IMG/VR virus record: IMGVR_UViG_3300009506_000003
Span: 32,001-96,000 of that record
Length of the DNA: 64,000 nucleotides
Source of the DNA: a virus
Direction: 5' to 3' (one strand)
Part shown: piece after piece, positions 1-64,000 of the stretch
How positions within the stretch are numbered: the stretch's first letter is position 1
Layout of the letters: each line of letters opens with the position of its first letter
Program-made: the position numbers and the translations under genes
Notes under the pieces: model-generated
What the model was told of the DNA's origin: nothing
The model's input: only the letters and a program-made list of their open reading frames with translations
Databases searched by the model: none

Positions 1-587
1 CGTATGATGCCACCAGTAGCGGTGGTCCATGACGTTCCTTGAAGAACTGACTCCGTGTTGACGATGACCCGCAGCACCCCAGACTTGGGAACCAGACTGT
101 CCAGAGTTGGAGTCTCAACCGCTATCAACCCATCCAGGTCGGCTTCCATGCCGACTGCAGTGACCCCGTCTGCGGTCACCATCGGGGCCCACTTCTTCCT
201 GTACGTCTTGATGCTGACTGGTGGGAGCCACGACACGTCTCCGTCGCAGTCCATAGCTCCGTCTTCGTCGTAGTTGTTCTTCGGCGCTAAGTACTGCTCC
301 CTGGTGTACGGAGCGCCGGATACTCCACGTGGGTAGACGGCACACCCCATCTCCTGAGCTTCAGGAGTCGAAGGGTCCCACACGAGCATGCCATCTTGAT
401 CTACGCCCTGGGTTGTACCGTCCCAATACACACCCGTGAGCCGCTTCTTCGCAATCTTTCGGAACGAAGAGGCCACAAAAGGCTGAATGGAGAGGTCAGC
501 CTCGTAGGCCAAGCAGCCATCCAAGTCCGCCCCAAAGGACGAACCGTCCGTGTAGACGGGTGCTGCAATCAGGGCGTGGTCAGCCAC
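1..587 (-). CDS. Hypothetical virion-module protein (partial, runs off the window)
   Basis: Not in the ORF track because there is no stop in the window. GTG at 587 follows a GGAG SD overlapping the previous stop; open frame MADHALIAAPVYTDGSSFGADLDGCLAYEADLSIQPF... continues to base 1. Confidence 0.75.
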   Translation of the reverse strand, partial: MADHALIAAPVYTDGSSFGADLDGCLAYEADLSIQPFVASSFRKIAKKRLTGVYWDGTTQGVDQDGMLVWDPSTPEAQEMGCAVYPRGVSGAPYTREQYLAPKNNYDEDGAMDCDGDVSWLPPVSIKTYRKKWAPMVTADGVTAVGMEADLDGLIAVETPTLDSLVPKSGVLRVIVNTESVLQGTSWTTATGGII

Positions 588-597
588 TCAAACGCTC

Positions 598-1641
598 CTA
601 CAGCGGCCCAAGAAGGATAGACGCAGTGGTGCTGGTCACCAGGGCAAGATAGGCGTTGACGCCATCAGTGACATTGTCCCCTTTGATGACACCCTGACCA
701 TCGCAGCTCTCCATGTTGTAGCAGTACCCCACAAAACCTGTGAGACCTGACACGGAGATGGACACCGACATCACCCCTCCAGCAAGCTCTCCACTCCATT
801 CTGATGGGTCGTTGTACGAAGCGTCAGAGAGCAGAGTGTAGTAGGCTCTGTTCTGATGCGCTGTGGAGCCGTTGTAGACCCCATTCGGGCACAGTCCCGT
901 GTACCCGTAGAAGTAGTAGTAGTCGTTGCTGAAGTTGGTCATGTAGCACGCCATGGCAGGATGGGGGTTCTCCCCAATGACCGCCCCGGCGTCGAAGCCT
1001 GACCCCAGCGTCGACTGGAAGGTGATGGACCCAGCGGCGATGGACTGGATCGTGTGCCACTCAGCATTCCCCCAGTTGGCACTCCCCGAGTTGTGCCCGT
1101 GGTTGTAGATCAAAACCTTCTGACCCACGATCAGCTTCGTCGTCATGTCCGACGCCACGTTCACCGTCTGAACGCCTGCAGCGTACGCCGCTGTCGTGCG
1201 AGTCAAGCCCGCTTTGCTCGGGTGGAGACCACGACGGAGGAACCCCTCATAGAACTTGTACCAGGTTCCGTTGTAGATGAAGACGCCGGCGACCGCGAAC
1301 TGGTTGACCCGGAAGTGGTACTGCAAGTTGGACCAGCCGGACATGTACGATTGGTTGCCTGACGAGCTGTTCTCGTGCGTCCCGGTGTGCGAAGTGGTGT
1401 CCCAGTCCGTGTAGGTGTTCCACGAGAAGTAGTTGGCGCTGGAAACGCCCCACCTCATTCGCAGGTAGCAGTAGTTCAAAGCCGTGGCGTCGATGGGAGT
1501 GCTTCGGAACACAATGTCTCTGCTGCCGGCGCTGTCGCTCAAGATGTCGTGAGCAGTCCACCCGTTTGCCAGAAGACCGGTGCGGATAGCCTGGTACAGA
1601 GCATCTCCGTCGGCCGCAGTTCCTGTGTAGTATTGTGCCAT
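598..1641 (-). CDS. Putative tail/virion structural protein (Tyr/Asn/Ser/Gly-rich)
   Basis: 347 aa, SD GGAGGACAGG, beta-rich composition, tail gene context. Confidence 0.6.
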   Translation of the reverse strand: MAQYYTGTAADGDALYQAIRTGLLANGWTAHDILSDSAGSRDIVFRSTPIDATALNYCYLRMRWGVSSANYFSWNTYTDWDTTSHTGTHENSSSGNQSYMSGWSNLQYHFRVNQFAVAGVFIYNGTWYKFYEGFLRRGLHPSKAGLTRTTAAYAAGVQTVNVASDMTTKLIVGQKVLIYNHGHNSGSANWGNAEWHTIQSIAAGSITFQSTLGSGFDAGAVIGENPHPAMACYMTNFSNDYYYFYGYTGLCPNGVYNGSTAHQNRAYYTLLSDASYNDPSEWSGELAGGVMSVSISVSGLTGFVGYCYNMESCDGQGVIKGDNVTDGVNAYLALVTSTTASILLGPL

Positions 1642-1653
1642 GGTCCTGTCCTC

Positions 1654-2043
1654 CTACAATTCTTGAACTTGAAGATCCCCGATGGGGAACTCCAAGATGT
1701 CGTCAAGGCCGATTGTTTTGGGCGCCGTGAGGTTGCCGTAGTAGAGCATGTTCCCTACCGTCAACGCATCCATGATGGCGTAGTGCCCAATGGTCCCCCA
1801 CGACCCGGTGGCTGTGGGGAAAGTGATCGCCGCCGAGTTCGTGACGATGCCACCAGAAGCCGCACCGAACGTAATCAGCTTCCTAGCGTACCCAGCCCCA
1901 GAGACCTCAGTACCGCCGCCTGCCTCACCTGGACCGGATCCGTCGATGAACAGGGCCATGTAGGGTTGGACAGCGGACTGAGCATTGTTGCGCAGAAAAT
2001 GCTCGAGCACCACGTTCTCGAACCAGTTTGTTTTTGCCGTCAT
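1654..2043 (-). CDS. Small phage tail-associated structural protein (paralog 1)
   Basis: GYAR...TNSAAITFPTATGSWGTI.HYAI.DA.T.GN pattern typical of a widespread small phage tail protein family; SD GGAGG. Confidence 0.75.
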   Translation of the reverse strand: MTAKTNWFENVVLEHFLRNNAQSAVQPYMALFIDGSGPGEAGGGTEVSGAGYARKLITFGAASGGIVTNSAAITFPTATGSWGTIGHYAIMDALTVGNMLYYGNLTAPKTIGLDDILEFPIGDLQVQEL

Positions 2044-2072
2044 GCTTCAGTCCTCCTTCAGACTCTCATACC

Positions 2073-2495
2073 TCAATTCGCCGTGATAAGCATTCCCCCG
2101 CTCGGGATTCGGAAGATGTCCCCAGCTTCGACCGCCTTTGGTGAAGCCAGATCTCCGTGCACCACGTACCTCGCGTTCGTGGCGTCATACAGGAACCAGT
2201 AGGCAACCGTGCCCCAGCTCCCAGTAGCGGCAGGCGTCCACGTGAAAGAGACACCGTTGGTCTTGGTTGTCACGCCACCCCCGTCAGTGGAGGCAGCGGG
2301 GAATGTCGTGGCGTTGTTGGTTACGGTCAGGCGCCCGTAGCCTCCGCCTGAAGGCTCGGTGATTCCCGTACCGTCATCGCTGATCGGCGTAGTAGACAAC
2401 CCAAGCTGATAGCTGGCAGGGGTGTACCCTGCAATGGCTCCCGCCCCGAATACGAGGTCCAGTACCGTACGTTCGCCTACGTCGAATAGACTCAT
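2073..2495 (-). CDS. Small phage tail-associated structural protein (paralog 2)
   Basis: Shares GYGR...TN...F...ATGSWGTV..W.LYDA...GDL.SPK.V..GD with 1654-2043; ATGA overlap with the upstream gene. Confidence 0.75.
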   Translation of the reverse strand: MSLFDVGERTVLDLVFGAGAIAGYTPASYQLGLSTTPISDDGTGITEPSGGGYGRLTVTNNATTFPAASTDGGGVTTKTNGVSFTWTPAATGSWGTVAYWFLYDATNARYVVHGDLASPKAVEAGDIFRIPSGGMLITAN

Positions 2496-5400
2496 GGCTG
2501 CGCTCCAAATGTCAAAGTGACGGGGGTGTTTGACGTCTCTGTGAACGCGGCATCGATGGCGATTCTGCCGGGGTCAACGTACCCCTTGATGTAGAAGGTT
2601 TGGTTGCGAGTCGGGTCCGGGTGGCCAGAGACTGACACAAACTGCCCGACCATCCCAGGCGTGAAGATGTCTCGCACTGGGGGAGCCCAGTCCCAGTTCA
2701 TCGCCAGCCCCACAACGTCCATGTAGATTGCTCGCAGTAGCTGCTCGGTAATCCCGGAGTTGTATTCGAAGGACGCCGCCAGGACCTGCTGCTTCAAATG
2801 AACAGGCCGTACAATCCTGTAGGCCAGATCACTGTCCGTACCGAAGACGGGGTCGGTACCGTCTGCAAGGCGAACCACCAGACTGGTAGGATCGAGAGTG
2901 GGAGGCAGCGGAGCAATGTGCCAGCGCTCGTTGCTTCTCGTAGCGGTGGCTCCGCTGTCGTTGCGAACCTCCACAGAGGTCGGATCGACGTAGGACGTGA
3001 TGATGGCGGACTTCTGCTCGGCATACGCCCAGAAGTCATCGAACACGATAGTGCGGCCCACCATGGAAGGGGACATCCCAGTCAGCCCCGTCACTACCCC
3101 AGTGGTCCAATTCACCGTACAGTTCAAACCTCGAAGGTTTGAGTCGCGATGCACAATAACATACTCGCCCTGGCTGGCTGGCAAGGTGGGGTTCGCGCGG
3201 TCTTTCTCGATGACTACGTGGTCTCCTACTCTCACGCTGGCTTTGACGAAGTCCGCTGCAGCAGAGGACACCACGTTGTCAGCAACTACCAAGTCGGTGC
3301 CGCGGTAGAGGGTTGGGGCTTCTCGTCGGAGAATGGTGCAGATGAGGTTGCTGCCGAACTGAAACTGCTTCGTCACGAGGTGATGCTTCGGGGTCCCCAT
3401 GCGAGTCACAGGTAGGGTGTAGTACGTGTAGTCGTCTGGGTCTGGGCCAAACGCTGACCACCCAAGATGAAGAGTGTTCTCGTCGATAACCTCTTCGATC
3501 TCGTACATCCCGGGCTGCGTAGGCGTAGAGCCCTCCTGGCCTTGCAAGATCACCAGGATGTCTCCTTCGATGGGAGACCATGGCCGAAGGGTAGCGGACT
3601 CCCCACCGTACTGCCTGCCGCGGACCATGTCCAAGTCCCAGCCCGTCGCAGACGATGCAAGGATGTTGGTGCCTACGATCTCGTAGCTGACTCCAGATTG
3701 AAGAGCGGTGAACGGGGTCCCTACGACTTTGACAATCGTGTAGTCTGACGTGTCCAGAATGTCGACTGAGAGGATCTCGTAGTCCCCCACGTAGGAACCA
3801 CTCAGCACTCGAAGAGTGTCTCCCGCCCGGGGAGGGTGAGGGATCATCGTGGTGATGTAGCCACTCATTCTGAAGAGAGAAGGATTGCCCAGAGCTCCGG
3901 CCTGCCCTCCAGTTCCGGACGTTCTCGGTTGGGATGTCGATTCCGAAGTGACGACATCCTGAAGCATACGAGGCGTGCGTGTATTAAACGGCGCCGAACC
4001 AGCGTTCCACAGCAACCCGCCCTGCTGATTGTAGTCGTTGGACCGCGCGGTGGCTTCCAGTCCCCAGATGTTGTCGTAGAACTTCATCACCTCCCGGCCG
4101 CCAAGAACGTCCGTCAGCTCGATGTCGTCCACGAGCTCGAGGAGGGTAGAGGTCACGACTTTTGTGTAGGCAGGTTTGATCTGCCTCACAAAGTCTACTG
4201 CGAACTGCACGTCGTCTGCGTTGAAGGTGCGGCTGTCGATAAAGACCTTGAACGTGAAGTACTTCAAGATCTCCAATCCCTGGAAGGTGCGCTGCCACCA
4301 GAGAGGGTCCTTCACATAGTCGACGACATCCACACCCTTGGAGATGGGCGCGAAGCGGACAATCTTGTCTCCGATGGCGTAGGGCCGCTGGGTGGCCGGA
4401 TTGGTCTCCAACCCCACTGCTGTCGAGTAGAAGTAGACCCTACGGAACCCCAACCTCTTTCCGGTTACCTCGTCCGTATCTTCAATCAGGATGCGGCCGA
4501 GAGGGTTCCCTTCCGTGTCTACGGTGAAGCTGTCCTGCACTTCAAGGACCACACCGGTCTCTTCGGAGAATGGAAGGCCCAAAAGAATCTGCAGCCCCAA
4601 CCGGATGTTCGAGATGGTAGGGCCGTTCGTGTAGGCGAAGAAGAGACCTTTCACTGCACTGAGGTAAGGAGCTCGAGTTCTACTCTCAGTGAGGTCATCC
4701 TTCAACAACCCGACCAGCCTGCCAAAGTTGCCTTCAACCACAGCCGAGTTGTCGAAGATGGCGCACTCCATCCAGAACTTCTCAGGGGAAGGCTCAGAGA
4801 TCGAGAAGAGATCACTGACAAACGTCAGCATCCCGTCCTCAATGACATAGTCGAGGTTCTCACGAAGAGCTACAGGGGGATCGATGACGCTCTCTTGCAG
4901 GACGGGCGCACTGACCAGCTCGTCTGGCACCCTCGCCTTTTGGTTGTGGATGATCTCTTTCGCTTTGAAGGTGACGCCATACTGAGAGAACGGACGGGTG
5001 TTGAGGTTGATGCCTGTGGGCATGAAGCTGATGAGAGTCTCAGCCGCCGCAGCGATGTCCTCATTGCTCGCCTGACCAGGGACAATCCTCAAGTCCAGAA
5101 CGATCTTCCTGAAGAGGGCCCGGTCGAAGTTCCCTCCGGTCTTGCCTCTCTCAACCCATTCGATTCCAGGATTGGCTGAGTCCGCCCCAGACGCGAGACG
5201 GTTCTCAATCGTGACCGCGTCTTCTGAAAGGAAACCTCGAATGCGATAGACCCCGGGATTATCCCCGTTGAGAATCTCGAGCCAGCCACCCACAGAAGTG
5301 GGGCGTATATTCTTCAATCCGCTGACTGTGACTAGCCCTCCAGACTCCACCAACGTAGCGTCGGAGCCGCTGTTCACCACCGGGTCGAGAACAGCGCCTG

Positions 5401-6952
5401 AAAACTCGAAGCCGATCCTGTCTCGGTCTGCCCCCACCACCTGGCCGTACACGTCTGTGGTCAGCCCAAGGTCTGCCCGAGAGACTTCAAACACCACCAG
5501 GTCTCCTGGGCTGACCCCCGCGTCCTCGAACCCAGATCCTGGAACATGCAGAAGATGCGGGATCCTCCACGACGCCCCAACCACACCTTCAGGCATGGCT
5601 TCTTCGTCTGTGATGATGAGGGAGTAGTCCCTCCCTACCGTGATACTCACAGTTGACCCGCCGGTGAAGGCAGGCACGGGCCCGCCCGGCGGGTCGGCCG
5701 GGTACGCAACAGTCAGGTCGTAGGACCCAATCGCCTTCAGGAGATAGTCACCTGCATCGTCCCCATCGTTGATGGTCAGTTTGTCCCCTACCTGAGACGC
5801 TCCGAAGTCCACGCCTGTAGGGTCGATGATCACGTACGAGAGACCAGTCTCCGCGGTAGGGAAGACAGTCCCACTGAGGACGAGGGCGGTCTCCAACATC
5901 GCGTTCAGGATTTGATAGTCACCAGCGTAGGTGCCGGAAAGGATTCGAAGGATGTGAGACGAAGTCACGCCATCCGTTTGGAAGGTGGCATTGGCATCAT
6001 CGAACCGCGCGGTGGCGGCCAGCGTTTCGCCGTCGGTCTGGTCTCCAGAAAGAGGAAGCAGTTTGGCAATGGTATTGCTGGAAGGAACTGCGCTGAGACC
6101 AGTGAGGTTCTCTACTACCAGCGTCTCGTTCGCCACTCGACTGATCGTGTGGGCTTCCCCATTGACCACCACCACGCGGCCCTTAGCCCCGTAGTTGCCG
6201 CCCAGGTTGGTGAAGTCGGTCTTGTCTCCGTCTCCTACTCGGCCTTTTCGAACCCGGAAAACGGAAGTCATGCCTGTGCCGGGGACGGTACCGAGTGGGC
6301 CTGTCTCTCCTCCCACGCCTGCATCGGTTTTGCCCGCGATGATTCTCTGATCGAGGGCAGTGCTCACGTCGGTACGCATGCTGACGCTTTGCCAGCGCCG
6401 CTGGAACGTTGGCTGGATCGTGTCCAAAGACTTGTTGAGGTTCACACCCCAGATCTTCATCAGGTCGGTACCGATGACCTGAATAGCTGACGACCAGATA
6501 GAAGTGATCTTTTCCCGGTCCTCGACGAGCTTCCAAAAGTCGGAGATGTAGCTCCACAAGAAGTGGGCGTCGGGAATGATGTTCTCCCCGCAAGGAACTC
6601 GGGAGATCTGAATGTTGACGGTACAGGTGATCGGGTCGCTGTCGAGCTCTCCGTCGTTGACGATGAGCTGAACAACGTACACGCCTGTCTTGTCAGGAAC
6701 GAAAGAGACCGCAGTGGAGTTCGGACGGATGTCTTTGAAGCCCGCCCCTTCGACCTCGCTACCAATGGGTACTTGGGTGAACTTCCAATGGTGCGTTACG
6801 GTCTCCCCATCCGGGTCGTAGCTCTTGCGACCGTCGAGCTGGATGATGGACCCGACCAACGTGTCAATCTTGGTTGTCGCCAATACGGCTACCGGCTTGG
6901 CGTTGGAGCTGCCAGTTACGCTCGTAGCGAATCTTCTAGTCGGGGTACTCAC
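2492..6952 (-). CDS. Large baseplate wedge/tail protein with N-terminal PKD/Ig-like domain
   Basis: N-terminal LDGRKSYDPDG...W.F...G.Y.V.L.VNDG is PKD-like; FVRQIKPAYT resembles the KPAHT motif of baseplate wedge proteins; several beta-repeat inserts. Confidence 0.65.
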   Translation of the reverse strand: MSTPTRRFATSVTGSSNAKPVAVLATTKIDTLVGSIIQLDGRKSYDPDGETVTHHWKFTQVPIGSEVEGAGFKDIRPNSTAVSFVPDKTGVYVVQLIVNDGELDSDPITCTVNIQISRVPCGENIIPDAHFLWSYISDFWKLVEDREKITSIWSSAIQVIGTDLMKIWGVNLNKSLDTIQPTFQRRWQSVSMRTDVSTALDQRIIAGKTDAGVGGETGPLGTVPGTGMTSVFRVRKGRVGDGDKTDFTNLGGNYGAKGRVVVVNGEAHTISRVANETLVVENLTGLSAVPSSNTIAKLLPLSGDQTDGETLAATARFDDANATFQTDGVTSSHILRILSGTYAGDYQILNAMLETALVLSGTVFPTAETGLSYVIIDPTGVDFGASQVGDKLTINDGDDAGDYLLKAIGSYDLTVAYPADPPGGPVPAFTGGSTVSITVGRDYSLIITDEEAMPEGVVGASWRIPHLLHVPGSGFEDAGVSPGDLVVFEVSRADLGLTTDVYGQVVGADRDRIGFEFSGAVLDPVVNSGSDATLVESGGLVTVSGLKNIRPTSVGGWLEILNGDNPGVYRIRGFLSEDAVTIENRLASGADSANPGIEWVERGKTGGNFDRALFRKIVLDLRIVPGQASNEDIAAAAETLISFMPTGINLNTRPFSQYGVTFKAKEIIHNQKARVPDELVSAPVLQESVIDPPVALRENLDYVIEDGMLTFVSDLFSISEPSPEKFWMECAIFDNSAVVEGNFGRLVGLLKDDLTESRTRAPYLSAVKGLFFAYTNGPTISNIRLGLQILLGLPFSEETGVVLEVQDSFTVDTEGNPLGRILIEDTDEVTGKRLGFRRVYFYSTAVGLETNPATQRPYAIGDKIVRFAPISKGVDVVDYVKDPLWWQRTFQGLEILKYFTFKVFIDSRTFNADDVQFAVDFVRQIKPAYTKVVTSTLLELVDDIELTDVLGGREVMKFYDNIWGLEATARSNDYNQQGGLLWNAGSAPFNTRTPRMLQDVVTSESTSQPRTSGTGGQAGALGNPSLFRMSGYITTMIPHPPRAGDTLRVLSGSYVGDYEILSVDILDTSDYTIVKVVGTPFTALQSGVSYEIVGTNILASSATGWDLDMVRGRQYGGESATLRPWSPIEGDILVILQGQEGSTPTQPGMYEIEEVIDENTLHLGWSAFGPDPDDYTYYTLPVTRMGTPKHHLVTKQFQFGSNLICTILRREAPTLYRGTDLVVADNVVSSAAADFVKASVRVGDHVVIEKDRANPTLPASQGEYVIVHRDSNLRGLNCTVNWTTGVVTGLTGMSPSMVGRTIVFDDFWAYAEQKSAIITSYVDPTSVEVRNDSGATATRSNERWHIAPLPPTLDPTSLVVRLADGTDPVFGTDSDLAYRIVRPVHLKQQVLAASFEYNSGITEQLLRAIYMDVVGLAMNWDWAPPVRDIFTPGMVGQFVSVSGHPDPTRNQTFYIKGYVDPGRIAIDAAFTETSNTPVTLTFGAQP

Positions 6953-9900
6953 TACACATCCTCAGCTTCTATGATGACGTTGAATGCTTGGTCGAACTGG
7001 CTCAGTGCCTCCTCCTCGTCCAAAACCCTCCTGACGTCTAACTCGAACCCGTCGGAGATCCCGTACTTCAAGAGGTCCCAGTGAGAGACGCTCAACACCT
7101 CCGAGTCCACGTGCCCAATCCGTATCCTAGCATTGGTGCTTGAGGTTGTGGGCTCGAAACCCGGCTCGTCTATCTCAAGAATCACGTCCTCATCGATTCT
7201 CAAGACCACCTTGCCGCCCACCGTCTTCTCAAAACGATAGAGATGGAACTTGGTCCAGTCGACCTGGGCGTAGGTGCCCGCCACATCCTCATCCCCAGCT
7301 CTGATGGCATCAAGGTTCTCTTTGAATCCATCGGCAGTGGAGTCGAACTTCTTGTGCTGGAGTGCCACGATCTTGCCCAAGGGGGGACCGGCCTCAGCAA
7401 AGTTGATGCTCCACAAGAAAGTGCCATCGAAGATCTGGACTACCACACCCGTGAACGCGCGAATCGGGTTCACCCCCTCCGTCCAGCGGGTCGACCCTTC
7501 ACTGACCGTGTACGATGCAACTCGAGATCTCCACTCGACGTGCCATCCTGAGTCAGACTGAAGAACGCCAATCAACTCCCTATCGAACCTCTGGTTGAGG
7601 AGTCCCACGTCCGAGATAATCGCGAACGTCGGGTCGACTATCTCCTCCCACTCGATCTCGGGGTTTCCACTGTCGGCCCCAGATGCGGAGGGATTCTCGA
7701 TGGTGACCTCGTACCCAGTGATGTACCCGCTGATCCGGTAGATGCCTGGATGGTCCCCATTGAGGATTCGAAGGTAGTTGCCCACTGACTCAGCAGACAT
7801 GCCCGTCAGTCCAGATACGGAGACTACCCCGGCTGCTTCTTCGATACTCGCATCGGCCCCCTGGTTGGACTCTTGAGAATCCGTCCCAGGCACCACGGTG
7901 CCACCAACACTGGGGGCCCACGATGGTGTAGCAGACACCAGGTCTCTCCAGTCCGTCACCTGCCCCAAGTAGGAATAGCGGATCCTCCGAACGAACATCT
8001 CAGCTTCAGCGTCCACCGCATTCGCGTTGTGCAAGAACCCGATTCCGGGACCCGGAAGAGCTGCGGCTGGAAGGTCTATCGCTAGCACCTCCACCACGAG
8101 ATCCTCCGTCAAGCCCTCGTCCGTCTCGATGATGTTGTAGAGCTTCACCCGGTCTCCGGGCTGGTAGATGAGACGGTACTGGCGCTCAGTGCCGAAGGAC
8201 TGTTGCCCGCCTTCATAGGATGACAAGAGCTCAGGGTTCGCAGAGTCTGTCAGGATGCCGACGTACTGCGTCCCAGCACTGTCCTGCAGCAAGGCAAACC
8301 GGACGTCATTTGTCCCGTCGCTGATGTAGACCTCGATGCCAGTAGAGGCTGCTCCCTCTTCTTGCCTGACCACGGAGCCAGAAAGCCAGAAGTCCAAAAC
8401 GATGGGCCCTGTGACTCGAGGCTCTATGCGGTGGTAGCCAATGCTCTCCGCGCCTTGGCGACGGGTGAGCTGCAAACCGAGAGGGCACACCCGTTGGTAC
8501 CCACCCCAGGTGCCAAACGAAGCCGGCAAGGGTAACCACGGGCTCGAGGCGTCCAGTGGAGCGCTCTCAGTGCCATCGTACTCTATCTGGTTGTTCGTTC
8601 TGATGATGGAGACGTGCCCGCCTGCGGGGATACCATTGGCAACAGCTCGACTCACCTCGTTGTGAAGGAAGACACCCTTCCAGCGGCTGACACTGGTGGC
8701 GGCCGTTTCAACACCATGCCCGAAAATGACCCACGGTTGAGGTGTGCGAATCTCCCAAGAGGGGACAGAACCGAAAGCGGATACGGTAGTCTCGATGAGC
8801 AGGCGGTCACTGTCCGCGAACTCATCTTTCACATACAGCTTCACCAAGTCGAGCTGGGGGTGCCACAGCAGCTTGAAGGTGTTCGAGCCATCAGGATTCA
8901 AAGCAGCGCCCACGTCCCAGTCAAAGGCTGTACTTGGAACCACTACCTGGGGCCCTGTGAGGCCCGCATCGTACAGCGCTACCGTGCGCCCGCCATCGTC
9001 GATGAACTTGACCACAACTCCAGAGTCGTTTGCATACAACCCGACCTGCACCCCGCTGAGGATGCCAGAGTAGGCCACCTCTGAAGCATTCAGCTTCAGG
9101 GTGAACTCGATCATCATGGGAGCGTCCGGATTGGCCGGTGCCTCGAGCCCACCCATACGGAGTACGGCCTCCTGATTGCTGCCGCCGGCGAGCTTGGAGA
9201 TCTTCAGGTAGTCCCCATCGAGCTCGAGCTCAGCCGGGTTGTTGGGGTGCCCAGACAGTGCTTCGAAGTGCATCGTGGGAAAGTCGAGGTCCTGTGGAAG
9301 CTCATCTCCCAGGTAGAACACCGGGCCGTTTCCCAGGTAGACGTTGACCTTTCCGCGGTCAACCTCAGAGTCCGGGTCCCGAAGACTGCACCGAAGGCTA
9401 GACCCAACCTTTGCAGTGGAGTTGTGCAAGGGAACGATGTTGGTGACAATGGCTGCTTCACTGAAAACAGAGAAGCTCCACACCACACTTGAACCCTCGC
9501 CTCCTGGCCCAGAGGTCTCCACCCTCCAGTAGTAGAGCGACCCCGCGGACAGTGTTCCTGGATCATATGTCAGGCCGGTCTGGAATCCCTTGAACGTTCC
9601 ACCGACGCCGGCGAGGACATCAGCTTCCACCTGCCCGAAGTACACGTTGTACCCGTCGATGTGAGGGTCGCCTCCGACCGGAGCCGCCCATTCCAGTTGC
9701 TGCGTGGACGGGATTCCTGTGGACCCGTTCGGGGGGTCCACGATAGTTGGCGGGTCCGGAGCGGCCGGGGTCAACACGGTGAAGCTCCAGATGGCTCCCT
9801 TGGTGGTACCACCTTCCCCGACAGTATCGATTCTCCAATAGTGCGTCAGGCCGAAGCTCAGCGTGCCTGGATCGTAGGTTGTTCCTGCTTGATTCCCTTT

Positions 9901-10779
9901 GAAGGTTCCGCCCACTCCGGCGTCGACGTTGGCGTAGGACGTTCCGAAGTAGACATCGTAGCTGGATACAGGAGAGCCTCCAGATGGAGGATCCCACTCG
10001 AGCTGTTGTGTCTCCGGCCTCCCAGTGGCTCCATTGAGCGGATCAACGATCACCGCCTGATTGGGAGGCGGTGTAGGCATGAGAGAGACGATAGCTCCTG
10101 TGACGAAGTCGATGATGGTGCCAAAGCCCGTTATGTCGGAGTACGTGCTCCTTCCAGGGACGATGCTGGCGTCAATGCGGTCTCCGACTATGAGGCGCTG
10201 CTGGTCATTGTGAACCTGCCCACCACCTGTGTAGTTGAAGTACCTCTTGCCGACGAGGCTGAAGCTGTTGCCCGGATCTGTTGCGGAGCTCCAGGCATCC
10301 GTGCCGTCGTTGTGGGCCATAGCCGCGACGTACAGCTCTCCAGCCATAGATGGAGTGCCCGCTGTACCCGACACAACCGTGGCGGGGTTAGACCCAGGGT
10401 TGCCTACATAGCTGGCAGTCAGATCGGCTCCTCCTGCCGCCCAGACGCCTGAGTACTGAGCGAAGCATGCTGCTAAAGGAGCTCCGACGTCTTTGTAGAG
10501 GTACGCCGAAGAAGACACCCCTGGTCCAACAACCTCACCAATCCAAATCTCTACGGTTGGCTTTCTCTCCCCAGATCCGGCATAGGGGTTGTTGACCTCA
10601 ATGAGCTTCGACCAGTTGACCCCGGTCTGACTGATGCTGGAGAGGCCACAGTTGTGCCAGCTCGTGATGCACGTGATGATGGTCCGACCCACTACTGGCG
10701 TGAAGCCCATGCCCACAAACCAGGAGGTGGCCGTGGAGTTGTGGGCCGCGTTCGTCTGATGTGTCCGAACTATTGCCAC
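6952..10779 (-). CDS. Large virion protein with two FN3-like repeats and lectin-like beta domains
   Basis: 1275 aa; duplicated QQLEW...Y.VYFG...FKG.Q...TYDPGTL...YWR...WSF unit; SD AGGAGG before GTG. Confidence 0.65.
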   Translation of the reverse strand: MAIVRTHQTNAAHNSTATSWFVGMGFTPVVGRTIITCITSWHNCGLSSISQTGVNWSKLIEVNNPYAGSGERKPTVEIWIGEVVGPGVSSSAYLYKDVGAPLAACFAQYSGVWAAGGADLTASYVGNPGSNPATVVSGTAGTPSMAGELYVAAMAHNDGTDAWSSATDPGNSFSLVGKRYFNYTGGGQVHNDQQRLIVGDRIDASIVPGRSTYSDITGFGTIIDFVTGAIVSLMPTPPPNQAVIVDPLNGATGRPETQQLEWDPPSGGSPVSSYDVYFGTSYANVDAGVGGTFKGNQAGTTYDPGTLSFGLTHYWRIDTVGEGGTTKGAIWSFTVLTPAAPDPPTIVDPPNGSTGIPSTQQLEWAAPVGGDPHIDGYNVYFGQVEADVLAGVGGTFKGFQTGLTYDPGTLSAGSLYYWRVETSGPGGEGSSVVWSFSVFSEAAIVTNIVPLHNSTAKVGSSLRCSLRDPDSEVDRGKVNVYLGNGPVFYLGDELPQDLDFPTMHFEALSGHPNNPAELELDGDYLKISKLAGGSNQEAVLRMGGLEAPANPDAPMMIEFTLKLNASEVAYSGILSGVQVGLYANDSGVVVKFIDDGGRTVALYDAGLTGPQVVVPSTAFDWDVGAALNPDGSNTFKLLWHPQLDLVKLYVKDEFADSDRLLIETTVSAFGSVPSWEIRTPQPWVIFGHGVETAATSVSRWKGVFLHNEVSRAVANGIPAGGHVSIIRTNNQIEYDGTESAPLDASSPWLPLPASFGTWGGYQRVCPLGLQLTRRQGAESIGYHRIEPRVTGPIVLDFWLSGSVVRQEEGAASTGIEVYISDGTNDVRFALLQDSAGTQYVGILTDSANPELLSSYEGGQQSFGTERQYRLIYQPGDRVKLYNIIETDEGLTEDLVVEVLAIDLPAAALPGPGIGFLHNANAVDAEAEMFVRRIRYSYLGQVTDWRDLVSATPSWAPSVGGTVVPGTDSQESNQGADASIEEAAGVVSVSGLTGMSAESVGNYLRILNGDHPGIYRISGYITGYEVTIENPSASGADSGNPEIEWEEIVDPTFAIISDVGLLNQRFDRELIGVLQSDSGWHVEWRSRVASYTVSEGSTRWTEGVNPIRAFTGVVVQIFDGTFLWSINFAEAGPPLGKIVALQHKKFDSTADGFKENLDAIRAGDEDVAGTYAQVDWTKFHLYRFEKTVGGKVVLRIDEDVILEIDEPGFEPTTSSTNARIRIGHVDSEVLSVSHWDLLKYGISDGFELDVRRVLDEEEALSQFDQAFNVIIEAEDV

Positions 10780-10809
10780 CTACCAGCCCTCCTGTGGTAG
10801 GGTTTGAGC

Positions 10810-11196
10810 ATGTTCAAACCCATGGACCAAGAGCTCTGCCGCGCGCTCATTGAGGGGCAACCAGATCTCCTGTCCGAAGAGGCCAAGGCAGAGGAAGAGC
10901 TCTACCAAAACCTCTCCTGCCCAATGTGCAACGCCGGCGGGTGCGAGAAGAGAATAGAAGCCCCTCGGGTGCTGCCCGGACCAAATGGAGAGCCCGTCAT
11001 CGTGGCTTCCCCGTTCGTTGAGGGAAGGAATCTTCCCCAGGGCTATGCTCACTGCACTCATTGTGGCACCGATTTCAATCCTCGTTCTGGAGTCATCCGT
11101 AAAACGGAGGCCTCCCAAATCCTCCCTGTCGACGCAGCCGACACGGACCCTGCCTCTACGATTGTTTTTGCACAATCAATCCCTCGCCCAAAGTAG
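10810..11196 (+). CDS. Zinc-ribbon protein (CPMC...CTHC), antisense within the structural module
   Basis: Two CxxC motifs; fills the gap between two minus-strand genes; TAGGGT -10-like hexamer 6 nt before the ATG at 10810. Confidence 0.7.
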   Translation: MFKPMDQELCRALIEGQPDLLSEEAKAEEELYQNLSCPMCNAGGCEKRIEAPRVLPGPNGEPVIVASPFVEGRNLPQGYAHCTHCGTDFNPRSGVIRKTEASQILPVDAADTDPASTIVFAQSIPRPK

Positions 11197-14100
11197 CGAA
11201 AAAGGCAGAAATCCTGCCGGTTCCGTTATACGGCACTTCAAGTGTGCCGCCTAGCCTGTTTTCGGTCCGATTCACCACCAGGTTCCTGTCGATGTCGTGC
11301 GTGATGACTGCGATGGTGATGGGGTGCTCGATAGAGGTCGCGTCACGACGCGCGATGAACGCCTCCAAATCTGACACCTCGAGCTCGCCTTCGGCTCCCA
11401 GGTTGTTGATGTAGTTCTCGATGAGCGGCCCCACGTCGGACTCCGAAGGACCTCCTCGATAGAGTAGCTGTGTGAACACGTAGGACGGCAAGAAGTGCCT
11501 GCCCAGCGGGTTCGCGTTGATGGGGCGCTCCTGGTCAGACCGGAGTAGATCGTGGACCAGCTTGGCCGTGGTTGAGGTCTCGTAGACCACCTTGAGGTTG
11601 CGACCACTGACTTCGGTCATGTTCTCTGGGCTGTCACTGTTGCCGACTGGCAAGAACCTCCGGTCGAAGCTGAGCGACACGCGCTCGAACGGAGAGAACG
11701 TCAGGTTGTTGTTGTCCACGACGTATGTGTAGCCGTCGACATCCAACCCCGACTTCACCACCAGGCGGGTGAGCCTCCCCAAGTTGAACTCATCTCCCGA
11801 CCCGAGAGACTCCACGTTGATGTCGACGTAGTAGAATGACCCGTCGAAGTTGTCTTCCATCTCCGTCGAGCTCACACGGAAGACCCCTGGACGCAGGATG
11901 CGGAAGGGGGCCATGTCTCCAGGGTTCAGCAGGCCGTTGTCACTTTCGAACGGGCCTACCGTAAGCATCGTTCTGGACCCGTGCAGCCCTCCCCATATCT
12001 TGTAGGGGTGGTTGGACCCTGTAGCAGGGAAACGGTTCTGCGAGTTGTTCACGATGGTGACCACGTTCGCGGCCACGCTCGCGATAGGGTACACGCCGGC
12101 AGACGGGCCTGCAGCGATCTCAACCTGGTCTCCGGGTTGCACCCCCAGAGAGAGGAAGTTCACCGTGAGGTCTTGGAGCTGCGTGAAGCTGATGATTCCA
12201 CCCACGCCGGCAAGATCGATGTCCTCCCTACGGGTAGCCACTTCTGTGACAGCAGCCTGCTTCGGGACGGTCTTGTAGATCTTGAAAGCGTGACCAACGT
12301 TCTCTTCACCCACCGTGTTGATCCACGAGAACAGGCCAGTGCCGAAGGGGATGATGTCCCCGCCCACATAGTCCACCTGCTCGTAGGTGCCGGGGTCCAT
12401 GTCGATCTCGACTTGGTTTGCTGCCGGCGTCGACTTGATCTCGTAGGTGCCATCGATGTCACCGCGAGTCGACTCGAAGATGGTGATGTAGTTGCCTATC
12501 TGAGTGCCAGGGTTGTCCGTGGCATCTTCCAGCGTGACGGAAGATGTCCCTGGAGTCAGGGTCGCATCTCGCAAAGGAGTGGCGAGCTCCTGATGGATGA
12601 TCGACTCCGTGCTCCCAGTCATCAGCGCGTTCAGCCGAAGAGTGTTTGGGCCAATGACCTCCTCGATGACGTACTCTCCCTCGTCCGGACCCTCATCGAT
12701 GTAGAGAAGCTGACCCGCAAGAGGAAACGCCTCATCCATTGCTTCAAAGTCGATGAGAGAGTTCGAAGGAACTGACACTCGGTTGGACCCAGCCACTGTT
12801 CTCAGCCCAGCGGGCTTGCCGTAGATGCCAATGCTCTCGAAAGTTTCCCCGGTTGTGCGCCGGAAGGGGAGCTGTTCATTCACCTCGAGGAGGTCTCCAG
12901 GTTGAATCTCCAGCTCATACACGCCAGGACCAGTGGGATCCGTGAGCTCAATGATGGACTCGTACTCCCCTGCCACTGCTCCGGGTTTGCTCCGTGCCAA
13001 ACGTATGTCCCTACTCCTGCTTGAGGACTCACCAGCAGACGGGAAGATCGAGTACCCGTCCACCTCAGAGAAGTGGTACTCCTTCGGGGTACCAGATTCC
13101 TCCTCGTTGAGTCTCCCACCCTGCAACCCGGTGGCCACCGTGACAGTGGTGGGCTCCTGGAAGTAGAGCCGAGCCACGCCAGAAGAAGGCAGACCAACAG
13201 AGTAGTGAACCGCCGAGGCGAGCTCGGTGAAGTGGGTACCTCCGTTGTTCTCGGTAGCAACCTCGATGTAGTGGTTGGATGGGAGACCATCCCCCGTACC
13301 CACTCTGGTGACAGTGTATCGACCAGCGTTGTCGGTGTTGAAAATGTTGAGTCTGAATCCTGGAACAACTCCCTCTGACAAGAAGTTCACGTTGTCGTCG
13401 AACAGCCGGATGTAGTACCCGCCTGTTCCAACCTGCGTCTCCCCCGTGAAGCTCTCTTGTTGAGACCCTTCTGCTCTGTTGGAGAAGACTCCCAGCGCGC
13501 GGGCGTCGATATTGTCCCCGTAGGGGATCTTGATTCCGGTCGGTTGAGAGCTGGAGTCGAGAAGCTCGATCTCCTTCACCCGCACCATCGGGCGCTCCAC
13601 GCCAGAGAACGCACGGTACACCGTGAAATCCAGCGAAGTGGCAGTGTTCAAGGGAGGATTGTCGAGCGTCACGGAAGTACCAGACACTGCCACGATAGTG
13701 AACTGACCTGCATCGTCTCCTTCCAGGATCTCAAGGGTGTCACCAGCCTCGACTCCTGCGAGCAGGAAGTTTGTGGACCCGCTGACGGACACAAACTCGA
13801 GGCCTGCCACAGTGGAAAGATCGTCGCCGGCGAAGATAGAACCCAGAGGGATCTTGACTACCCGAGGGGTCACCAGGTCGACGTCGAGCTCGTCTGCGAT
13901 GCGGTATCGAAGGCCGCTTCCATCCCCCAAACCTGAAGGAGAGTGGGTCTTGGTCAAGTCTCGATCCAAAACGAGAGTGTCACCTGTGTCCAACCAATCC
14001 AGAATCCTACGGATGGTGTAGATGCCCGCGTCGTCTCCTGTCTCGATGACAACAGAGTCTCCAACGCTGGCTCCCTTGACTCTGAGGTCGGCCCCGGATT

Positions 14101-16390
14101 TGAAGCCTGCTGCTATAACTCGGCTCCCGTCCCGATCTCGTATTCTGTCCTTGATCGAGGTCTTCTCCACGATCCGGAAGTCCGTATCGAAGCTGGTTGG
14201 GTTGCTGCCCAACACGTAGGCGACGAGCGGATTCTCCTGGTTCGTCAAGTCAACCTTGACCCGAGTGACGGGTATAGGGATGGCAGCCCCTGCTCCGGTG
14301 TAGTACTCCTCCCCGAGAATCTCCAAGATCTCGAGAAGACCCTGGCTTCCTCCTCCACTAGGAAGGATTTGGATGAACCGTCCTACATCTTCGTCCGTGG
14401 GCACCCACGGTGCGAACAGAGTGTAGATCGTGTAGACCAGTCCGGTACCGCCAACAAATGAAGCGGCGATCTTCAGCTCGGTCTCAGACACGACGTCGAG
14501 GATCTCATAGAGGCCTTCATCCCCTGCCGCGGGATTGATCAGTAAGGTCATTCCAGGATGCACGCCATCCGTCTCGAACGTGGCGTCCAAGTCGGTGAAC
14601 GTCCCAGTGCCGGCAGAGGTCACTCCATCATTCTGGTCTCCTGACAAAGCCAGAAGATCACCCTCTATTTTCTTGACCAGGATGTGGTCTGTGACGGCTC
14701 CACCAAACCTGTCAACACCAGGCCGGCAGGCTTCGAGCGTCACAGCTTCAGTGACCTGAACGAACTCGTCCTCTCGTTCCCCAAAGGATTCGAGGTCTAC
14801 TCCGAAATGCAGAGGCTCAGCGTCCAACACACCTTCGAGCACCGTATCCCGCTCGATGGGAGGTCCCGCGCGGACGAAGACATCCACGGTACCGCCCAAG
14901 TGAACCTCACTTGAGTCGACTGTGATCGTGCCCGCCGAAGTGGTGGGCTGAAGGATACCTCCAGGAATGTCCGAGATCGTGATACCGGACACCGGGTTTG
15001 ACAACAAGAAGGTCTTGCTCACAAGAGAGCCGGAGATCTTTGGCTCGACCTCGATCCACTGGGTCCCCGTTCGAGTAATGATGTGCTCCGAAACAGTTCC
15101 GGTGCCCACATCAGCGTAGAGCACCTTGTCCCCAATCTTGACTCCGGTCTCCGTGAAGGTGTTCTTCACCACCCCTGCCGCCGTCATGATGGCGTCGGTC
15201 AGGGCGGCCAGATCTATCTGAACACTGTCATTAAGAGGGTCGATGATTTGGTAGTCCAGATCTGACCCCAGAGTCGAGAACGTTCCAGAGACCAACAACT
15301 GGTAGTTGGCCACCGTCGTGATCGGATAGTCACCTGCGTCCGGCCCTTCTTTGACCCGAAGGATCATGGAGGTGGTGACACCATCGTCAGAAAATCGAGC
15401 CGTGGCGTCGTCGAAGATGTTGGTAGCCGGAGTCGTTGCTCCATGGGTCGTAGCTACCGAGAGGGGAAAGTTGCCCGTGCTCCCCAGGAAGAATGCGTAG
15501 GGGGCTGGGGTCTCAGTTTCACCCTTCAGGATGTCCCGGTTCATCTCTGGGTCGCCGTACCCGATGACCTGAATGAGTCGGATGCTCTCGAACACGTCCA
15601 GCATGCGAGCGGTAATGCCGCGCAGAGTGACCAGAGACTTCTCCGTCAGACTGTTCTCGACTCGCTCGATGAACTCCTCTGTGGTCTCTTTGTCATCCCC
15701 CTCGTCAAAGGGTGCTTTGTTGGTCACCTTGACCACGGAAGACATCTCTTCGATGCCTACCAGGGTGTTCGGATCGATGTTGTAGCTATCACCCTCCTCT
15801 TCTGCTCTGACAATGATGTCGAAGTAGTAGAGGTTGTTCTCCAGGTTGAAGAGCATGTTGTCGGCCGAGATGGCTTGGTTCTCGACCGGGAAGAACCGGT
15901 GACCAGCTCCGTCAAATACGGCGTTGTTGGGTGTAACGGAGGCACCTTGAGGAGCAGAGTAGTAGAGACGAGCGACTCCCACCGCAACCCCACCTTGTCG
16001 CCGGCGCACGAAGAAGTTGGCGCCCAGAGCGTCAGCTTCTCGCTCGTTCAGGATGGAAGGATCTTGAAGAGACTGGTTGTTTGAGACTTGCTGTATCTGC
16101 CGGCGGAACGCCTCGAGCAGAATCTGCATGATCTTGACGGCGTAGTCATCGATTGGCTCCCCGTCCTGCAAGACCATCTGCGGGAACTCGACTGCGAGCC
16201 TCCCAATGATGAACTCCCGAATGGGAGTGTTGTAGGGGTCCGGGCCAAGACGAGAAAGCAACGGCTTGATGACGTTGTTGTAGAAGGAGGACCCGCTGGT
16301 GGTGTCGACGGTGTAGTCAAAGATCTGCATCCTCTCCTGGATGAAGAGGGTCAGGTCTTCAGTCTCTGTGATTCCAGTCAAACTCGACAT
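11156..16390 (-). CDS. Baseplate J/gp47-like wedge protein with a large repeat insertion
   Basis: N-terminus DALGANFFVRRRQG..A.G..R...VRAEEEG..YNI...VTN..PF..G.DKET.EEF..R matches baseplate J architecture; 1744 aa. Confidence 0.8.
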   Translation of the reverse strand: MSSLTGITETEDLTLFIQERMQIFDYTVDTTSGSSFYNNVIKPLLSRLGPDPYNTPIREFIIGRLAVEFPQMVLQDGEPIDDYAVKIMQILLEAFRRQIQQVSNNQSLQDPSILNEREADALGANFFVRRRQGGVAVGVARLYYSAPQGASVTPNNAVFDGAGHRFFPVENQAISADNMLFNLENNLYYFDIIVRAEEEGDSYNIDPNTLVGIEEMSSVVKVTNKAPFDEGDDKETTEEFIERVENSLTEKSLVTLRGITARMLDVFESIRLIQVIGYGDPEMNRDILKGETETPAPYAFFLGSTGNFPLSVATTHGATTPATNIFDDATARFSDDGVTTSMILRVKEGPDAGDYPITTVANYQLLVSGTFSTLGSDLDYQIIDPLNDSVQIDLAALTDAIMTAAGVVKNTFTETGVKIGDKVLYADVGTGTVSEHIITRTGTQWIEVEPKISGSLVSKTFLLSNPVSGITISDIPGGILQPTTSAGTITVDSSEVHLGGTVDVFVRAGPPIERDTVLEGVLDAEPLHFGVDLESFGEREDEFVQVTEAVTLEACRPGVDRFGGAVTDHILVKKIEGDLLALSGDQNDGVTSAGTGTFTDLDATFETDGVHPGMTLLINPAAGDEGLYEILDVVSETELKIAASFVGGTGLVYTIYTLFAPWVPTDEDVGRFIQILPSGGGSQGLLEILEILGEEYYTGAGAAIPIPVTRVKVDLTNQENPLVAYVLGSNPTSFDTDFRIVEKTSIKDRIRDRDGSRVIAAGFKSGADLRVKGASVGDSVVIETGDDAGIYTIRRILDWLDTGDTLVLDRDLTKTHSPSGLGDGSGLRYRIADELDVDLVTPRVVKIPLGSIFAGDDLSTVAGLEFVSVSGSTNFLLAGVEAGDTLEILEGDDAGQFTIVAVSGTSVTLDNPPLNTATSLDFTVYRAFSGVERPMVRVKEIELLDSSSQPTGIKIPYGDNIDARALGVFSNRAEGSQQESFTGETQVGTGGYYIRLFDDNVNFLSEGVVPGFRLNIFNTDNAGRYTVTRVGTGDGLPSNHYIEVATENNGGTHFTELASAVHYSVGLPSSGVARLYFQEPTTVTVATGLQGGRLNEEESGTPKEYHFSEVDGYSIFPSAGESSSRSRDIRLARSKPGAVAGEYESIIELTDPTGPGVYELEIQPGDLLEVNEQLPFRRTTGETFESIGIYGKPAGLRTVAGSNRVSVPSNSLIDFEAMDEAFPLAGQLLYIDEGPDEGEYVIEEVIGPNTLRLNALMTGSTESIIHQELATPLRDATLTPGTSSVTLEDATDNPGTQIGNYITIFESTRGDIDGTYEIKSTPAANQVEIDMDPGTYEQVDYVGGDIIPFGTGLFSWINTVGEENVGHAFKIYKTVPKQAAVTEVATRREDIDLAGVGGIISFTQLQDLTVNFLSLGVQPGDQVEIAAGPSAGVYPIASVAANVVTIVNNSQNRFPATGSNHPYKIWGGLHGSRTMLTVGPFESDNGLLNPGDMAPFRILRPGVFRVSSTEMEDNFDGSFYYVDINVESLGSGDEFNLGRLTRLVVKSGLDVDGYTYVVDNNNLTFSPFERVSLSFDRRFLPVGNSDSPENMTEVSGRNLKVVYETSTTAKLVHDLLRSDQERPINANPLGRHFLPSYVFTQLLYRGGPSESDVGPLIENYINNLGAEGELEVSDLEAFIARRDATSIEHPITIAVITHDIDRNLVVNRTENRLGGTLEVPYNGTGRISAFFATLGEGLIVQKQS

Positions 16391-16398
16391 AGCTCACC

Positions 16399-17058
16399 TC
16401 ATAGCACCAAAGCCGATACGGCGTCTGCTCCCGCGAGACTCTGGATGAGCACCCGAGCTCGAGCCTGCATCTGCGCTTCAAAGATGTCCAGGTCCACCAA
16501 GCTGGCGCTCAAAAGGCGCTCGCTCAGAGGTAGTGCTGGAACGTTTATTTGGGCCGCCCGAATCTGCGCCGAGGTTGTATCTATTGCTCGGGTGATGGAC
16601 GCCACGACCGGCTGCATGTCCCTGCTCGTGGAGATTTGACCTACGATGTTTTGCAGCCCTCCACCGCGCTGGGGGTTGAAGATGTCGCTCTGGGGAGACT
16701 GAAGGATCCATTTCATGAAGAGCTGAACCAGCTTCAGGACTCCATCGACCTTCCTCGTCTTGTCTCCCAGGGAGAACTCTACCTTGGAAGACTCGATGGT
16801 GCGCGTGAACCGGCTGCTCAGCACCTCTATCGTAGACATGCGACTGGTGCCTTCGGGGAGCTGAGCCCAGATCGTGCTCTTGTTGACGATCATGAACTCA
16901 GGGGAGGGCACCTGGTTGATGAGAACCGTCTCAGCAGTAGAGAGGTCTTCACCCTTCACGATGATGGTGGGCGGACTGATGCCCTCCACAAATCCAGGGA
17001 TCCCCAACACCGGCAGGATGTCACGAAAACGGATGACTTGTAGCTGATACGACATCAC
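16399..17058 (-). CDS. Baseplate wedge gp25/W-like protein with N-terminal Ig-like segment
   Basis: KLVQLFMKWILQSPQSDIFNPQRGGGL resembles the gp25-like L.T..G....P..G motif; immediately upstream of the J-like gene. Confidence 0.65.
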   Translation of the reverse strand: MMSYQLQVIRFRDILPVLGIPGFVEGISPPTIIVKGEDLSTAETVLINQVPSPEFMIVNKSTIWAQLPEGTSRMSTIEVLSSRFTRTIESSKVEFSLGDKTRKVDGVLKLVQLFMKWILQSPQSDIFNPQRGGGLQNIVGQISTSRDMQPVVASITRAIDTTSAQIRAAQINVPALPLSERLLSASLVDLDIFEAQMQARARVLIQSLAGADAVSALVL

Positions 17059-17498
17059 TTCTCCTCCGGTGCGGCAATGTCAGCTTTGTCAACGTATTCG
17101 TCCATCTCCGCTACCTCAAGAGGTTTCAGCGCCTTTATCTCCTCTATGACACCGTCCAGGGTGTTCACGATGGCCAGTACTCGGTCCAGCTTCGTAGGCC
17201 GCTGAGTGTCCACCCCACTAGGGAGCGTAGCCCTTTTGATAGGCTCTTTGCCCGCCTCCTCGTCCTGCTCTGGGTTGTAGGAGTACGGGTCAAACTTGGC
17301 CTTGTTGGACCGCTCGCTTTCCCCGTTGCGTTCAATCTGGTCCCCCATCAACTGCTCGAGCGTGACGGTGGCCATGGCGGCGTTGGCTTCCGCGCTCCGG
17401 ATGAACGAGAAAGCGTCTGCCACGGCGGCCCGCAATCGCTTCCCTGGAGTCGGCTCCAGGTTCTCGTCAGCGGTTATTTGGAGGTCGTCTTCACTCAT
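17055..17498 (-). CDS. Hypothetical protein
   Basis: 147 aa, 4-nt overlaps with both neighbours. Confidence 0.7.
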   Translation of the reverse strand: MSEDDLQITADENLEPTPGKRLRAAVADAFSFIRSAEANAAMATVTLEQLMGDQIERNGESERSNKAKFDPYSYNPEQDEEAGKEPIKRATLPSGVDTQRPTKLDRVLAIVNTLDGVIEEIKALKPLEVAEMDEYVDKADIAAPEEK

Positions 17499-20491
17499 TC
17501 AAAGGGCATCTCCGGTTCGTCATCAATGTCACTGTAATCGAAATCGGCATCGGTTGTCGTTATCCGATCAGTGGCAATGTCTCTTTGGTCCAGAATGGCC
17601 GCACGAGTACGTGAGGGACGCGGCAAGTCGTTGACCACGTTTCTCGATGCAGACATGACCGCTCCACCGTAAGAGGCAGTCTCTTCGTTGGTGGCGAAGA
17701 ACTCGACCACCTTTCCCTGCTGCAGGAGCTCCATCGCCCTGTCGTACTTTCGCTCCCGTAGAGCGTCCAAAAAGCTGTCTACTGCAACGACGTCGGGCGC
17801 CTCATACCCAGACAGGATGCTCGCCAGGTCATCGGCGGCGTTGGGTATCTGGTATTCGTACTCGTTGGTCCTGCTGTAGTTGGTGGTCAAGATCGACAGC
17901 AGGTCTCCAACCATTCTTCGTGCTTGGTTCCGAGACGCAAGGAAGTTCCTGCCCGGTAGCACAGCCAGCGTCACTGCGTTGCTGATGGCATCGATACCCT
18001 CGTCGAACTTGTTCTTGCGAAGCAGGTTCGGGGAGGACACAAACGTCTTGAGTCGCGCATTCAGCGCTTCGTACGACTTGGCCGCCGCACTCTTGATCTC
18101 AAATCCAGCATGCTCGACGTTGGAGGGGACACCAGTCTCTAAGATCAACCTGGTGGAATCCTGTACCTCTTCGATGACGTACTCAGTGGGGTTTCCCACC
18201 ACTCTCAGCAAGTCGGTAGGAACCACGCCTTTGAACTGCAGCTTCGACCCGAGCTTGTCTACCGCCTCAAACTGAGGAATCGAGCTGTAGACGACCCCCG
18301 AGGGAAGACCGAGCTCAGAAGGAGAAGAGGTCACTTCAAGAGAGGTTCCTGGCCCGGAGTCCGTCAAGGAGATCTTCACCTGCTCCCGGAAGATCCGAAA
18401 CGGAATGTTCTCCAGTTTGGAAGGGAAAGCCCCCTCTTCCACCTCAACTACCTCAGAGCTGATCACGGAAGTGATATGGTAGAGGCCTGCCCACGGACCT
18501 GACAGCAACTCTACCTGGTCTCCAGGCTGAACTCCGGCTTCCACGACATCCTCCCCCACCAACGCAATCCTGGAGACGGCTGTGGAGGTCTGAGCGCTGT
18601 TCCCGATCAGGAGCTCAGTGGTCACTACCTCACCCACGAGCCCAGAGATCGAACCTATCCTGCCAGCAAGCTCGGAAGCGGAGAGCGTGTCTGCGTCGTC
18701 GGTGTCGCCCTCGTAGAACCCCAGAACGATGTGAGCTGATGCTTCAACTAGGCCTGCAGAGCCCACTGGATCTGGGATGTTCAGAAACCGTCCTGTGATT
18801 TGGGCGAAAGGGTTCACCCTAGACCTGATGCGCAAGGCTATCTTCCCGTTGAACGTCGTTGGGAAGAGGTGCCAGTTCAAAGTGGCTCCGGGATTTGTTG
18901 CAGGGAACGGACCGGTCTCCGCCTCGATGTCTCCAACAATAGCGCTGGCGCTCCTGACACCCAAGCTGAGCTCGGCTGTCTTGACCGCCGGCCCCACTTG
19001 CACTCTGTGACCTGCCGCCGGGGCGTTGGTCAAAGCAGGCAGCACGTCAAACACTGCGTTTGATATGTTGCCGTATAGTGTAGGGGAGCCCCCAAACGAA
19101 GGTGTCATCCCACGAGGGTCGATAGTGGCGTAGTCGGAGCTCTCCACCGAAAGGATCTCGAACCTGTTGCCTGCGCCGTCTTTGATGTACCCGCCCACGT
19201 GGTCCGAAGTGAACCCAACAGCTAGCTGACCCCCTGCTCCCCATGTGGGGCAATAGACCTGACTCGTAGCAGGCACCCAAGACCCCGCCAGTAGGTACTG
19301 CAGCAGGTACAAGTCGGTGATGAATCTCCCCTGAAAGTCTGACGGGGCTGTCACCAAAGAGTCTGGGAAAAAGACGGGGCATCCGACATGCTTGAAGCTC
19401 AGCTCGGGCAACGTGGTCACAATGTGAGTCGCAGTAGAAGTGCCCAAAGCAGTGCCGTCGTAGGTGCTTGGATCGACACAGACGTGCAGGTACTTGTTGT
19501 CGGTCGTGATGGGAAATGATTCCGGCGCGCGGCCCGCGATGAATGACCCTATGATGCCTGCCAAATCCAAAGAGGATGGGGATCCTCCGCTGACGGAGAT
19601 GTCCAAAGACCCAGAGACGGGAAACTTCCACGGGGCCGGACCTGTCAAAACCGACGCAGGAGTACCCGTACCAACTACCCTACCATAGTGCTTCATGGTG
19701 GAGGGGATAGGACGAGTAGGCCCTCGGAACTTGAACTCCGATGGGTCCTTGAAGGTGCCCAAGAGCTTCACAGCCACCTTGTTCGCCAGGGTCTGCAAGA
19801 AGAGGTCCCTGCTACCCTCCAGGTTTTCCGTATCGGTGGAGTCGGCCACCTGGTCTGAGGCATCTTTGAGACGCTGGCTGATTGAGGCCAGTACGGAGCT
19901 CGACACTCTCGACGGGATGTCCAACGAGAGAAAGCTGGTGAGAACGTCCTTCAAAGCCGTAGTCTGAGACAGGAGTCGAGCATGGACCGCGGTCAGCGTC
20001 TGCAGGTTCTTCTGGATGACCGTCCGAGCCTCCTCTCGAGGACGGACCATGATGTTCCCTCGCTCCCTGGAGACGACGTTCTTCTTCACCTTGGCGGCGA
20101 AAATGTCCATCTGGCGGATGAACCGCTCGGTCTCTGGTCTGTCTGACACGGAGGAGGCCGCGTCCAAGGATAGGATGGTTGTGCGCGCGTTGTTGAGAGT
20201 GGTCTCGTCCCGAATCGGGGAGCCTATTTTGCCCAAGTCCTCGAGCAGGACCATGATGTCTTCGAGGATCCTCACCTCCTCGTTGGTGATCGAGTTCAGG
20301 CGATTCCGAGCCATCTTGGCCAGGTAGAACACCGAATCCGTACTGAAGAGGAACGTGGTAGAGGCGAGCTCGAGGAGCTGATTGTACTCGGTCTGGGTGT
20401 TGAGCGTGCCACCTTCGACGCCAGGATTGATGCCGGCTCGAAAGAGCTTGGAGACTTCATTGAGGAGGTCTGCGTTGGTGTACTCTGCCAT
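17495..20491 (-). CDS. Large virion structural protein (helical termini, beta-repeat core)
   Basis: Start moved to ATG 20491 (TGATG overlap); contains the GVQPGDQVELLSGPWAGLYHI repeat shared with the baseplate proteins. Confidence 0.65.
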   Translation of the reverse strand: MAEYTNADLLNEVSKLFRAGINPGVEGGTLNTQTEYNQLLELASTTFLFSTDSVFYLAKMARNRLNSITNEEVRILEDIMVLLEDLGKIGSPIRDETTLNNARTTILSLDAASSVSDRPETERFIRQMDIFAAKVKKNVVSRERGNIMVRPREEARTVIQKNLQTLTAVHARLLSQTTALKDVLTSFLSLDIPSRVSSSVLASISQRLKDASDQVADSTDTENLEGSRDLFLQTLANKVAVKLLGTFKDPSEFKFRGPTRPIPSTMKHYGRVVGTGTPASVLTGPAPWKFPVSGSLDISVSGGSPSSLDLAGIIGSFIAGRAPESFPITTDNKYLHVCVDPSTYDGTALGTSTATHIVTTLPELSFKHVGCPVFFPDSLVTAPSDFQGRFITDLYLLQYLLAGSWVPATSQVYCPTWGAGGQLAVGFTSDHVGGYIKDGAGNRFEILSVESSDYATIDPRGMTPSFGGSPTLYGNISNAVFDVLPALTNAPAAGHRVQVGPAVKTAELSLGVRSASAIVGDIEAETGPFPATNPGATLNWHLFPTTFNGKIALRIRSRVNPFAQITGRFLNIPDPVGSAGLVEASAHIVLGFYEGDTDDADTLSASELAGRIGSISGLVGEVVTTELLIGNSAQTSTAVSRIALVGEDVVEAGVQPGDQVELLSGPWAGLYHITSVISSEVVEVEEGAFPSKLENIPFRIFREQVKISLTDSGPGTSLEVTSSPSELGLPSGVVYSSIPQFEAVDKLGSKLQFKGVVPTDLLRVVGNPTEYVIEEVQDSTRLILETGVPSNVEHAGFEIKSAAAKSYEALNARLKTFVSSPNLLRKNKFDEGIDAISNAVTLAVLPGRNFLASRNQARRMVGDLLSILTTNYSRTNEYEYQIPNAADDLASILSGYEAPDVVAVDSFLDALRERKYDRAMELLQQGKVVEFFATNEETASYGGAVMSASRNVVNDLPRPSRTRAAILDQRDIATDRITTTDADFDYSDIDDEPEMPFE

Positions 20492-20982
20492 CACATAGCC
20501 GCCGCGACTTGCCACTGAACCATCGGTATCGATGAGCTCAGGAACGTTTCCCTACTGATAACACGAGGTCGGAACTTCTCGCGATGCTCTTCGTTGAACC
20601 GGTAGAGAGGCAAGAACGGCGTGGCAAAGTTGGATGTCTTCCACTTCTCCGTGTTTTCTACGGTCACCTTCACGATGTCGTAGACAAAGTCTTCTCGGAA
20701 TTGGGTCGTCTCCATCTTCTTGATGTCCGAGCGCGTTAGCTTGGTGGTGAGCCTGCGGAGATAGTCAGGGTTCCAACCAAACAGATCGCAGACTTCCTCA
20801 AAGCTCACTCCGTTCTCATAGCGTAGCCCCTCCGTGAAGATGTACTGGAACGACTTCTTCCACTCGATGGACCGAGACCTGACACCCTTGTAGAGCACGT
20901 AGTCGAACACGGCCCTGCGGAGGACGGCTGCCCAGAGCATCTTGTCGCCAAATGGCAGCTCGTTCTTGTTCGCCCAAGTCAT
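20491..20982 (-). CDS. Hypothetical protein (LWAAVL.RA..DY...SF..VC..FG.NPDYLR type)
   Basis: 163 aa, translationally coupled at both ends; function unknown. Confidence 0.7.
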   Translation of the reverse strand: MTWANKNELPFGDKMLWAAVLRRAVFDYVLYKGVRSRSIEWKKSFQYIFTEGLRYENGVSFEEVCDLFGWNPDYLRRLTTKLTRSDIKKMETTQFREDFVYDIVKVTVENTEKWKTSNFATPFLPLYRFNEEHREKFRPRVISRETFLSSSIPMVQWQVAAAM

Positions 20983-22265
20983 CAGCTCACCGTGATTACG
21001 GGAGCCGATGGTAGCACCTGAAGGTCTGCCAGCTCCGGGCTGTAGGGTGGGACCGTTCCAGTTTTCCGGGTAACGGAAAGATTGGCCACCCCTGCTGAGA
21101 GTCCAGTCACCACCAGGTTGCCGTCTTCCACCAGAATCTCAGCTACAGAGTCGTCGTCGAGCTCGAAGGTGAGCATTCCGCCCAGGATGAGCTGGCTGGC
21201 TTCCAGGAGGTTCGAAGTATAGATCGTCAGTCCCACTGTCGTCGTCCCGTCCACGGCCACAGCTATGGCGGCCGTGTCAAACACGATGGCTTCGACGTAC
21301 GGGTAGAGGACTTTCTCGATTTCGATGCCGGCCACATCAGGAACGTAGATGGCAGCCAGCAACAGGTTGTCAGGGGCGTCCATCCCCTGAATGTAGACGT
21401 CGAAGACGCCCTTCCTGGGAAGGTCGAAGTTCACGTACCCGTCCTTGTCCGTATTGACTCTACGCTCCGACGCGATGATACGGCCTCCCACCACAGAAGG
21501 CTGACCGCTATAGGGTGCGCCTCCAAGCGGGTACGGGTAGTCCGGGTATCCTTCCCTCGGGTGAAAGATGAGGGAGAGGTTCTTGATGGGGCGCTTGGAC
21601 GGATCGGTGAAGTACCCGGACAGCCTGCACATGTCGGGGTCAGGAGAGACCTCTGCCGTGGGCTGCTCCACCGCTACGAAATCGAAGGTGTTGGTTTCAG
21701 GAGGGGCCACAGGGTCCAGCACTGCTACGGTCTGCGTTGCCCCGTTCTGGATGAGATACCCCGTTGGGGGCACCAGGCGCACGATGTAGGCCTTTCCAGG
21801 ACTGGCTGCTCCCTCGAGAAGCAAGGAGGCTTCTCCTGCTGCGTCGGTGTCGAGCTCGGTGAGGTAGATGTCCGACTCGTCGAACAGGCGTACCTTGACG
21901 TTCTCCAAGGGCTGTGGGGCAGGCTGATCGTCCTTGACGGAGAAGATCACCACCACGTCGTCCAGGCCGGCATGAGCCACAAACTGGAACAGATTTGACG
22001 GCGCTGGTGGGTCATGCACCGTGATGGACTTCTGAGGCGCCGGCGGGAAGGACACTCCGCTCTTGGAGAGGAAGAGAGTGTAGGCTACCCCAGCAACGTT
22101 TCCAAAAAGGGTGAAGGCCACCTCGCCAGGTGTCACCGTCCCAGTGATGCCCTCTGTGATGTAGACGTCTGCATCATCATCGAACACCCGCACCAGGACG
22201 TTGTCCACAGGCTGTGGAGACGGCTGGTCGTCAACGACCCGGACTGTGACCGTCACATTTGCCAT
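20982..22265 (-). CDS. Virion protein with tandem transthyretin/carboxypeptidase-regulatory-like domains and a C-terminal Ig-like domain
   Basis: Duplicated V.DDQP.PQP..NV.VR.FD....Y.TE unit. Confidence 0.6.
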   Translation of the reverse strand: MANVTVTVRVVDDQPSPQPVDNVLVRVFDDDADVYITEGITGTVTPGEVAFTLFGNVAGVAYTLFLSKSGVSFPPAPQKSITVHDPPAPSNLFQFVAHAGLDDVVVIFSVKDDQPAPQPLENVKVRLFDESDIYLTELDTDAAGEASLLLEGAASPGKAYIVRLVPPTGYLIQNGATQTVAVLDPVAPPETNTFDFVAVEQPTAEVSPDPDMCRLSGYFTDPSKRPIKNLSLIFHPREGYPDYPYPLGGAPYSGQPSVVGGRIIASERRVNTDKDGYVNFDLPRKGVFDVYIQGMDAPDNLLLAAIYVPDVAGIEIEKVLYPYVEAIVFDTAAIAVAVDGTTTVGLTIYTSNLLEASQLILGGMLTFELDDDSVAEILVEDGNLVVTGLSAGVANLSVTRKTGTVPPYSPELADLQVLPSAPVITVS

Positions 22266-23227
22266 CAGAGCGTCCTACGCAGGGCTGCGGGGAATTGGGT
22301 CTCGACTATCTTGAACGGGTCAGGAGCGGCGCCCAGAAGGCTCAGGAGGTCAAAATCTGGCGCGTCTGGCACCACGAACTCCCGGATGAACGACGTTCCT
22401 TCGAAGATCACTTTCCACCTCGTGCCAATCACCAGCGGTGTCTCCGCATGCCCTGTCGTGTCCGTCACGATGGTGATTGGTCTCCGAGTGAGTGCTATCT
22501 GAAATCCGTCCACAGCGAAAGACTGGTCGACGCCGTAGAAGGTGATCTCCTGCTCGGGCAGGGCTACACCCCGACCGTCTATGAGGTCCACCTTGGCCAC
22601 TGACAAGTTGGCAGGGTCGACAACGGTTCCAGCATCTCCCTGAAACGGAGCGGATGGTGCGCTCTCGAGGTTGTTCGCCGTGTTGAGGTACTGGGCTACG
22701 TAGTAGTAGGTGGACTCGCCATCATCGTCGGTGAAGCTGTAAAGGCTCTGCCCTGCCACCAACTGGATGTGAGCTTCCTCTCCCACATCACGGTCTCCAG
22801 CCACCCATCCGAACTCCACCGCGGCCCCACCACCTACGATCTTCACTTGGGAGGCTAGCCCAGTATCGTTTGACGTCAGGCGGAGAGTGCCTGCATCGTC
22901 GTAGGCTACAGTGTCCCCCACCGCCGAGTTGATCTGGTCAGCCACCTGCTGGGCTGTGAGAGGAGCTCCGGGGGCTGCAGGAACGGGGGGATCCACAAAG
23001 ATGAGGTTGATCTGTGGGTCGCGGTCGATGACGAACTGGAGGGTCTTGCTGACGACGTCGTAGTTGCCTGCACTGGGGGCAACGAGCTCGGCGGCCACCG
23101 GGGTGAGCGCGGTGATTTCCTTGTAGACGCCTGCGACTCCCGTGGTCGAACGCTTGAGCTTGATGACGTTGAAAGAGGCGAGGGCGGACTCGATGTTCCC
23201 TACGTTGATTGTGAGTGTGACCGCCAT
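22265..23227 (-). CDS. Putative virion structural protein
   Basis: 320 aa, beta-rich, SD GGAGG. Confidence 0.6.
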   Translation of the reverse strand: MAVTLTINVGNIESALASFNVIKLKRSTTGVAGVYKEITALTPVAAELVAPSAGNYDVVSKTLQFVIDRDPQINLIFVDPPVPAAPGAPLTAQQVADQINSAVGDTVAYDDAGTLRLTSNDTGLASQVKIVGGGAAVEFGWVAGDRDVGEEAHIQLVAGQSLYSFTDDDGESTYYYVAQYLNTANNLESAPSAPFQGDAGTVVDPANLSVAKVDLIDGRGVALPEQEITFYGVDQSFAVDGFQIALTRRPITIVTDTTGHAETPLVIGTRWKVIFEGTSFIREFVVPDAPDFDLLSLLGAAPDPFKIVETQFPAALRRTL

Positions 23228-23236
23228 ACAGACCTC

Positions 23237-23497
23237 CTACCCTATCTTCGGCTTGTTGCCACCTGAAATCGTTGGAGCTTCTGGCTCTACTGCCACCTGC
23301 TTCCCGCCACCGCCAATGGAAGGTCCTGGGGTAACGCTGCCCGATATGGTCGGACCTTCCTCTGCCACCCTCACACCGCCATCGATGACCGGGCTGAGAG
23401 TCTTTTGACCGACGATGGACGGACCTTCCCCCACTTGAACAATCAGGTCACCGAGCCGAGGGTAGATGTACCCCCGCGTTGCGAGAGCTATCGTCAT
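23237..23497 (-). CDS. Small protein with four P(S/T)IxG repeats
   Basis: EGPSIVG, EGPTISG, PGPSIGG, EAPTISG; ATGA overlap. Confidence 0.65.
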   Translation of the reverse strand: MTIALATRGYIYPRLGDLIVQVGEGPSIVGQKTLSPVIDGGVRVAEEGPTISGSVTPGPSIGGGGKQVAVEPEAPTISGGNKPKIG

Positions 23498-24231
23498 AGG
23501 ATCTGCTTGAGGGTGAACTTCCTCACGATGTTCACCCCGTCATACTCCGTTTCGATCTCGTACTTGTGCAGCAACCCCACTGTCTCGTTTCCTCCTGGCA
23601 TCGTCGGAACATTCGCCGGTGAATCGAACACCCGTAATCTAGCAAATGTGAGCTGAGAGTTGCCATCGTAAACCTGCTCATCGAGGATCGCGTTCCGATG
23701 TAGCAAGCCAAGAACTCGAGTGAGGTCCGTCTTGATGGCACCGAGCTCCACACCAATAGAGACATTGCCGGCAGCGATGGCCCCTGCGATGGCTTCTAGG
23801 CTGTGCAGGGAGCGGTCGTACGTCTGACTCGCGTCCTTGTTGGCCAAGCGGTCCAGCACGCTGCCAATGGTTGGCGGCCATGTCGTAGCGAGAAGGTCGA
23901 GCTTCTGCGCCTGGCTCCGCGCGCCGGCGGCGATGTCTCTGGTGAGCTCGGACACGGACTCGTATCGCGCGAAGCGGATGTCGCCGCTGAAGATGATGTG
24001 AACATGGAGCTCGTAGAATCCGTCTGCACTGGGGGTGAAGACCGTCTTGTACTCGCCAGGGTCTCCTGTGGCGGGGGTGATGGTGACAGGAAGAGCTACT
24101 ACGGCACCGTCTCGGTACACCTTCGAGCTGAAGTCCCCAGGCAAAAGACCAGAGCGTTTCGATATTCCGTCATCCTCAAACGCCGGGAACTGGTCAATGA
24201 CTGGGGCTCCTGTTTCAACCTCACGAGTCAC
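23494..24231 (-). CDS. Hypothetical virion-module protein
   Basis: 245 aa, coupled GTGA/ATGA overlaps. Confidence 0.65.
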   Translation of the reverse strand: MTREVETGAPVIDQFPAFEDDGISKRSGLLPGDFSSKVYRDGAVVALPVTITPATGDPGEYKTVFTPSADGFYELHVHIIFSGDIRFARYESVSELTRDIAAGARSQAQKLDLLATTWPPTIGSVLDRLANKDASQTYDRSLHSLEAIAGAIAAGNVSIGVELGAIKTDLTRVLGLLHRNAILDEQVYDGNSQLTFARLRVFDSPANVPTMPGGNETVGLLHKYEIETEYDGVNIVRKFTLKQIL

Positions 24232-24587
24232 TTCGCTTGATTCACCTTTGCCAGGGCCAGAGTCGTGTCACTCACAAAACCGTCCACGCAGTCCGTCAGG
24301 CTCTGCGAGGTTCGTTGAGCGATGGCTATGGCCTGTTTCACATGCTGTGTTTCCACTCCTCCGTTCCTTGCTGCTGCCTGCCGTATGAGCAACAGCTCGA
24401 GCTTCTCCTCCGTGATGACCCCCTTCTTCACCAAGAACTGCCCCAGCAGCTCCTCGACTTTCAGCTCTTGGAACTCTGAAAGCAGTCCTACGAGCTCGTC
24501 GTGGCGAAGAATCCCTTCTTTCAAAATGAGGTTCCCGAGACTGGTCTCGTCGCGGGAGGCTTGGGCTAGTACCTTGAGAGGCGGCAT
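24228..24587 (-). CDS. MshEN-like (GSPII_N-type) tandem-motif protein, putative c-di-GMP binder
   Basis: Start set at ATG 24587 with SD AGGAG; SLGNLILKEGILRHDELVGLLSEFQ and LLGQFLVKKGVITEEKLELLLIRQ match RLGxxLLxxGLIxxxxLxxxLxxQ except for the Arg. Confidence 0.7.
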   Translation of the reverse strand: MPPLKVLAQASRDETSLGNLILKEGILRHDELVGLLSEFQELKVEELLGQFLVKKGVITEEKLELLLIRQAAARNGGVETQHVKQAIAIAQRTSQSLTDCVDGFVSDTTLALAKVNQAK

Positions 24588-24595
24588 CTGAGCTC

Positions 24596-24856
24596 CTACA
24601 TCTTCTCGATCAGCTTCTCTACGACCGCCTTCAACGATTTGAATGCGTTCGCGTGAGTGAGGTCGGCTTCTATTCTTTTCTCTACGACTCGGAGCATCTC
24701 CTCGTTGACCCCCTTCTGGTCCTGGAGACGTTCGGCGTTGAGCTTCATGATGTGCTTCGCCAACCAGATGATCACCACTGTGTCGAGAGCGCTCAGGCCC
24801 CAACCTCCGTACTGTTGCAGGAGGTCTGCTATGCTTGTAACTGCTTCCATCGTCAC
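24596..24856 (-). CDS. Holin-like small membrane protein (one hydrophobic helix plus coiled coil)
   Basis: LLQQYGGWGLSALDTVVIIWLAK followed by a charged helical tail; possible starts GTG 24856 and ATG 24850. Confidence 0.5.
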   Translation of the reverse strand: MTMEAVTSIADLLQQYGGWGLSALDTVVIIWLAKHIMKLNAERLQDQKGVNEEMLRVVEKRIEADLTHANAFKSLKAVVEKLIEKM

Positions 24857-25252
24857 TCATCTTTTCCACACCACCAGTGGGTGTCCTTGAGGCCAGCTTT
24901 GGGGCCACAACAACCTCCCCAGAGGTACCCCAAGAACTGCCGGAAGAATAGGGAGAACGTCATATAAATCAACAACGTCCAGGACGATGGCAGCCGCAGC
25001 CACAGCAAACAGGATGGCAATGCGAATCCACATCCACTCGATTTTATCACGAGTGACCCAGAAAAGATGCCCCGTCAGAACTCCCCAAGCCAAGGGAATA
25101 GTCGCCCAGTCGAACGACCAGGTCTTGCCCCCAATACAGGATATGGTTGAGCACCCCTTTCCCCAAATGGCGGCAATGATGTCCCAAGCGATGATGACCG
25201 TCAGCGCAACGACCATGAACACCTGAGTAATGAGTGCGATTTTTTCCTTCAT
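24857..25252 (-). CDS. Multi-pass membrane protein (about 4 TM segments), possible holin
   Basis: 131 aa, mostly hydrophobic helices. Confidence 0.65.
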   Translation of the reverse strand: MKEKIALITQVFMVVALTVIIAWDIIAAIWGKGCSTISCIGGKTWSFDWATIPLAWGVLTGHLFWVTRDKIEWMWIRIAILFAVAAAAIVLDVVDLYDVLPILPAVLGVPLGRLLWPQSWPQGHPLVVWKR

Positions 25253-25686
25253 CAGTGTCTCATCCTCAAAGTTGCGTAGACCTCCCTCGTCTCACCTCCG
25301 GCCTCTGCATGGTACTTCAATCGGAACTTGAACCCGGCCGGAAACGACACGGTGCTCTCAGAGATGATTGGGTCAATCTTCCCGCTGGGTGGGATGTAGA
25401 CCGTCTCTCCAAACGTTCCCAGAACGGCACCCTCGTAGGGAGATCCCTCTGGAGCTACGACTTGGAGCTCGATGTAGTCCCCCTTTGCGTTGTTTTTCAC
25501 TTCCACTGCTGCACCCTGCAGCTCTCTGGTCTCAGGAAGCACATGGTCTTCCGGCGTGTCTTGACCCGCAGGAGCGTCGAACTGGAGCCCCTTCACTAGC
25601 ATCTGCCGGCCACTCTTACCGGGGAGTTGAGTGACGTACTGGACACCCTCGTCTGTCTTCGGACAATCTCGGAGGTCTATGCTCAT
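25252..25686 (-). CDS. Hypothetical beta-rich protein
   Basis: 144 aa, coupled overlaps. Confidence 0.65.
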   Translation of the reverse strand: MSIDLRDCPKTDEGVQYVTQLPGKSGRQMLVKGLQFDAPAGQDTPEDHVLPETRELQGAAVEVKNNAKGDYIELQVVAPEGSPYEGAVLGTFGETVYIPPSGKIDPIISESTVSFPAGFKFRLKYHAEAGGETREVYATLRMRH

Positions 25687-26702
25687 GCGCTTTCCACCTC
25701 CTCAACCCCGTAGTGGACAAACGCTCGAGCAGAGGCGAGTCCACTGAGATCGTCCTGGACCACAATCTCCAAAACGTCGTCATCTGTGATGACCACTGAG
25801 GCCAAACCAGGCTTGATCATGAACCCAATCAGGAGAGTGCTGTCGTTGAAAGTGACATCATCTTGGGGATGAAATCTGCCAAACAGGTCTGTGTTGTCTT
25901 TGCTGGTGATGGCCCACAAAACCTCACTCGTGGATAGTCTCCGATGGCGAAGAGTGAGTCCGTTCACCAGCGCCGAGACATTGGCGAAGCTGGTAGAGGT
26001 CCACCCGCCAGAGGCCCCGGAAAGTAGAAGCACGATCATCGAGACGTGTTGCTTCGTGTTGGCTGGGGCATCCACCTGAAAGATGTAGGGTCCACCACCG
26101 GCGCCGGCAGGGTTGATCTCGATGTCGTCCACGTAGAACCGCTCATACTTCGGGCCGTTCGATTGATACTGAATCTGGAGCTGGTCGACCAGTTGGCTTC
26201 CTGGAAGAGCGAAGTCGGATAGTGGAACCGTGATCTTCTGCCACACGTCGAGGTCCCAGTTGGGGACGTAGTTGTCGAGGATGACCAGTGTCCCTACGTT
26301 GGTTCCTCCATTGAACCAACGAAGACGTACCGTTGTTCCGGAGTCTTTCCTCTGAGGGTTTATCCACAAGGAGATCGAGTCGTAAGCCGCCTGGATGTCG
26401 AATGCAGTCCCGGTGACGAACGTCGTGGCATCACCGTTGGTGCGCTCTCCTGTATCCAAGCCGTTGGTGCCGCTATGCGCCGCATCAGTAGACTCCCCGT
26501 CGTTGTCCCCTCCCAGAGTCCAGTCTCCACCCGTGTCTCCTGCTCCAGTGCCGTTCCACACGATCAATGGAGTTCCACCTGGAAGACCATTGATGTTCAT
26601 CAGAGCAGTACCGTCGTCGGTTCTCAAGAACCGTGACTGGCCCAAAGTCCAGCCTGGCGGGGCGCTGAGAGGTATGCCTCCTGCTGATTTTGGAAATCCC
26701 AT
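25683..26702 (-). CDS. Virion protein with a carbohydrate-binding-like module
   Basis: Start moved to ATG 26702 (TAATG overlap); WQKITVPLSDF...QLQIQY...FYVDDIEI is CBM-like; C-terminus resembles that of 26702-27592. Confidence 0.6.
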   Translation of the reverse strand: MGFPKSAGGIPLSAPPGWTLGQSRFLRTDDGTALMNINGLPGGTPLIVWNGTGAGDTGGDWTLGGDNDGESTDAAHSGTNGLDTGERTNGDATTFVTGTAFDIQAAYDSISLWINPQRKDSGTTVRLRWFNGGTNVGTLVILDNYVPNWDLDVWQKITVPLSDFALPGSQLVDQLQIQYQSNGPKYERFYVDDIEINPAGAGGGPYIFQVDAPANTKQHVSMIVLLLSGASGGWTSTSFANVSALVNGLTLRHRRLSTSEVLWAITSKDNTDLFGRFHPQDDVTFNDSTLLIGFMIKPGLASVVITDDDVLEIVVQDDLSGLASARAFVHYGVEEVESA

Positions 26703-27592
26703 TAGGTCGGCTCCAAGATACCGAGGGCCGCAGCCTTCAGGTAGTAGCAACGATTGCTGGCAGAGAGGTCATCGCGCACTGTGATCCGGATCTTGTCTAC
26801 AGACCCGGCTCCCAACCGAATGACTCCTCCAAACTTCAAAGCGGCCTGGACGTAGTCCTTCGGGCCAGCGATCTCTATGGTCATGTCGGCAAAGGGGATC
26901 AAGAACCAGTCCTCGTTGGTGAGGAGGTTGCTGAGCTCGGTCTCGCTGCCCCCTGCGGTGATGGCAATCCTCAGGCCGTTTGTCAGCGGTGTCGTGGACC
27001 CAAAGTGATCGTCTCCCAGCGTCCAATCGGAGGCGGTCATGGTGAGGCGCAGCTCATAGAGCAGGATGTCGTCGTCAGGGTCAGCGTTGAAGTCAAAGTG
27101 AACTGGGGTGGTGGACCCATCCACTCGCATGGACGTGATGTCCCCTGGCCCCTTCAGGAAATCTCTTATGAGGGTGCCAAGGTCATCGGGAGCCCATGAG
27201 TCTAGGGCGTCCACCGACAGTCGGTTGTATCCGGCTATCTGCTTGGCAGAGATCATCCGGGCGTAGCCGTCTTTGTCCTTGCCGTGCGCAAGCAGACCTC
27301 GGGTATTGGCCGGTACCGCCAGCCCGTCTTCGACGGCCATGGCCTTGTCGTTGACGTCGTCGTAGAGGATGACGTGGTTGCCGTCCTCAGTCTCTCCAGG
27401 AGTGAGCTTCGCTTCGACCTTCAACCGGTGGACGGTACCGTCGTCGGCTATCTCAAACGTACGAGCATCGCCCGAGTCGTCCACACCGTGAGAGAGCACG
27501 CCTCGCGTATTGGCGGGGACTGCAACACCGTCCTGCACTTCCAGGGCTTTCCCAGAAGAGTCGTACAGTATGACCGCCGGAGATCGACTCAT
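26702..27592 (-). CDS. Virion protein with a duplicated N-terminal repeat
   Basis: Two VILYD...KA..V.DG.AVPANTRG.L.HG.D..G.AR units; ATGA overlap at 27592. Confidence 0.65.
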   Translation of the reverse strand: MSRSPAVILYDSSGKALEVQDGVAVPANTRGVLSHGVDDSGDARTFEIADDGTVHRLKVEAKLTPGETEDGNHVILYDDVNDKAMAVEDGLAVPANTRGLLAHGKDKDGYARMISAKQIAGYNRLSVDALDSWAPDDLGTLIRDFLKGPGDITSMRVDGSTTPVHFDFNADPDDDILLYELRLTMTASDWTLGDDHFGSTTPLTNGLRIAITAGGSETELSNLLTNEDWFLIPFADMTIEIAGPKDYVQAALKFGGVIRLGAGSVDKIRITVRDDLSASNRCYYLKAAALGILEPT

Positions 27593-28152
27593 GCCCATGT
27601 CCTCGTACGCGAGCTTTCGAACACGTTGCTCGTGTAGGTAATAGCATCAGTCAGCGTCACGAGGACAGTCGAACCATCCGTGTCGTACATCTTCCATACT
27701 TCTGTGGTGGGCATCTGGGCAGAGTTACGGGTGAGCGTTAGCTCGACGATCTTCTTCGCCTTCGTAGCGTCCTCATACCAGATGTAGCTGGTAGGGAATG
27801 GCCCCGCCGGCGTCGTCTCTTTGTACGAACCGCTCAAGACCCCGTCTGCGGGACCATCGTCGATGAAGTGGATGAGTTGACGAAGAGCTCTGTGCGCTGC
27901 CTCACTGATGCCCGAGCTGGCAGAGAGAAGCTCTGTTAGGGTGTACGCACCAGCGGCTGAATCCCAGAGCTTGAGCTCGCTATTGGTGCGCTCGAGGCCT
28001 ACGGCCTCATCGTTGCTGGTTGCGTTTTGAAGGACAATGCCACGGGCGTCTACGAAGTCCTCGTTAGGATTCAAAGACGTAGGGAAGTCATCTAGCTGGG
28101 TGCCAGGACCCGGCTTCTCCATTTTGAGAGGATGAACACGATCCCTAGCCAC
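27589..28152 (-). CDS. Hypothetical virion-module protein
   Basis: 187 aa, GTG start with SD GAGGTG. Confidence 0.7.
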   Translation of the reverse strand: MARDRVHPLKMEKPGPGTQLDDFPTSLNPNEDFVDARGIVLQNATSNDEAVGLERTNSELKLWDSAAGAYTLTELLSASSGISEAAHRALRQLIHFIDDGPADGVLSGSYKETTPAGPFPTSYIWYEDATKAKKIVELTLTRNSAQMPTTEVWKMYDTDGSTVLVTLTDAITYTSNVFESSRTRTWA

Positions 28153-28156
28153 AGTG

Positions 28157-28215
28157 GCACCTCACACCGGGGGGTAGCCGAAGCTACCCCCCAGCCGAAG
28201 AATCGGAGGAGGTGC
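28157..28215 (-). promoter_or_regulatory. Structured intergenic RNA element that could occlude the SD of 27589-28152
   Basis: 10-bp GGGGGGTAGC-TTCG-GCTACCCCCC hairpin (28169-28192) nested inside an outer GCACCTC/GAGGTGC stem. Confidence 0.55.
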
Positions 28216-29892
28216 TTACGCCACTCGACCGAAGTCCTGAATCTCGACCCAGAGGTCAGACGCATTCTTGGCAAAGCCCATCTGGATGACGCGGTTACCG
28301 GAACCGGCCGGACGGGTGTTGGTCAGTCCACCGCCAGACGCCAGGTAGTACCTGTCCCCAGGAGTAGCCGATGACAAGACACCGGCTGCCACACCGATTG
28401 CCACCGTGGTGGCCGGGCTTCCAGGAGTGGCCTGGGCAGTGGTAGCCACCGCGAACGGCTTGGTCGTGGACAGCGTTGCAGCATCAGCCTTGGCGATCCG
28501 GTCGCCAGTCCCGGTCCAGTAAACCGGGTCACCGACTGCCACCGCCGAGTCGACGTCCCAGTCATCCTCGAACGACCCACCGAGACCAGAGTGCGTGTGC
28601 AGAGCATCAGCATTGCTGGCCGACCCAGCAGTCAAGGTGTTGAGGTTGGTAGCGGTGACGTTGGCACTGACTGCCACGTCGTTGATCTTGAAGAGCGACG
28701 GCAGCCCCACCACCTTGAGACCGTCGGCGTCGACGTCCAAAGTATCCGGGGTGTCATCGATCTCGATGGCCAAACCAGACGCGGTACGAATGATGCCTTG
28801 GGTTCCACTGACCAGAATTGCCAAGTCCCCAGACTCGAAGGTGAGCCCTGGGTTGGTGGTGGCCAAGTCCACCGCTACGCCGCTCGAAGTGAGCTCGATA
28901 CCAGCCGTGGTGTCCACATTGACCTGCAGGTCTCCGGACCCGTCGAACTCGAGGCCACCAACACCAGCGCCGGCGGCAGCGATGTCGACTCGGAGCACGC
29001 CACTGACGATGACGAGACCGTAGTCCTCATCCGCAGTGACCTTGCCCTTGATCCCACCACCGGAAGCGGACGTGGCGTCGGGTACCGTGCCCGCGCCGGA
29101 CATCTGTTGCCAGACGTTGTCAGAGTCATCCCACGAGTAGAGGATGTCCTGAATCCGGACGTAGTGGATCTCGCCGTCGATGAGGCTCGCAGCCTGACGC
29201 TGGATGCCGACACGGCCGTTTCCGGGATCCGAAGTGGTCGCCGTGCTCGACGTGTTGTTCGCGTAGTCGTAGTTCGGCGTGGTGCCATCACTGTACTCGA
29301 CCAACTGCAAGTTGGCCTGAGTAGTGAAGGTACCGTAGATACGCAGTGGGTACTGCGCTGCGGCCGTGGAGGCATCGGCGTAGATCATCACCACACCAGA
29401 GGTATTGATCTCGTCGAGCTCTTGGGTAGCGGTGGCTCCCCAAGCTGCAGAACCATCACCGTTCACCGCTGAAGCGAAGTTCTGCATGGTGTCCCAGACG
29501 GTAGCACCGATGGAGAACTGGACGTCGCCACCAGTCGCTGCACCGTAGGTGCGCGTCGTGGTCCCATCCGTGATGGAAATGGTGTCGCCACTCACGGGCT
29601 GATTGGCGAAGAAGAGAGCCATGGCAGCCAGGATGCCCTGGGAGTTGCTGAGCTGTGCGGCCCCCAACACCACTTCCTTCACGGTGCCGCCCGAAATGAC
29701 CGCGTCGTTGAGCTGCTGCAGAGTGACCGCGTCGGAAGGGTTTGTACCCGTTCCCATCCCGGTCACCTTGTTGGTCCCCATGGCGATGTTGCCGCCCATC
29801 GTGAGGCCGGCTAGCGTCATGGAGTCAGCGGTTGGGTCCATCTCCTGAGAGAACCCGTCCGACGACATGAAAAGCGGTTTACGTTCTGCCAT
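28216..29892 (-). CDS. Fibre/decoration protein with shaft-like repeats and a capsid-cement-like C-terminal domain
   Basis: Roughly 15-aa repeats (GLEFDGSGDLQVNVD, GIELTSSGVAVDL, GLTFESGDLAILV); C-terminal VAVGDPVY...KADA...G.RYYL...GG.T..P. Confidence 0.65.
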   Translation of the reverse strand: MAERKPLFMSSDGFSQEMDPTADSMTLAGLTMGGNIAMGTNKVTGMGTGTNPSDAVTLQQLNDAVISGGTVKEVVLGAAQLSNSQGILAAMALFFANQPVSGDTISITDGTTTRTYGAATGGDVQFSIGATVWDTMQNFASAVNGDGSAAWGATATQELDEINTSGVVMIYADASTAAAQYPLRIYGTFTTQANLQLVEYSDGTTPNYDYANNTSSTATTSDPGNGRVGIQRQAASLIDGEIHYVRIQDILYSWDDSDNVWQQMSGAGTVPDATSASGGGIKGKVTADEDYGLVIVSGVLRVDIAAAGAGVGGLEFDGSGDLQVNVDTTAGIELTSSGVAVDLATTNPGLTFESGDLAILVSGTQGIIRTASGLAIEIDDTPDTLDVDADGLKVVGLPSLFKINDVAVSANVTATNLNTLTAGSASNADALHTHSGLGGSFEDDWDVDSAVAVGDPVYWTGTGDRIAKADAATLSTTKPFAVATTAQATPGSPATTVAIGVAAGVLSSATPGDRYYLASGGGLTNTRPAGSGNRVIQMGFAKNASDLWVEIQDFGRVA

Positions 29893-29907
29893 GGGTCACA
29901 CTCCTTG

Positions 29908-30342
29908 TTACGCCACTGGCTGCGAACCCGCAGCGTCGTCTGGCGGTTCAGTTATCCTGCCCGTCTCATCGTCGTAGGTGACCTTGTCGAGGTCCTCGAT
30001 TCCGTAGACGGACTGAATTGCGGATCTCACTTTGATGAGCTCAGACTTCCTCTCCGCAGTGAGATCGTCGAGCTGCTTCTTCTTCAACTGCATCTGAGCC
30101 AGCTTCTCATTGGCCTTGCGCTGGTACTCGGTAGCGTCGTGCCCCATGAGACGGGCTGCTTGCTCCGCGTTGACGAACTTGAACTGGGCGAGCTCGAGCA
30201 CCTGCATGTCCTGCTTGGAGAAGTGCTTCATCCCGTCGACCATGATGGGTCCTTTGAGCTCCACTCCACAGACAACGGAAACTGCTGGGTCTTTGGACCC
30301 GTTGCTCTTCGCTGCCACCTTCTTTTTTCGTCCTCTTGTCAT
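29908..30342 (-). CDS. Coiled-coil hypothetical protein
   Basis: 144 aa, SD GGGAG. Confidence 0.7.
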   Translation of the reverse strand: MTRGRKKKVAAKSNGSKDPAVSVVCGVELKGPIMVDGMKHFSKQDMQVLELAQFKFVNAEQAARLMGHDATEYQRKANEKLAQMQLKKKQLDDLTAERKSELIKVRSAIQSVYGIEDLDKVTYDDETGRITEPPDDAAGSQPVA

Positions 30343-30388
30343 TTTGGTCTCCCTTTAGGTTACCCCTGCTGAGTCAGCAAGGGAAGAT

Positions 30389-30823
30389 TTAGCCAAGCCT
30401 CTTGATGATCGAGTAGTCTGGGTTGACTAACACCCGGTCCGTGCTGATGGCAATCCCCATAGATTGTATGTATGCGAGCTCCCCAACCCCAGGCATGACC
30501 GGCAAATGGTTCAGTGTCCCATCCGAGTAGACGAACACCACCTTGCCTGGAGTGAGCCCCGACACGACGCCGATCATTTCTCCGCTGGCCTGAACGCGGC
30601 AGGTGGTCGGTGTTGGTTTCTCGATGATGATGCCCATGGCCGGCATCTTGAGCGCACCGTTCAAAGGGTCCGCAGTGCTCACCTGGTAGACGTCCCCACT
30701 TGCAGGGCCCGTAATGTAGACGCAGTTCCCGACTGCGTCGGAGGACAGACAGGTGGCGGCGAATCTTGTCCTGGGAAAGAGCTGGAACGCTCTCGCTATG
30801 GACAGTTGGTTCAGTAGATCCAT
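30389..30823 (-). CDS. Capsid cement/decoration-like small protein
   Basis: VGNCVYI...ADP...PAMGIIIEK...GLTPGKVVFV resembles the C-terminal domain of 28216-29892. Confidence 0.55.
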   Translation of the reverse strand: MDLLNQLSIARAFQLFPRTRFAATCLSSDAVGNCVYITGPASGDVYQVSTADPLNGALKMPAMGIIIEKPTPTTCRVQASGEMIGVVSGLTPGKVVFVYSDGTLNHLPVMPGVGELAYIQSMGIAISTDRVLVNPDYSIIKRLG

Positions 30824-30839
30824 GGCCGCCTACCATCGC

Positions 30840-31091
30840 TCATCGCTCTTCGTCCGGACCAAACGCGATGAACTCATCGATCTCTGTCTGCAACAAAGAG
30901 GCGGCCTCGTCCAGAGCTGTTGTGCCAGCTTTGTCGGAGCCGGTGCGACCCTTGAGAACCGCTCGCATGAACTTGACCTCGTTCTCGAGGCGATCCTGCT
31001 CCTTCTTGCCCCAGTCCTTCACTGCATCGGACAGCGCCTGTAGGTTCTCGTCGCGTTCGTCCTTGGTGGGTGGTCTCTTTGAGCCTGCCAT
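30840..31091 (-). CDS. Hypothetical protein
   Basis: 83 aa, SD GAGG. Confidence 0.65.
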   Translation of the reverse strand: MAGSKRPPTKDERDENLQALSDAVKDWGKKEQDRLENEVKFMRAVLKGRTGSDKAGTTALDEAASLLQTEIDEFIAFGPDEER

Positions 31092-31098
31092 GCCGTCC

Positions 31099-31848
31099 TC
31101 AGTAGTACTTCTTGATCTTGTCAGTGATGGAGTTGCGCAGGCGAGACACCTTTGACGGGCTCATGTTCAACTGGCGGGCTATCTCTCCAGGGCGTAGTTG
31201 CTGCTTTCCTCCTTCTCCCGTCGTGTACTCCCATACCAAGAGCTCTTCCGGGGAGAGCTCGGGCTTGATGAACCGGGCAACCTCTGTTGCCCGAGACGGC
31301 ATGTTGGTAGCCGGGTCCAGCCCGAACGGTGTTGATGATGTGTAGAGTGCCTTCCTCGACTCAGACTGCGCGCGTTCTATCTCCGGTACCGACCACCCCA
31401 AGTACTCGGAGAGTTCCTGAGAAGTAGGCTCTCGACCATACTGGTCATCGAGCGTGGCGACAGCATTGTCGAACTTGCCCTTCTGAGCGCCCGTTCTGGT
31501 CTCTACGATTCGGGCAGGGTTCTGGTAAGTGGTCAGGAAGCGCTGTGGGGCTTTCTTCAAGTGGTTGCCCACCCAGGTGCCCAACTTCCCTTTGTCCGGG
31601 TCGAACGTTCGGAGAGCTCGAAGGAACTGTTTGTTGTGCTCCGCCTTGATGACCGCAGGCGGCATGTCGATACCCGACCACCGCCCAGTGTTCTGACGAA
31701 TCATCCCCCGGAACTGGTGCAGAAGAGGCCTCAGCTTATCGGGGTCCTCTTCGCTGTCCCTCCACTCGTTCCAGAGCTGGAGATCTTGGAGTTCACGCTC
31801 CTGTTTGGAGGCCTCCTTCTCCAGGTCAATGCTTGCAAGGCTCGACAA
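31099..31848 (-). CDS. Phage sigma-70 family sigma factor (FliA/SigF-like architecture)
   Basis: Region 2 ALRTFDPDKGKLGTW, region 3 GREPTSQELSEYLG, region 4 LSPEE...EIARQLNMSPSKVSRL. Confidence 0.9.
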   Translation of the reverse strand: MSSLASIDLEKEASKQERELQDLQLWNEWRDSEEDPDKLRPLLHQFRGMIRQNTGRWSGIDMPPAVIKAEHNKQFLRALRTFDPDKGKLGTWVGNHLKKAPQRFLTTYQNPARIVETRTGAQKGKFDNAVATLDDQYGREPTSQELSEYLGWSVPEIERAQSESRKALYTSSTPFGLDPATNMPSRATEVARFIKPELSPEELLVWEYTTGEGGKQQLRPGEIARQLNMSPSKVSRLRNSITDKIKKYY

Positions 31849-31870
31849 GATGCCACCTCCGTAGCCCCTG

Positions 31871-33253
31871 CTACAAGCCGAGCACGCGGTCTACAACACC
31901 CGGGTCGTAGGTGTGGTCCTTCTCGGTGTGCTTCTTCCGAACGCCCTCAGTGTTGTCGAAGTGGGACTTCGTCTCTGCGTGCATGAGACCCCGAACTTTG
32001 GACTCCAACTCCTTCGGAGGACACGGGCATTCCGACGCTTGTTCCTTCTCCTCCTTGCCCTTGGGCATGTCGGAGATGTTGGCCTCGAGCTGCCCATCCT
32101 TTTGAGCCTGCTTCTGGAGGTACAGCACCAGAGGATCAGAGGATACTGGGTCCATGAGGTCACCTGCTTTCTTGACCAGGTTGTGAACGCGAATAGGTCG
32201 CTTTCCTTTCCTGGTCTGCTGATAGGGAGCCGCTTTTGTCGAGGCTGCGCTCTTGTACTTCGGAACGATGTCCTCGATTTTGGCGCCCTTCGTCGATGGT
32301 TGAACAGGACCGACTTCGGCACTCGACATGGAGAGCTGTTTGTCAGCGAACGCCTTGCTGTCCTGAGTGGGGGGTTTGACCCCTCCCATGACAGGCAGTC
32401 GAAGGTCTTGGCCAGACATCGACGCCTTCTTCTCTTGGTCCTTCTTGTAGGGGCTGCCTCTCATTTGCTGGATCGCCCCAACCGTCCCGCCGGTCAGAAG
32501 CCCTCCACCCACGCCGCCGGCGGCAGCCGTGCCGGCAGGGATCAGAAACTTGAGCAGTGATTGCTCAGTGGCCGGGTCCGTGACCATCCCCCGAGGGAAC
32601 TTGTTCGCGATGTGCTGCATCAGCCGAGGGGTGAGCCCCTTCTTCTTGGCCAGTGCAAGCAGAGCGACAGTGCCCAAAGGGGCACCAATGAACGCCGCAC
32701 GACGAGCGATGTCCTCCGAGCGCATCTTCCTGCCTCGAGGAGCTATCCCTGCCGCGGTGTGCCCGCTCAACGCGCGCCCAGCCCCCAAGCCAACACCAGT
32801 GCCGGCGAGCAGAGCTGCCGACTCAGGTGACATAGCGAAGCCTTGCAGGCGCTCTGCGGCGCCCATGAACGAGCCCAACTTCTTGAGCCGGTCTTTCAAT
32901 GGGTCTGGTTTGGTAGCCATGGCGATCTCCGCAGGCTTAGCAACCTCCAGAGCCTTTTGCCCAGAGATGCGTGACTTGGCCTTCTCAATGTTGGACTGAG
33001 CCAGCATGTGCTGGATGGCAGGCAGAGCTCCACCTGCCAGCGCCCCGGCCGCCACCTGAGCAGGGATCCACCTTTTCAGGGGTGCCCAGGGGGAGACCTT
33101 GCCGTGCGAGATGAGGTTCGTGAGGCCTGAAAAGACAGGCGTGACCCCAGCGCCTAAAGCGGCGAACTGGAGCGCCTGCCTTCTCTTCTCACCCTCAGTG
33201 AGCTGCACACCTTCTTTGACAAGGCCCCGGTATTTTTTCCAGGGGGAACTCAC
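31871..33253 (-). CDS. Putative internal virion/ejection protein with Gly/Ala-rich hydrophobic helices
   Basis: Start moved to GTG 33253 (GTGA overlap); segments separated by K-x-[AG] motifs. Confidence 0.55.
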   Translation of the reverse strand: MSSPWKKYRGLVKEGVQLTEGEKRRQALQFAALGAGVTPVFSGLTNLISHGKVSPWAPLKRWIPAQVAAGALAGGALPAIQHMLAQSNIEKAKSRISGQKALEVAKPAEIAMATKPDPLKDRLKKLGSFMGAAERLQGFAMSPESAALLAGTGVGLGAGRALSGHTAAGIAPRGRKMRSEDIARRAAFIGAPLGTVALLALAKKKGLTPRLMQHIANKFPRGMVTDPATEQSLLKFLIPAGTAAAGGVGGGLLTGGTVGAIQQMRGSPYKKDQEKKASMSGQDLRLPVMGGVKPPTQDSKAFADKQLSMSSAEVGPVQPSTKGAKIEDIVPKYKSAASTKAAPYQQTRKGKRPIRVHNLVKKAGDLMDPVSSDPLVLYLQKQAQKDGQLEANISDMPKGKEEKEQASECPCPPKELESKVRGLMHAETKSHFDNTEGVRKKHTEKDHTYDPGVVDRVLGL

Positions 33254-33393
33254 TTGACTACGCCGATCCTCTTGAAGCGATCCCACTTCTCTCTCGTCAT
33301 CATCTTCTTCGCCTTGCGCTCCACACGCCTCTTCTGGTTCTTGCCAGAGATCGATGTGGTGACGGGCTTCACGTACTCGCGGCTCTCTGCCAT
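33250..33393 (-). CDS. Small basic protein (47 aa)
   Basis: Not in the ORF track. SD AGGAGAG, MAESREYVKPVTTSISGKNQKRRVERKAKKMMTREKWDRFKRIGVVK; fills the gap exactly. Confidence 0.7.
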   Translation of the reverse strand: MAESREYVKPVTTSISGKNQKRRVERKAKKMMTREKWDRFKRIGVVK

Positions 33394-33402
33394 GGTGCTC
33401 TC

Positions 33403-33612
33403 CTATGTTGTGGCCCGAGTTACCACCTCGGGCTCATCTGAATCCAACGTGTTTGGGTTTCCATCATCGACAGGCTCCTCGTCCTGCGTGAGCATGCTCG
33501 AGAACGGCCTGTCGTTGGTCATGTCCATGTGCTTTTCCTTCTCCGCCTGCTGCTCGGAAAGAATACCGCTCAGCTCGTCGAAGAAAGATTTGGTTGAGTC
33601 TGCAAACGACAT
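33403..33612 (-). CDS. Small acidic protein with N-terminal SFFDEL motif
   Basis: ATG at 33612 in a TGATG overlap. Confidence 0.7.
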   Translation of the reverse strand: MSFADSTKSFFDELSGILSEQQAEKEKHMDMTNDRPFSSMLTQDEEPVDDGNPNTLDSDEPEVVTRATT

Positions 33613-34070
33613 CAGTCTGCCTTGTCCTTCCCCGCTTTGTAGGCGCGGATGTGTTTGCATTCATACCCCAAGTTGATGCTTCCTTTGTACCTCCAATCGC
33701 CACATTGACAACCAAGCCTTCCGCCCGGAAGTTTTCGGATCTCATACGACTTTCCAGGAAGGGTGCTGCTCTTGACCTTGCCCACAGGTGGGGCGTTGGT
33801 GAGGTCACCCATGGACTTGGCGTGGAGAATGAGCTTGTCGTCCGCGTCCGGGTGAGTGGCCAATGCTTTGACGAACTTCGGGTCTGCTGCGTTGTTCACC
33901 AGCTTGCGCCACTTGTCGCTGCTGGAGTTGGGGGAAAAGTGGTAGTCGACTCTCCGCTGAATCTTCTCGTCCTTCGACCGAAAGAGATCGAGGAAGCCCT
34001 GCCATAGGTCACCCAGGCCGGCTATCTTCTCGAGCTCGTCCGAGAAGGCTTCGAGAGAGACTTGGTCCAC
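33612..34070 (-). CDS. SWIM zinc-finger protein with N-terminal AFSDELEKIA motif
   Basis: CQCGDW...ECKHI fits the SWIM CxCx(n)CxH pattern. Confidence 0.8.
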   Translation of the reverse strand: MDQVSLEAFSDELEKIAGLGDLWQGFLDLFRSKDEKIQRRVDYHFSPNSSSDKWRKLVNNAADPKFVKALATHPDADDKLILHAKSMGDLTNAPPVGKVKSSTLPGKSYEIRKLPGGRLGCQCGDWRYKGSINLGYECKHIRAYKAGKDKAD

Positions 34071-34071
34071 A

Positions 34072-34296
34072 TCAACCCCCTGCTTGCTGCATGCGCTCGT
34101 AGACCTGCCGCCCCAGAAGGTACTTGTCCAGCTCCTTCTTTCCGAAGTGCATGCCGGCCGCGCCGGCGCCGATGAGGCTGAGAGGCTTCCAATGCTGGGC
34201 CGCTGTGGTCAGACCCTTGCCGGCCAGATTCATCAGTGCCCCTTGGGCCTGCTTGATCTTGACCAGCTCGTCTGCGAATGAGGTCATGTTGATCAT
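34072..34296 (-). CDS. Small protein with SFADELVKI motif
   Basis: 74 aa, SD AGGAG. Confidence 0.7.
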   Translation of the reverse strand: MINMTSFADELVKIKQAQGALMNLAGKGLTTAAQHWKPLSLIGAGAAGMHFGKKELDKYLLGRQVYERMQQAGG

Positions 34297-34305
34297 GCCA
34301 ATCTC

Positions 34306-37300
34306 CTATGAGCTCAACAACCCACGACTGATTTTGAGCTCTTCGACGTACGCCCGGACGCGCCCTCGAGCTCGACCGCGCGGGTCAAACTCTGGTCTGA
34401 TAGCAGACTTCTTCTCGTCTTTGCCAATGACCGCAGGCCGTTTTACGCTTCCGGGGTTCGATTCTCCTTCCATCAAGGCGCCCAAAGGTTTGGTTCCTGC
34501 CGCTGCAGGGCCATCCCTATCGGGCATCTTCACGTCTGTATTGTAGTCTCCGTAAGCCCGGCTATGGAAGCCTTCAATCATGGTCTTGGGGTCGGCCACT
34601 TTTCCGTTGTCATCGAACTCCAGGTTTTGGCTCCCCAAGATGTCGATGATGTTGGCAATCGGCCTACGGGTAAACGTCCTGATGAAATCATGAACGTTCC
34701 CTCCCCGCTCCTTGATCATGCCGTACACGATGGACAACCCGTCGATGCTTTCCTCCACGCTGCCCTGGACTACCGTGTAGACGAACTTGTCGTCCCCCAC
34801 ACTCTCTACCGCTACGGTACCTTCCCCCTGAGACCTACCACCGGGGTCGGTACCTGAAGCCGCCTCGATGGTCAGCGGGGAGAACTCCACGCGCTTTACC
34901 TGGTTCTCTTTCCACCGCTTCAGGAGCTCGTCCTGTGCATCCTGCCCGATGCTCTTGTCATCAGTGACCGCCATAGTCCCCAGTAGGGGTTTGTAAACAG
35001 CCTCCGTGATGTTCTCGTTCTTCCAAACGTCTTCAGAGATCCATTCCGGTCGGATGGCATCTTCCATGGCCACATCAGACCGCTCGAATCTTCCAGTCCC
35101 ATAGATGACTGTGTACTTGAGGTTCAACTGCGAGGGCAGGATGATCACGTTCACAGCTACGTTGGCCCGAACGTCGCGCGGTGAAACCAGCTTTGCCTCT
35201 TGGGCAGTCATGAGCTTGCTGTTGTCATCGAACGCCTTGTCTGAGATGCCCAGGAATCGTTGAGCGGCTGTTTTTGTGAAGAAGAGGTCATCCCCAATCT
35301 CGTCCACCTTCTTCACCTTGCCGAGACCCGGCACCTTCACTGGAGCCTTCAACTTCTTCTCTGCGTACATCCTCAAGATCTGCTTCTGGAGCTCGAGCTT
35401 GGCTTTGTGCTCTGCGTAGATCTGATACTGACCGAGGTTCTGTTCCTTTGCCTCCTCAATGGAGATCCCCTGCAAGGCGAGCTCGAGGTTTGACTCAGCA
35501 GTGTCTGTTCCACGAACGAAAGAGGACACGACAATCTTGTAGTCCTTCTGCTTCGACTCCTCCATGATCTCTTTGGTCAGCACCCCCAGGAACTCATCAT
35601 CGAGCCCTCGATGAGTGCGCGCGTAGGCGAGCTGCACGCTCGTACTGCCGCCATCCTGACTGATGGAGTGCGTGTACGAATAGATCTTCCCCAGAAACTG
35701 GGTCGGGAGCATCCTGCGCCGCAAGGTCTTCTCAAGCTGCTCCACCACTGCAGGGGAAGGAGATGCTCTGTTCAACACAGCGGATGGCAGCCCGGCCACA
35801 ATGTTCGGATTGAAAACCCCCGTCAGAGAGAGCTGCCTTGCGGACCACCTGTGCAAATAGAACTGAAAGTCCGCCAGACGTTGCAGGTAGTGAATCTTCT
35901 GGGTCTTCTTGACCTCGCTGAGGGTACCAGCGTCGTTTGCAGCTTTGACACCCCACCTATGCCCGTCCGTCACCCAGGAAAACTTCGGGATGATCCCAGA
36001 GTGGACCTCGTGCTGCAGGATGACCCGAGAGCCTTGAGACATGGAGGCCACCAACAGCTTCCCTTGCACATCCCGGATTTTGGGAGCTAGGTAGAACCGG
36101 CTGAAGAGCTTGGCGCCCTGCCTGCCCCCACCGAGCATTCCAAGACCGCCCTGCATCGCCAGACGACTCACCTCCCGCATAAAGTTGCGGCTGAAGTTGA
36201 GCTCGAAGTACTGGTCTGGAAAAATGATGTTGCAGCGAGGAGGGGAAACGAAAAATGTCTCGGGGAGGAAGAGCTGCGTGTAGAGCTTGGCTGAAGACGG
36301 TATGTCCGTGAAGACCGTACGGAAGCGGGTAGACTCCAACGTGAACAGGTCGTCCAGTGCATCCGCCGCTCCGTTGATCTTGTCCCTGGTCTCTTGAACC
36401 CTCTGTTTGATCTTCCCTCCTCGGGAGTTGGTGTCCTTGTACGCCTCAATGCGTTGCTCCTGCACCACGGCAGGGAAGTTGTCTCTCGCGTCGGACACAT
36501 CCGCGCGGATGTCTCGGAGCTTCTGCACTACGTCCTTGGCGTCCGAGGCCTTGGTCGACTCGATGATGGGGATTTCCGTCGCCAGGATGTCGTCTGCATC
36601 CCGCATGGCGTAATAGACCGCATTGAAGTCAAACCGTTCAGTACCTCCTCGAGCCGCTCGGACGGGTACGTCTCCGTCAGGCCCCAACCGGTCGAGGGTG
36701 AGAAGAATCTTGTCCATCTCACCGATGGCGAGGTTGAGCGCCTTGAGCGCCTTGAGCAGCGCCTTCTTGGAGCCCTCTCCAACCGTGGTGTCGACCACGT
36801 TCACCGTCCCAGCCTTTTTGCGCTCGGGCTTCTGGGTGGTCCCGCCTGGGACGTACATGGCAGACGGGTTCGGGTAGATGTTGTGGAAGATGTACCTGTT
36901 GAGGTGGTTGAGGATGTCTCGGAAAGACACAAGCGTCCCAATGGAGGTCATGCCGTTCCGAATCCACTGGTTGAACGCCTTGCTGGCGTAGAGCTTCGAA
37001 GAGGTCTTGTCCGCCTGGATCGCTCCAAGCTGCCCCAACAAGTTGTACCGGAGTTCAGCAATCGAGAAGAAGTCGTTGATGCCCTTGAAGCCCTTGAAGT
37101 CTTTGCTCCGGTACTTGAGCCCTCCCACCGCCTCGAGCAGATGGATGAGCCCACCAAGCAACCCTTCCGTCTCTTGGTACTCGGGAGACCTTGGGCGCGT
37201 GTTGATGAGTCGAGAGATGACCCACTGATGCCCACCAAAGTTGTCGAAGAGCCCCTGCCCTGCACCAACGAAGTTGTGGTGCTTGTCTGTGAGCCCGCTT

Positions 37301-37758
37301 CCTCCAGCGGAGTAGTCGGCAAAGAACTGGTAGCAGGTGTCCCAGTACGACGACAGGTCCATGCACTGCAGAATCAGTTGCCGCCCGGTAGGGGTCTTTC
37401 GGAAGTTGAACCCGATGACCTCCCCTGTGTAGAGCAACTTGTACGCGAAGTCGGACACCTCGTACCGGTTTAGGTCCTGCTCCTCAAAGACAGGCATCTT
37501 CCGCACGGAGCCCAATCCGCTGTGCTGCTCCAAGGCCGTCTTGGCTTTGGCTACCTCGTCGTCTGTCAGTGCCTCATCCAAGTAGAACAGATGAACCAGG
37601 GTCCTCGGTAGCAAGTGCATACCCATGTCTGTAGGGATGATCTGAATCGCGGCTGTGGCAGGAGTATCTGGCTGCACCGTTACCGATGCAGAGATGACGG
37701 GGACTTCAATGCCCTCCAGAAAGAGCCGAAGCCCGAGTGGCGCAACCTTGACGCTCAT
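34306..37758 (-). CDS. Baseplate hub-like tail protein
   Basis: LFLEGIEVPV.SASV...A.IQI, LYTGEVIG...L.C.D and LSLTGVFNP...G.P fit a hub (gp27/gp44-like) layout; second large gene after the tape measure. Confidence 0.6.
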   Translation of the reverse strand: MSVKVAPLGLRLFLEGIEVPVISASVTVQPDTPATAAIQIIPTDMGMHLLPRTLVHLFYLDEALTDDEVAKAKTALEQHSGLGSVRKMPVFEEQDLNRYEVSDFAYKLLYTGEVIGFNFRKTPTGRQLILQCMDLSSYWDTCYQFFADYSAGGSGLTDKHHNFVGAGQGLFDNFGGHQWVISRLINTRPRSPEYQETEGLLGGLIHLLEAVGGLKYRSKDFKGFKGINDFFSIAELRYNLLGQLGAIQADKTSSKLYASKAFNQWIRNGMTSIGTLVSFRDILNHLNRYIFHNIYPNPSAMYVPGGTTQKPERKKAGTVNVVDTTVGEGSKKALLKALKALNLAIGEMDKILLTLDRLGPDGDVPVRAARGGTERFDFNAVYYAMRDADDILATEIPIIESTKASDAKDVVQKLRDIRADVSDARDNFPAVVQEQRIEAYKDTNSRGGKIKQRVQETRDKINGAADALDDLFTLESTRFRTVFTDIPSSAKLYTQLFLPETFFVSPPRCNIIFPDQYFELNFSRNFMREVSRLAMQGGLGMLGGGRQGAKLFSRFYLAPKIRDVQGKLLVASMSQGSRVILQHEVHSGIIPKFSWVTDGHRWGVKAANDAGTLSEVKKTQKIHYLQRLADFQFYLHRWSARQLSLTGVFNPNIVAGLPSAVLNRASPSPAVVEQLEKTLRRRMLPTQFLGKIYSYTHSISQDGGSTSVQLAYARTHRGLDDEFLGVLTKEIMEESKQKDYKIVVSSFVRGTDTAESNLELALQGISIEEAKEQNLGQYQIYAEHKAKLELQKQILRMYAEKKLKAPVKVPGLGKVKKVDEIGDDLFFTKTAAQRFLGISDKAFDDNSKLMTAQEAKLVSPRDVRANVAVNVIILPSQLNLKYTVIYGTGRFERSDVAMEDAIRPEWISEDVWKNENITEAVYKPLLGTMAVTDDKSIGQDAQDELLKRWKENQVKRVEFSPLTIEAASGTDPGGRSQGEGTVAVESVGDDKFVYTVVQGSVEESIDGLSIVYGMIKERGGNVHDFIRTFTRRPIANIIDILGSQNLEFDDNGKVADPKTMIEGFHSRAYGDYNTDVKMPDRDGPAAAGTKPLGALMEGESNPGSVKRPAVIGKDEKKSAIRPEFDPRGRARGRVRAYVEELKISRGLLSS

Positions 37759-39845
37759 ACCACTGGGTCAATCGAAGCATCCTCGTCCTCTGTGGACGTG
37801 ATCCCCGACGTGTCCTCTGACTGAGACTGGGCCAAATTGCTGACGTAGGTGTTGCTGCCGTAAGCTGCCTCGAGCAGTGCGGCACGTTCTTCATCGCTGG
37901 GCTCGGTGTTCTCGATAGTACCCTCCTGACCGTAGACCTCTTCGATAGTGGAGGGGTCATCTCGACCCTCCCCGTACGACGCGCTGTCAGTGTTGCCGTA
38001 GACCTCGTCCAAAGAGTCCTTCACTTTGTCCGCGTTGGGCTCGGTACGGTCGACGTCATCAGGCAGGTCACCTTCTGCTGCCAGCGTCTCAGCATCTTGA
38101 GCCTCTTGGCTGTTGATGAGGTTCGTGTAGTCGTTGCTCCCGTACGCCATTTCGTAGGCGTAGCTCTCACTCATGGGAACGCCGCCGAACAGCCGAGCCT
38201 TCTGGGACTCAGGGATGTACTCGTTGCTGTTGTAGACGTCACCAATCTTGGCTTTGCCCACCGACGTGACCCCTTGAGAGAACAAGTCGTGGACATCCTG
38301 GCTAGCTACTCGATCTTTCCATCGAGCCCAGCTATCCAATGCGTTCTTCCCAACGTACTCGCTGATACCGGGGATGAACTGGCCTTGAGCAAAACCCTCC
38401 CCGATGTATTTGATGTTCTGCGGCGTCAGACCGAGTGCAGACGACGCCACCCCCAAAGGATTCTCCACGAAGTTCCTGGCGGTCATGATCGCGCCGTACC
38501 CTGTACGCAGCGCCTGGACCACTCCAGCAATGTCTTGCAGAATCCCGCCGGCGGCAGCGATGACATTGAAGTTCGCCAACATGGCCTTGTCCGCGTCGGC
38601 CTTCTGCTTCTTCGCCTCGAGGCGGCCCTGCAGGGCTTGCCACTGATCTTCCGTCATCAGGTCCTTGAGGCTGGCGGGCTGACGGCGAGTTGGGTACTCG
38701 TCGTAGTTCTCGTAGATCATGCCTCGAGAGGTACCAGTCACCTCAGACACCCAGGAGGGAACGAACTTGACGGGCCCCAGAACACGGAGTTTGGTTCCGG
38801 GCACCGGAACGAGAACCCCGTTGACGTCCACCTTGATGGTGGATTGTCTCTGCCCTTCTGCATTGAGGGTAGTGAGAGCTGTAGTGGTGATCGAAGATGG
38901 AGCCAGCTCTGCAGTCGAGTTCGCAGCAATGGCTGCAGCGGCTCCAATAGGCATCCTCAAAGTACGCCCACCCATCAGCCGGTTGGCGATGTCGAGTTTG
39001 TCCCCCAGCCACACCTGAGCTGAGTTCCAGTAGGAGACACCCTTCCTCATCAAGCCGAGGACGCTGTTCTCTTTCGGGATCTGCTTGGAGGTTGCAGCAT
39101 TCATGTTGGCTTCCCGAACTGCTACGCCTGTCGACGTGAAGGACTTCCTTCTCTTGTCGAGCTCGTCGTTCAAGATGTCCAATGACTGAGCTTCAACCCC
39201 AGGGAATCTCATCGCTCCCACGTTGGAGTACTCATGGTAGTTGGTCATGAGCATCGTCATCGTGAAAGGCACTGTGTACGGGTCGTCCGCCGTGTCGATA
39301 GCAGTAGCGTTGATCGGGTAGCCCTCAACAACGATGGTGTCGTACGCGATGTAGCACCGCGCGTTTCTCTCCACGAGCTTGCTACCACGAAGGTACCTCT
39401 CGTAGTTGAGCCAGAACTGGGCCCGCCAGTTGAAGTCCTCCGTGTTCATCAAGAGCCCTTGGAACGTGACGAACCGCGGCTTCTCCCCAAAGAAGTAGGC
39501 GAAGGACTCACCGAACGTGGGGATGACTTGCGTCTTCTCTTCTCGGCTCTCCTCCACTCTCTGAAGGATGAAGTCGGAGTATTCAGCCACCGCCCCTTGA
39601 GCGGTGATGTTCTTCTTCGGGTCGGATGTCTGGTCTACGGCCGAGCTCGACACGAGCGGGATCGAGAACCCATCGGGGGTCCTCACAGAAATGACGGCGT
39701 ACGTGTCCTTCTTGATTTGGATGCCACGGTAGGGACGACGGATGGCTGCCCACTCCGCTCCCCGACCCGTCTGGTTTGTGAGGGTAGAGGACCCGCTCTT
39801 ACGGCTCCGAGCTTCGAAGTGGTCTGACTCAAGAAAGATGAACAT
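37755..39845 (-). CDS. Tail tube initiator/baseplate-like protein with an acidic C-terminus
   Basis: FILQ.VEESREEK.QV..TFGE...YFFGEKP...FQG.L; located just after the tape measure gene. Confidence 0.55.
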   Translation of the reverse strand: MFIFLESDHFEARSRKSGSSTLTNQTGRGAEWAAIRRPYRGIQIKKDTYAVISVRTPDGFSIPLVSSSAVDQTSDPKKNITAQGAVAEYSDFILQRVEESREEKTQVIPTFGESFAYFFGEKPRFVTFQGLLMNTEDFNWRAQFWLNYERYLRGSKLVERNARCYIAYDTIVVEGYPINATAIDTADDPYTVPFTMTMLMTNYHEYSNVGAMRFPGVEAQSLDILNDELDKRRKSFTSTGVAVREANMNAATSKQIPKENSVLGLMRKGVSYWNSAQVWLGDKLDIANRLMGGRTLRMPIGAAAAIAANSTAELAPSSITTTALTTLNAEGQRQSTIKVDVNGVLVPVPGTKLRVLGPVKFVPSWVSEVTGTSRGMIYENYDEYPTRRQPASLKDLMTEDQWQALQGRLEAKKQKADADKAMLANFNVIAAAGGILQDIAGVVQALRTGYGAIMTARNFVENPLGVASSALGLTPQNIKYIGEGFAQGQFIPGISEYVGKNALDSWARWKDRVASQDVHDLFSQGVTSVGKAKIGDVYNSNEYIPESQKARLFGGVPMSESYAYEMAYGSNDYTNLINSQEAQDAETLAAEGDLPDDVDRTEPNADKVKDSLDEVYGNTDSASYGEGRDDPSTIEEVYGQEGTIENTEPSDEERAALLEAAYGSNTYVSNLAQSQSEDTSGITSTEDEDASIDPVV

Positions 39846-40078
39846 CAGCCTTGCCCCGCCGTGAACCGCTCAGTGAGCAGGAACTCCAAGAAGAGTGGCT
39901 CCACCTCTGACCCGACATCCGTGCCTGTCATCAAACGGTAGATCTCACGATTGATCAGATGCAGGAAGACGTCGTCCACGTTGATGCGGTCGATCAGCTT
40001 CATCGTGATCTTGCCGCGCTCGTTCGTGGTGATCGAGACTTCTTGCTCGAAACGTCCGCCTTCCTCTCCGTTTGCCAT
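39845..40078 (-). CDS. Hypothetical protein
   Basis: 77 aa, SD GGAGG. Confidence 0.7.
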   Translation of the reverse strand: MANGEEGGRFEQEVSITTNERGKITMKLIDRINVDDVFLHLINREIYRLMTGTDVGSEVEPLFLEFLLTERFTAGQG

Positions 40079-40087
40079 GAGTCCTCC

Positions 40088-43000
40088 TTACGTCTCCTGA
40101 GCCACCGGGTTGCTCTGTTTGACCTTCATCGCCTCGTCTTTGATTTTGTCTCCCAGGACAGAGCCTACCGCAAACACGAACCGCTCGTTGGCGGCGGCGT
40201 ACTTGGTCAACATGTCCGTCAAGCTCTGGTTCTGAGACTTCCGGGCTCCGGGACCTTCACCCAACGCGGCGCCTGATACACCACGAAGCATGTCCTTGAG
40301 CTCTCCCACGTCTCTGCCCTTGATGCCTCCCTTCAGGAGCTCGTTCAACCTCTCCTGATCCACCCCAGTGAAGAGGTCCACTCCTCCTGCGCGCATCCGC
40401 TGGCGGAACTTGCGGACACCGGCCTCGTCCATCTCCCCCATCTGCTCGATGAGGCCGAGACGACCTGCCTGCCGACCTACCTCTCCCGCGCGGCCTTGCA
40501 GAAGGAGGTCGATCTCTTTCTGGCTCAAGTCTCCGCTTTTGGCCACTTCCCCCAAGAGCTGACGACCGCCTGTGAGGTCCTCTTTGGCAAACGCCTGACG
40601 AGCTCGCTCGAGCGTGGAGCGGAGGCCTTCGTCCTTGATCCCCTGAATGCCTGTGATTGGACCCTGCGACTTCGCAACGTCCCGCATCCGGGTCTTCTTT
40701 TCCTTCCACATCTGGGCCTGCTGAACAGCACTACTCGTGCCCAGCTCTTTCGCCAAGGCATCCTTGGTGTCCTGGCTGGAGCCCTGCAGAAGCTCCATGA
40801 CCCTCTTTGCGTTCGTGTCCCCTCTGTTGGCAGCCTCGGTGAATCGATTCCCCTCTGCCGCCTTGCCACTGATGTAGTCGGAAATGTCCTGAGGGGAGAA
40901 CTCCTCTGATGACAGGATGCCAGCCCATTCGTCTTCCGAAATCTGCTCGCCGGCAGCCATACCTCCAGCCACACCCAACCCGAGGCCTCCGAGGATGCCA
41001 CCTACGATTCCGCCGGCGACGGTACCGAGCACAGGTACCACAGAGCCGATAACGGCCCCCATGGCTGCACCGGCGACCGCCCCGCCTATCGCCCCACCTG
41101 CTGTGGAGACCATGCCCTCGCTGATGTCTGCGAGCTTGCCAAGATTCTCCTCGTGGATCTTGTCCAGGTCGCCTTCGGTCATGACGCCAACCTCGCGCGC
41201 CATCCGGTCATAGTCGACGGCCAGGTCGCTCTGCTTGTACTTGAGCTCGCCCTGGGCGACGGCCAAGACGTCCAGCTTGCCCTCCATCGTGCCCTCACCT
41301 CCAGGAGTACCCTTGGTGAGCTCACGCATTGCCGCTCGAGCCTCGCTGTCGCCCTCCAGCATGCGAAGCACTTCTCTTCCGTACTCCCGAGGGCTGGCGT
41401 CTTTAGCATTCTGCAAGCGGTCTCGAGAGTCCTTGCTGTTGAACATTTCCCTGACCCGGCGTTTGACCGTGTCCATCGCTTGGCGCTTCTTTTGAGTCTC
41501 CCCACCCAGCAGGCCGCCCATCGTGGCGTCCATGCTGCGCATCATAGTGCGACGAGAGATTCGACGAACATCCTCCGACTTGGCGCTCCTGCCTCCCCCC
41601 AGGTTGACCTCAGACGCTCCCGCCGGGCCAGCCTGTGTCTCCAACCCGGCCTCAACCAAAGACCGAGCTCGAGGCGTCATCATGGAGAGCTCGTAGCCGC
41701 TCATGCCCATCGCTCCCCCGCCCATCCAAGCCAAGGGGTCTATTCCCACGGCGCCCATCGTTGCGCCGGCGAGCCCGCCAAGAGCAGTACCCCACGGCCC
41801 AATCATGGAGCCGGCAGCGGCACCCATCGCGCCGTATCCTGCTACGCGGCCGAGGAAACCGGCACCTTGCTCTCTCATCTGCATCGTCATGTTGCCGAGG
41901 ATGCCCGGGTCTACAAAGCCCTGTCCCACGTTTGCAGCACCCAACATCTGAGGGGTGATCTCTCTGTCCATGGCACCAGCAGCAGCCATGTGCATCTGCT
42001 GACGCATGCTGAGCTTTGGCAGTCGACGGGTACGTCCTGTCATCCACCTTCCGACCTTGTCCATTGTGGACCCGATCTCCGTGGCGAGGTTCTCCCCAAG
42101 CTCCTGCAAGGGACGCTCTACTGCTTCCTCCCACACGCTGCCAACCGCATCCTTGAATCCCGCCCAGCTCTGGTTCCTTCGCTGCTCGATGTTCCTGAAA
42201 CTGTCCTCGAGCGCAGCCTCCATGCGGCGCTCGTTGTCGGCGGTGATGCGAGGCATCTCCTGAATCATCTTCTGGATGACGTCCGCTTGGCGCTGGTTCG
42301 CTCCAGTCAGGAGCTGAATGAACCTGTTCTGAATGGGCTCCGACGCAGCACCGTACCCCGCACGGTTCATGGCCTGTTGGATGCCCATCGACATAGCCTC
42401 GACGCCACCCTGCGCGGCCATGCTCTGACCCATCTGGTCTGCACGATTGAAGAACGACACGGCCAAGGACTTGTTGCTGACTCGTTTTCGCCCCTGCGCC
42501 TGAAGCTGACCGATGGTTACCTCCCCCCTTTGGAACTTCGCAAGGAGCTCCGGGTCCATCCGTCCTGTGAATTGGCCTCCCTCGATCTCTCCTAAACCAG
42601 CCATCATGAGCCGGCCCATAGCGGTCTGACCCATTCCGGACATGACCTGCTGCAAGGAACCAGCAACCATCTGACGACCTTCAGCGCCGGTGACACCTCC
42701 AGTGAAGTTTCGAATGTCTTCTCGACTCAAGACGCCTGTGTGAACAGCACCAGACACCTGAGTGAATAGCTCTCTGCCCAAGCGTGCCCCAGCTCGGAGC
42801 GTGCCTCCCATCGCGTGGGACATCTGCGCTCCGGTCTGCATCGCACCCATCAGGGCTGCTCCGCCTCCGGGCCCCGCAGCTTTTCCTGCTACCGCAGTAC
42901 CCATGACGTCGGCCGCTGACCACAGCCCCATCTTGTTCAGGTTCTGGACGAGGGGCATCGCCTCGTCGAGGGTAGTACCAAGGATCTGAGCCACGGCCTT

Positions 43001-43825
43001 GGTCTTCCCAACGATGTCTCTGAATCGTCGTTTGAACTGATTGACGTCACCGACACCCTCGAGCATTCCAGATTGACCAGCTCGGTCCATTAGGCGGCGC
43101 ATGTCCTGCATGCTGGTCATCACGTCCTCACCTGCCATCTCGTGCAAGAATGACGTGACGTTCTTGATCATTCCTCTGCCAGGCCCGCCACCCATTCCTG
43201 CGCCACCTTGTCCCCATTGAGGCTCGAAGTACTGCGTCGCCATGCGACCAACGTCTTTGACGTTCTGCGCACCTTGAAAGATGTTCGTCCCAACAGTCTC
43301 GATAGCCTTGCCAGCGATGTAGTAGGGGATCGCAGCAGCGGCAGCGCCAGCCAAACCTCCAGCAAGTACACCCGCCCCCGCTCGCAGTCCTCCGGAAGCG
43401 AACGCGCGCCCAACGTTGCCGAAGCCGTGCATGAGGCCCATGCCAGACTCTCCGGCCATTACGCCCATGCGGCCTATTCCAGTGGCGGACGATACACCTG
43501 TACCAGCTCCGAACGCTCTACTGATCCCCGTGAATGGATCCAACAGACCGAGCGGGTTCCGGTACCCGAGCAGACCTGCCGCCATGGTGCCGCCGGCGGC
43601 GATACCTGGAAGAGCCATGCCGAGCCCGCCAGTGATGCGAGCTCCCATGTTGGGATCAAATGGCTCAGACACTCGGTAGGACGGAGAGGGGTACGGGTTC
43701 TGCATCTGAGGGGCAGGAGCCATAGCGTAGCCGCCTCCCACTGCCTGGGAGAACGCATGCTGATTGGCGAACATCACTTGCTGTCCACCAACCAGACCTG
43801 ACACCTGCTCGCTCGTAAACGGCAT
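40088..43825 (-). CDS. Tail tape measure protein
   Basis: About 1245 aa, Ala/Gly/Met-rich helical protein with glycine-zipper hydrophobic tracts, upstream of hub-like genes. Confidence 0.8.
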   Translation of the reverse strand: MPFTSEQVSGLVGGQQVMFANQHAFSQAVGGGYAMAPAPQMQNPYPSPSYRVSEPFDPNMGARITGGLGMALPGIAAGGTMAAGLLGYRNPLGLLDPFTGISRAFGAGTGVSSATGIGRMGVMAGESGMGLMHGFGNVGRAFASGGLRAGAGVLAGGLAGAAAAAIPYYIAGKAIETVGTNIFQGAQNVKDVGRMATQYFEPQWGQGGAGMGGGPGRGMIKNVTSFLHEMAGEDVMTSMQDMRRLMDRAGQSGMLEGVGDVNQFKRRFRDIVGKTKAVAQILGTTLDEAMPLVQNLNKMGLWSAADVMGTAVAGKAAGPGGGAALMGAMQTGAQMSHAMGGTLRAGARLGRELFTQVSGAVHTGVLSREDIRNFTGGVTGAEGRQMVAGSLQQVMSGMGQTAMGRLMMAGLGEIEGGQFTGRMDPELLAKFQRGEVTIGQLQAQGRKRVSNKSLAVSFFNRADQMGQSMAAQGGVEAMSMGIQQAMNRAGYGAASEPIQNRFIQLLTGANQRQADVIQKMIQEMPRITADNERRMEAALEDSFRNIEQRRNQSWAGFKDAVGSVWEEAVERPLQELGENLATEIGSTMDKVGRWMTGRTRRLPKLSMRQQMHMAAAGAMDREITPQMLGAANVGQGFVDPGILGNMTMQMREQGAGFLGRVAGYGAMGAAAGSMIGPWGTALGGLAGATMGAVGIDPLAWMGGGAMGMSGYELSMMTPRARSLVEAGLETQAGPAGASEVNLGGGRSAKSEDVRRISRRTMMRSMDATMGGLLGGETQKKRQAMDTVKRRVREMFNSKDSRDRLQNAKDASPREYGREVLRMLEGDSEARAAMRELTKGTPGGEGTMEGKLDVLAVAQGELKYKQSDLAVDYDRMAREVGVMTEGDLDKIHEENLGKLADISEGMVSTAGGAIGGAVAGAAMGAVIGSVVPVLGTVAGGIVGGILGGLGLGVAGGMAAGEQISEDEWAGILSSEEFSPQDISDYISGKAAEGNRFTEAANRGDTNAKRVMELLQGSSQDTKDALAKELGTSSAVQQAQMWKEKKTRMRDVAKSQGPITGIQGIKDEGLRSTLERARQAFAKEDLTGGRQLLGEVAKSGDLSQKEIDLLLQGRAGEVGRQAGRLGLIEQMGEMDEAGVRKFRQRMRAGGVDLFTGVDQERLNELLKGGIKGRDVGELKDMLRGVSGAALGEGPGARKSQNQSLTDMLTKYAAANERFVFAVGSVLGDKIKDEAMKVKQSNPVAQET

Positions 43826-43879
43826 CAAACCTCCGACTTCGTTCCGTACCTCCTCTAGTACACCGAAATCTTTCTACAG

Positions 43880-43895
43880 ACTACGATATAAGAGT
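43880..43895 (+). promoter_or_regulatory. ATAAG promoter-like motif (CGATATAAGAGT)
   Basis: Same core as the copies at 60409, 60440, 61076, 61537 and 62962; intergenic. Confidence 0.4.
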
Positions 43896-44036
43896 CCTGC
43901 TGGTAAACCGTGGATGAGAGACGCGGGTCCGGTCAGTGCCACAAACACAACCAACAAGACACGCCCGAACCACGCAGAGTCCACCGCGGGCTCGGCGCCC
44001 AATGTGAAGGGGCCCCGGGAGCTGGGCATCCAGTTT

Positions 44037-44330
44037 TTACTTACCCCCGAGGAATCTCTTTTTCTCGGGCTGCTTCGGAGGGTCAATGGGGGTCACGTTG
44101 CCTTCAGGTGGAGCCACTTGATCGTCTGCTTTCTTGGCGATCCGTTCGTAGTACCCACGCACCGCGCTTCGACAGCGCTTGCAGAGGTCTTCGAACGAAC
44201 AGAGCTCTCCATGGAAATTGACAGTCACCTCGAACTTCATCTCACCCTTGCGGGCAACTTCTCCGGAGTGCTGAGTTTCGACCCGACCGCAACGGTCACA
44301 GGTCACTTCGACAACATCTCGTCGTGCCAT
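44037..44330 (-). CDS. Zn-binding protein resembling the Lsr2 dimerisation domain
   Basis: MARRDVVEVTCDRC...EVTVNFHG...EDLCKRC; SD GGAGGGG, ATG 44330. Confidence 0.55.
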   Translation of the reverse strand: MARRDVVEVTCDRCGRVETQHSGEVARKGEMKFEVTVNFHGELCSFEDLCKRCRSAVRGYYERIAKKADDQVAPPEGNVTPIDPPKQPEKKRFLGGK

Positions 44331-44331
44331 C

Positions 44332-44595
44332 TTACCCCTCCTCAGGAAGGTGATTGGTCGGAGTCTTCTCATCAACGTGCCCACGCAGCTTCTGGTAGAG
44401 GTACCCCTCTACCGCAAACCGCTCTATCTTGACGAGCCCGTCTGAGTAGTCCGGGTGTCCTCTGAGACCTTCCTCGAAACGAGAGACCTCTTTTTGACAT
44501 AAGGCTCGTAGAGGATCCGCGTTCCCCTTTCGGGCCTCTTGCAAGGCCGAGTTCATTTCGTCTTCTGACCAAGGCAGTGTGATCTCGATTTGCAT
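44332..44595 (-). CDS. Hypothetical protein
   Basis: 87 aa; first gene of a minus-strand unit, no SD. Confidence 0.7.
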   Translation of the reverse strand: MQIEITLPWSEDEMNSALQEARKGNADPLRALCQKEVSRFEEGLRGHPDYSDGLVKIERFAVEGYLYQKLRGHVDEKTPTNHLPEEG

Positions 44596-44631
44596 GGACT
44601 CAACCTACATATTTTCTATGGGGTCATCAAT

Positions 44632-44895
44632 ATGGCGCAAGAGAAAAGAAGAGCCAAGCCGAAAAAGCCTGGTCGAAGCAGGATCCCCGAGTACCTCGTC
44701 CACTGTGGCGACGCTTGGAACCTCTTCGCGTACGGAGGAAAGTGGAAGGTCACCCACCTGACGAACAAGCTCAACGAGCTGCTCGCCAGAATCGACTTCT
44801 TGCCGGGGCTAGTGCTCCGGGATGAAGAAGGCAAGTTGCTGAAACCTGTCCTTCAGGTACACCTCGTGCCTGTGGACACACCGGAGGAAAGATGA
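44632..44895 (+). CDS. Hypothetical protein
   Basis: ATG 44632, basic N-terminus; ATGA overlap with the next gene. Confidence 0.65.
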   Translation: MAQEKRRAKPKKPGRSRIPEYLVHCGDAWNLFAYGGKWKVTHLTNKLNELLARIDFLPGLVLRDEEGKLLKPVLQVHLVPVDTPEER

Positions 44896-45233
44896 GCGTA
44901 CCAAAAACTGGACCTGGCTCAGTCATAGAACCATTGGTTCTAAACGGGCCCATGATGAAGTGCCCGAAGTGTGAAGGAACCACCAACCTGTGGAGGAACG
45001 AGACAGTCCCCCGCATGATTGGTATCAAGCCCCTGCCCGAAGGTGGATTCGATTGGGACAACGAAGCCCGAGACGAGTTCATCGACGAGGCCAGCGTGAA
45101 GAGCTCAGAGGAGCCTGAGTTCTTCTGCCGCGATTGTGATGTCTACTTTGAGGCTCCAGAGATCGCTGAAATGGACGGCAATGCCGACCGGAAAGGACAC
45201 GACGGACATGCGCAGGTTCATCAAGGAGCCTAA
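44892..45233 (+). CDS. Zinc-ribbon protein
   Basis: CPKC...CRDC; SD GGAGG. Confidence 0.7.
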   Translation: MSVPKTGPGSVIEPLVLNGPMMKCPKCEGTTNLWRNETVPRMIGIKPLPEGGFDWDNEARDEFIDEASVKSSEEPEFFCRDCDVYFEAPEIAEMDGNADRKGHDGHAQVHQGA

Positions 45234-46620
45234 GGGCAAGGCCGCCCAAATCTGGGAGATCGTGGTGGCAAAGAACACGGTCTCCATCATGCACGGCCAG
45301 CTCGGCGGGAAGATGCAGGACACCTTGCAGGAGTTCGAGGGGAAGAACCTCAGCAAGAAGAACGAGAAGAGCCCAGAGCAAGTGGCTCAGGAATGGGCGG
45401 AGAACCAGATCAAGAAGAAGGTGAAGCAGGGCTACTTCGAGGTGAACATCAGTACGGGGAAGCCCATCGGAGACAAGGCCGCCGGTGACATCCTCACGTA
45501 CGTCCAGCCGCCGACCAACTTCACCATCTACAAGCCGCAGCACAGTCTCTCGAAAGCGCTCGAAAAGGCGCTGAGGGGCGGGCAAGCACTCGTCGGGAGA
45601 AAGCGGGACGGGTACATGCACTACCTGGTCACGGATGAGCACGGCTACACGAGGCTGTTCTCATCGAAGTGGGAGCCGGCCCACAACCTGGAGATGAAGG
45701 AGATGGTCCCTTGGATGGAACGGTACCCTCACATCGAGAGGGACGTTCAGAGACTCGGCTTGCCGCCGATGTCCATCGTCGTAGGGGAACTCTGCGCATC
45801 TCCAGAGTGCGGAAGAGACTCTTCTGGGTTCACCATAGACGACTTCGAGTACGTTGGAGGGGTCATCAAGTCCCTGACCCCCAGGGCACTCGACATGCAG
45901 CAAGAGCAAGGCCGACTCGAGTTCTGCATTTGGGACATCGCCATCTGGGGAGGGGAGCCCTACGCGAAAGAGATGACCGTCGGCGCTCGGTATGACCACA
46001 TCTACCACCTGATTGGTAGGACTGGGGTGGAGTTCATCACCATGCCTGAGCTGATCGAGCTCTACAACGACGGGTTCAAGGTCACGTCCCACCGTGCCGG
46101 CGAGCTCGAGCTCGAGTACGACCATGAGGATGTGGTCCATGACTTGCTCGAGTATGCAAAGAATCTCGGGTGGGAAGGTTACGTAGTGGTCAATCCCCAC
46201 GAGAAGTACGGGGACAAGGCGTTCAACTTCCGAGGCAAGAACGACCGTCCGGTCTGTTGCGGGAAGCTGAAGCCCGACTACGAGGCTGACTTCGTGGTCA
46301 TGTGGGATCCCGACAACAAGATCGGGGAGTGGGGCACCGGAAAGAACAAGAAGGGCGTCGGGTCTGTCCAGGCGTACCTCTACGACGACAATCTCTGCGA
46401 GCTCGTCCCGGTCAGCAAGGTTGGTGGGGGCATCACCGACGAGCAGTGCAAGAAGTTCGCGGATCCAAAGCTGTACCCCATGGTGTGGCAGGTCGTGTTC
46501 AAAGGATGGACCGCCAAGGGTTCTCTCCGTCATCCGTCCTTGTTCCGAGTGCGAGATGACAAGAAGCCAGAAGAATGCAGCATTGCCCAGAACCCAAGAT
46601 GGAGAGGAGCCGAGCAATGA
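45181..46620 (+). CDS. lig: ATP-dependent DNA ligase with N-terminal WGR-like domain
   Basis: Motif I KRDG, motif III VVGEL, IIIa FCIWDI, IV WEGYVV, V KLKP, VI LRHP...R.DK; N-terminal WEI....V...G.LG...KK.K.GY. Start may instead be 45208. Confidence 0.9.
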   Translation: MPTGKDTTDMRRFIKEPKGKAAQIWEIVVAKNTVSIMHGQLGGKMQDTLQEFEGKNLSKKNEKSPEQVAQEWAENQIKKKVKQGYFEVNISTGKPIGDKAAGDILTYVQPPTNFTIYKPQHSLSKALEKALRGGQALVGRKRDGYMHYLVTDEHGYTRLFSSKWEPAHNLEMKEMVPWMERYPHIERDVQRLGLPPMSIVVGELCASPECGRDSSGFTIDDFEYVGGVIKSLTPRALDMQQEQGRLEFCIWDIAIWGGEPYAKEMTVGARYDHIYHLIGRTGVEFITMPELIELYNDGFKVTSHRAGELELEYDHEDVVHDLLEYAKNLGWEGYVVVNPHEKYGDKAFNFRGKNDRPVCCGKLKPDYEADFVVMWDPDNKIGEWGTGKNKKGVGSVQAYLYDDNLCELVPVSKVGGGITDEQCKKFADPKLYPMVWQVVFKGWTAKGSLRHPSLFRVRDDKKPEECSIAQNPRWRGAEQ

Positions 46621-46886
46621 AGCAGAGACGATTCATTCTCTGGGACTGCAAGGACAACTACCGACCGATGACTGATGAGGAAGGGAACCAAATCATCAGC
46701 GATGGGGTTCTCGGGAGGTTGTCCTTGGACAATGTCTACCTGACCACCTACGCCCGCTACCCAGGTGAGCTCCGGCCGGCTGACCTCGAGGTCGGGGAGT
46801 GCATCAAGGCTGTAGGGTTTCACCTGAGCGGGGAGCATGGGGTCTACGACATCTACCGCGTCGAGGACGCATCGGAGGCCCCATGA
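46617..46886 (+). CDS. Hypothetical protein
   Basis: ATGA overlap, SD GAGGAG. Confidence 0.7.
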   Translation: MKQRRFILWDCKDNYRPMTDEEGNQIISDGVLGRLSLDNVYLTTYARYPGELRPADLEVGECIKAVGFHLSGEHGVYDIYRVEDASEAP

Positions 46887-46928
46887 GCTACTGCATGCCG
46901 ATGGGGCGCGGATGTCCGTGTCCAGAGT

Positions 46929-47195
46929 GTGAAGAGAGGGAGTCTGATGATTGACTACATCACTGAGTTCAAGATGAACCAGTCACGAGGACACCAACTG
47001 AAGTACCGGGACATCAACGACCCAGACTTCTCGAAAGAGTGGGGGCGTCCTGAAGCCATCATCCCCGACAAGGAAGTGACTTTGGAGCTCCACCTTCACC
47101 TCATCTACGACGCGGAGCACTCCCACTTGGTGAGGGACCTCACGGTGGCAGTGAGCAAAATCAACCAGGCTATCGCCCAGGAGAGAGGACAATGA
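46929..47195 (+). CDS. Hypothetical protein
   Basis: 88 aa; true start may be the internal ATG after GGGAG. Confidence 0.6.
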   Translation: MKRGSLMIDYITEFKMNQSRGHQLKYRDINDPDFSKEWGRPEAIIPDKEVTLELHLHLIYDAEHSHLVRDLTVAVSKINQAIAQERGQ

Positions 47196-47557
47196 GCTAC
47201 TTCGAAGACGTAGTGCGCTGGCATCGAAAAGTGGGGCACCCGGTCGCCCCCAACATTATGGCCGCGCAAGAGGCGATGCACGGCGGGCTCGGCTGGAAGT
47301 TGGTGGTGGAAGAGTTCAAGGAGCTCTGCGATGCCACCAACATCGAGGAGTACGCCGATGCTATCGGTGACCTCATCTGGGTGCTCTGCGGCGACGCCGC
47401 ACGGAAAGGAATCCCGCTGGACCGAGTCTGGGCTGAGATCCGAAGAGCCAACTTCGACAAGCTGGGCGGGCCTGTCAGAGAGGACGGCAAGATTCTGAAA
47501 CCGGAAGGATGGCGCCCGCCCGACATCACTTCCGCATTGAAGGAGGAAATAGGATGA
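47192..47557 (+). CDS. MazG-like all-alpha NTP pyrophosphohydrolase (DR2231-type)
   Basis: EEFKEL...E.ADAIGDL.WV, then AN.DK...REDGKILKPEGW.PPDI. Confidence 0.85.
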   Translation: MSYFEDVVRWHRKVGHPVAPNIMAAQEAMHGGLGWKLVVEEFKELCDATNIEEYADAIGDLIWVLCGDAARKGIPLDRVWAEIRRANFDKLGGPVREDGKILKPEGWRPPDITSALKEEIG

Positions 47558-47868
47558 GCAGGCCTTGGTCTGTGAACCCAGAGAACTGGGACCAGTGCAT
47601 CAACTACCTGTTCCCCAAGTGGCTCAAAGAGCGTGGCGGCATCGTAGTCTACGAGAACCATATGTTCGACAGCAGCAGCTTGGGAGACAAGACGTTCATG
47701 CCGGCCAGGTACATCGCAGAGGACAACCAGATGCACGACGCGCCAGAGGAGCACCGCCCGAACGGTGGGGTCCCCAGCATGCGTCAGCAGAAGGTAGACC
47801 ACATCCGCCTCGAGGACTTCTCGACGCTGGAAGACGCGCTGGAGTGCTTCGAGAAGGAGGCCGCATGA
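47554..47868 (+). CDS. Hypothetical protein
   Basis: ATGA overlap, SD GGAGG. Confidence 0.7.
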   Translation: MSRPWSVNPENWDQCINYLFPKWLKERGGIVVYENHMFDSSSLGDKTFMPARYIAEDNQMHDAPEEHRPNGGVPSMRQQKVDHIRLEDFSTLEDALECFEKEAA

Positions 47869-48032
47869 AGCGCTGTGGGAAGTGCGAGAACTGCAAGAAG
47901 CTGGAGAGAGTAAAAGCTCGGGTCTTGGCCTGCGCCAACCCTCCCTTCAGCCATGCAGACGACGATGTCGTGAACTTGTGGAACACAGAGCTCAAACGAC
48001 TTCCATGTCAGGAGAATCCCAATGCTCAATGA
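47865..48032 (+). CDS. Small Cys-rich protein
   Basis: MKRCGKCENC...; SD AGGAGG; ATGA overlap. Confidence 0.65.
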   Translation: MKRCGKCENCKKLERVKARVLACANPPFSHADDDVVNLWNTELKRLPCQENPNAQ

Positions 48033-48291
48033 CGCCCACCGGGCCAACTTCGAGACGCTCGAGCGGGCGTTCTCTGAGGGGGACGTATGCCTCCTCGAAT
48101 GCGTAGACAAGGATACTGGAAAACCGATCCCTGTCATTTGTGCAGTTCAACCTTCCGGGGACGAGGCAGCGCCGATTGAGTTTGTGCCGTTTGCCAAGTT
48201 GTTCCTGGGCAACCCTTACGAGGAGGTAGATCCCCCTCAGGAGATGGATACACATGAGCCAAGCGATTGTGCTGTCGGGGAACCCGAGTGA
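48022..48291 (+). CDS. Conserved hypothetical protein (resembles DUF6117)
   Basis: ANFETL.RA...GDV.L.EC.D..TG....VICAV...F.PF..L..GNPYE; family recalled from memory, not searched. Confidence 0.6.
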   Translation: MLNDAHRANFETLERAFSEGDVCLLECVDKDTGKPIPVICAVQPSGDEAAPIEFVPFAKLFLGNPYEEVDPPQEMDTHEPSDCAVGEPE

Positions 48292-48748
48292 GGGTTTCAC
48301 AGCCGTCGGCCCATTTGACGACTTTGACGAGGCCGCCGACTGGGCCGACAGCCAGGTCACCATCGGCAACACGTGGGTGATGACCGTCGTCAGCCCCGCC
48401 AACTACGAGGAGTCGGAAGTGAGTGGGATGGATGCAGTCAAGAAGCTGATCACCGACCTCGGGCTCGATGAGCCTGGGGCCCCCAATCTGGACGGCCACA
48501 CAGAAGACGACCTGCGACAGTTCGTGCAGGTGGCTTCTCGTTGTCCTGGACAGCTCGGGGCTGTTCTCTTCGGGGAGCAGGAAGACCGTGAAGCCCGCCG
48601 GCGCGCGGTTGACACGCTCTGCACCTATGCCCAACTCCGACTGCAGGCGTCGAGCCTGCGTCTGGTGGGCCGCATCGACGAGGCTATGGCTGTGGAAGCC
48701 ACGATGGAGCGGCTCTACGGCATCCTGCCTGAATGGGGGCGGTGGTAG
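48254..48748 (+). CDS. Hypothetical protein
   Basis: 164 aa with host-like GC3 codon bias. Confidence 0.65.
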   Translation: MSQAIVLSGNPSEGFTAVGPFDDFDEAADWADSQVTIGNTWVMTVVSPANYEESEVSGMDAVKKLITDLGLDEPGAPNLDGHTEDDLRQFVQVASRCPGQLGAVLFGEQEDREARRRAVDTLCTYAQLRLQASSLRLVGRIDEAMAVEATMERLYGILPEWGRW

Positions 48749-48822
48749 ACGACGTCTTCACCACCTCTCCGCCCGAACAACAAACACTGTGACACATTGA
48801 TGGGTATCGAAAGGAGACACCC

Positions 48823-49077
48823 ATGGTACACCCAGATCACGCAATGCTGGCAGACTCCAAAGAGCCACTGGTCGACGCCAAGAAGCTCGCCGAGTTTCTG
48901 TCAGTCCGCAAGGAGTACATCTATGTCTTGATGCGTCAGGGGATGCCCCACTACCGCATCGGGAACCGGAAGTACGTCCGCTTCGTCAAGTCGGAAGTAC
49001 TCGACTGGATCAAGACCAACCCCTTCCAAGAGGAGAACGATGCCACACCTGAAGGCGCAGATTCTCGGCCCCACTGA
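48823..49077 (+). CDS. Excisionase/MerR-like HTH DNA-binding protein
   Basis: LVDAKKLAEFLSVRKEYIY.L...GMPHYRIG...RF..SEV..WI. Confidence 0.85.
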   Translation: MVHPDHAMLADSKEPLVDAKKLAEFLSVRKEYIYVLMRQGMPHYRIGNRKYVRFVKSEVLDWIKTNPFQEENDATPEGADSRPH

Positions 49078-49627
49078 TTGGTGGAAGGTCGAGACGACAA
49101 ACGGCACCTGCTGGGTGCTATGTGAGGACCTCGGCGTGCGAGAGGTCAAGGCAGAGGATCTTCTCGATCTCCTGCCGTCTGACAACTACGACACGCAGGA
49201 CATCATCCAGTGGGAGTACTACCGGGGGTACGGCGTCAGGCTGACAGAGCCGGACGAGACGCCCTGGGAGGTCTACGACTCGGAGTACGATGCCAAGATC
49301 TACTTCTCGGATGAGCACCAAGAGCTCTGCCCAATCTGTCTGACAGAGTTGGACGGGGATGGAACATGCGCAGCGTGCGTCCGAGACCTAGACCACGAGA
49401 CGTTTCTCGACGCGCTTGGTACCGTGCTTCAAGGAGTGACGGTCAACGAGATCCTGCACACTGTGCCGGGCATCTACGAGATCATCGCGGAGGAGTACAA
49501 CAACGAGGCCTTGAATCAGGCCTACGAGGACATGAGGCTACGGTATGAAGCCAAAGATCCGGATGCCCAAAGGGCAGACGAGGCCCAAGCCCGAGACGGT
49601 ACGGGCACAGGCCAAGCCCCAGCGTAA
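49040..49627 (+). CDS. Acidic hypothetical protein with a CxxC...CxxC motif
   Basis: CPIC...CAAC; SD GAGGAG. Confidence 0.7.
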   Translation: MPHLKAQILGPTDWWKVETTNGTCWVLCEDLGVREVKAEDLLDLLPSDNYDTQDIIQWEYYRGYGVRLTEPDETPWEVYDSEYDAKIYFSDEHQELCPICLTELDGDGTCAACVRDLDHETFLDALGTVLQGVTVNEILHTVPGIYEIIAEEYNNEALNQAYEDMRLRYEAKDPDAQRADEAQARDGTGTGQAPA

Positions 49628-49787
49628 AGCCAGGGCTTCACCGAAGCGGGGAGACCCCTACATGGATAAGGTGGTCGACCTGAAAGACGCGAACGGCAAT
49701 GTCATCTTCCGAGGGACCAGAAGGGAATGTGTGGTGTACGCGCACGAGACCTTCGAGGAGCGACACTTCCGTAGAGCATCATGGTGA
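49545..49787 (+). CDS. Basic hypothetical protein
   Basis: 80 aa, SD GAGG; last gene of the plus-strand island. Confidence 0.6.
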   Translation: MKPKIRMPKGQTRPKPETVRAQAKPQRKARASPKRGDPYMDKVVDLKDANGNVIFRGTRRECVVYAHETFEERHFRRASW

Positions 49788-49970
49788 GAGTCTGCGGGAT
49801 CCGTACACGGTCCCGCAGACAGGACACCTCTGAACGGTTTGCCGTGTCGCGGGGTCAACCCGCGGCACGGTCTTCCGATGGCACTTCCTGCACATCATGC
49901 TCTTGGCCTTCCCCGGTGTCTTCGGGGAGTTCTTCGCTAGGGACCGCGTCCCTGTGATCACTCGTGGCAT
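49779..49970 (-). CDS. Small zinc-ribbon protein
   Basis: CRKC...CPVC; SD GGAGAGG. Confidence 0.65.
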   Translation of the reverse strand: MPRVITGTRSLAKNSPKTPGKAKSMMCRKCHRKTVPRVDPATRQTVQRCPVCGTVYGSRRLSP

Positions 49971-50412
49971 CTGCCTCTCCTTCTTTAGCTTGGGGTTCTG
50001 GCGGTGGAGGCAGCTTGTCGAGCGCGACGCCCAGCATCCACTCCATCATGTGGTCTCGAAAGTCTGGGCGAGCTCGGAATGAGGCCCAGTCCTTGAACAG
50101 TGTCTCGATGTCGTCGGCCTCGATACGCTCGTCAGCCCCGACCTTCTCCAACAGCAAGTTGATGCCCATGACGGCCATCCTGGTGGAGACAGCAAACTGC
50201 TCGTCGAGCAAGTTCTGCGACTTGGTCAGCTCCTTCTGGTTGGCCCAGATGGTCTGGTTGGAACGCGCCATCACCTGGATGGTAGCGTCGAGCTGATTGA
50301 CCCTCTTACTCAGCCGCTCCTCGAGCTGCTGGAGGGACCGCTCTAATTCCTTGTGGGTTTTTTTTCGTGGGTTTGGGCCTCGTGGCCCGCTTGCCTTTCG
50401 TGCTCTTGTCAT
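49855..50412 (-). CDS. Coiled-coil hypothetical protein
   Basis: 185 aa; heptad-like N-terminal half. Confidence 0.65.
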   Translation of the reverse strand: MTRARKASGPRGPNPRKKTHKELERSLQQLEERLSKRVNQLDATIQVMARSNQTIWANQKELTKSQNLLDEQFAVSTRMAVMGINLLLEKVGADERIEADDIETLFKDWASFRARPDFRDHMMEWMLGVALDKLPPPPEPQAKEGEADATSDHRDAVPSEELPEDTGEGQEHDVQEVPSEDRAAG

Positions 50413-50686
50413 CTTTCTTGGTCTCCACTACCTCGAGATTCTCCAAGGACTCGATCTCCTCTTCGAGAGGAGCAATTTTCTCGGCCTCAATCCCTCGGAC
50501 GATCTCAGTGATGATCTCCTGGCTGACGAGCTTTGCAACGCAGCCCTCAGCAGGGATCCCATGTTGTGCCTCTCGAACCTCCGTGTCCACAAACTTGATG
50601 AGCGTGTCCACGACCTGGTGCCAAACAGCGCGATGCTGCCTACTCTCTTCGAGCTTTTGAAGTGCTTCAATGAACGAGAGCGCCAT
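50306..50686 (-). CDS. Hypothetical protein
   Basis: 126 aa, SD GGAGG. Confidence 0.7.
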   Translation of the reverse strand: MALSFIEALQKLEESRQHRAVWHQVVDTLIKFVDTEVREAQHGIPAEGCVAKLVSQEIITEIVRGIEAEKIAPLEEEIESLENLEVVETKKDDKSTKGKRATRPKPTKKNPQGIRAVPPAARGAAE

Positions 50687-50843
50687 GCAAATCCTCCAAC
50701 GAGCTAGGTATAAGCCCTATGTTGGCCCTCATGGCAGAGGAGTGGCTCCCTCGCCAGAGCCGGTTCGAGGAGAACCAGCCGGGGCTGCAGCGGTGCCGAT
50801 TGTCGGTCGAGCGAGCAGCTCCGTTCTTTTAGCCCTCCAAGAG

Positions 50844-51572
50844 TCATGCCGTTATCATAGCAAGAAAACGTGCCTTCAGGTCAGCCCCATTGGCCAAGTC
50901 CTTTCGGATCGCTTTCAGTGTGTAGATCAACGGCTGCCTCTGTACCCTAGCCTTCTCCAGCTTGTCTATGTCTGCCGTTGTCTCGTGCAGGGCGTCGTAC
51001 CGAATCTCGTATGGTGAGTACTTCAGATAGACGTCCGCGTCGCCCTCGAGTGCATACCAGGTCTTGACCAAAAGCTCTGCGAGGTTCGGAGGTGTGAGGT
51101 TCGCCAGCTTCTCCCCCACAACATACGGTAGCCTCTCCAGCCCGTCCGATCTTCGGTTCTCCTTCCGAAGGGATGAGACGTGAGCTCCTTTCGCAGCCGG
51201 GTCCAAGAACAACTCCCGTTGGCAGTGTCGGCAGACCGTGTGCATGTAGGCGAAGTCATCTGACGAGATCGGCTTCCCGCAGTCATTGTAGCCGCACCAG
51301 TACATCTTCTGGTCGCCACCACCATGCAGCCTCTTCCCCGACTCCCAGATCTGGAGCATGAGCGGTGAAGGCTTGTGAGCCAAAGACGACCGATGTCGAC
51401 TGAACATGACCTCGATCTTGTACTTGGCCTTGTCGAGCTCCCTCTGACGTACTGCCTCAAGATCCTCCTTCGTGAGCTTCACCTGGGTCTCCCCAGATAT
51501 GCTCCCGCCCCGAGGACGACCTACGGCCACCTCAGCAGGAAGAGCCGTGATTTTGTCGTCTGGCAGACTCAT
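50844..51572 (-). CDS. Zn-finger-containing hypothetical protein
   Basis: CGYNDC...CRHC; SD GAGG. Confidence 0.7.
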   Translation of the reverse strand: MSLPDDKITALPAEVAVGRPRGGSISGETQVKLTKEDLEAVRQRELDKAKYKIEVMFSRHRSSLAHKPSPLMLQIWESGKRLHGGGDQKMYWCGYNDCGKPISSDDFAYMHTVCRHCQRELFLDPAAKGAHVSSLRKENRRSDGLERLPYVVGEKLANLTPPNLAELLVKTWYALEGDADVYLKYSPYEIRYDALHETTADIDKLEKARVQRQPLIYTLKAIRKDLANGADLKARFLAMITA

Positions 51573-51575
51573 GAG

Positions 51576-52091
51576 CTACCTCACTGGCGCAGCGCCCTTG
51601 CGCCCGCCTTTGCCCTGAGACCCCATGGGAGTGCCAGGGCCGGTGAGGGGAGACTCCATCACCTCGAACTTCGGGATGGCAGGAGCGATGGCCTCACAGA
51701 TTGCATGTGCGGCTGCCCGAAGGTCATTCGAGGCAAACGAGATCGTCCAAGCGAACTTCGTGCGCTTGTGCTTTCTCAAGTACTGCTTGCACAAGTGACC
51801 TTCGCAATCTTGGTGCACCTCGATGGCCTCGAGGACAGGGGTGATGATCTTGTCGACGAACGCCCCCTCGTTGTCTGCCTTCACCCTTCCGAGCAAATGT
51901 ACCTGACCCGGGCTGGCCTTCACTTCTACCACCTCGAACAGCTTGGTGGCCTGGAAGGCGCCGGCGGTCTGCTGAGCGGTGTGCTCGGCATACTCCTGAG
52001 CGGAAATGTCGGGTGCCTCAAACTCGCTGATGTCCTGGTCGGACTCATTCCTGCCGCGAGTACGGAACTCACTCTCCACTGATGCTGTCAT
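51576..52091 (-). CDS. Hypothetical protein
   Basis: 171 aa, SD GGAG. Confidence 0.7.
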   Translation of the reverse strand: MTASVESEFRTRGRNESDQDISEFEAPDISAQEYAEHTAQQTAGAFQATKLFEVVEVKASPGQVHLLGRVKADNEGAFVDKIITPVLEAIEVHQDCEGHLCKQYLRKHKRTKFAWTISFASNDLRAAAHAICEAIAPAIPKFEVMESPLTGPGTPMGSQGKGGRKGAAPVR

Positions 52092-52365
52092 GTTTTTTCT
52101 CCAATGCCACGACGTTGTCCGGAAGGTCCATCTCCTCCAGGTGACGCCGGTAGTCTTCTAGTAAACCCTCACAACGAACAATCGCGATGATGAGGCCGTT
52201 GTCTACGACCTTCATTGCGGGCCAGTCCGCCAACATGCTCTGACGTTCCGGCTTGTCGTCCAACTCTCGCATGCGCGTGTAGAGGACGTCCCTCGCCACC
52301 TTGAACGCATGAAGGTCTCGCTCGACCTCGGTGACCTCAGCAATGATCTCCTCACGAGTCGGCAC
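52069..52365 (-). CDS. Hypothetical helical protein
   Basis: 98 aa, SD AGGAGG before GTG. Confidence 0.7.
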   Translation of the reverse strand: MPTREEIIAEVTEVERDLHAFKVARDVLYTRMRELDDKPERQSMLADWPAMKVVDNGLIIAIVRCEGLLEDYRRHLEEMDLPDNVVALEKKHDSISGE

Positions 52366-52711
52366 GTGATCCTCCTACCAGGTCGTAGATGGGGCACTCG
52401 GTGCCGCACGCGGGGCAATCAACTCCGGCGGTCTTCTCCACCGTCCGGTCCTCTTCTTCCCACACCAAATGCTTGCACGGCTGACCACCAGAGATACTCG
52501 GCATGGGAGCACCGCCGGGCTCACCACCTTCCCTTGGAGTGGCACAACAAGCTGCCACGTCGCAGGAACAGGTTCCCTCCCTCTCCCCACTCGGAAAGGT
52601 GTACGTGCACTCCGGAGGCAGGTAGTTGTCCACCTTCGGGTACTCCACGCAGACCTTCGGCTTCCGGTCGTGGATGGCGCAGCGCCCTATGAGCCTCTTC
52701 TCAGTTGTCAT
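52352..52711 (-). CDS. Cys-rich protein with a YkgJ-like C.IH..KP..C..YP motif
   Basis: CAIHDRKPKVCVEYP, CSCDVAACC, CPAC; start set to ATG 52711. Confidence 0.6.
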   Translation of the reverse strand: MTTEKRLIGRCAIHDRKPKVCVEYPKVDNYLPPECTYTFPSGEREGTCSCDVAACCATPREGGEPGGAPMPSISGGQPCKHLVWEEEDRTVEKTAGVDCPACGTECPIYDLVGGSRADS

Positions 52712-52892
52712 GGCGTGTGGTCTTGAAGATGCGGGTGATGGCCCCATGCTTGCGAACCAACCCCGAGTAGTCTGGGCCCTTCACTCCCTCCCAAAACGGA
52801 CGGCCGGTTCTGGTTTCACGAAAAGGGATCCCGAGAGCGACATCCTCAGCCGTGATCTCCTCGACGAACAAGCTCTTGATCCACTCGAGCAT
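52701..52892 (-). CDS. Small hypothetical protein
   Basis: SD GGGAG, ATG 52892. Confidence 0.6.
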   Translation of the reverse strand: MLEWIKSLFVEEITAEDVALGIPFRETRTGRPFWEGVKGPDYSGLVRKHGAITRIFKTTRHDN

Positions 52893-52893
52893 C

Positions 52894-53361
52894 TCAGCTC
52901 CCTTCTGGTGATTCCACGTAGATGACCAGAGCAACCACGGAGTCACCTTCGTAGCGCTGCTCTTTCTTCACCACCTTGCGTTCCCCCACACCATCGCGGA
53001 GGTCGACCTTGGTGAGGGTCACCCACGGCATTTCGTTCGGGACCACCAGGCGGCCGAGGCGGTCGATGAGTACGTCGTCCTCCCCGTTGAACGTCTCGTT
53101 CTCGAACTCCAGGAAGATGTTCCTGTAGCCGCCTGGATGGTCCAATTCGGTCTCCCGGATTTCGGCCATGTCGCTGGTGATGGCTTCCCCGAGCTCGCGC
53201 ACGAAGTTGTCCACCTCCGCGCGATCATCCGTGTTCAGCGGGCGGCTTCCATGGGACTGTTCGTAGTCCTCTGGTAGTAAGCGCCAGTTGACCAACTGTT
53301 GAATCGCGTTCTTGGGGATGACTCCCGCTTCCACCAACATCTTTGCTGTCTGCTGAGCCAT
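52894..53361 (-). CDS. Hypothetical protein
   Basis: 155 aa, SD GAGGAG. Confidence 0.7.
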   Translation of the reverse strand: MAQQTAKMLVEAGVIPKNAIQQLVNWRLLPEDYEQSHGSRPLNTDDRAEVDNFVRELGEAITSDMAEIRETELDHPGGYRNIFLEFENETFNGEDDVLIDRLGRLVVPNEMPWVTLTKVDLRDGVGERKVVKKEQRYEGDSVVALVIYVESPEGS

Positions 53362-53896
53362 GACTTCTCCTCGTCAGGTCTACCGCGGTCTTCACCGCGA
53401 AAGAGATTTCAGATGGGTCCGCACTCGGATGCTTCGAACAACAGAGGATCAGGGTCTCCTCTGGGATGGATTTGACTCTGTGGATAGGCAGACCCAAGAG
53501 GCTATCCACGCTTCGGACGGGCAGGCCTCTCTCCTCCACCTCAAGCCACTTCCAAATCAGGTTCTCGTTGTTGGGCCCACTGACCCAGCAAGTTGCGTTG
53601 AGCCCCTCTCCGTGAGCCAGAAGCATCATGTCTACGAGCACCTGGTACGAAGTGGCCCCGTCGCTGTAGTACTCCGCGATGTCAGGCAGGTTGCGCAAGG
53701 CACCGTCCCACGTGACCTCGTCTTCTTGAAGGCCGTCCCCCTCAACCCATCGTTGAGCCCTGACGTACGTGTCATCGTTGTCGAGCTCCACACGCTTCAC
53801 GTGACCACCATTCAAGATCTCTCGAATGAGAGAACAGATGCCGTCCACCGTTCCGGGAAGCTCGAACTTCTCCGTGCGTATGCTAGATTTGCTCAA
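53225..53896 (-). CDS. Hypothetical protein
   Basis: Probable TTG start at 53896 after AGGGG. Confidence 0.65.
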   Translation of the reverse strand: MSKSSIRTEKFELPGTVDGICSLIREILNGGHVKRVELDNDDTYVRAQRWVEGDGLQEDEVTWDGALRNLPDIAEYYSDGATSYQVLVDMMLLAHGEGLNATCWVSGPNNENLIWKWLEVEERGLPVRSVDSLLGLPIHRVKSIPEETLILCCSKHPSADPSEISFAVKTAVDLTRRSHGSADSKDVGGSGSHPQERDSTVGQLALTTRGLRTVPWKPPAEHG

Positions 53897-54098
53897 CGTC
53901 AGGCCCCTTTTCCCGTTCGAGAAGGTCCACGAAGTGGTCCGTAATGATCGTCGAGAGAGACTTGTGATGCCGCTTCGCATAGGCGTGCATGTCCCGCTTC
54001 AGCCGTGGCTCGATCATCAGATTGAGCCGAGCCGTGCGCAGAGGCTCTCTCCCGTTGGGCCGCTTCTTGGCCTTCTTTTTGGTCTTCGCAGTAGCCAT
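53883..54098 (-). CDS. Ribbon-helix-helix DNA-binding protein
   Basis: RLNLMIEPRLKRDMHAYAKRHHKSLSTII matches the RHH pattern. Confidence 0.75.
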   Translation of the reverse strand: MATAKTKKKAKKRPNGREPLRTARLNLMIEPRLKRDMHAYAKRHHKSLSTIITDHFVDLLEREKGPDVEQI

Positions 54099-54101
54099 CG
54101 T

Positions 54102-54398
54102 CTACCCCACAGGCGTCTCCTCATCCGGCCTGAGATGCGAGTACCCCTCCAGGAACTCCCGAAGGCCCGGTATCGGGTACTTCTTCAGGATCAGGTTGAT
54201 GACCTGCTGGTGCATCTGCTCCAGGAGCTGGTTCATTGAGGGCTCTTCCCCCTCGAGCATCGTTCCCTTGAACGCCTTGGTCATTTCCTGGTCGACGAAC
54301 TTGTGAAGCTCCAAGTCTGCAGCCAAAAAGTGAGGCAGCCACATCCAGGCCACTTCCCACCGCCCGTCTTGCGCCTTCTTTTCATGGATGAGGTACAT
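54102..54398 (-). CDS. Hypothetical protein
   Basis: 98 aa, SD GGAGG. Confidence 0.7.
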   Translation of the reverse strand: MYLIHEKKAQDGRWEVAWMWLPHFLAADLELHKFVDQEMTKAFKGTMLEGEEPSMNQLLEQMHQQVINLILKKYPIPGLREFLEGYSHLRPDEETPVG

Positions 54399-54430
54399 GG
54401 AGCCTCCAAGTCCGCAGTGCCAGGGTTGCG

Positions 54431-54718
54431 CTACTCTTCCACTCCGAGCAGCTCGTCTTCTTTCAGGATGAGATGCACCTCACCACCGATTTTGAGTTCG
54501 GTGCCTGAGTACTTCCCGAAGAGGACCACGTCCCCTTCCTTCACGCTGACTTTGGCGGTGTAGCCGTCCTCGAGCAGCTTCCCGTCTCCCACGGACACCA
54601 CCACCCCCTTGTTGGGCTTTTCCTGAGCCCCATCTGGAATGATGATCCCTCCCTCGGTCACCGTGTCAGAGTCGACACGCTTCACGAGGACTCGGTCTTG
54701 TAGTGGTCTGAACGCCAT
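54431..54718 (-). CDS. groES: Co-chaperonin GroES (Cpn10)
   Basis: [12 protein letters not shown]...GGIIIPD.AQEKP..G.VV.VG.G...[14 protein letters not shown]. Confidence 0.95.
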
Positions 54719-54727
54719 GTGGTCTCC

Positions 54728-55078
54728 CTAGTTGTCGTATGGGAGGGCGAGGTCGAGCTCGTCTCCCTCGTCGAGAACCCCAATGAGGTCTCGCAGGTGC
54801 ATGAAGCAGTGGGCAATGCCCACCCGGTTGGCCTCTTTCAGGTGACCGCGAAAAACGACTCGATCTCCTGGGGCGATGGTTGGCTTGATGAACTTCACCT
54901 TGCCGTTTACCTCGTCGAAGTAGCCCTTGCCGACAGACAAGACTCGACCGACGACGTGGCCCAGCCGTTCGTAGAGATTGCCGTCAGGGATGTAGAGTCC
55001 GCTGTCGGTTCTCTTCTTCGGCGTCTCGGGCTTCACCAAAACCCAAGGGCCGTTAGCCCTCACTCGTTCGGCGTCCAT
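54728..55078 (-). CDS. Divergent GroES-like co-chaperonin
   Basis: WVLVKPE..KKRTDSGLYIPD...GRVLSVGKG...IAPGDRVVF...DLIGVL. Confidence 0.85.
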   Translation of the reverse strand: MDAERVRANGPWVLVKPETPKKRTDSGLYIPDGNLYERLGHVVGRVLSVGKGYFDEVNGKVKFIKPTIAPGDRVVFRGHLKEANRVGIAHCFMHLRDLIGVLDEGDELDLALPYDN

Positions 55079-55407
55079 CAGAGTGACTCCGCCCCGTCGT
55101 CGGCTCCCTCGCCTTCGAGGCCGAGCTTCTGGAGCTTCGCCGAGAGAGCTTTGTTGAACCAGCCGTTGCCGGCGGTGGCAACGAACGACCCCTGGATCTT
55201 CTCGTTGAGGATGAAAGCGGTCTCAGAGTCGGGCGCCTTGAACACCAGGCGGACGCTCTTTTGACCAGCCCCGTCCGTGTACTGGACCAGGTAGGTGTTG
55301 ATCGGAAGGGCACCGATAACCTTGTTCGGGCCGCCCTCTTCTCCGGCCTTTCCGAAGACGAAGCCGGCGGTGTTCGGACCATGCTCTGGGGTAGGAATGC
55401 TGCTCAT
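55078..55407 (-). CDS. Hypothetical protein
   Basis: 109 aa, TGATG coupling to the GroES-like gene. Confidence 0.7.
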   Translation of the reverse strand: MSSIPTPEHGPNTAGFVFGKAGEEGGPNKVIGALPINTYLVQYTDGAGQKSVRLVFKAPDSETAFILNEKIQGSFVATAGNGWFNKALSAKLQKLGLEGEGADDGAESL

Positions 55408-55408
55408 G

Positions 55409-55678
55409 TCACTCTCCTTGTGGGTTCAAAGACACAACGACGGGTTCACACCCGCACATCCGCACCGGGACCTGTGTTCCCGTCTGCGGGTCGATCAGAT
55501 TTTGGTACATCACTGGTTGCTGGCACAGCGGGCACGCCCCCTGACTCGGGACGTTCAGAGGCTGTGGCCTGGGTGGCACTGCCGCCCCGGACTGGGACGC
55601 AAGAGGCAGTACGAGCTTCAACAACTCGTCCAGCTTTTTTTCGATCCGTATCAGCGCTTTCGCCACGATGTTGTTCAT
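55409..55678 (-). CDS. Small Cys-containing protein
   Basis: SD GGAGG; CPLC...CGC. Confidence 0.6.
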   Translation of the reverse strand: MNNIVAKALIRIEKKLDELLKLVLPLASQSGAAVPPRPQPLNVPSQGACPLCQQPVMYQNLIDPQTGTQVPVRMCGCEPVVVSLNPQGE

Positions 55679-56117
55679 CGAAAACCTCCAAGCACGAGGG
55701 GCCGGGCTCCTCGATGTAGTAGCAACAGGCGCCCTTGCTCGAGGAGTCGAAGTGCAACCTGGTTCCGTCTTCCATGACCAGACGTTTGAGGATGACCCTC
55801 TCAGGCTGCCCCGTCGGTTCTGCGTGAACCTCCATCACCTTCTTTGTGGTGATGAGCTCACGGAACCTGTTGACCGTGGCAGCGCTCCCGTCAGGCGCTC
55901 CAAAGCCATGAACGGCACGGTAGAACGTCTGAAGAGGTATCTCCTTCTGAGTGAATCCGCGCGCATGCCCCTTCACCTGCATGACTCGACCCTCACACAA
56001 CGGGGTAGGGCAGTGTGCAGACTCTCGCTCCACGAGCTCAGACATGCTGTGGAGCTCTTCGAGCGTCCCCGCTAGCTGATACGAGGTCTTGCAGGTAGGG
56101 CAGGCGTAGAACCTCAT
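55446..56117 (-). CDS. Zinc-ribbon hypothetical protein
   Basis: CPTC...CPTPLC; long low-complexity tail overlaps the next gene. Confidence 0.65.
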   Translation of the reverse strand: MRFYACPTCKTSYQLAGTLEELHSMSELVERESAHCPTPLCEGRVMQVKGHARGFTQKEIPLQTFYRAVHGFGAPDGSAATVNRFRELITTKKVMEVHAEPTGQPERVILKRLVMEDGTRLHFDSSSKGACCYYIEEPGPSCLEVFDEQHRGESADTDRKKAGRVVEARTASCVPVRGGSATQATASERPESGGVPAVPATSDVPKSDRPADGNTGPGADVRV

Positions 56118-56527
56118 AGCGATGCCACCCCCGTCGCTGGGTCGTTATACTCTTCGCCAGGTTCTGCCCCTTCCTCTTCGTAGTCCCCCTCTTCAGGAAG
56201 GTCGACTACACTGGCCATTCGAGGCCCGGTCACCGGCTGTCGTTCAGGTTCGAACACCTGCTGATGAACCTGTGGCTCTGACTCCGGTACCACTACCGGC
56301 TGTGGTTTTCCGGTACCCGGAATCGGAACCTGAGCAACCTTTGAGACTGTAGAAGCGTTACGGGTCTCTTGGGCCTCAGCCATCATGGCAATGACTGCCA
56401 TTGCGGTGTCGTCGTCGACATAGATCGGAAACTCTCGGACCCCGTTGGACAGAACCAATGCTTTGGGGATCGCATCCCCTGTTTCCAAGTCGTAGCTTTC
56501 TCCAGCTACCCGGACTACGCGAATCAT
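56114..56527 (-). CDS. Hypothetical protein with an acidic tail
   Basis: 137 aa, ATGA overlaps. Confidence 0.7.
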   Translation of the reverse strand: MIRVVRVAGESYDLETGDAIPKALVLSNGVREFPIYVDDDTAMAVIAMMAEAQETRNASTVSKVAQVPIPGTGKPQPVVVPESEPQVHQQVFEPERQPVTGPRMASVVDLPEEGDYEEEGAEPGEEYNDPATGVASL

Positions 56528-56718
56528 GTGACCTCCGGTGGCGGAGCACTCACAGGGTGCCTCACCGTCATGGTTTTTCCTGTAAGCAAGTCATGAAGTC
56601 CCGTGACGGCGGCCAACAAAGCGCACTTCGGCTTCCCACCTGCTATGTCCGGGCCACCTGAGTGAGCGATGCACTCCCCCTGACAGGTCCGGTCCTTGTC
56701 CAAAAAGCATTGTGCCAT
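56524..56718 (-). CDS. Small Cys-rich protein
   Basis: CFL...CQGECIAH...C; TGATG overlap. Confidence 0.65.
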   Translation of the reverse strand: MAQCFLDKDRTCQGECIAHSGGPDIAGGKPKCALLAAVTGLHDLLTGKTMTVRHPVSAPPPEVT

Positions 56719-57164
56719 CAGATCCTCATGTGCCTACGTGTCTTCCTCATCGCCTCCGCCTTGCGTGTCCGCTCTTCGCTTCTACGCAACTGCGACTGCA
56801 ATCTCCGCACTCTCGAGTCGTTCGCCATCCAGAGCGGCTTGACACGGAATGCAACGTGAGAGGCCCACTGCTTGAGAGCAGCCTTGGCCAACTCGGACCT
56901 CTTGCCCTTCTCCGCCTCGAGGAAGGGGAACATCGTGTTCTTGTAGTTGAGGAGAGCTTTCTCGATGCCCTCCATATTGTCCTTCGCTGAGCCCACAACG
57001 GACGCGACGATGGCCTCCGTCTGGAACAGCTCGGCCTCCCGCCTCCGGGTAGCGATCAACAGGAAGATTGACTCCAGCAGACTTCCCGGCTCCGGAGGCG
57101 AAGTAGCCAGGTCGTAGAGCATGTGGGCTCGTGCCCATCCTGATGGAGTCTCTATCCATTTTTT
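56718..57164 (-). CDS. Putative tail assembly chaperone 'T' segment, reached by -1 frameshift
   Basis: Frame open from the slippery site (KKWIETPSGWARAHMLYD...); the annotated ATG at 57122 lacks a clear SD. Confidence 0.6.
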   Translation of the reverse strand, partial: KKWIETPSGWARAHMLYDLATSPPEPGSLLESIFLLIATRRREAELFQTEAIVASVVGSAKDNMEGIEKALLNYKNTMFPFLEAEKGKRSELAKAALKQWASHVAFRVKPLWMANDSRVRRLQSQLRRSEERTRKAEAMRKTRRHMRI

Positions 57165-58342
57165 AGGACATCCACCGTGAAGAGTTTGTCGACACGATCT
57201 TGGAACCAGATGGACTGCACCGAAAAGTCAGCCACCAACTGCACCGGGAACGACGCGATGTGGAACATCTTCTTCTCGAAGTCTTCCTTCACGATGTCCT
57301 CGGTCATCTTCCCGACATCTTTGCGATGGTCGGGTAGGTACTTCCCGTTGATGGCCACGATACCGCACGTCAAGCGGCAGGTGTTGACGAGCTCCTGCGT
57401 GTAGAGAGCGGAACCCGGGTAGTCGTAGATGTACTTCAAGATCCAGATGTTCTCCCTCTGGTTGAAAGTACGAAGGGTGACTGAGAGCTTCCCCGGGATG
57501 ATGGGGATTTCTTGCTGGATCTCTTTCTTCATGACCATGTCGGTGATGTCGAGATCCTTGAGACGCTTCTCGATTGCCTCTCGGCGCTCCTTGCTCATCA
57601 GGCCAGTACGGATGTCGGCAATGGTTGCCATGTCCATACCGTCCAACGGTGAGTCCGGCTCGAAGTCGAGCTCAGCCTCGGCGAGCTCGTCTCTTGTCTC
57701 CTCGGCCACGGACTTCTTGCTGCTGCCGGCGGTAGGGCCGGGCTCTTCCCCGCGGTTGTCCAGTGGTGGTGCTTCTTCATGCTGGGCGGCGTCAACGTTC
57801 TCTTGTGCCATTTTCAATGCCTGTACTGTCTCGGGTGAAAAGTTGGACCTCGCCTGCGCCATGTCGTTGGCCTGACGCAGGGAGATCGGACCATTTGTCT
57901 GACCTCGAGCCATTGCCTGGTTGCCCGGGTACGCCGACCCCACGCCTGTTGGAGGTTTGGGGTTCGGTTTCGGCTTCAAGTCAGGGGGCTCACGCATGTC
58001 CTCTGGCACGCTCTCAAAGAACTGAGGCTGTGCCATCCCTCCGTGGAGACCAGCGATGGCTTCCATCTTCTCGCTCGAGGGGGACTCCACATGGCCCAAT
58101 GGGGGAGCCTTGCCTTTCAGAGCAGAGGCCTTCTTCTTGTTGGCCACCCGCTGCTGGATGCGCGCCGCGTAGGACCGCGCGCCGGGGTCCGTGATCGGTT
58201 GGTTCACCTCAGGGTTGAACTCGTTGTCAGCTTCCATCCCCATGATCCTCTGAACGTCCGCGCTCGGGTTGAGCTCGGCGATCTCTTTCTTGGTGAGCGT
58301 CGGCTGTGTTCCAGTCCCGACTTTTGGCCTGTCTATCTTCAC
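57152..58342 (-). CDS. Putative tail assembly chaperone 'G' with a long disordered N-terminus
   Basis: C-terminal domain (VTLRTF...L..GIVAING..LP) ends VLKNG-stop over A AAA AAT. Confidence 0.6.
   Translation of the reverse strand: MKIDRPKVGTGTQPTLTKKEIAELNPSADVQRIMGMEADNEFNPEVNQPITDPGARSYAARIQQRVANKKKASALKGKAPPLGHVESPSSEKMEAIAGLHGGMAQPQFFESVPEDMREPPDLKPKPNPKPPTGVGSAYPGNQAMARGQTNGPISLRQANDMAQARSNFSPETVQALKMAQENVDAAQHEEAPPLDNRGEEPGPTAGSSKKSVAEETRDELAEAELDFEPDSPLDGMDMATIADIRTGLMSKERREAIEKRLKDLDITDMVMKKEIQQEIPIIPGKLSVTLRTFNQRENIWILKYIYDYPGSALYTQELVNTCRLTCGIVAINGKYLPDHRKDVGKMTEDIVKEDFEKKMFHIASFPVQLVADFSVQSIWFQDRVDKLFTVDVLKNG
57158..57164 (-). other. Slippery heptamer A-AAA-AAT (candidate programmed -1 frameshift)
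   Basis: CTA AAA AAT GGA TAG; the -1 frame joins the downstream ORF with no stop. Confidence 0.7.
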
Positions 58343-58351
58343 TCGCCCCTC

Positions 58352-58696
58352 CTAGTTCCCTTCAGGTAGCTCATCGAATGCCATGTTCCAGTCTGGCTCC
58401 ACGAGCGTGTGTTTGCTGAATCCTCGTGGTACCGCAGATGGAGTCTCCGGACGCAGAGGGCTGTTAGTGATTGGCCAATGAATCTTGCACGGCCCGCAGT
58501 GAACATTCACACCAAGGCGATTTGACACAACACGGCCTTCCCGCCCGCACTTCGGGCAGAGCCGAGCCTTGTCGACGTTGGCGTCCAACTTCGAGACAGC
58601 TTCGAGTGGAGTGGTAGGTATTTCTGGAAGGCTCTCAGGGCCTGTCTTCGGCTTCGGCAGCCCAGTGGGCTTTTGCTTGATGGTCGGCTTAGTCAT
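58352..58696 (-). CDS. Zinc-ribbon protein
   Basis: CPKC...CGPC. Confidence 0.7.
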   Translation of the reverse strand: MTKPTIKQKPTGLPKPKTGPESLPEIPTTPLEAVSKLDANVDKARLCPKCGREGRVVSNRLGVNVHCGPCKIHWPITNSPLRPETPSAVPRGFSKHTLVEPDWNMAFDELPEGN

Positions 58697-59147
58697 GGAG
58701 GCCCCACTGCTGCTTGGCAGAAAAGGTGAAGACTCCTTGCCCCACCTCTGCCACCTTCGTGGAGAGAGGGCCTATCAGACGTACCGTCGGTTTGTCTTTA
58801 CGAAGACGCACAACCATGCCAGCCAACTCTCGGATCATGTCGTCCAAGAGTTTGGGCCAAAGAGTGTCCGTCCAGTTCTCCGCAAGGTTGAGTGTCACCG
58901 AGCTCATGACGACCCAAACCGGTAGAGCGGTGCTGTCCCCCGGGAGGAGCATCTTCACCTCCCCGCTCTCCGTGAGCAGCTTCCTGAAGGAACGCTTCGA
59001 GCATCGGGCGAAGACGTTCTCTGCAACCTCTTTGCTGTGCTGGAGCGCCTCGAACACCTGAGAAAAGTCGTACTTGTCCTCGGTCTTTTCCGCTGCGGCC
59101 TCGTCCAGAGGGTCAGATTCGAATGTGGTGACGACCTTCGTTGTCAT
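58689..59147 (-). CDS. Hypothetical protein
   Basis: 152 aa; AT-rich upstream region, no SD. Confidence 0.7.
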   Translation of the reverse strand: MTTKVVTTFESDPLDEAAAEKTEDKYDFSQVFEALQHSKEVAENVFARCSKRSFRKLLTESGEVKMLLPGDSTALPVWVVMSSVTLNLAENWTDTLWPKLLDDMIRELAGMVVRLRKDKPTVRLIGPLSTKVAEVGQGVFTFSAKQQWGLHD

Positions 59148-59179
59148 AAAGGAAGGTCTACATATAAACTACATAGGTG

Positions 59180-59431
59180 TCAAGACACACCCTTCGCAGG
59201 TTTTCCGGTAGGCAATTTTTGCTTCTGGGACTGGGGTGCGGCAATCTTCCCCGCAGCGTCGAAGCGGCTCCCACAAGCAGCACACGAGAATTCGTTCCCG
59301 TCCTTGGTCACGAGCTCTGGCTCAGAGTTCATGCAGACAGGACACTGAGCTCTCCAGCCTTTCCGTCGGCACCAGTAGCATCCTTGGCCTTGGCACTTGG
59401 GGCACTTCTGTTGTCCGTCTTGCAAACGCAT
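59180..59431 (-). CDS. Multi-CxxC zinc-finger protein (DnaJ-type CxxCxGxG repeat)
   Basis: CPKCQGQG, CYWCRRKG, CPVC, CAAC. Confidence 0.7.
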   Translation of the reverse strand: MRLQDGQQKCPKCQGQGCYWCRRKGWRAQCPVCMNSEPELVTKDGNEFSCAACGSRFDAAGKIAAPQSQKQKLPTGKPAKGVS

Positions 59432-59460
59432 GGCTAAAAAGAGAGCCCGTGTGGACTCTC
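59432..59460 (-). terminator. Intrinsic terminator after the RecA-like gene
   Basis: GAGAGTCC-ACAC-GGGCTCTC hairpin followed by TTTTTAGC. Confidence 0.65.
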
Positions 59461-59467
59461 TTGAGGC

Positions 59468-60379
59468 TTACGCCCGTTGCTGGACCTCGTCAAGGATGAC
59501 TCTTGCGAGCTCCGGATTCATCTCCAAGATCGCAGTCGCTTCTCCTTCTCCTCTTCCAAGGCTCTCGTCTCCCCACATGTACCAAGGACCAGCCTGCACA
59601 ATGACCCCGGCGTCACGCGCGACTCGAATGAGGTCTCGAAGAGTGTCCACTCCCGATCCTTTCACGAAGGGCAACGAGATGATCGATGCTGGCCTCGAGT
59701 AGACGTTGGCTACTACGTTCACCTGCATCGTGAACGTGTGGTCTGTGACTTCCGTTCTGCTCAGCTCCAGGCGAGTACTGAACCTGTCGATGATCTTCCG
59801 GGCAGCGGAATCGATGTCCCCGTCCACGAAGAACTTGTCGGGCTTGATGCTTCTCCGAGTCCGAATCTGGTTCGTCATCACGATGCACGACCCACGTCCC
59901 AAGAAAGGAAGCGCCACCTCCAAAAAGGTGTCCACCATCAAGTTCCATTCACCAAACTCGTCTTCCTTGGGCCGCATGGACGTAGCTGAATCGATTGCCA
60001 AGATGCAAGGCACGTCCTGGTGGAGCTCCAAGAACTTGCAGGCTCCAGCGAGTACGTCCTCCCCGTAGTTCCCTGTGATGAGGAGCAGCCGATTGAGGTC
60101 GATGTCGAAGACCCTCATGTACGGAATGTCCAAGTACTCGGTTGGGCACAAGGCCGCAGCCAACCCAGCGCGTTGAGCGGTACCGACGATCTCGTACAAC
60201 AAGGACGTCTTCCCTGCTGAAGCCGGGCCGTAGATCTCAATGGCGCCGGCAGGAAGGGCCCCACCAATCTCTCTGTCCAGGCTCACGATTCCAGTAGCGG
60301 TGCTGAAGTCCAATGCTGGAGACCGCTTCACTCCCCAAGCCTTCACGACGTCCTCGATACCCTCATCAACGATGCCCAT
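59468..60379 (-). CDS. recA: Divergent RecA/UvsX-like ATPase
   Basis: TGIVSLD..IGG.LP.G..EIYGPASAGKT, Walker B LAIDS, TNQIR, C-terminal GVI..AG.WY.WG..LG.G. Confidence 0.85.
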   Translation of the reverse strand: MGIVDEGIEDVVKAWGVKRSPALDFSTATGIVSLDREIGGALPAGAIEIYGPASAGKTSLLYEIVGTAQRAGLAAALCPTEYLDIPYMRVFDIDLNRLLLITGNYGEDVLAGACKFLELHQDVPCILAIDSATSMRPKEDEFGEWNLMVDTFLEVALPFLGRGSCIVMTNQIRTRRSIKPDKFFVDGDIDSAARKIIDRFSTRLELSRTEVTDHTFTMQVNVVANVYSRPASIISLPFVKGSGVDTLRDLIRVARDAGVIVQAGPWYMWGDESLGRGEGEATAILEMNPELARVILDEVQQRA

Positions 60380-60404
60380 GGCTAATCCTCCAAGTTCGGT
60401 TCGC

Positions 60405-60447
60405 CACTCTTATGCCGAAAGACCAACGACTTTCTCGTCATAAGGGT
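60405..60447. promoter_or_regulatory. Divergent pair of ATAAG promoter-like motifs
   Basis: Minus strand TTTCGGCATAAGAGT (core 60409-60413) and plus strand TTTCTCGTCATAAGGGT (core 60440-60444) at the strand switch. Confidence 0.6.
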
Positions 60448-60501
60448 CCTGAAGGTATCCGTCTATCTTCACTAACCCTCAGGCAGAAAGAAAGGTCCCA
60501 C

Positions 60502-61053
60502 ATGGAAGCTGAGAAAATTCAAGCGTTGCTATCAGTATCACCAACCAAGCTCGAGAAGGTGGCCGAGCGAATCGAGATTCCCCTACCCCTGGCCAGGGAG
60601 ATGCGTGTCCAAGCATTGAATCTGATGCTGGGGAAGTGCGTGCTGTGTGAAACGCCCACCCCGATGGGTCTTTGCACGTCCTGCAGAAGGAACACAGGAG
60701 GGAAGCCCATCCTGCGGACCACTCGGGAGAAGATTCTCCGCAAGCTCGACCCGAAAGCGGTCCTCATTCGACGTCCGTGCGCCACGTGCGGCAACGAGTT
60801 CACTCAGACTGTCGACGCCATCATTCGCAACCTGCTCAACTTTGGCCGACCTCACATCGCGAAGAGCTGCAGGAAGTGCAGAGGCAAGAAGAGGAAGATG
60901 TCGGCGCTCGATCAACCGAAAGAAAGGAGGAAGAGGAAGCCCGCCGGCGACGGCCATATCGTCAATCAACCGTTCGCAGAGAGCGAAGTGCTCGCTCAGA
61001 TGCGTTCCAACCTGCAGTCGCAGGAAAACCCCGGAAACAAAGCGAAAAAGTGA
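60502..61053 (+). CDS. Basic zinc-finger protein
   Basis: CVLC..CTSC and CATC..CRKC; ATG 60502 after AAAGG. Confidence 0.7.
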   Translation: MEAEKIQALLSVSPTKLEKVAERIEIPLPLAREMRVQALNLMLGKCVLCETPTPMGLCTSCRRNTGGKPILRTTREKILRKLDPKAVLIRRPCATCGNEFTQTVDAIIRNLLNFGRPHIAKSCRKCRGKKRKMSALDQPKERRKRKPAGDGHIVNQPFAESEVLAQMRSNLQSQENPGNKAKK

Positions 61054-61162
61054 AAAAACACGCTCCTACCTGTGGATAAGAATTGTGGTGGAAAAGGAAC
61101 GCAGGTCGGCGACCTTTGAAGCCAAGTCTCTGTCAGGCAGAAGCCAGAAAACGAGGTCTAAG

Positions 61163-61444
61163 ATGTTCACTCAGCAGCAAGTCCAGGAAGTGATGGACAA
61201 GTACTACACCGCCAACGACGCCAAGGGGCAGGCCGAGGTCTTGAAGAACAACAAGGAGTTGCTCAAGGCCGCCAACCTCCGCGACCGCAAGCTCGGCCGC
61301 GTCGGGTTGCCGTTCTCGACCAAGCTCGACGACCGGACGGACGAGATCCCGTTCCTCGCCGGCCTCAAGAAGGCCGTGGTCTACATCGGGTCGGGTGTCG
61401 GCACCGTCCTCGGCGTGACGAAGCTCGTCCGCTGGATCTTCTAG
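61163..61444 (+). CDS. Small protein with a C-terminal hydrophobic helix
   Basis: SD GAGG, ATG 61163, strong GC3 bias. Confidence 0.75.
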   Translation: MFTQQQVQEVMDKYYTANDAKGQAEVLKNNKELLKAANLRDRKLGRVGLPFSTKLDDRTDEIPFLAGLKKAVVYIGSGVGTVLGVTKLVRWIF

Positions 61445-61472
61445 GAAGACTCAACACACAGTACTGGCCGTT

Positions 61473-61532
61473 GGCCCTCGTCAGGCGGAAGCCTGGCGAG
61501 GCCCTTCGGGTAAAAAATCAGGTTTTTCTTTT
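61473..61532 (+). terminator. Hairpin with GGAA tetraloop and downstream T-tracts
   Basis: CCTCGTCAGGC-GGAA-GCCTGGCGAGG downstream of the stop at 61444. Confidence 0.5.
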
Positions 61533-61544
61533 CGGTATAAGAAT
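61527..61544 (+). promoter_or_regulatory. ATAAG promoter-like motif (TTTTCGGTATAAGAAT)
   Basis: Near-identical to the copy at 62954-62969. Confidence 0.6.
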
Positions 61545-61749
61545 CTTGGAAGCTAGGAGTACCCCTTCTCGTTCATGGCCAAAAAAAGAAGACTGAAGAG
61601 CTACGAGAAGGAGGGACCTCATGAGCTTTCTGCCTGAGAGCGGGTAGGGTCGAGCTTCGGCTCGGCCCTACTCCAGGCAGGCACGATTGTTTTTTAGCTC
61701 CCGCGCTTCTAGTATGGGTGAAGGCCACGTACTCGAACGGGAGACTGTG

Positions 61750-62010
61750 ATGAAGATAGAGCCTACCCAGGACGCGCCGCTGGTGCTCAACATGAATGCG
61801 GTCCAGCGCGTCTACCAGAATGTAGTGGTAGACGATGAAGTCGATGAGGACGACAACGAAGTCGTGCTCAAGATGCAAGCCACCAAGGATTTCAAGAAGA
61901 AGCTCAACGCAGTTGCACATCGGCTCCTCACCATCAGCATCCAACGAGCAGTAGAAGACGGAAGGAACACAATCTGGGTGGAAGACCTGCCCGAGATACA
62001 GGAGGTGTGA
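61750..62010 (+). CDS. Bacterial-type histone-fold protein with an acidic loop insertion
   Basis: LVLNMNAVQRVY-(DDEVDEDDNE)-MQATKDFKKKLNAVAHRLLTISIQRAVEDGRNTIWVEDL has histone helix spacing and the RxTxxxxD motif; SD GGGAG. Confidence 0.75.
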   Translation: MKIEPTQDAPLVLNMNAVQRVYQNVVVDDEVDEDDNEVVLKMQATKDFKKKLNAVAHRLLTISIQRAVEDGRNTIWVEDLPEIQEV

Positions 62011-62011
62011 C

Positions 62012-62359
62012 CTGAGCGAGTGGAAAGCGTGCTCGGGGACGATGTCAGACGGTCGCCGGCACTGCTACTACCGCGCAGTCACACAGCTCAACGGTAGATG
62101 GTACTGCAGGAAGTGCTTCCGCCAACGGATAGCCAAACCCAAGCCGTCTCCCAAGCCAAAGAAAAAGTCAGCAGTCATCAACCCCGCCGGGCGCATTCCC
62201 GACAAAGACTTGCTGAAGCTCTACAGGAACGTTCGTCGATACCAGGAGTCCGGAGGCACCATGGATGTCTACAGCTCCAAAGTCCTCATCAACGAAATCG
62301 TTCCTGCCCTGCTACTCGAAGTGATGCGGCTTCGAGGTATCGAACTGCCAGAGGGTTGA
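62012..62359 (+). CDS. Zinc-finger-containing basic protein (probable CTG start)
   Basis: GGAGG lies 6 nt before the in-frame CTG at 62012; the extension adds a fourth Cys. Confidence 0.6.
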   Translation: MSEWKACSGTMSDGRRHCYYRAVTQLNGRWYCRKCFRQRIAKPKPSPKPKKKSAVINPAGRIPDKDLLKLYRNVRRYQESGGTMDVYSSKVLINEIVPALLLEVMRLRGIELPEG

Positions 62360-62494
62360 GGTATGCCTCTCAGGCAAGGAGTCCAACATGCCTTTTCACA
62401 TTTGAGCAAACGAGATCATGGCGGTCGCCATGACACTTCCGTTCATCGGGTGGATCTTCCATTGGGTCCGTCACAAACTGAAAGGACAAAAGCC

Positions 62495-62626
62495 ATGTTC
62501 CGATTTGGAAAACGAGGGATCGTGTTCGTTGGGTCAGTGCGAGCATTCCGAAGAGCACTCCGAGATCTACGATCCGCTCGACCCGGGATGACGCTGCTCG
62601 AGTACTGCAATGAGCACACTTCCTGA
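62495..62626 (+). CDS. Small hypothetical protein
   Basis: AAAGGA SD before ATG 62495; could extend upstream to 62363. Confidence 0.4.
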   Translation: MFRFGKRGIVFVGSVRAFRRALRDLRSARPGMTLLEYCNEHTS

Positions 62627-62948
62627 AGGCTACTCTCCTGAGTCCTGCCACTGGTGCTACCAGGGAGACATGCTTGTCGGAGAGTCATCCTTCCACCGGC
62701 AGGAATGGTGTGTTCAGTGCGGTACGGTTCGCGTCTGGTTCGACAGGACAGGGTGGTCCTACCAGGTATCTGACCTGGCCCGCGCGCACCCATGCGCCGG
62801 TGAGGGTCAGTTCCTGAGTGAGGTGCCCTCCCGAGCTCTACCTCCCCTCCGCAAGAGGAGACTTGGCAGAGGCCTCAAGGATCTGCTGCCACATGCAGGG
62901 TCCACTGTCATTCGAGGGCTCTTCCCTATTCCAGGAAAGAAGCCCTGA
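62610..62948 (+). CDS. Zinc-ribbon protein
   Basis: CHWC...CVQC; C-terminal RLGRGL..LLP motif reminiscent of the ParB N-terminal peptide. Confidence 0.6.
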   Translation: MSTLPEGYSPESCHWCYQGDMLVGESSFHRQEWCVQCGTVRVWFDRTGWSYQVSDLARAHPCAGEGQFLSEVPSRALPPLRKRRLGRGLKDLLPHAGSTVIRGLFPIPGKKP

Positions 62949-62953
62949 CCCTC

Positions 62954-62969
62954 TTTTCGTCATAAGAAT
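62954..62969 (+). promoter_or_regulatory. ATAAG promoter-like motif (TTTTCGTCATAAGAAT)
   Basis: Intergenic, upstream of the gene at 63066. Confidence 0.6.
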
Positions 62970-63065
62970 CATGGAGCGGGATTGGACACCCCGCGCCATA
63001 ACTGTGGGGTCGGCTGCTGCTTTGGCTATGAGCAGTCGGCCCCACGCAACTCTCAGGAGAACATC

Positions 63066-63278
63066 ATGGATGCAGAAGTCCAAGCGGCAGTTGACTCTGC
63101 CAGAAGTGCACAGAAACGCTCGTTGGAAACCACGAAGGCTCAGGTAGCAGAGGCTCTCGAAGCTCTGCCCTCGAGGATCCGAACGTACCGCTCCATCGAC
63201 CTTGCCCACGAGCTCGACCGCGTGTCCGATCTTCTCAAGAAGCAACACTGGGCCAAGGAATGGCTGAGGGAGGAATAG
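63066..63278 (+). CDS. Hypothetical helical protein
   Basis: SD AGGAG, ATG 63066. Confidence 0.7.
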   Translation: MDAEVQAAVDSARSAQKRSLETTKAQVAEALEALPSRIRTYRSIDLAHELDRVSDLLKKQHWAKEWLREE

Positions 63279-63280
63279 CT

Positions 63281-64000
63281 GTGGAGTTCACCCACTTCGA
63301 ACGGGTCATGAAGGATACCCTGCGGTACGACCAGGAAGGTCGCGCGTTCGCTCGCAAGGCCGTCGCGGAAGGCAAGCCGTCGGAGATGTTCTACGACTTC
63401 TTGAAGGGGCACAAGGATCGGTTGAGGGAAGCGGCCAAGTCCGAGGCCGCCCTCATCCGAACACTTTTACCCCTCAACGGTCGGGCAATGATGATCGCCC
63501 ATCACATCACCAAGGAGCTGCTCAAGCTCCAGGAGGACGAGTACTCTTTCGAGGAGCTGACCAAGCACCCCGACTACGCCACCGTGGTGGGGATCGCCAG
63601 CGTCTCCAAGGATGAGCTCGTCATCAACTCCTCGGGCAACATGTACTTCCACATGGCCGCGCACGACAAAGCGGGCCTCAAAGTCTACGAGCCGAGCGTC
63701 GGGTTGGCAGAACAGCTTCGGCACACGGAGCTCCGAGGCCTTGAAGTCGATAACCTCGAGCTACCCCACCGAAGCATCTACCTGAAGGTCCCCTCCTCAG
63801 CAGACCTGAAGATCTGGAACGACGAGTCCGGGTGGCACTCCGTCATTGGGATATACGTGGTGGAGGAGCGCAGAGAAGGTACCCGTTCATGGAGGTTCTT
63901 GGTCTGCGGGGAGACGAAACCCATCAAGGTGGCGCAGGGTATCTACGATGACAACGACGCCCTGGTCTACTTCAACGTTCCGCTTCCAGAGGGGATGCGA
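63281..64000 (+). CDS. Hypothetical phage protein (partial, runs off the window)
   Basis: Not in the ORF track. GTG 63281 after GGAGG; open frame MEFTHFERVMKDTLRYDQEG...HTELRGLEVDNLELPHRSIYL... to the window end. Confidence 0.75.
   Translation, partial: MEFTHFERVMKDTLRYDQEGRAFARKAVAEGKPSEMFYDFLKGHKDRLREAAKSEAALIRTLLPLNGRAMMIAHHITKELLKLQEDEYSFEELTKHPDYATVVGIASVSKDELVINSSGNMYFHMAAHDKAGLKVYEPSVGLAEQLRHTELRGLEVDNLELPHRSIYLKVPSSADLKIWNDESGWHSVIGIYVVEERREGTRSWRFLVCGETKPIKVAQGIYDDNDALVYFNVPLPEGMR

What the first reader, a model, noticed from the sequence alone, without database searches (positions are those of the whole stretch)
61750..62010. Phage-encoded bacterial-type histone with an acidic loop
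Seen: the 86-aa protein aligns by eye with short bacterial histones such as Bdellovibrio Bd0055 (helix 1, M.(T/A)S/T..F...L......L.......A..DGR.T....D), keeping the RxTxxxxD signature (GRNTIWVEDL). Loop 1 carries an insertion, VDDEVDEDDNEV, where histones contact DNA, and the protein is net acidic. Inference: not a packaging histone but a dominant-negative partner or DNA mimic that could strip host histones. This would imply a histone-bearing host.
Basis: partly seen in the sequence, partly recalled or inferred. Interest (0 to 1): 0.8.

Follow-up and report, generated by a model that had tools for sequence, protein, structure and literature searches.

The report
Acidic hairpin-bearing histone-fold protein of phage
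A large uncultured marine-sediment phage carries a genuine miniature bacterial-type histone whose DNA-facing side has become strongly acidic, so it probably binds other proteins rather than packing DNA, but its role is untested.

Summary
The 86-aa ORF at 61750-62010 (+) is real and is a histone fold. Of 48,161 solved chains, the three best structural matches are the three alpha3-truncated prokaryotic histones HBb, HTkC and HLp (Z 6.8-6.4, whole chains aligned). A family profile also finds HTkC (E 6.7e-5) and HBb.

It belongs to a small family seen only in metagenomes and this virus record, with 18 sequences aligned. All 18 are acidic (pI of 15 listed sequences 4.1-4.8). All carry a conserved acidic stretch, net -3 to -8, between helix 1 and the L1 strand; it is modelled as a beta-hairpin in the two members folded.

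A homodimer with histone handshake contacts is predicted. The gene keeps its slot beside a RecA-like gene in a related phage.

Best reading: a histone-fold dimer that no longer coats DNA and instead binds basic DNA-binding proteins as a decoy or chaperone. This is inferred, not shown. Nothing supports heterodimers with host histones or a histone-bearing host; the host is unknown.

Phage alpha3 histone-fold proteins are already in print. The scan noted an acidic phage histone fold before on other DNA (e1-5819161); whether it is the same family was not shown.

The parts
61750..62010 (+). Gene for the 86-aa acidic alpha3-truncated histone-fold protein (P0001), stop codon included
   Evidence: ORF; homologues; fold; predicted homodimer
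61739..61743 (+). GGGAG ribosome-binding site, 6 nt before the ATG
   Evidence: read; the L002 orthologue has AGGAG at a similar distance
61792..61818 (+). Helix alpha1 (residues 15-23), with invariant Y22
61822..61869 (+). Acidic beta-hairpin inserted before the L1 strand (residues 25-40; net -8 over residues 24-40); residues 28-39 lie outside the predicted dimer interface
61870..61884 (+). Canonical L1 strand (residues 41-45, KMQAT). Residues 43-45 pair with residues 75-77 of the partner chain. This stretch aligns to HBb residues 20-24, which hold the DNA-contact residues T23 and S24
61885..61956 (+). Helix alpha2 (residues 46-69), with invariant F48 and N53; antiparallel alpha2-alpha2 crossing in the predicted dimer
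61963..61986 (+). R72-x-T74-x-x-x-x-D79 motif spanning L2 and the 3-residue alpha3 (H77-79). E78 stands where HBb has the DNA-contact residue R57
61531..61549 (+). 19-nt promoter-like motif TTCGGTATAAGAATCTTGG, 201 nt before the ATG. The same motif, with one base different (A/T at position 13), lies 161 nt before the orthologue in L002
   Evidence: 0 expected by chance in shuffles
61642..61673 (+). Stem-loop in the 5' leader, kept in L002 with 4 pairs changed on both sides (only two sequences compared)
59468..60379 (-). RecA/UvsX-like recombinase gene, the conserved divergent neighbour on the left
62418..62591 (+). Small Cys-rich protein, the conserved neighbour on the right (47% identical to L002 10339..10614)

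Best explanation
P0001 is a lineage-specific phage member of the alpha3-truncated histone superfamily (HBb/HTkC/HLp type). It forms a histone 'handshake' homodimer. Its canonical DNA-binding face is weakened: the position of the HBb contact R57 is acidic, and the positions of the alpha1 lysines are probably uncharged. A conserved, strongly acidic beta-hairpin has been added beside each L1-L2 site, and many members also have an acidic C-terminal tail.

It therefore most likely does not coat or compact DNA. More likely it uses the two acidic hairpins of the dimer to hold basic, DNA-binding proteins of the host or of the phage, as a DNA-like decoy or as a chaperone. It is expressed from its own promoter-like element inside the replication/recombination gene block.

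Shown here: the gene is real, the fold, the family, the acidity and the conserved gene position. Predicted: the homodimer and the hairpin. Inferred: loss of bulk DNA binding. Conjecture: the decoy or chaperone role and its target.
For: Fold. AF2 pLDDT is 85.7 for P0001 and 82.7 for the 37%-identical P0009, with the same helix-hairpin-helix-short helix layout. VIA-align puts HBb, HTkC and HLp first among 48,161 chains, at Z 6.8, 6.6 and 6.4 with rmsd 1.3-1.7 over 58/58, 58/58 and 56/56 residues. Nearly all of the next rows are histone-fold proteins. Profile against PDB: 15 of 16 hits are histone folds, and 11 of 15 with the 18-sequence profile.

Dimer. ipSAE is 0.86 with a best control of 0.00. 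This mark was reached by 20 of 30 proteins solved as pairs of one chain and by 1 of 23 solved as single chains. The runs agree in at least 100% of their contacts and the partner's pLDDT is at least 90. Contacts are alpha2-alpha2 (52-59, 56-56) and L1 43-45 with L2 75-77. Residues 28-39 lie outside the interface. Dimers of like histones are solved, so the pass may be from memory and shows likeness.

Charge. The 15 sequences listed, Calx-beta P0008 apart, have pI 4.1-4.8 and net -5 to -15. The loop is net -3 to -8 in 18 of 18 members and the C-tails net 0 to -8. The crude phage ORF set has median pI 6.4, and only 8% of its small ORFs fall below pI 4.6.

DNA-contact positions. HBb contacts are K12, T23, S24, A25, K52, T53, R57 and T8, S9, K10 (PMC11317129, section 20 read). 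By the HMMER alignment, R57 corresponds to position 78, which is E 14, D 2, C 1, N 1. K52 corresponds to position 73, which is K/R in 11 of 18 and N in P0001. T53 corresponds to T74, kept in 8 of 18.

Phage lineage gene. The syntenic block runs from window 51.5-66.4 kb against L002 1-15.6 kb, and the gene sits in the same slot. No relative turned up in two scans of prokaryote genome contigs.
Against: No experiment and no DNA-complex model exist. R72, D79, the T/S at position 45 and a basic residue at position 73 (11 of 18) are kept. Alpha1 keeps K14 (10 of 18) and R20 (9 of 18). Some DNA or RNA contact is therefore possible.

All nearest structural relatives bind DNA, and the gene lies among DNA-metabolism genes (RecA-like; ThyX in L002), which fits a DNA-directed role equally well. 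Acidic histones exist in archaea, and at least some are thought to work on DNA at high salt (PMC13260811, passages read).

I had no model coordinates, so I could not measure which way the hairpin points relative to the DNA face. No partner protein was identified. The alpha1 mapping onto HBb K10 and K12 assumes an ungapped alignment taken from the ranges.
Confidence: 0.45

Rival explanations
1. It is still a DNA-architectural protein of the phage that bends or bridges DNA during replication or recombination. The acidic hairpins tune it: they could block wrapping or spreading, give specificity, or act through bound divalent cations.
For: The nearest relatives are DNA-binding histones. R72 and D79 are invariant, T/S45 is kept in 16 of 18, and K/R73 in 11 of 18. 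The gene sits beside a RecA-like gene in a DNA-metabolism block in both phages. The hairpin resembles in sequence the acidic strand-loop-strand of Calx-beta repeats: 10 of 20 residues identical to P0008, which is Calx-beta by Pfam at E 4.1e-18. That this Calx-beta element binds Ca2+ is recalled, not tested here.
Against: A monomer carries net -7, so a dimer carries about -14, and all listed members have pI 4.1-4.8 in a proteome that is not acidic. The R57-equivalent position is acidic in 16 of 18. A recalled EF-hand pattern matches 0 of 18 members and strict DxDxDG matches 1 of 18. P0001 itself lacks the Gly that 17 of 18 members have. Calx-beta did not appear among the Pfam hits of 12 members at E<=1.
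Confidence: 0.28
2. One reading: it is a poison subunit that forms heterodimers with host histones (dominant negative) and strips them from DNA. This would mean the host bears histones.
For: A histone-fold monomer could in principle pair with another alpha3 histone. The fold is closest to bacterial and archaeal alpha3 histones. Phages are known to inhibit host nucleoid proteins (recalled, not tested here).
Against: A confident homodimer is predicted. The gene is part of a block shared by two phages of the lineage and not a recent host capture. No cellular relative was found in two genome scans. The host is unknown, and the nearest cultured phage proteins are below 32% identical.
Confidence: 0.07
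3. It is a histone-fold adaptor with no link to nucleic-acid-binding partners. TAF, NF-Y and CENP histone folds serve as pure protein-protein modules in this way, for example in a phage replication or transcription complex.
For: Rows 4-50 of the structural search are dominated by TAF, CENP, NF-Y, MHF and Dpb folds. Weak Pfam hits go to TFIID-18kDa in 1 of 12 members and to DUF1931 in 4 of 12. N53 is invariant and not listed in the predicted dimer interface, so it could mark a partner site.
Against: Only one histone-fold gene was detected in the 132.6-kb record, so there is no hetero-partner of the TAF kind. The conserved feature is charge, which points to basic partners.
Confidence: 0.15
4. 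It is not a gene: a chance ORF in GC-rich DNA. A 123-aa ORF overlaps it on the other strand.
For: An overlapping minus-strand ORF, 61573..61944, exists.
Against: Eleven small homologues were found by exhaustive phmmer, down to E 3.6e-23, and six more by profile. The gene position is conserved. The fold is confident. An SD and ATG are in place.
Confidence: 0.01

Closest known systems
HBb / Bd0055 of Bdellovibrio bacteriovorus ('bacterial dimer' alpha3 histones; PDB 8CMP, 8FVX, 9EZZ, 9F0E)
   Same: Best structural match (Z 6.8, rmsd 1.3 over all 58 residues). Both have a truncated alpha3, the R..T....D motif and a predicted handshake dimer.
   Different: The sequence link is weak (profile E 0.015-0.03). 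This protein is acidic, where histones are described as highly basic (PMC13260811). It has about 14 extra residues forming an acidic hairpin before L1 and about 10 extra N-terminal residues. The R57-equivalent position is E. It is known only from a phage record and metagenomes.
HTkC of Thermococcus kodakarensis and HLp of Leptospira perolatii (face-to-face, FtF, alpha3 histones; PDB 9F2C, 9QT0)
   Same: HTkC is the best sequence match (E 6.7e-5). Structure gives Z 6.6 and 6.4.
   Different: The FtF tetramer residues named by Schwab et al. (R48 and N52 of their logo, six and two residues before the motif Arg) are not kept. Position 66 is R in 3 of 18 and position 70 is N in 2 of 18. This protein also has the acidic hairpin.
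'Phage histones' of Schwab et al. 2024 (PMC11390915) and VTTHFP of Liu et al. 2025 (PMC13681535)
   Same: They are phage-encoded alpha3-type histone folds (passages and section 9 read).
   Different: Those lack the RxTxxxD motif, carry a long C-terminal tetramerisation helix, and keep conserved Lys/Arg. This protein has R72 and D79, ends 7 residues after D79, and is acidic.
[quoted passage not shown] 2025 (PMC13681535)
   Same: They are viral, resemble Bd0055 and are predicted to be dimers (section 9 read).
   Different: Section 9 mentions neither an acidic character nor an L1 hairpin. Their survey used HMM cut-offs (E<1e-5) that this protein would probably miss, since it does not reach any Pfam threshold. 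Their supplements were not available, so I cannot exclude that a member of this family is on their list.
Acidic archaeal histones (clusters 2-5 of PMC13260811)
   Same: They are histone-fold dimers with an acidic pI, and the authors suggest some may not bind DNA (passages read).
   Different: Those are archaeal, and clusters 3-5 show the compositional bias of halophile proteins. Here the acidity is specific to this protein and sits in one inserted hairpin and the tail.
Phage DNA-mimic and decoy proteins (T7 Ocr, T4 Arn and the like; recalled, not searched here)
   Same: Small, acidic, dimeric phage proteins that bind host DNA-binding proteins. This is a likeness of proposed function only.
   Different: The folds are unrelated. 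No target and no DNA-like spacing of charges was shown here.

Membership tests
alpha3-truncated histone superfamily (Schwab et al. 2024) | Histone fold: alpha1 - L1 strand - long alpha2 - L2 strand - alpha3 | tested here: met
   AF2 models. VIA-align ranks HBb, HTkC and HLp first of 48,161 chains at Z 6.8-6.4. The top 7 Foldseek rows are the same proteins, though no row reaches E<=0.001.
alpha3-truncated histone superfamily (Schwab et al. 2024) | alpha3 cut down to 3-4 residues | tested here: met
   DSSP gives a helix at residues 77-79 only, in both models.
alpha3-truncated histone superfamily (Schwab et al. 2024) | RxTxxxxD motif at L2/alpha3 | tested here: met
   P0001 has R72-N-T74-I-W-V-E-D79. 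Across the family R and D are kept in 18 of 18 but T in only 8 of 18.
alpha3-truncated histone superfamily (Schwab et al. 2024) | Handshake dimer | tested here: met
   By prediction only: ipSAE 0.86 against a best control of 0.00, with alpha2-alpha2 and L1-L2 contacts. The pass may reflect solved look-alike dimers.
Histones as DNA-organising proteins | Basic protein with a positively charged DNA-binding face | tested here: not met
   pI 4.52, net -7. The R57-equivalent position is E. The acidic hairpin lies next to L1.
Histones as DNA-organising proteins | Binds, bends or wraps DNA | not testable with these tools
   This needs EMSA or a structure; no DNA-complex prediction was available.
Bacterial dimer histones (HBb group) | Clusters by sequence with HBb; found only in bacteria; conserved alpha1 lysines (logo positions 11, 13, 17) | tested here: inconclusive
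   The profile reaches HBb only at E 0.015-0.03. The family was found only in a virus record and metagenomes. Alpha1 has K14 in 10 of 18 and R20 in 9 of 18, but Q19 in 14 of 18. The register against the logo is not certain.
Face-to-face (FtF) histones | Tetramer residues R48 and N52 of the FtF logo | tested here: not met
   The positions six and two residues before R72 are R in 3 of 18 and N in 2 of 18 (definition). No tetramer was modelled.
'Phage histones' (Schwab 2024) / VTTHFP (Liu 2025) | C-terminal tetramerisation helix; no RxTxxxD motif | tested here: not met
   No helix follows residue 79, and the protein ends at residue 86. The motif is present.
Pfam CBFD_NFYB_HMF (PF00808) / DUF1931 (PF09123) | Score above the curated gathering cut-off | tested here: not met
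   PF00808 gives no hit. DUF1931 scores 14.8 bits against a cut-off of 21.8. Among members, 4 of 12 hit DUF1931, best E 0.0027.
EF-hand / DxDxDG calcium loops | Loop pattern (patterns recalled from memory) | tested here: not met
   The EF-hand pattern matches 0 of 18 and strict DxDxDG matches 1 of 18. P0001 matches neither, not even the relaxed form.

The most novel reading that the evidence does not exclude
A histone fold turned into an anti-DNA-binding-protein weapon. On this reading the dimer presents two conserved acidic hairpins exactly where histones hold DNA. It would act as a DNA mimic that traps a host nucleoid protein or a defence nuclease early in infection. That would make it the first decoy built on the histone fold itself.
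Probability: 0.2. Interest if true: 0.8.

Novelty: new variant of a known kind. Interest (0 to 1): 0.5.

Why it matters
Bacterial and phage histone-fold proteins were recognised only recently, and what they do is debated. This small family shows that a phage lineage has kept the histone dimer scaffold while reversing the charge of part of the surface that normally holds DNA.

If the protein really no longer binds DNA, it would be a clean natural example of a histone fold reused as a protein-binding or DNA-mimicking module outside eukaryotes. It would also be a handle on which host or phage DNA-binding proteins matter during infection by large sediment phages.

If it does bind DNA, it would show that a strongly acidic alpha3 histone can do so, which bears on the acidic archaeal histones as well.

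Tried and rejected
Searches for relatives and context that gave nothing:
- tblastn of P0001 against 50,697 phage records: no match.
- PHROGs: no family for P0001.
- Three scans of viral contigs, with P0001, A2 and A3: no relative.
- First metagenome scan, with A2: none. The second, with A3, gave one locus, L002.
- Two scans of genome contigs: none. These scans use patterns, so absence is weak evidence.
- Own record: no second copy and no PF00808 match.
- BFVD Foldseek: nothing clear, best E 1.3.

Host inference. The RecA-like protein and PolA against phage records gave only matches of 32% identity or less, to phages of many unrelated hosts. I made no host call.

Expression. No RNA holder was listed.

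Neighbour as a second histone fold. The 105-aa basic Cys-containing protein at 62042..62359 was compared with the family profile: hhalign probability 1.9%. It has no Pfam hit and no counterpart in L002. Rejected.

Calcium-loop reading. A recalled EF-hand pattern matched 0 of 18 and strict DxDxDG 1 of 18. I keep it only as a low-odds part of one rival.

Row dropped. P0008, a 556-aa Calx-beta repeat protein, was one of the 12 hits. I left it out of all alignments because it matches only the acidic strand-loop-strand. P0014 and P0015, cluster mates of P0012, were left out of A4.

Halophile explanation for the acidity. Rejected on a crude ORF set: median pI 6.4. That ORF call takes the longest ORF and includes spurious ones.

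Leader hairpin as an intrinsic terminator. The scan did not list it, and the T-run starts about 20 nt after the stem. I did not call it a terminator.

Supplementary files of the papers were not opened. They may list members of this family.
Full report
THE OBJECT

The ORF at 61750..62010 (+) encodes 86 residues. A GGGAG site lies 6 nt before the ATG. The homologues begin at the same point, so the longer TTG-started frame is not the gene.

The window is bases 32001-96000 of an IMG/VR virus record of 132,593 bases that CheckV rates 69% complete. The record has:
- a weak match to a phage head-and-packaging 'structural protein' family;
- a Baseplate-J match in a 1,743-aa protein;
- family-A DNA polymerase, DnaB-type helicase, an SF2 helicase and a second RecA-like gene.

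The replication genes are of bacterial type. No cultured phage is close: the best RecA-like and PolA matches are 32% identical or less and come from phages of many unrelated hosts. The DNA occurs in marine-sediment metagenome runs of one study.

IS IT A HISTONE FOLD?

The single sequence gives only sub-threshold signals: Pfam DUF1931 at E 0.033 and 14.8 bits against a cut-off of 21.8, and PDB 9f2c at E 1.2.

Family. An exhaustive phmmer run over 1.84 billion representatives found 12 proteins at E<=1e-3 and 5 at E<=1e-10.
- Eleven are small, 80-132 aa.
- The twelfth, P0008, is a 556-aa Calx-beta repeat protein that matches only the acidic stretch. I dropped it.
- A profile search added six more members, which gave the 18-sequence alignment A4.
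- One member had been labelled 'histone H3/H4' by its source. Two members sit on contigs of 199,555 and 199,698 bases, which fits a phage genome of about 190-200 kb.

Sequence link to histones.
- The 12-sequence profile finds HTkC (9f2c) at E 6.7e-5. Schwab et al. identify this as the face-to-face histone of Thermococcus kodakarensis.
- The same profile finds HBb/Bd0055 at 0.03, then HPhA, NF-YC, HMfA/B, HLp and H3. Fifteen of 16 hits at E<=10 are histone folds; the other is Pumilio.
- With 18 sequences, 11 of 15 hits at E<=1 are histone folds; the others are three Pumilio chains and CWC27.

Structure.
- The AF2 model has pLDDT 85.7 and pTM 0.69. It shows alpha1 at 15-23, strands at 25-31 and 37-40, alpha2 at 46-69, and a three-residue helix at 77-79.
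- P0009, the 37%-identical member from locus L002, gives the same layout at pLDDT 82.7.
- Foldseek against the PDB has no hit at E<=0.001, which is expected for so short a chain. Its first seven rows are HBb and HTkC chains (probability 0.98-1.00, target-normalised TM 0.78-0.84), and the rest are nucleosomal, NF-Y, TFIID and similar folds.
- VIA-align against 48,161 representative chains gives exactly three matches at Z>=5: HBb (Z 6.8, rmsd 1.3 A, 58 of 58 residues), HTkC (Z 6.6, rmsd 1.6, 58 of 58) and HLp (Z 6.4, rmsd 1.7, 56 of 56). Histone-fold proteins follow at Z 4.8 and below. The tool warns that Z under 8 can be a common arrangement. What carries weight here is that the three top rows are the three solved alpha3-truncated histones, aligned over their whole length, and that the sequence profile agrees.
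- The protein atlas puts it nearest a viral cluster (0.91) and clusters partly carrying PF00808.

I take the fold as established at about 0.9.

WHAT IS SPECIAL

All 15 sequences listed, apart from the Calx-beta protein P0008, are acidic: pI 4.1-4.8 and net -5 to -15. P0001 has pI 4.52 and net -7.

This is not a proteome-wide trait. A crude ORF set of the record has median pI 6.4, and only 8% of its small ORFs fall below pI 4.6.

The acidity sits in two places.
- The stretch between alpha1 and the L1 strand is net -3 to -8 in 18 of 18 members. Its consensus is E-E-D-E-D-G-N, with G35 in 17 of 18; P0001 has D there. P0001 and P0002 carry three or four extra residues.
- The C-terminal tail is net 0 to -8.

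It is modelled as a beta-hairpin in the two members that were folded. Against HBb it accounts for about 14 unaligned residues.

Invariant residues are Y22, F48, N53, R72 and D79. A44, G35 and P81 are nearly invariant.

DNA-CONTACT POSITIONS

Hu et al. list the HBb contacts as K12, T23, S24 and A25 of one chain, K52, T53 and R57 of the other, plus T8, S9 and K10 (PMC11317129, section 20 read).

The HMMER alignment puts HBb 20-59 on P0001 41-80.

| HBb residue | P0001 position | Family composition (18 sequences) |
|---|---|---|
| T23 | A44 | A in 17 |
| S24 | T45 | T or S in 16 |
| K52 | 73 (N in P0001) | K or R in 11 |
| T53 | T74 | T in 8 |
| R57 | 78 | E 14, D 2, C 1, N 1 |

For alpha1 I have only the ranges. 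On an ungapped assumption K10 and K12 fall on positions 17 (A, Q or R) and 19 (Q in 14 of 18). K14 (10 of 18) and R20 (9 of 18) are the only common basic residues of alpha1.

The contact set is therefore partly kept and partly reversed, with a strongly acidic hairpin added next to L1.

OLIGOMER

Two copies give ipSAE 0.86, 0.86 and 0.85, against 0.00 for all three controls.
- The mark was reached by 20 of 30 proteins solved as pairs of one chain and by 1 of 23 solved as single chains.
- The runs agree in at least 100% of their contacts, and the partner's pLDDT is at least 90.
- The closest contacts are alpha2 with alpha2 (52-59, 56-56) and L1 43-45 with L2 75-77. This is the histone handshake.
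- Residues 28-39 are outside the interface.
- Like dimers are solved, so the pass shows likeness and does not prove binding.

The face-to-face tetramer residues named by Schwab et al. are not conserved.

CONTEXT

One related locus could be fetched, L002, a metagenome contig of 25,369 bases. BLASTP of all ORFs shows one syntenic block, window 51.5-66.4 kb against L002 1-15.6 kb, at about 31-77% identity.

In both phages the histone-fold gene lies between:
- on the left, a divergently transcribed RecA/UvsX-like gene (51% identical) followed by a small membrane-anchored protein;
- on the right, a small Cys-rich protein (47% identical).

The histone-fold proteins themselves are 41% identical.

The window has two extra genes that L002 lacks: a zinc-finger protein at 60505..61053 and a basic 105-aa protein at 62042..62359. 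L002 has a thymidylate synthase ThyX-like gene and others.

The gene is thus part of a block shared by two phages of this lineage and not a fresh capture. No second histone-fold gene was found in the record. No relative was found in two pattern scans of one genome each for 185,579 prokaryote species.

EXPRESSION SIGNALS

A 19-nt motif, TTCGGTATAAGAWTCTTGG, lies 201 nt before the ATG in the window. The same motif, with one base different at the W position, lies 161 nt before it in L002. None is expected by chance.

Between motif and gene both phages have a strong stem-loop, at window 61642-61673. Four pairs are changed on both sides. Leader folding z-scores are -3.9 and -4.3. With two sequences this is a lead only.

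No sigma-70-type promoter was found. No RNA data were available.

READING

Shown: a real, conserved, phage-lineage gene for an alpha3-truncated histone fold.

Predicted: a handshake homodimer, and a hairpin outside the dimer interface.

Inferred: bulk DNA coating is unlikely. The grounds are a dimer charge of about -14, an acidic residue at the R57 position, and acidic hairpins beside the L1-L2 sites.

Conjecture: it binds basic DNA-binding proteins, as a decoy or a chaperone. I give this whole reading 0.45.

The main rival, at 0.28, is that it still works on DNA, perhaps with divalent cations. The grounds are that R72, D79, T/S45 and K/R73 persist, that all near relatives bind DNA, and that the hairpin looks like the acidic strand-loop-strand of Calx-beta repeats. 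Against this, calcium-loop patterns fit poorly.

The implied histone-bearing host has no support.

COMPARISON WITH PRINT

Schwab et al. 2024 define alpha3 histones and a 'phage histone' class that lacks the motif and has a C-terminal tetramerisation helix (passages read).

Liu et al. 2025 report 84 bacterial-like histone-fold proteins in tailed phages and six viral types, among them Bd0055-like dimers. The section I read describes none of them as acidic or as carrying an L1 hairpin.

Acidic archaeal histones, some suspected not to bind DNA, are described in PMC13260811 (passages read).

My three literature searches turned up no description of this family. Supplements were closed, so a listing there cannot be excluded.

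Within this scan an acidic phage histone fold was reported before on another genome (e1-5819161). Look-ups by sequence with P0001, P0007 and P0012 did not link it to this family.

VERDICT

This is a new variant of a known kind, and interest is moderate.

Noticed in passing
window 61531-61549 and 61642-61673; L002 9807-9825 and about 9895-9926: A 19-nt promoter-like motif stands upstream of the histone-fold gene in two phages that share only about 50% protein identity; the two copies differ at one base. A leader stem-loop follows, with 4 compensatory pairs, and a T-run about 20 nt after it. Weaker copies of the motif (3 mismatches) lie at window 62956-62974 and at L002 9209-9227 (-), 9740-9758 and 19608-19626.
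   Followed up: partly
P0001 residues 25-45 (window 61822-61884) against P0008: The acidic hairpin and L1 strand resemble the acidic strand-loop-strand of Calx-beta repeats. This explains the one large hit of the exhaustive search. It may be compositional, or it may hint at cation binding.
   Followed up: partly
window 62042-62359 (+): A 105-aa very basic protein with an N-terminal Cys/His cluster, a Lys/Pro-rich linker and a helical C-terminal part lies directly after the histone-fold gene. It is absent from L002, has no Pfam or PHROG hit, and shows no profile similarity to the histone family (probability 1.9%).
   Followed up: partly
window 62418-62591 (+); L002 10339-10614: A small protein with a hydrophobic N-terminal segment and a conserved Cys/His-rich end is kept directly downstream in both phages. 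It has no family match.
   Followed up: no
window 59468-60379 (-) and G000:C1:17431-18858 (outside the window): The record encodes two RecA-like proteins. One is a 303-aa UvsX-like protein next to the histone-fold gene. The other is a 475-aa protein with a RecA/KaiC-type ATPase match.
   Followed up: no
window 19716-19794 (-): ARAGORN calls a tRNA-Pro(TGG) inside the span of the longest reading frame of a 1,006-aa minus-strand ORF (17495..20515). Either that ORF starts further downstream or the tRNA call is false.
   Followed up: no
window 61621-61647 (+): An 8-codon mini-ORF with a strong AAGGAGG site ends in the 5' arm of the leader stem-loop. L002 has no equivalent with a ribosome-binding site, so it is probably chance.
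   Followed up: partly
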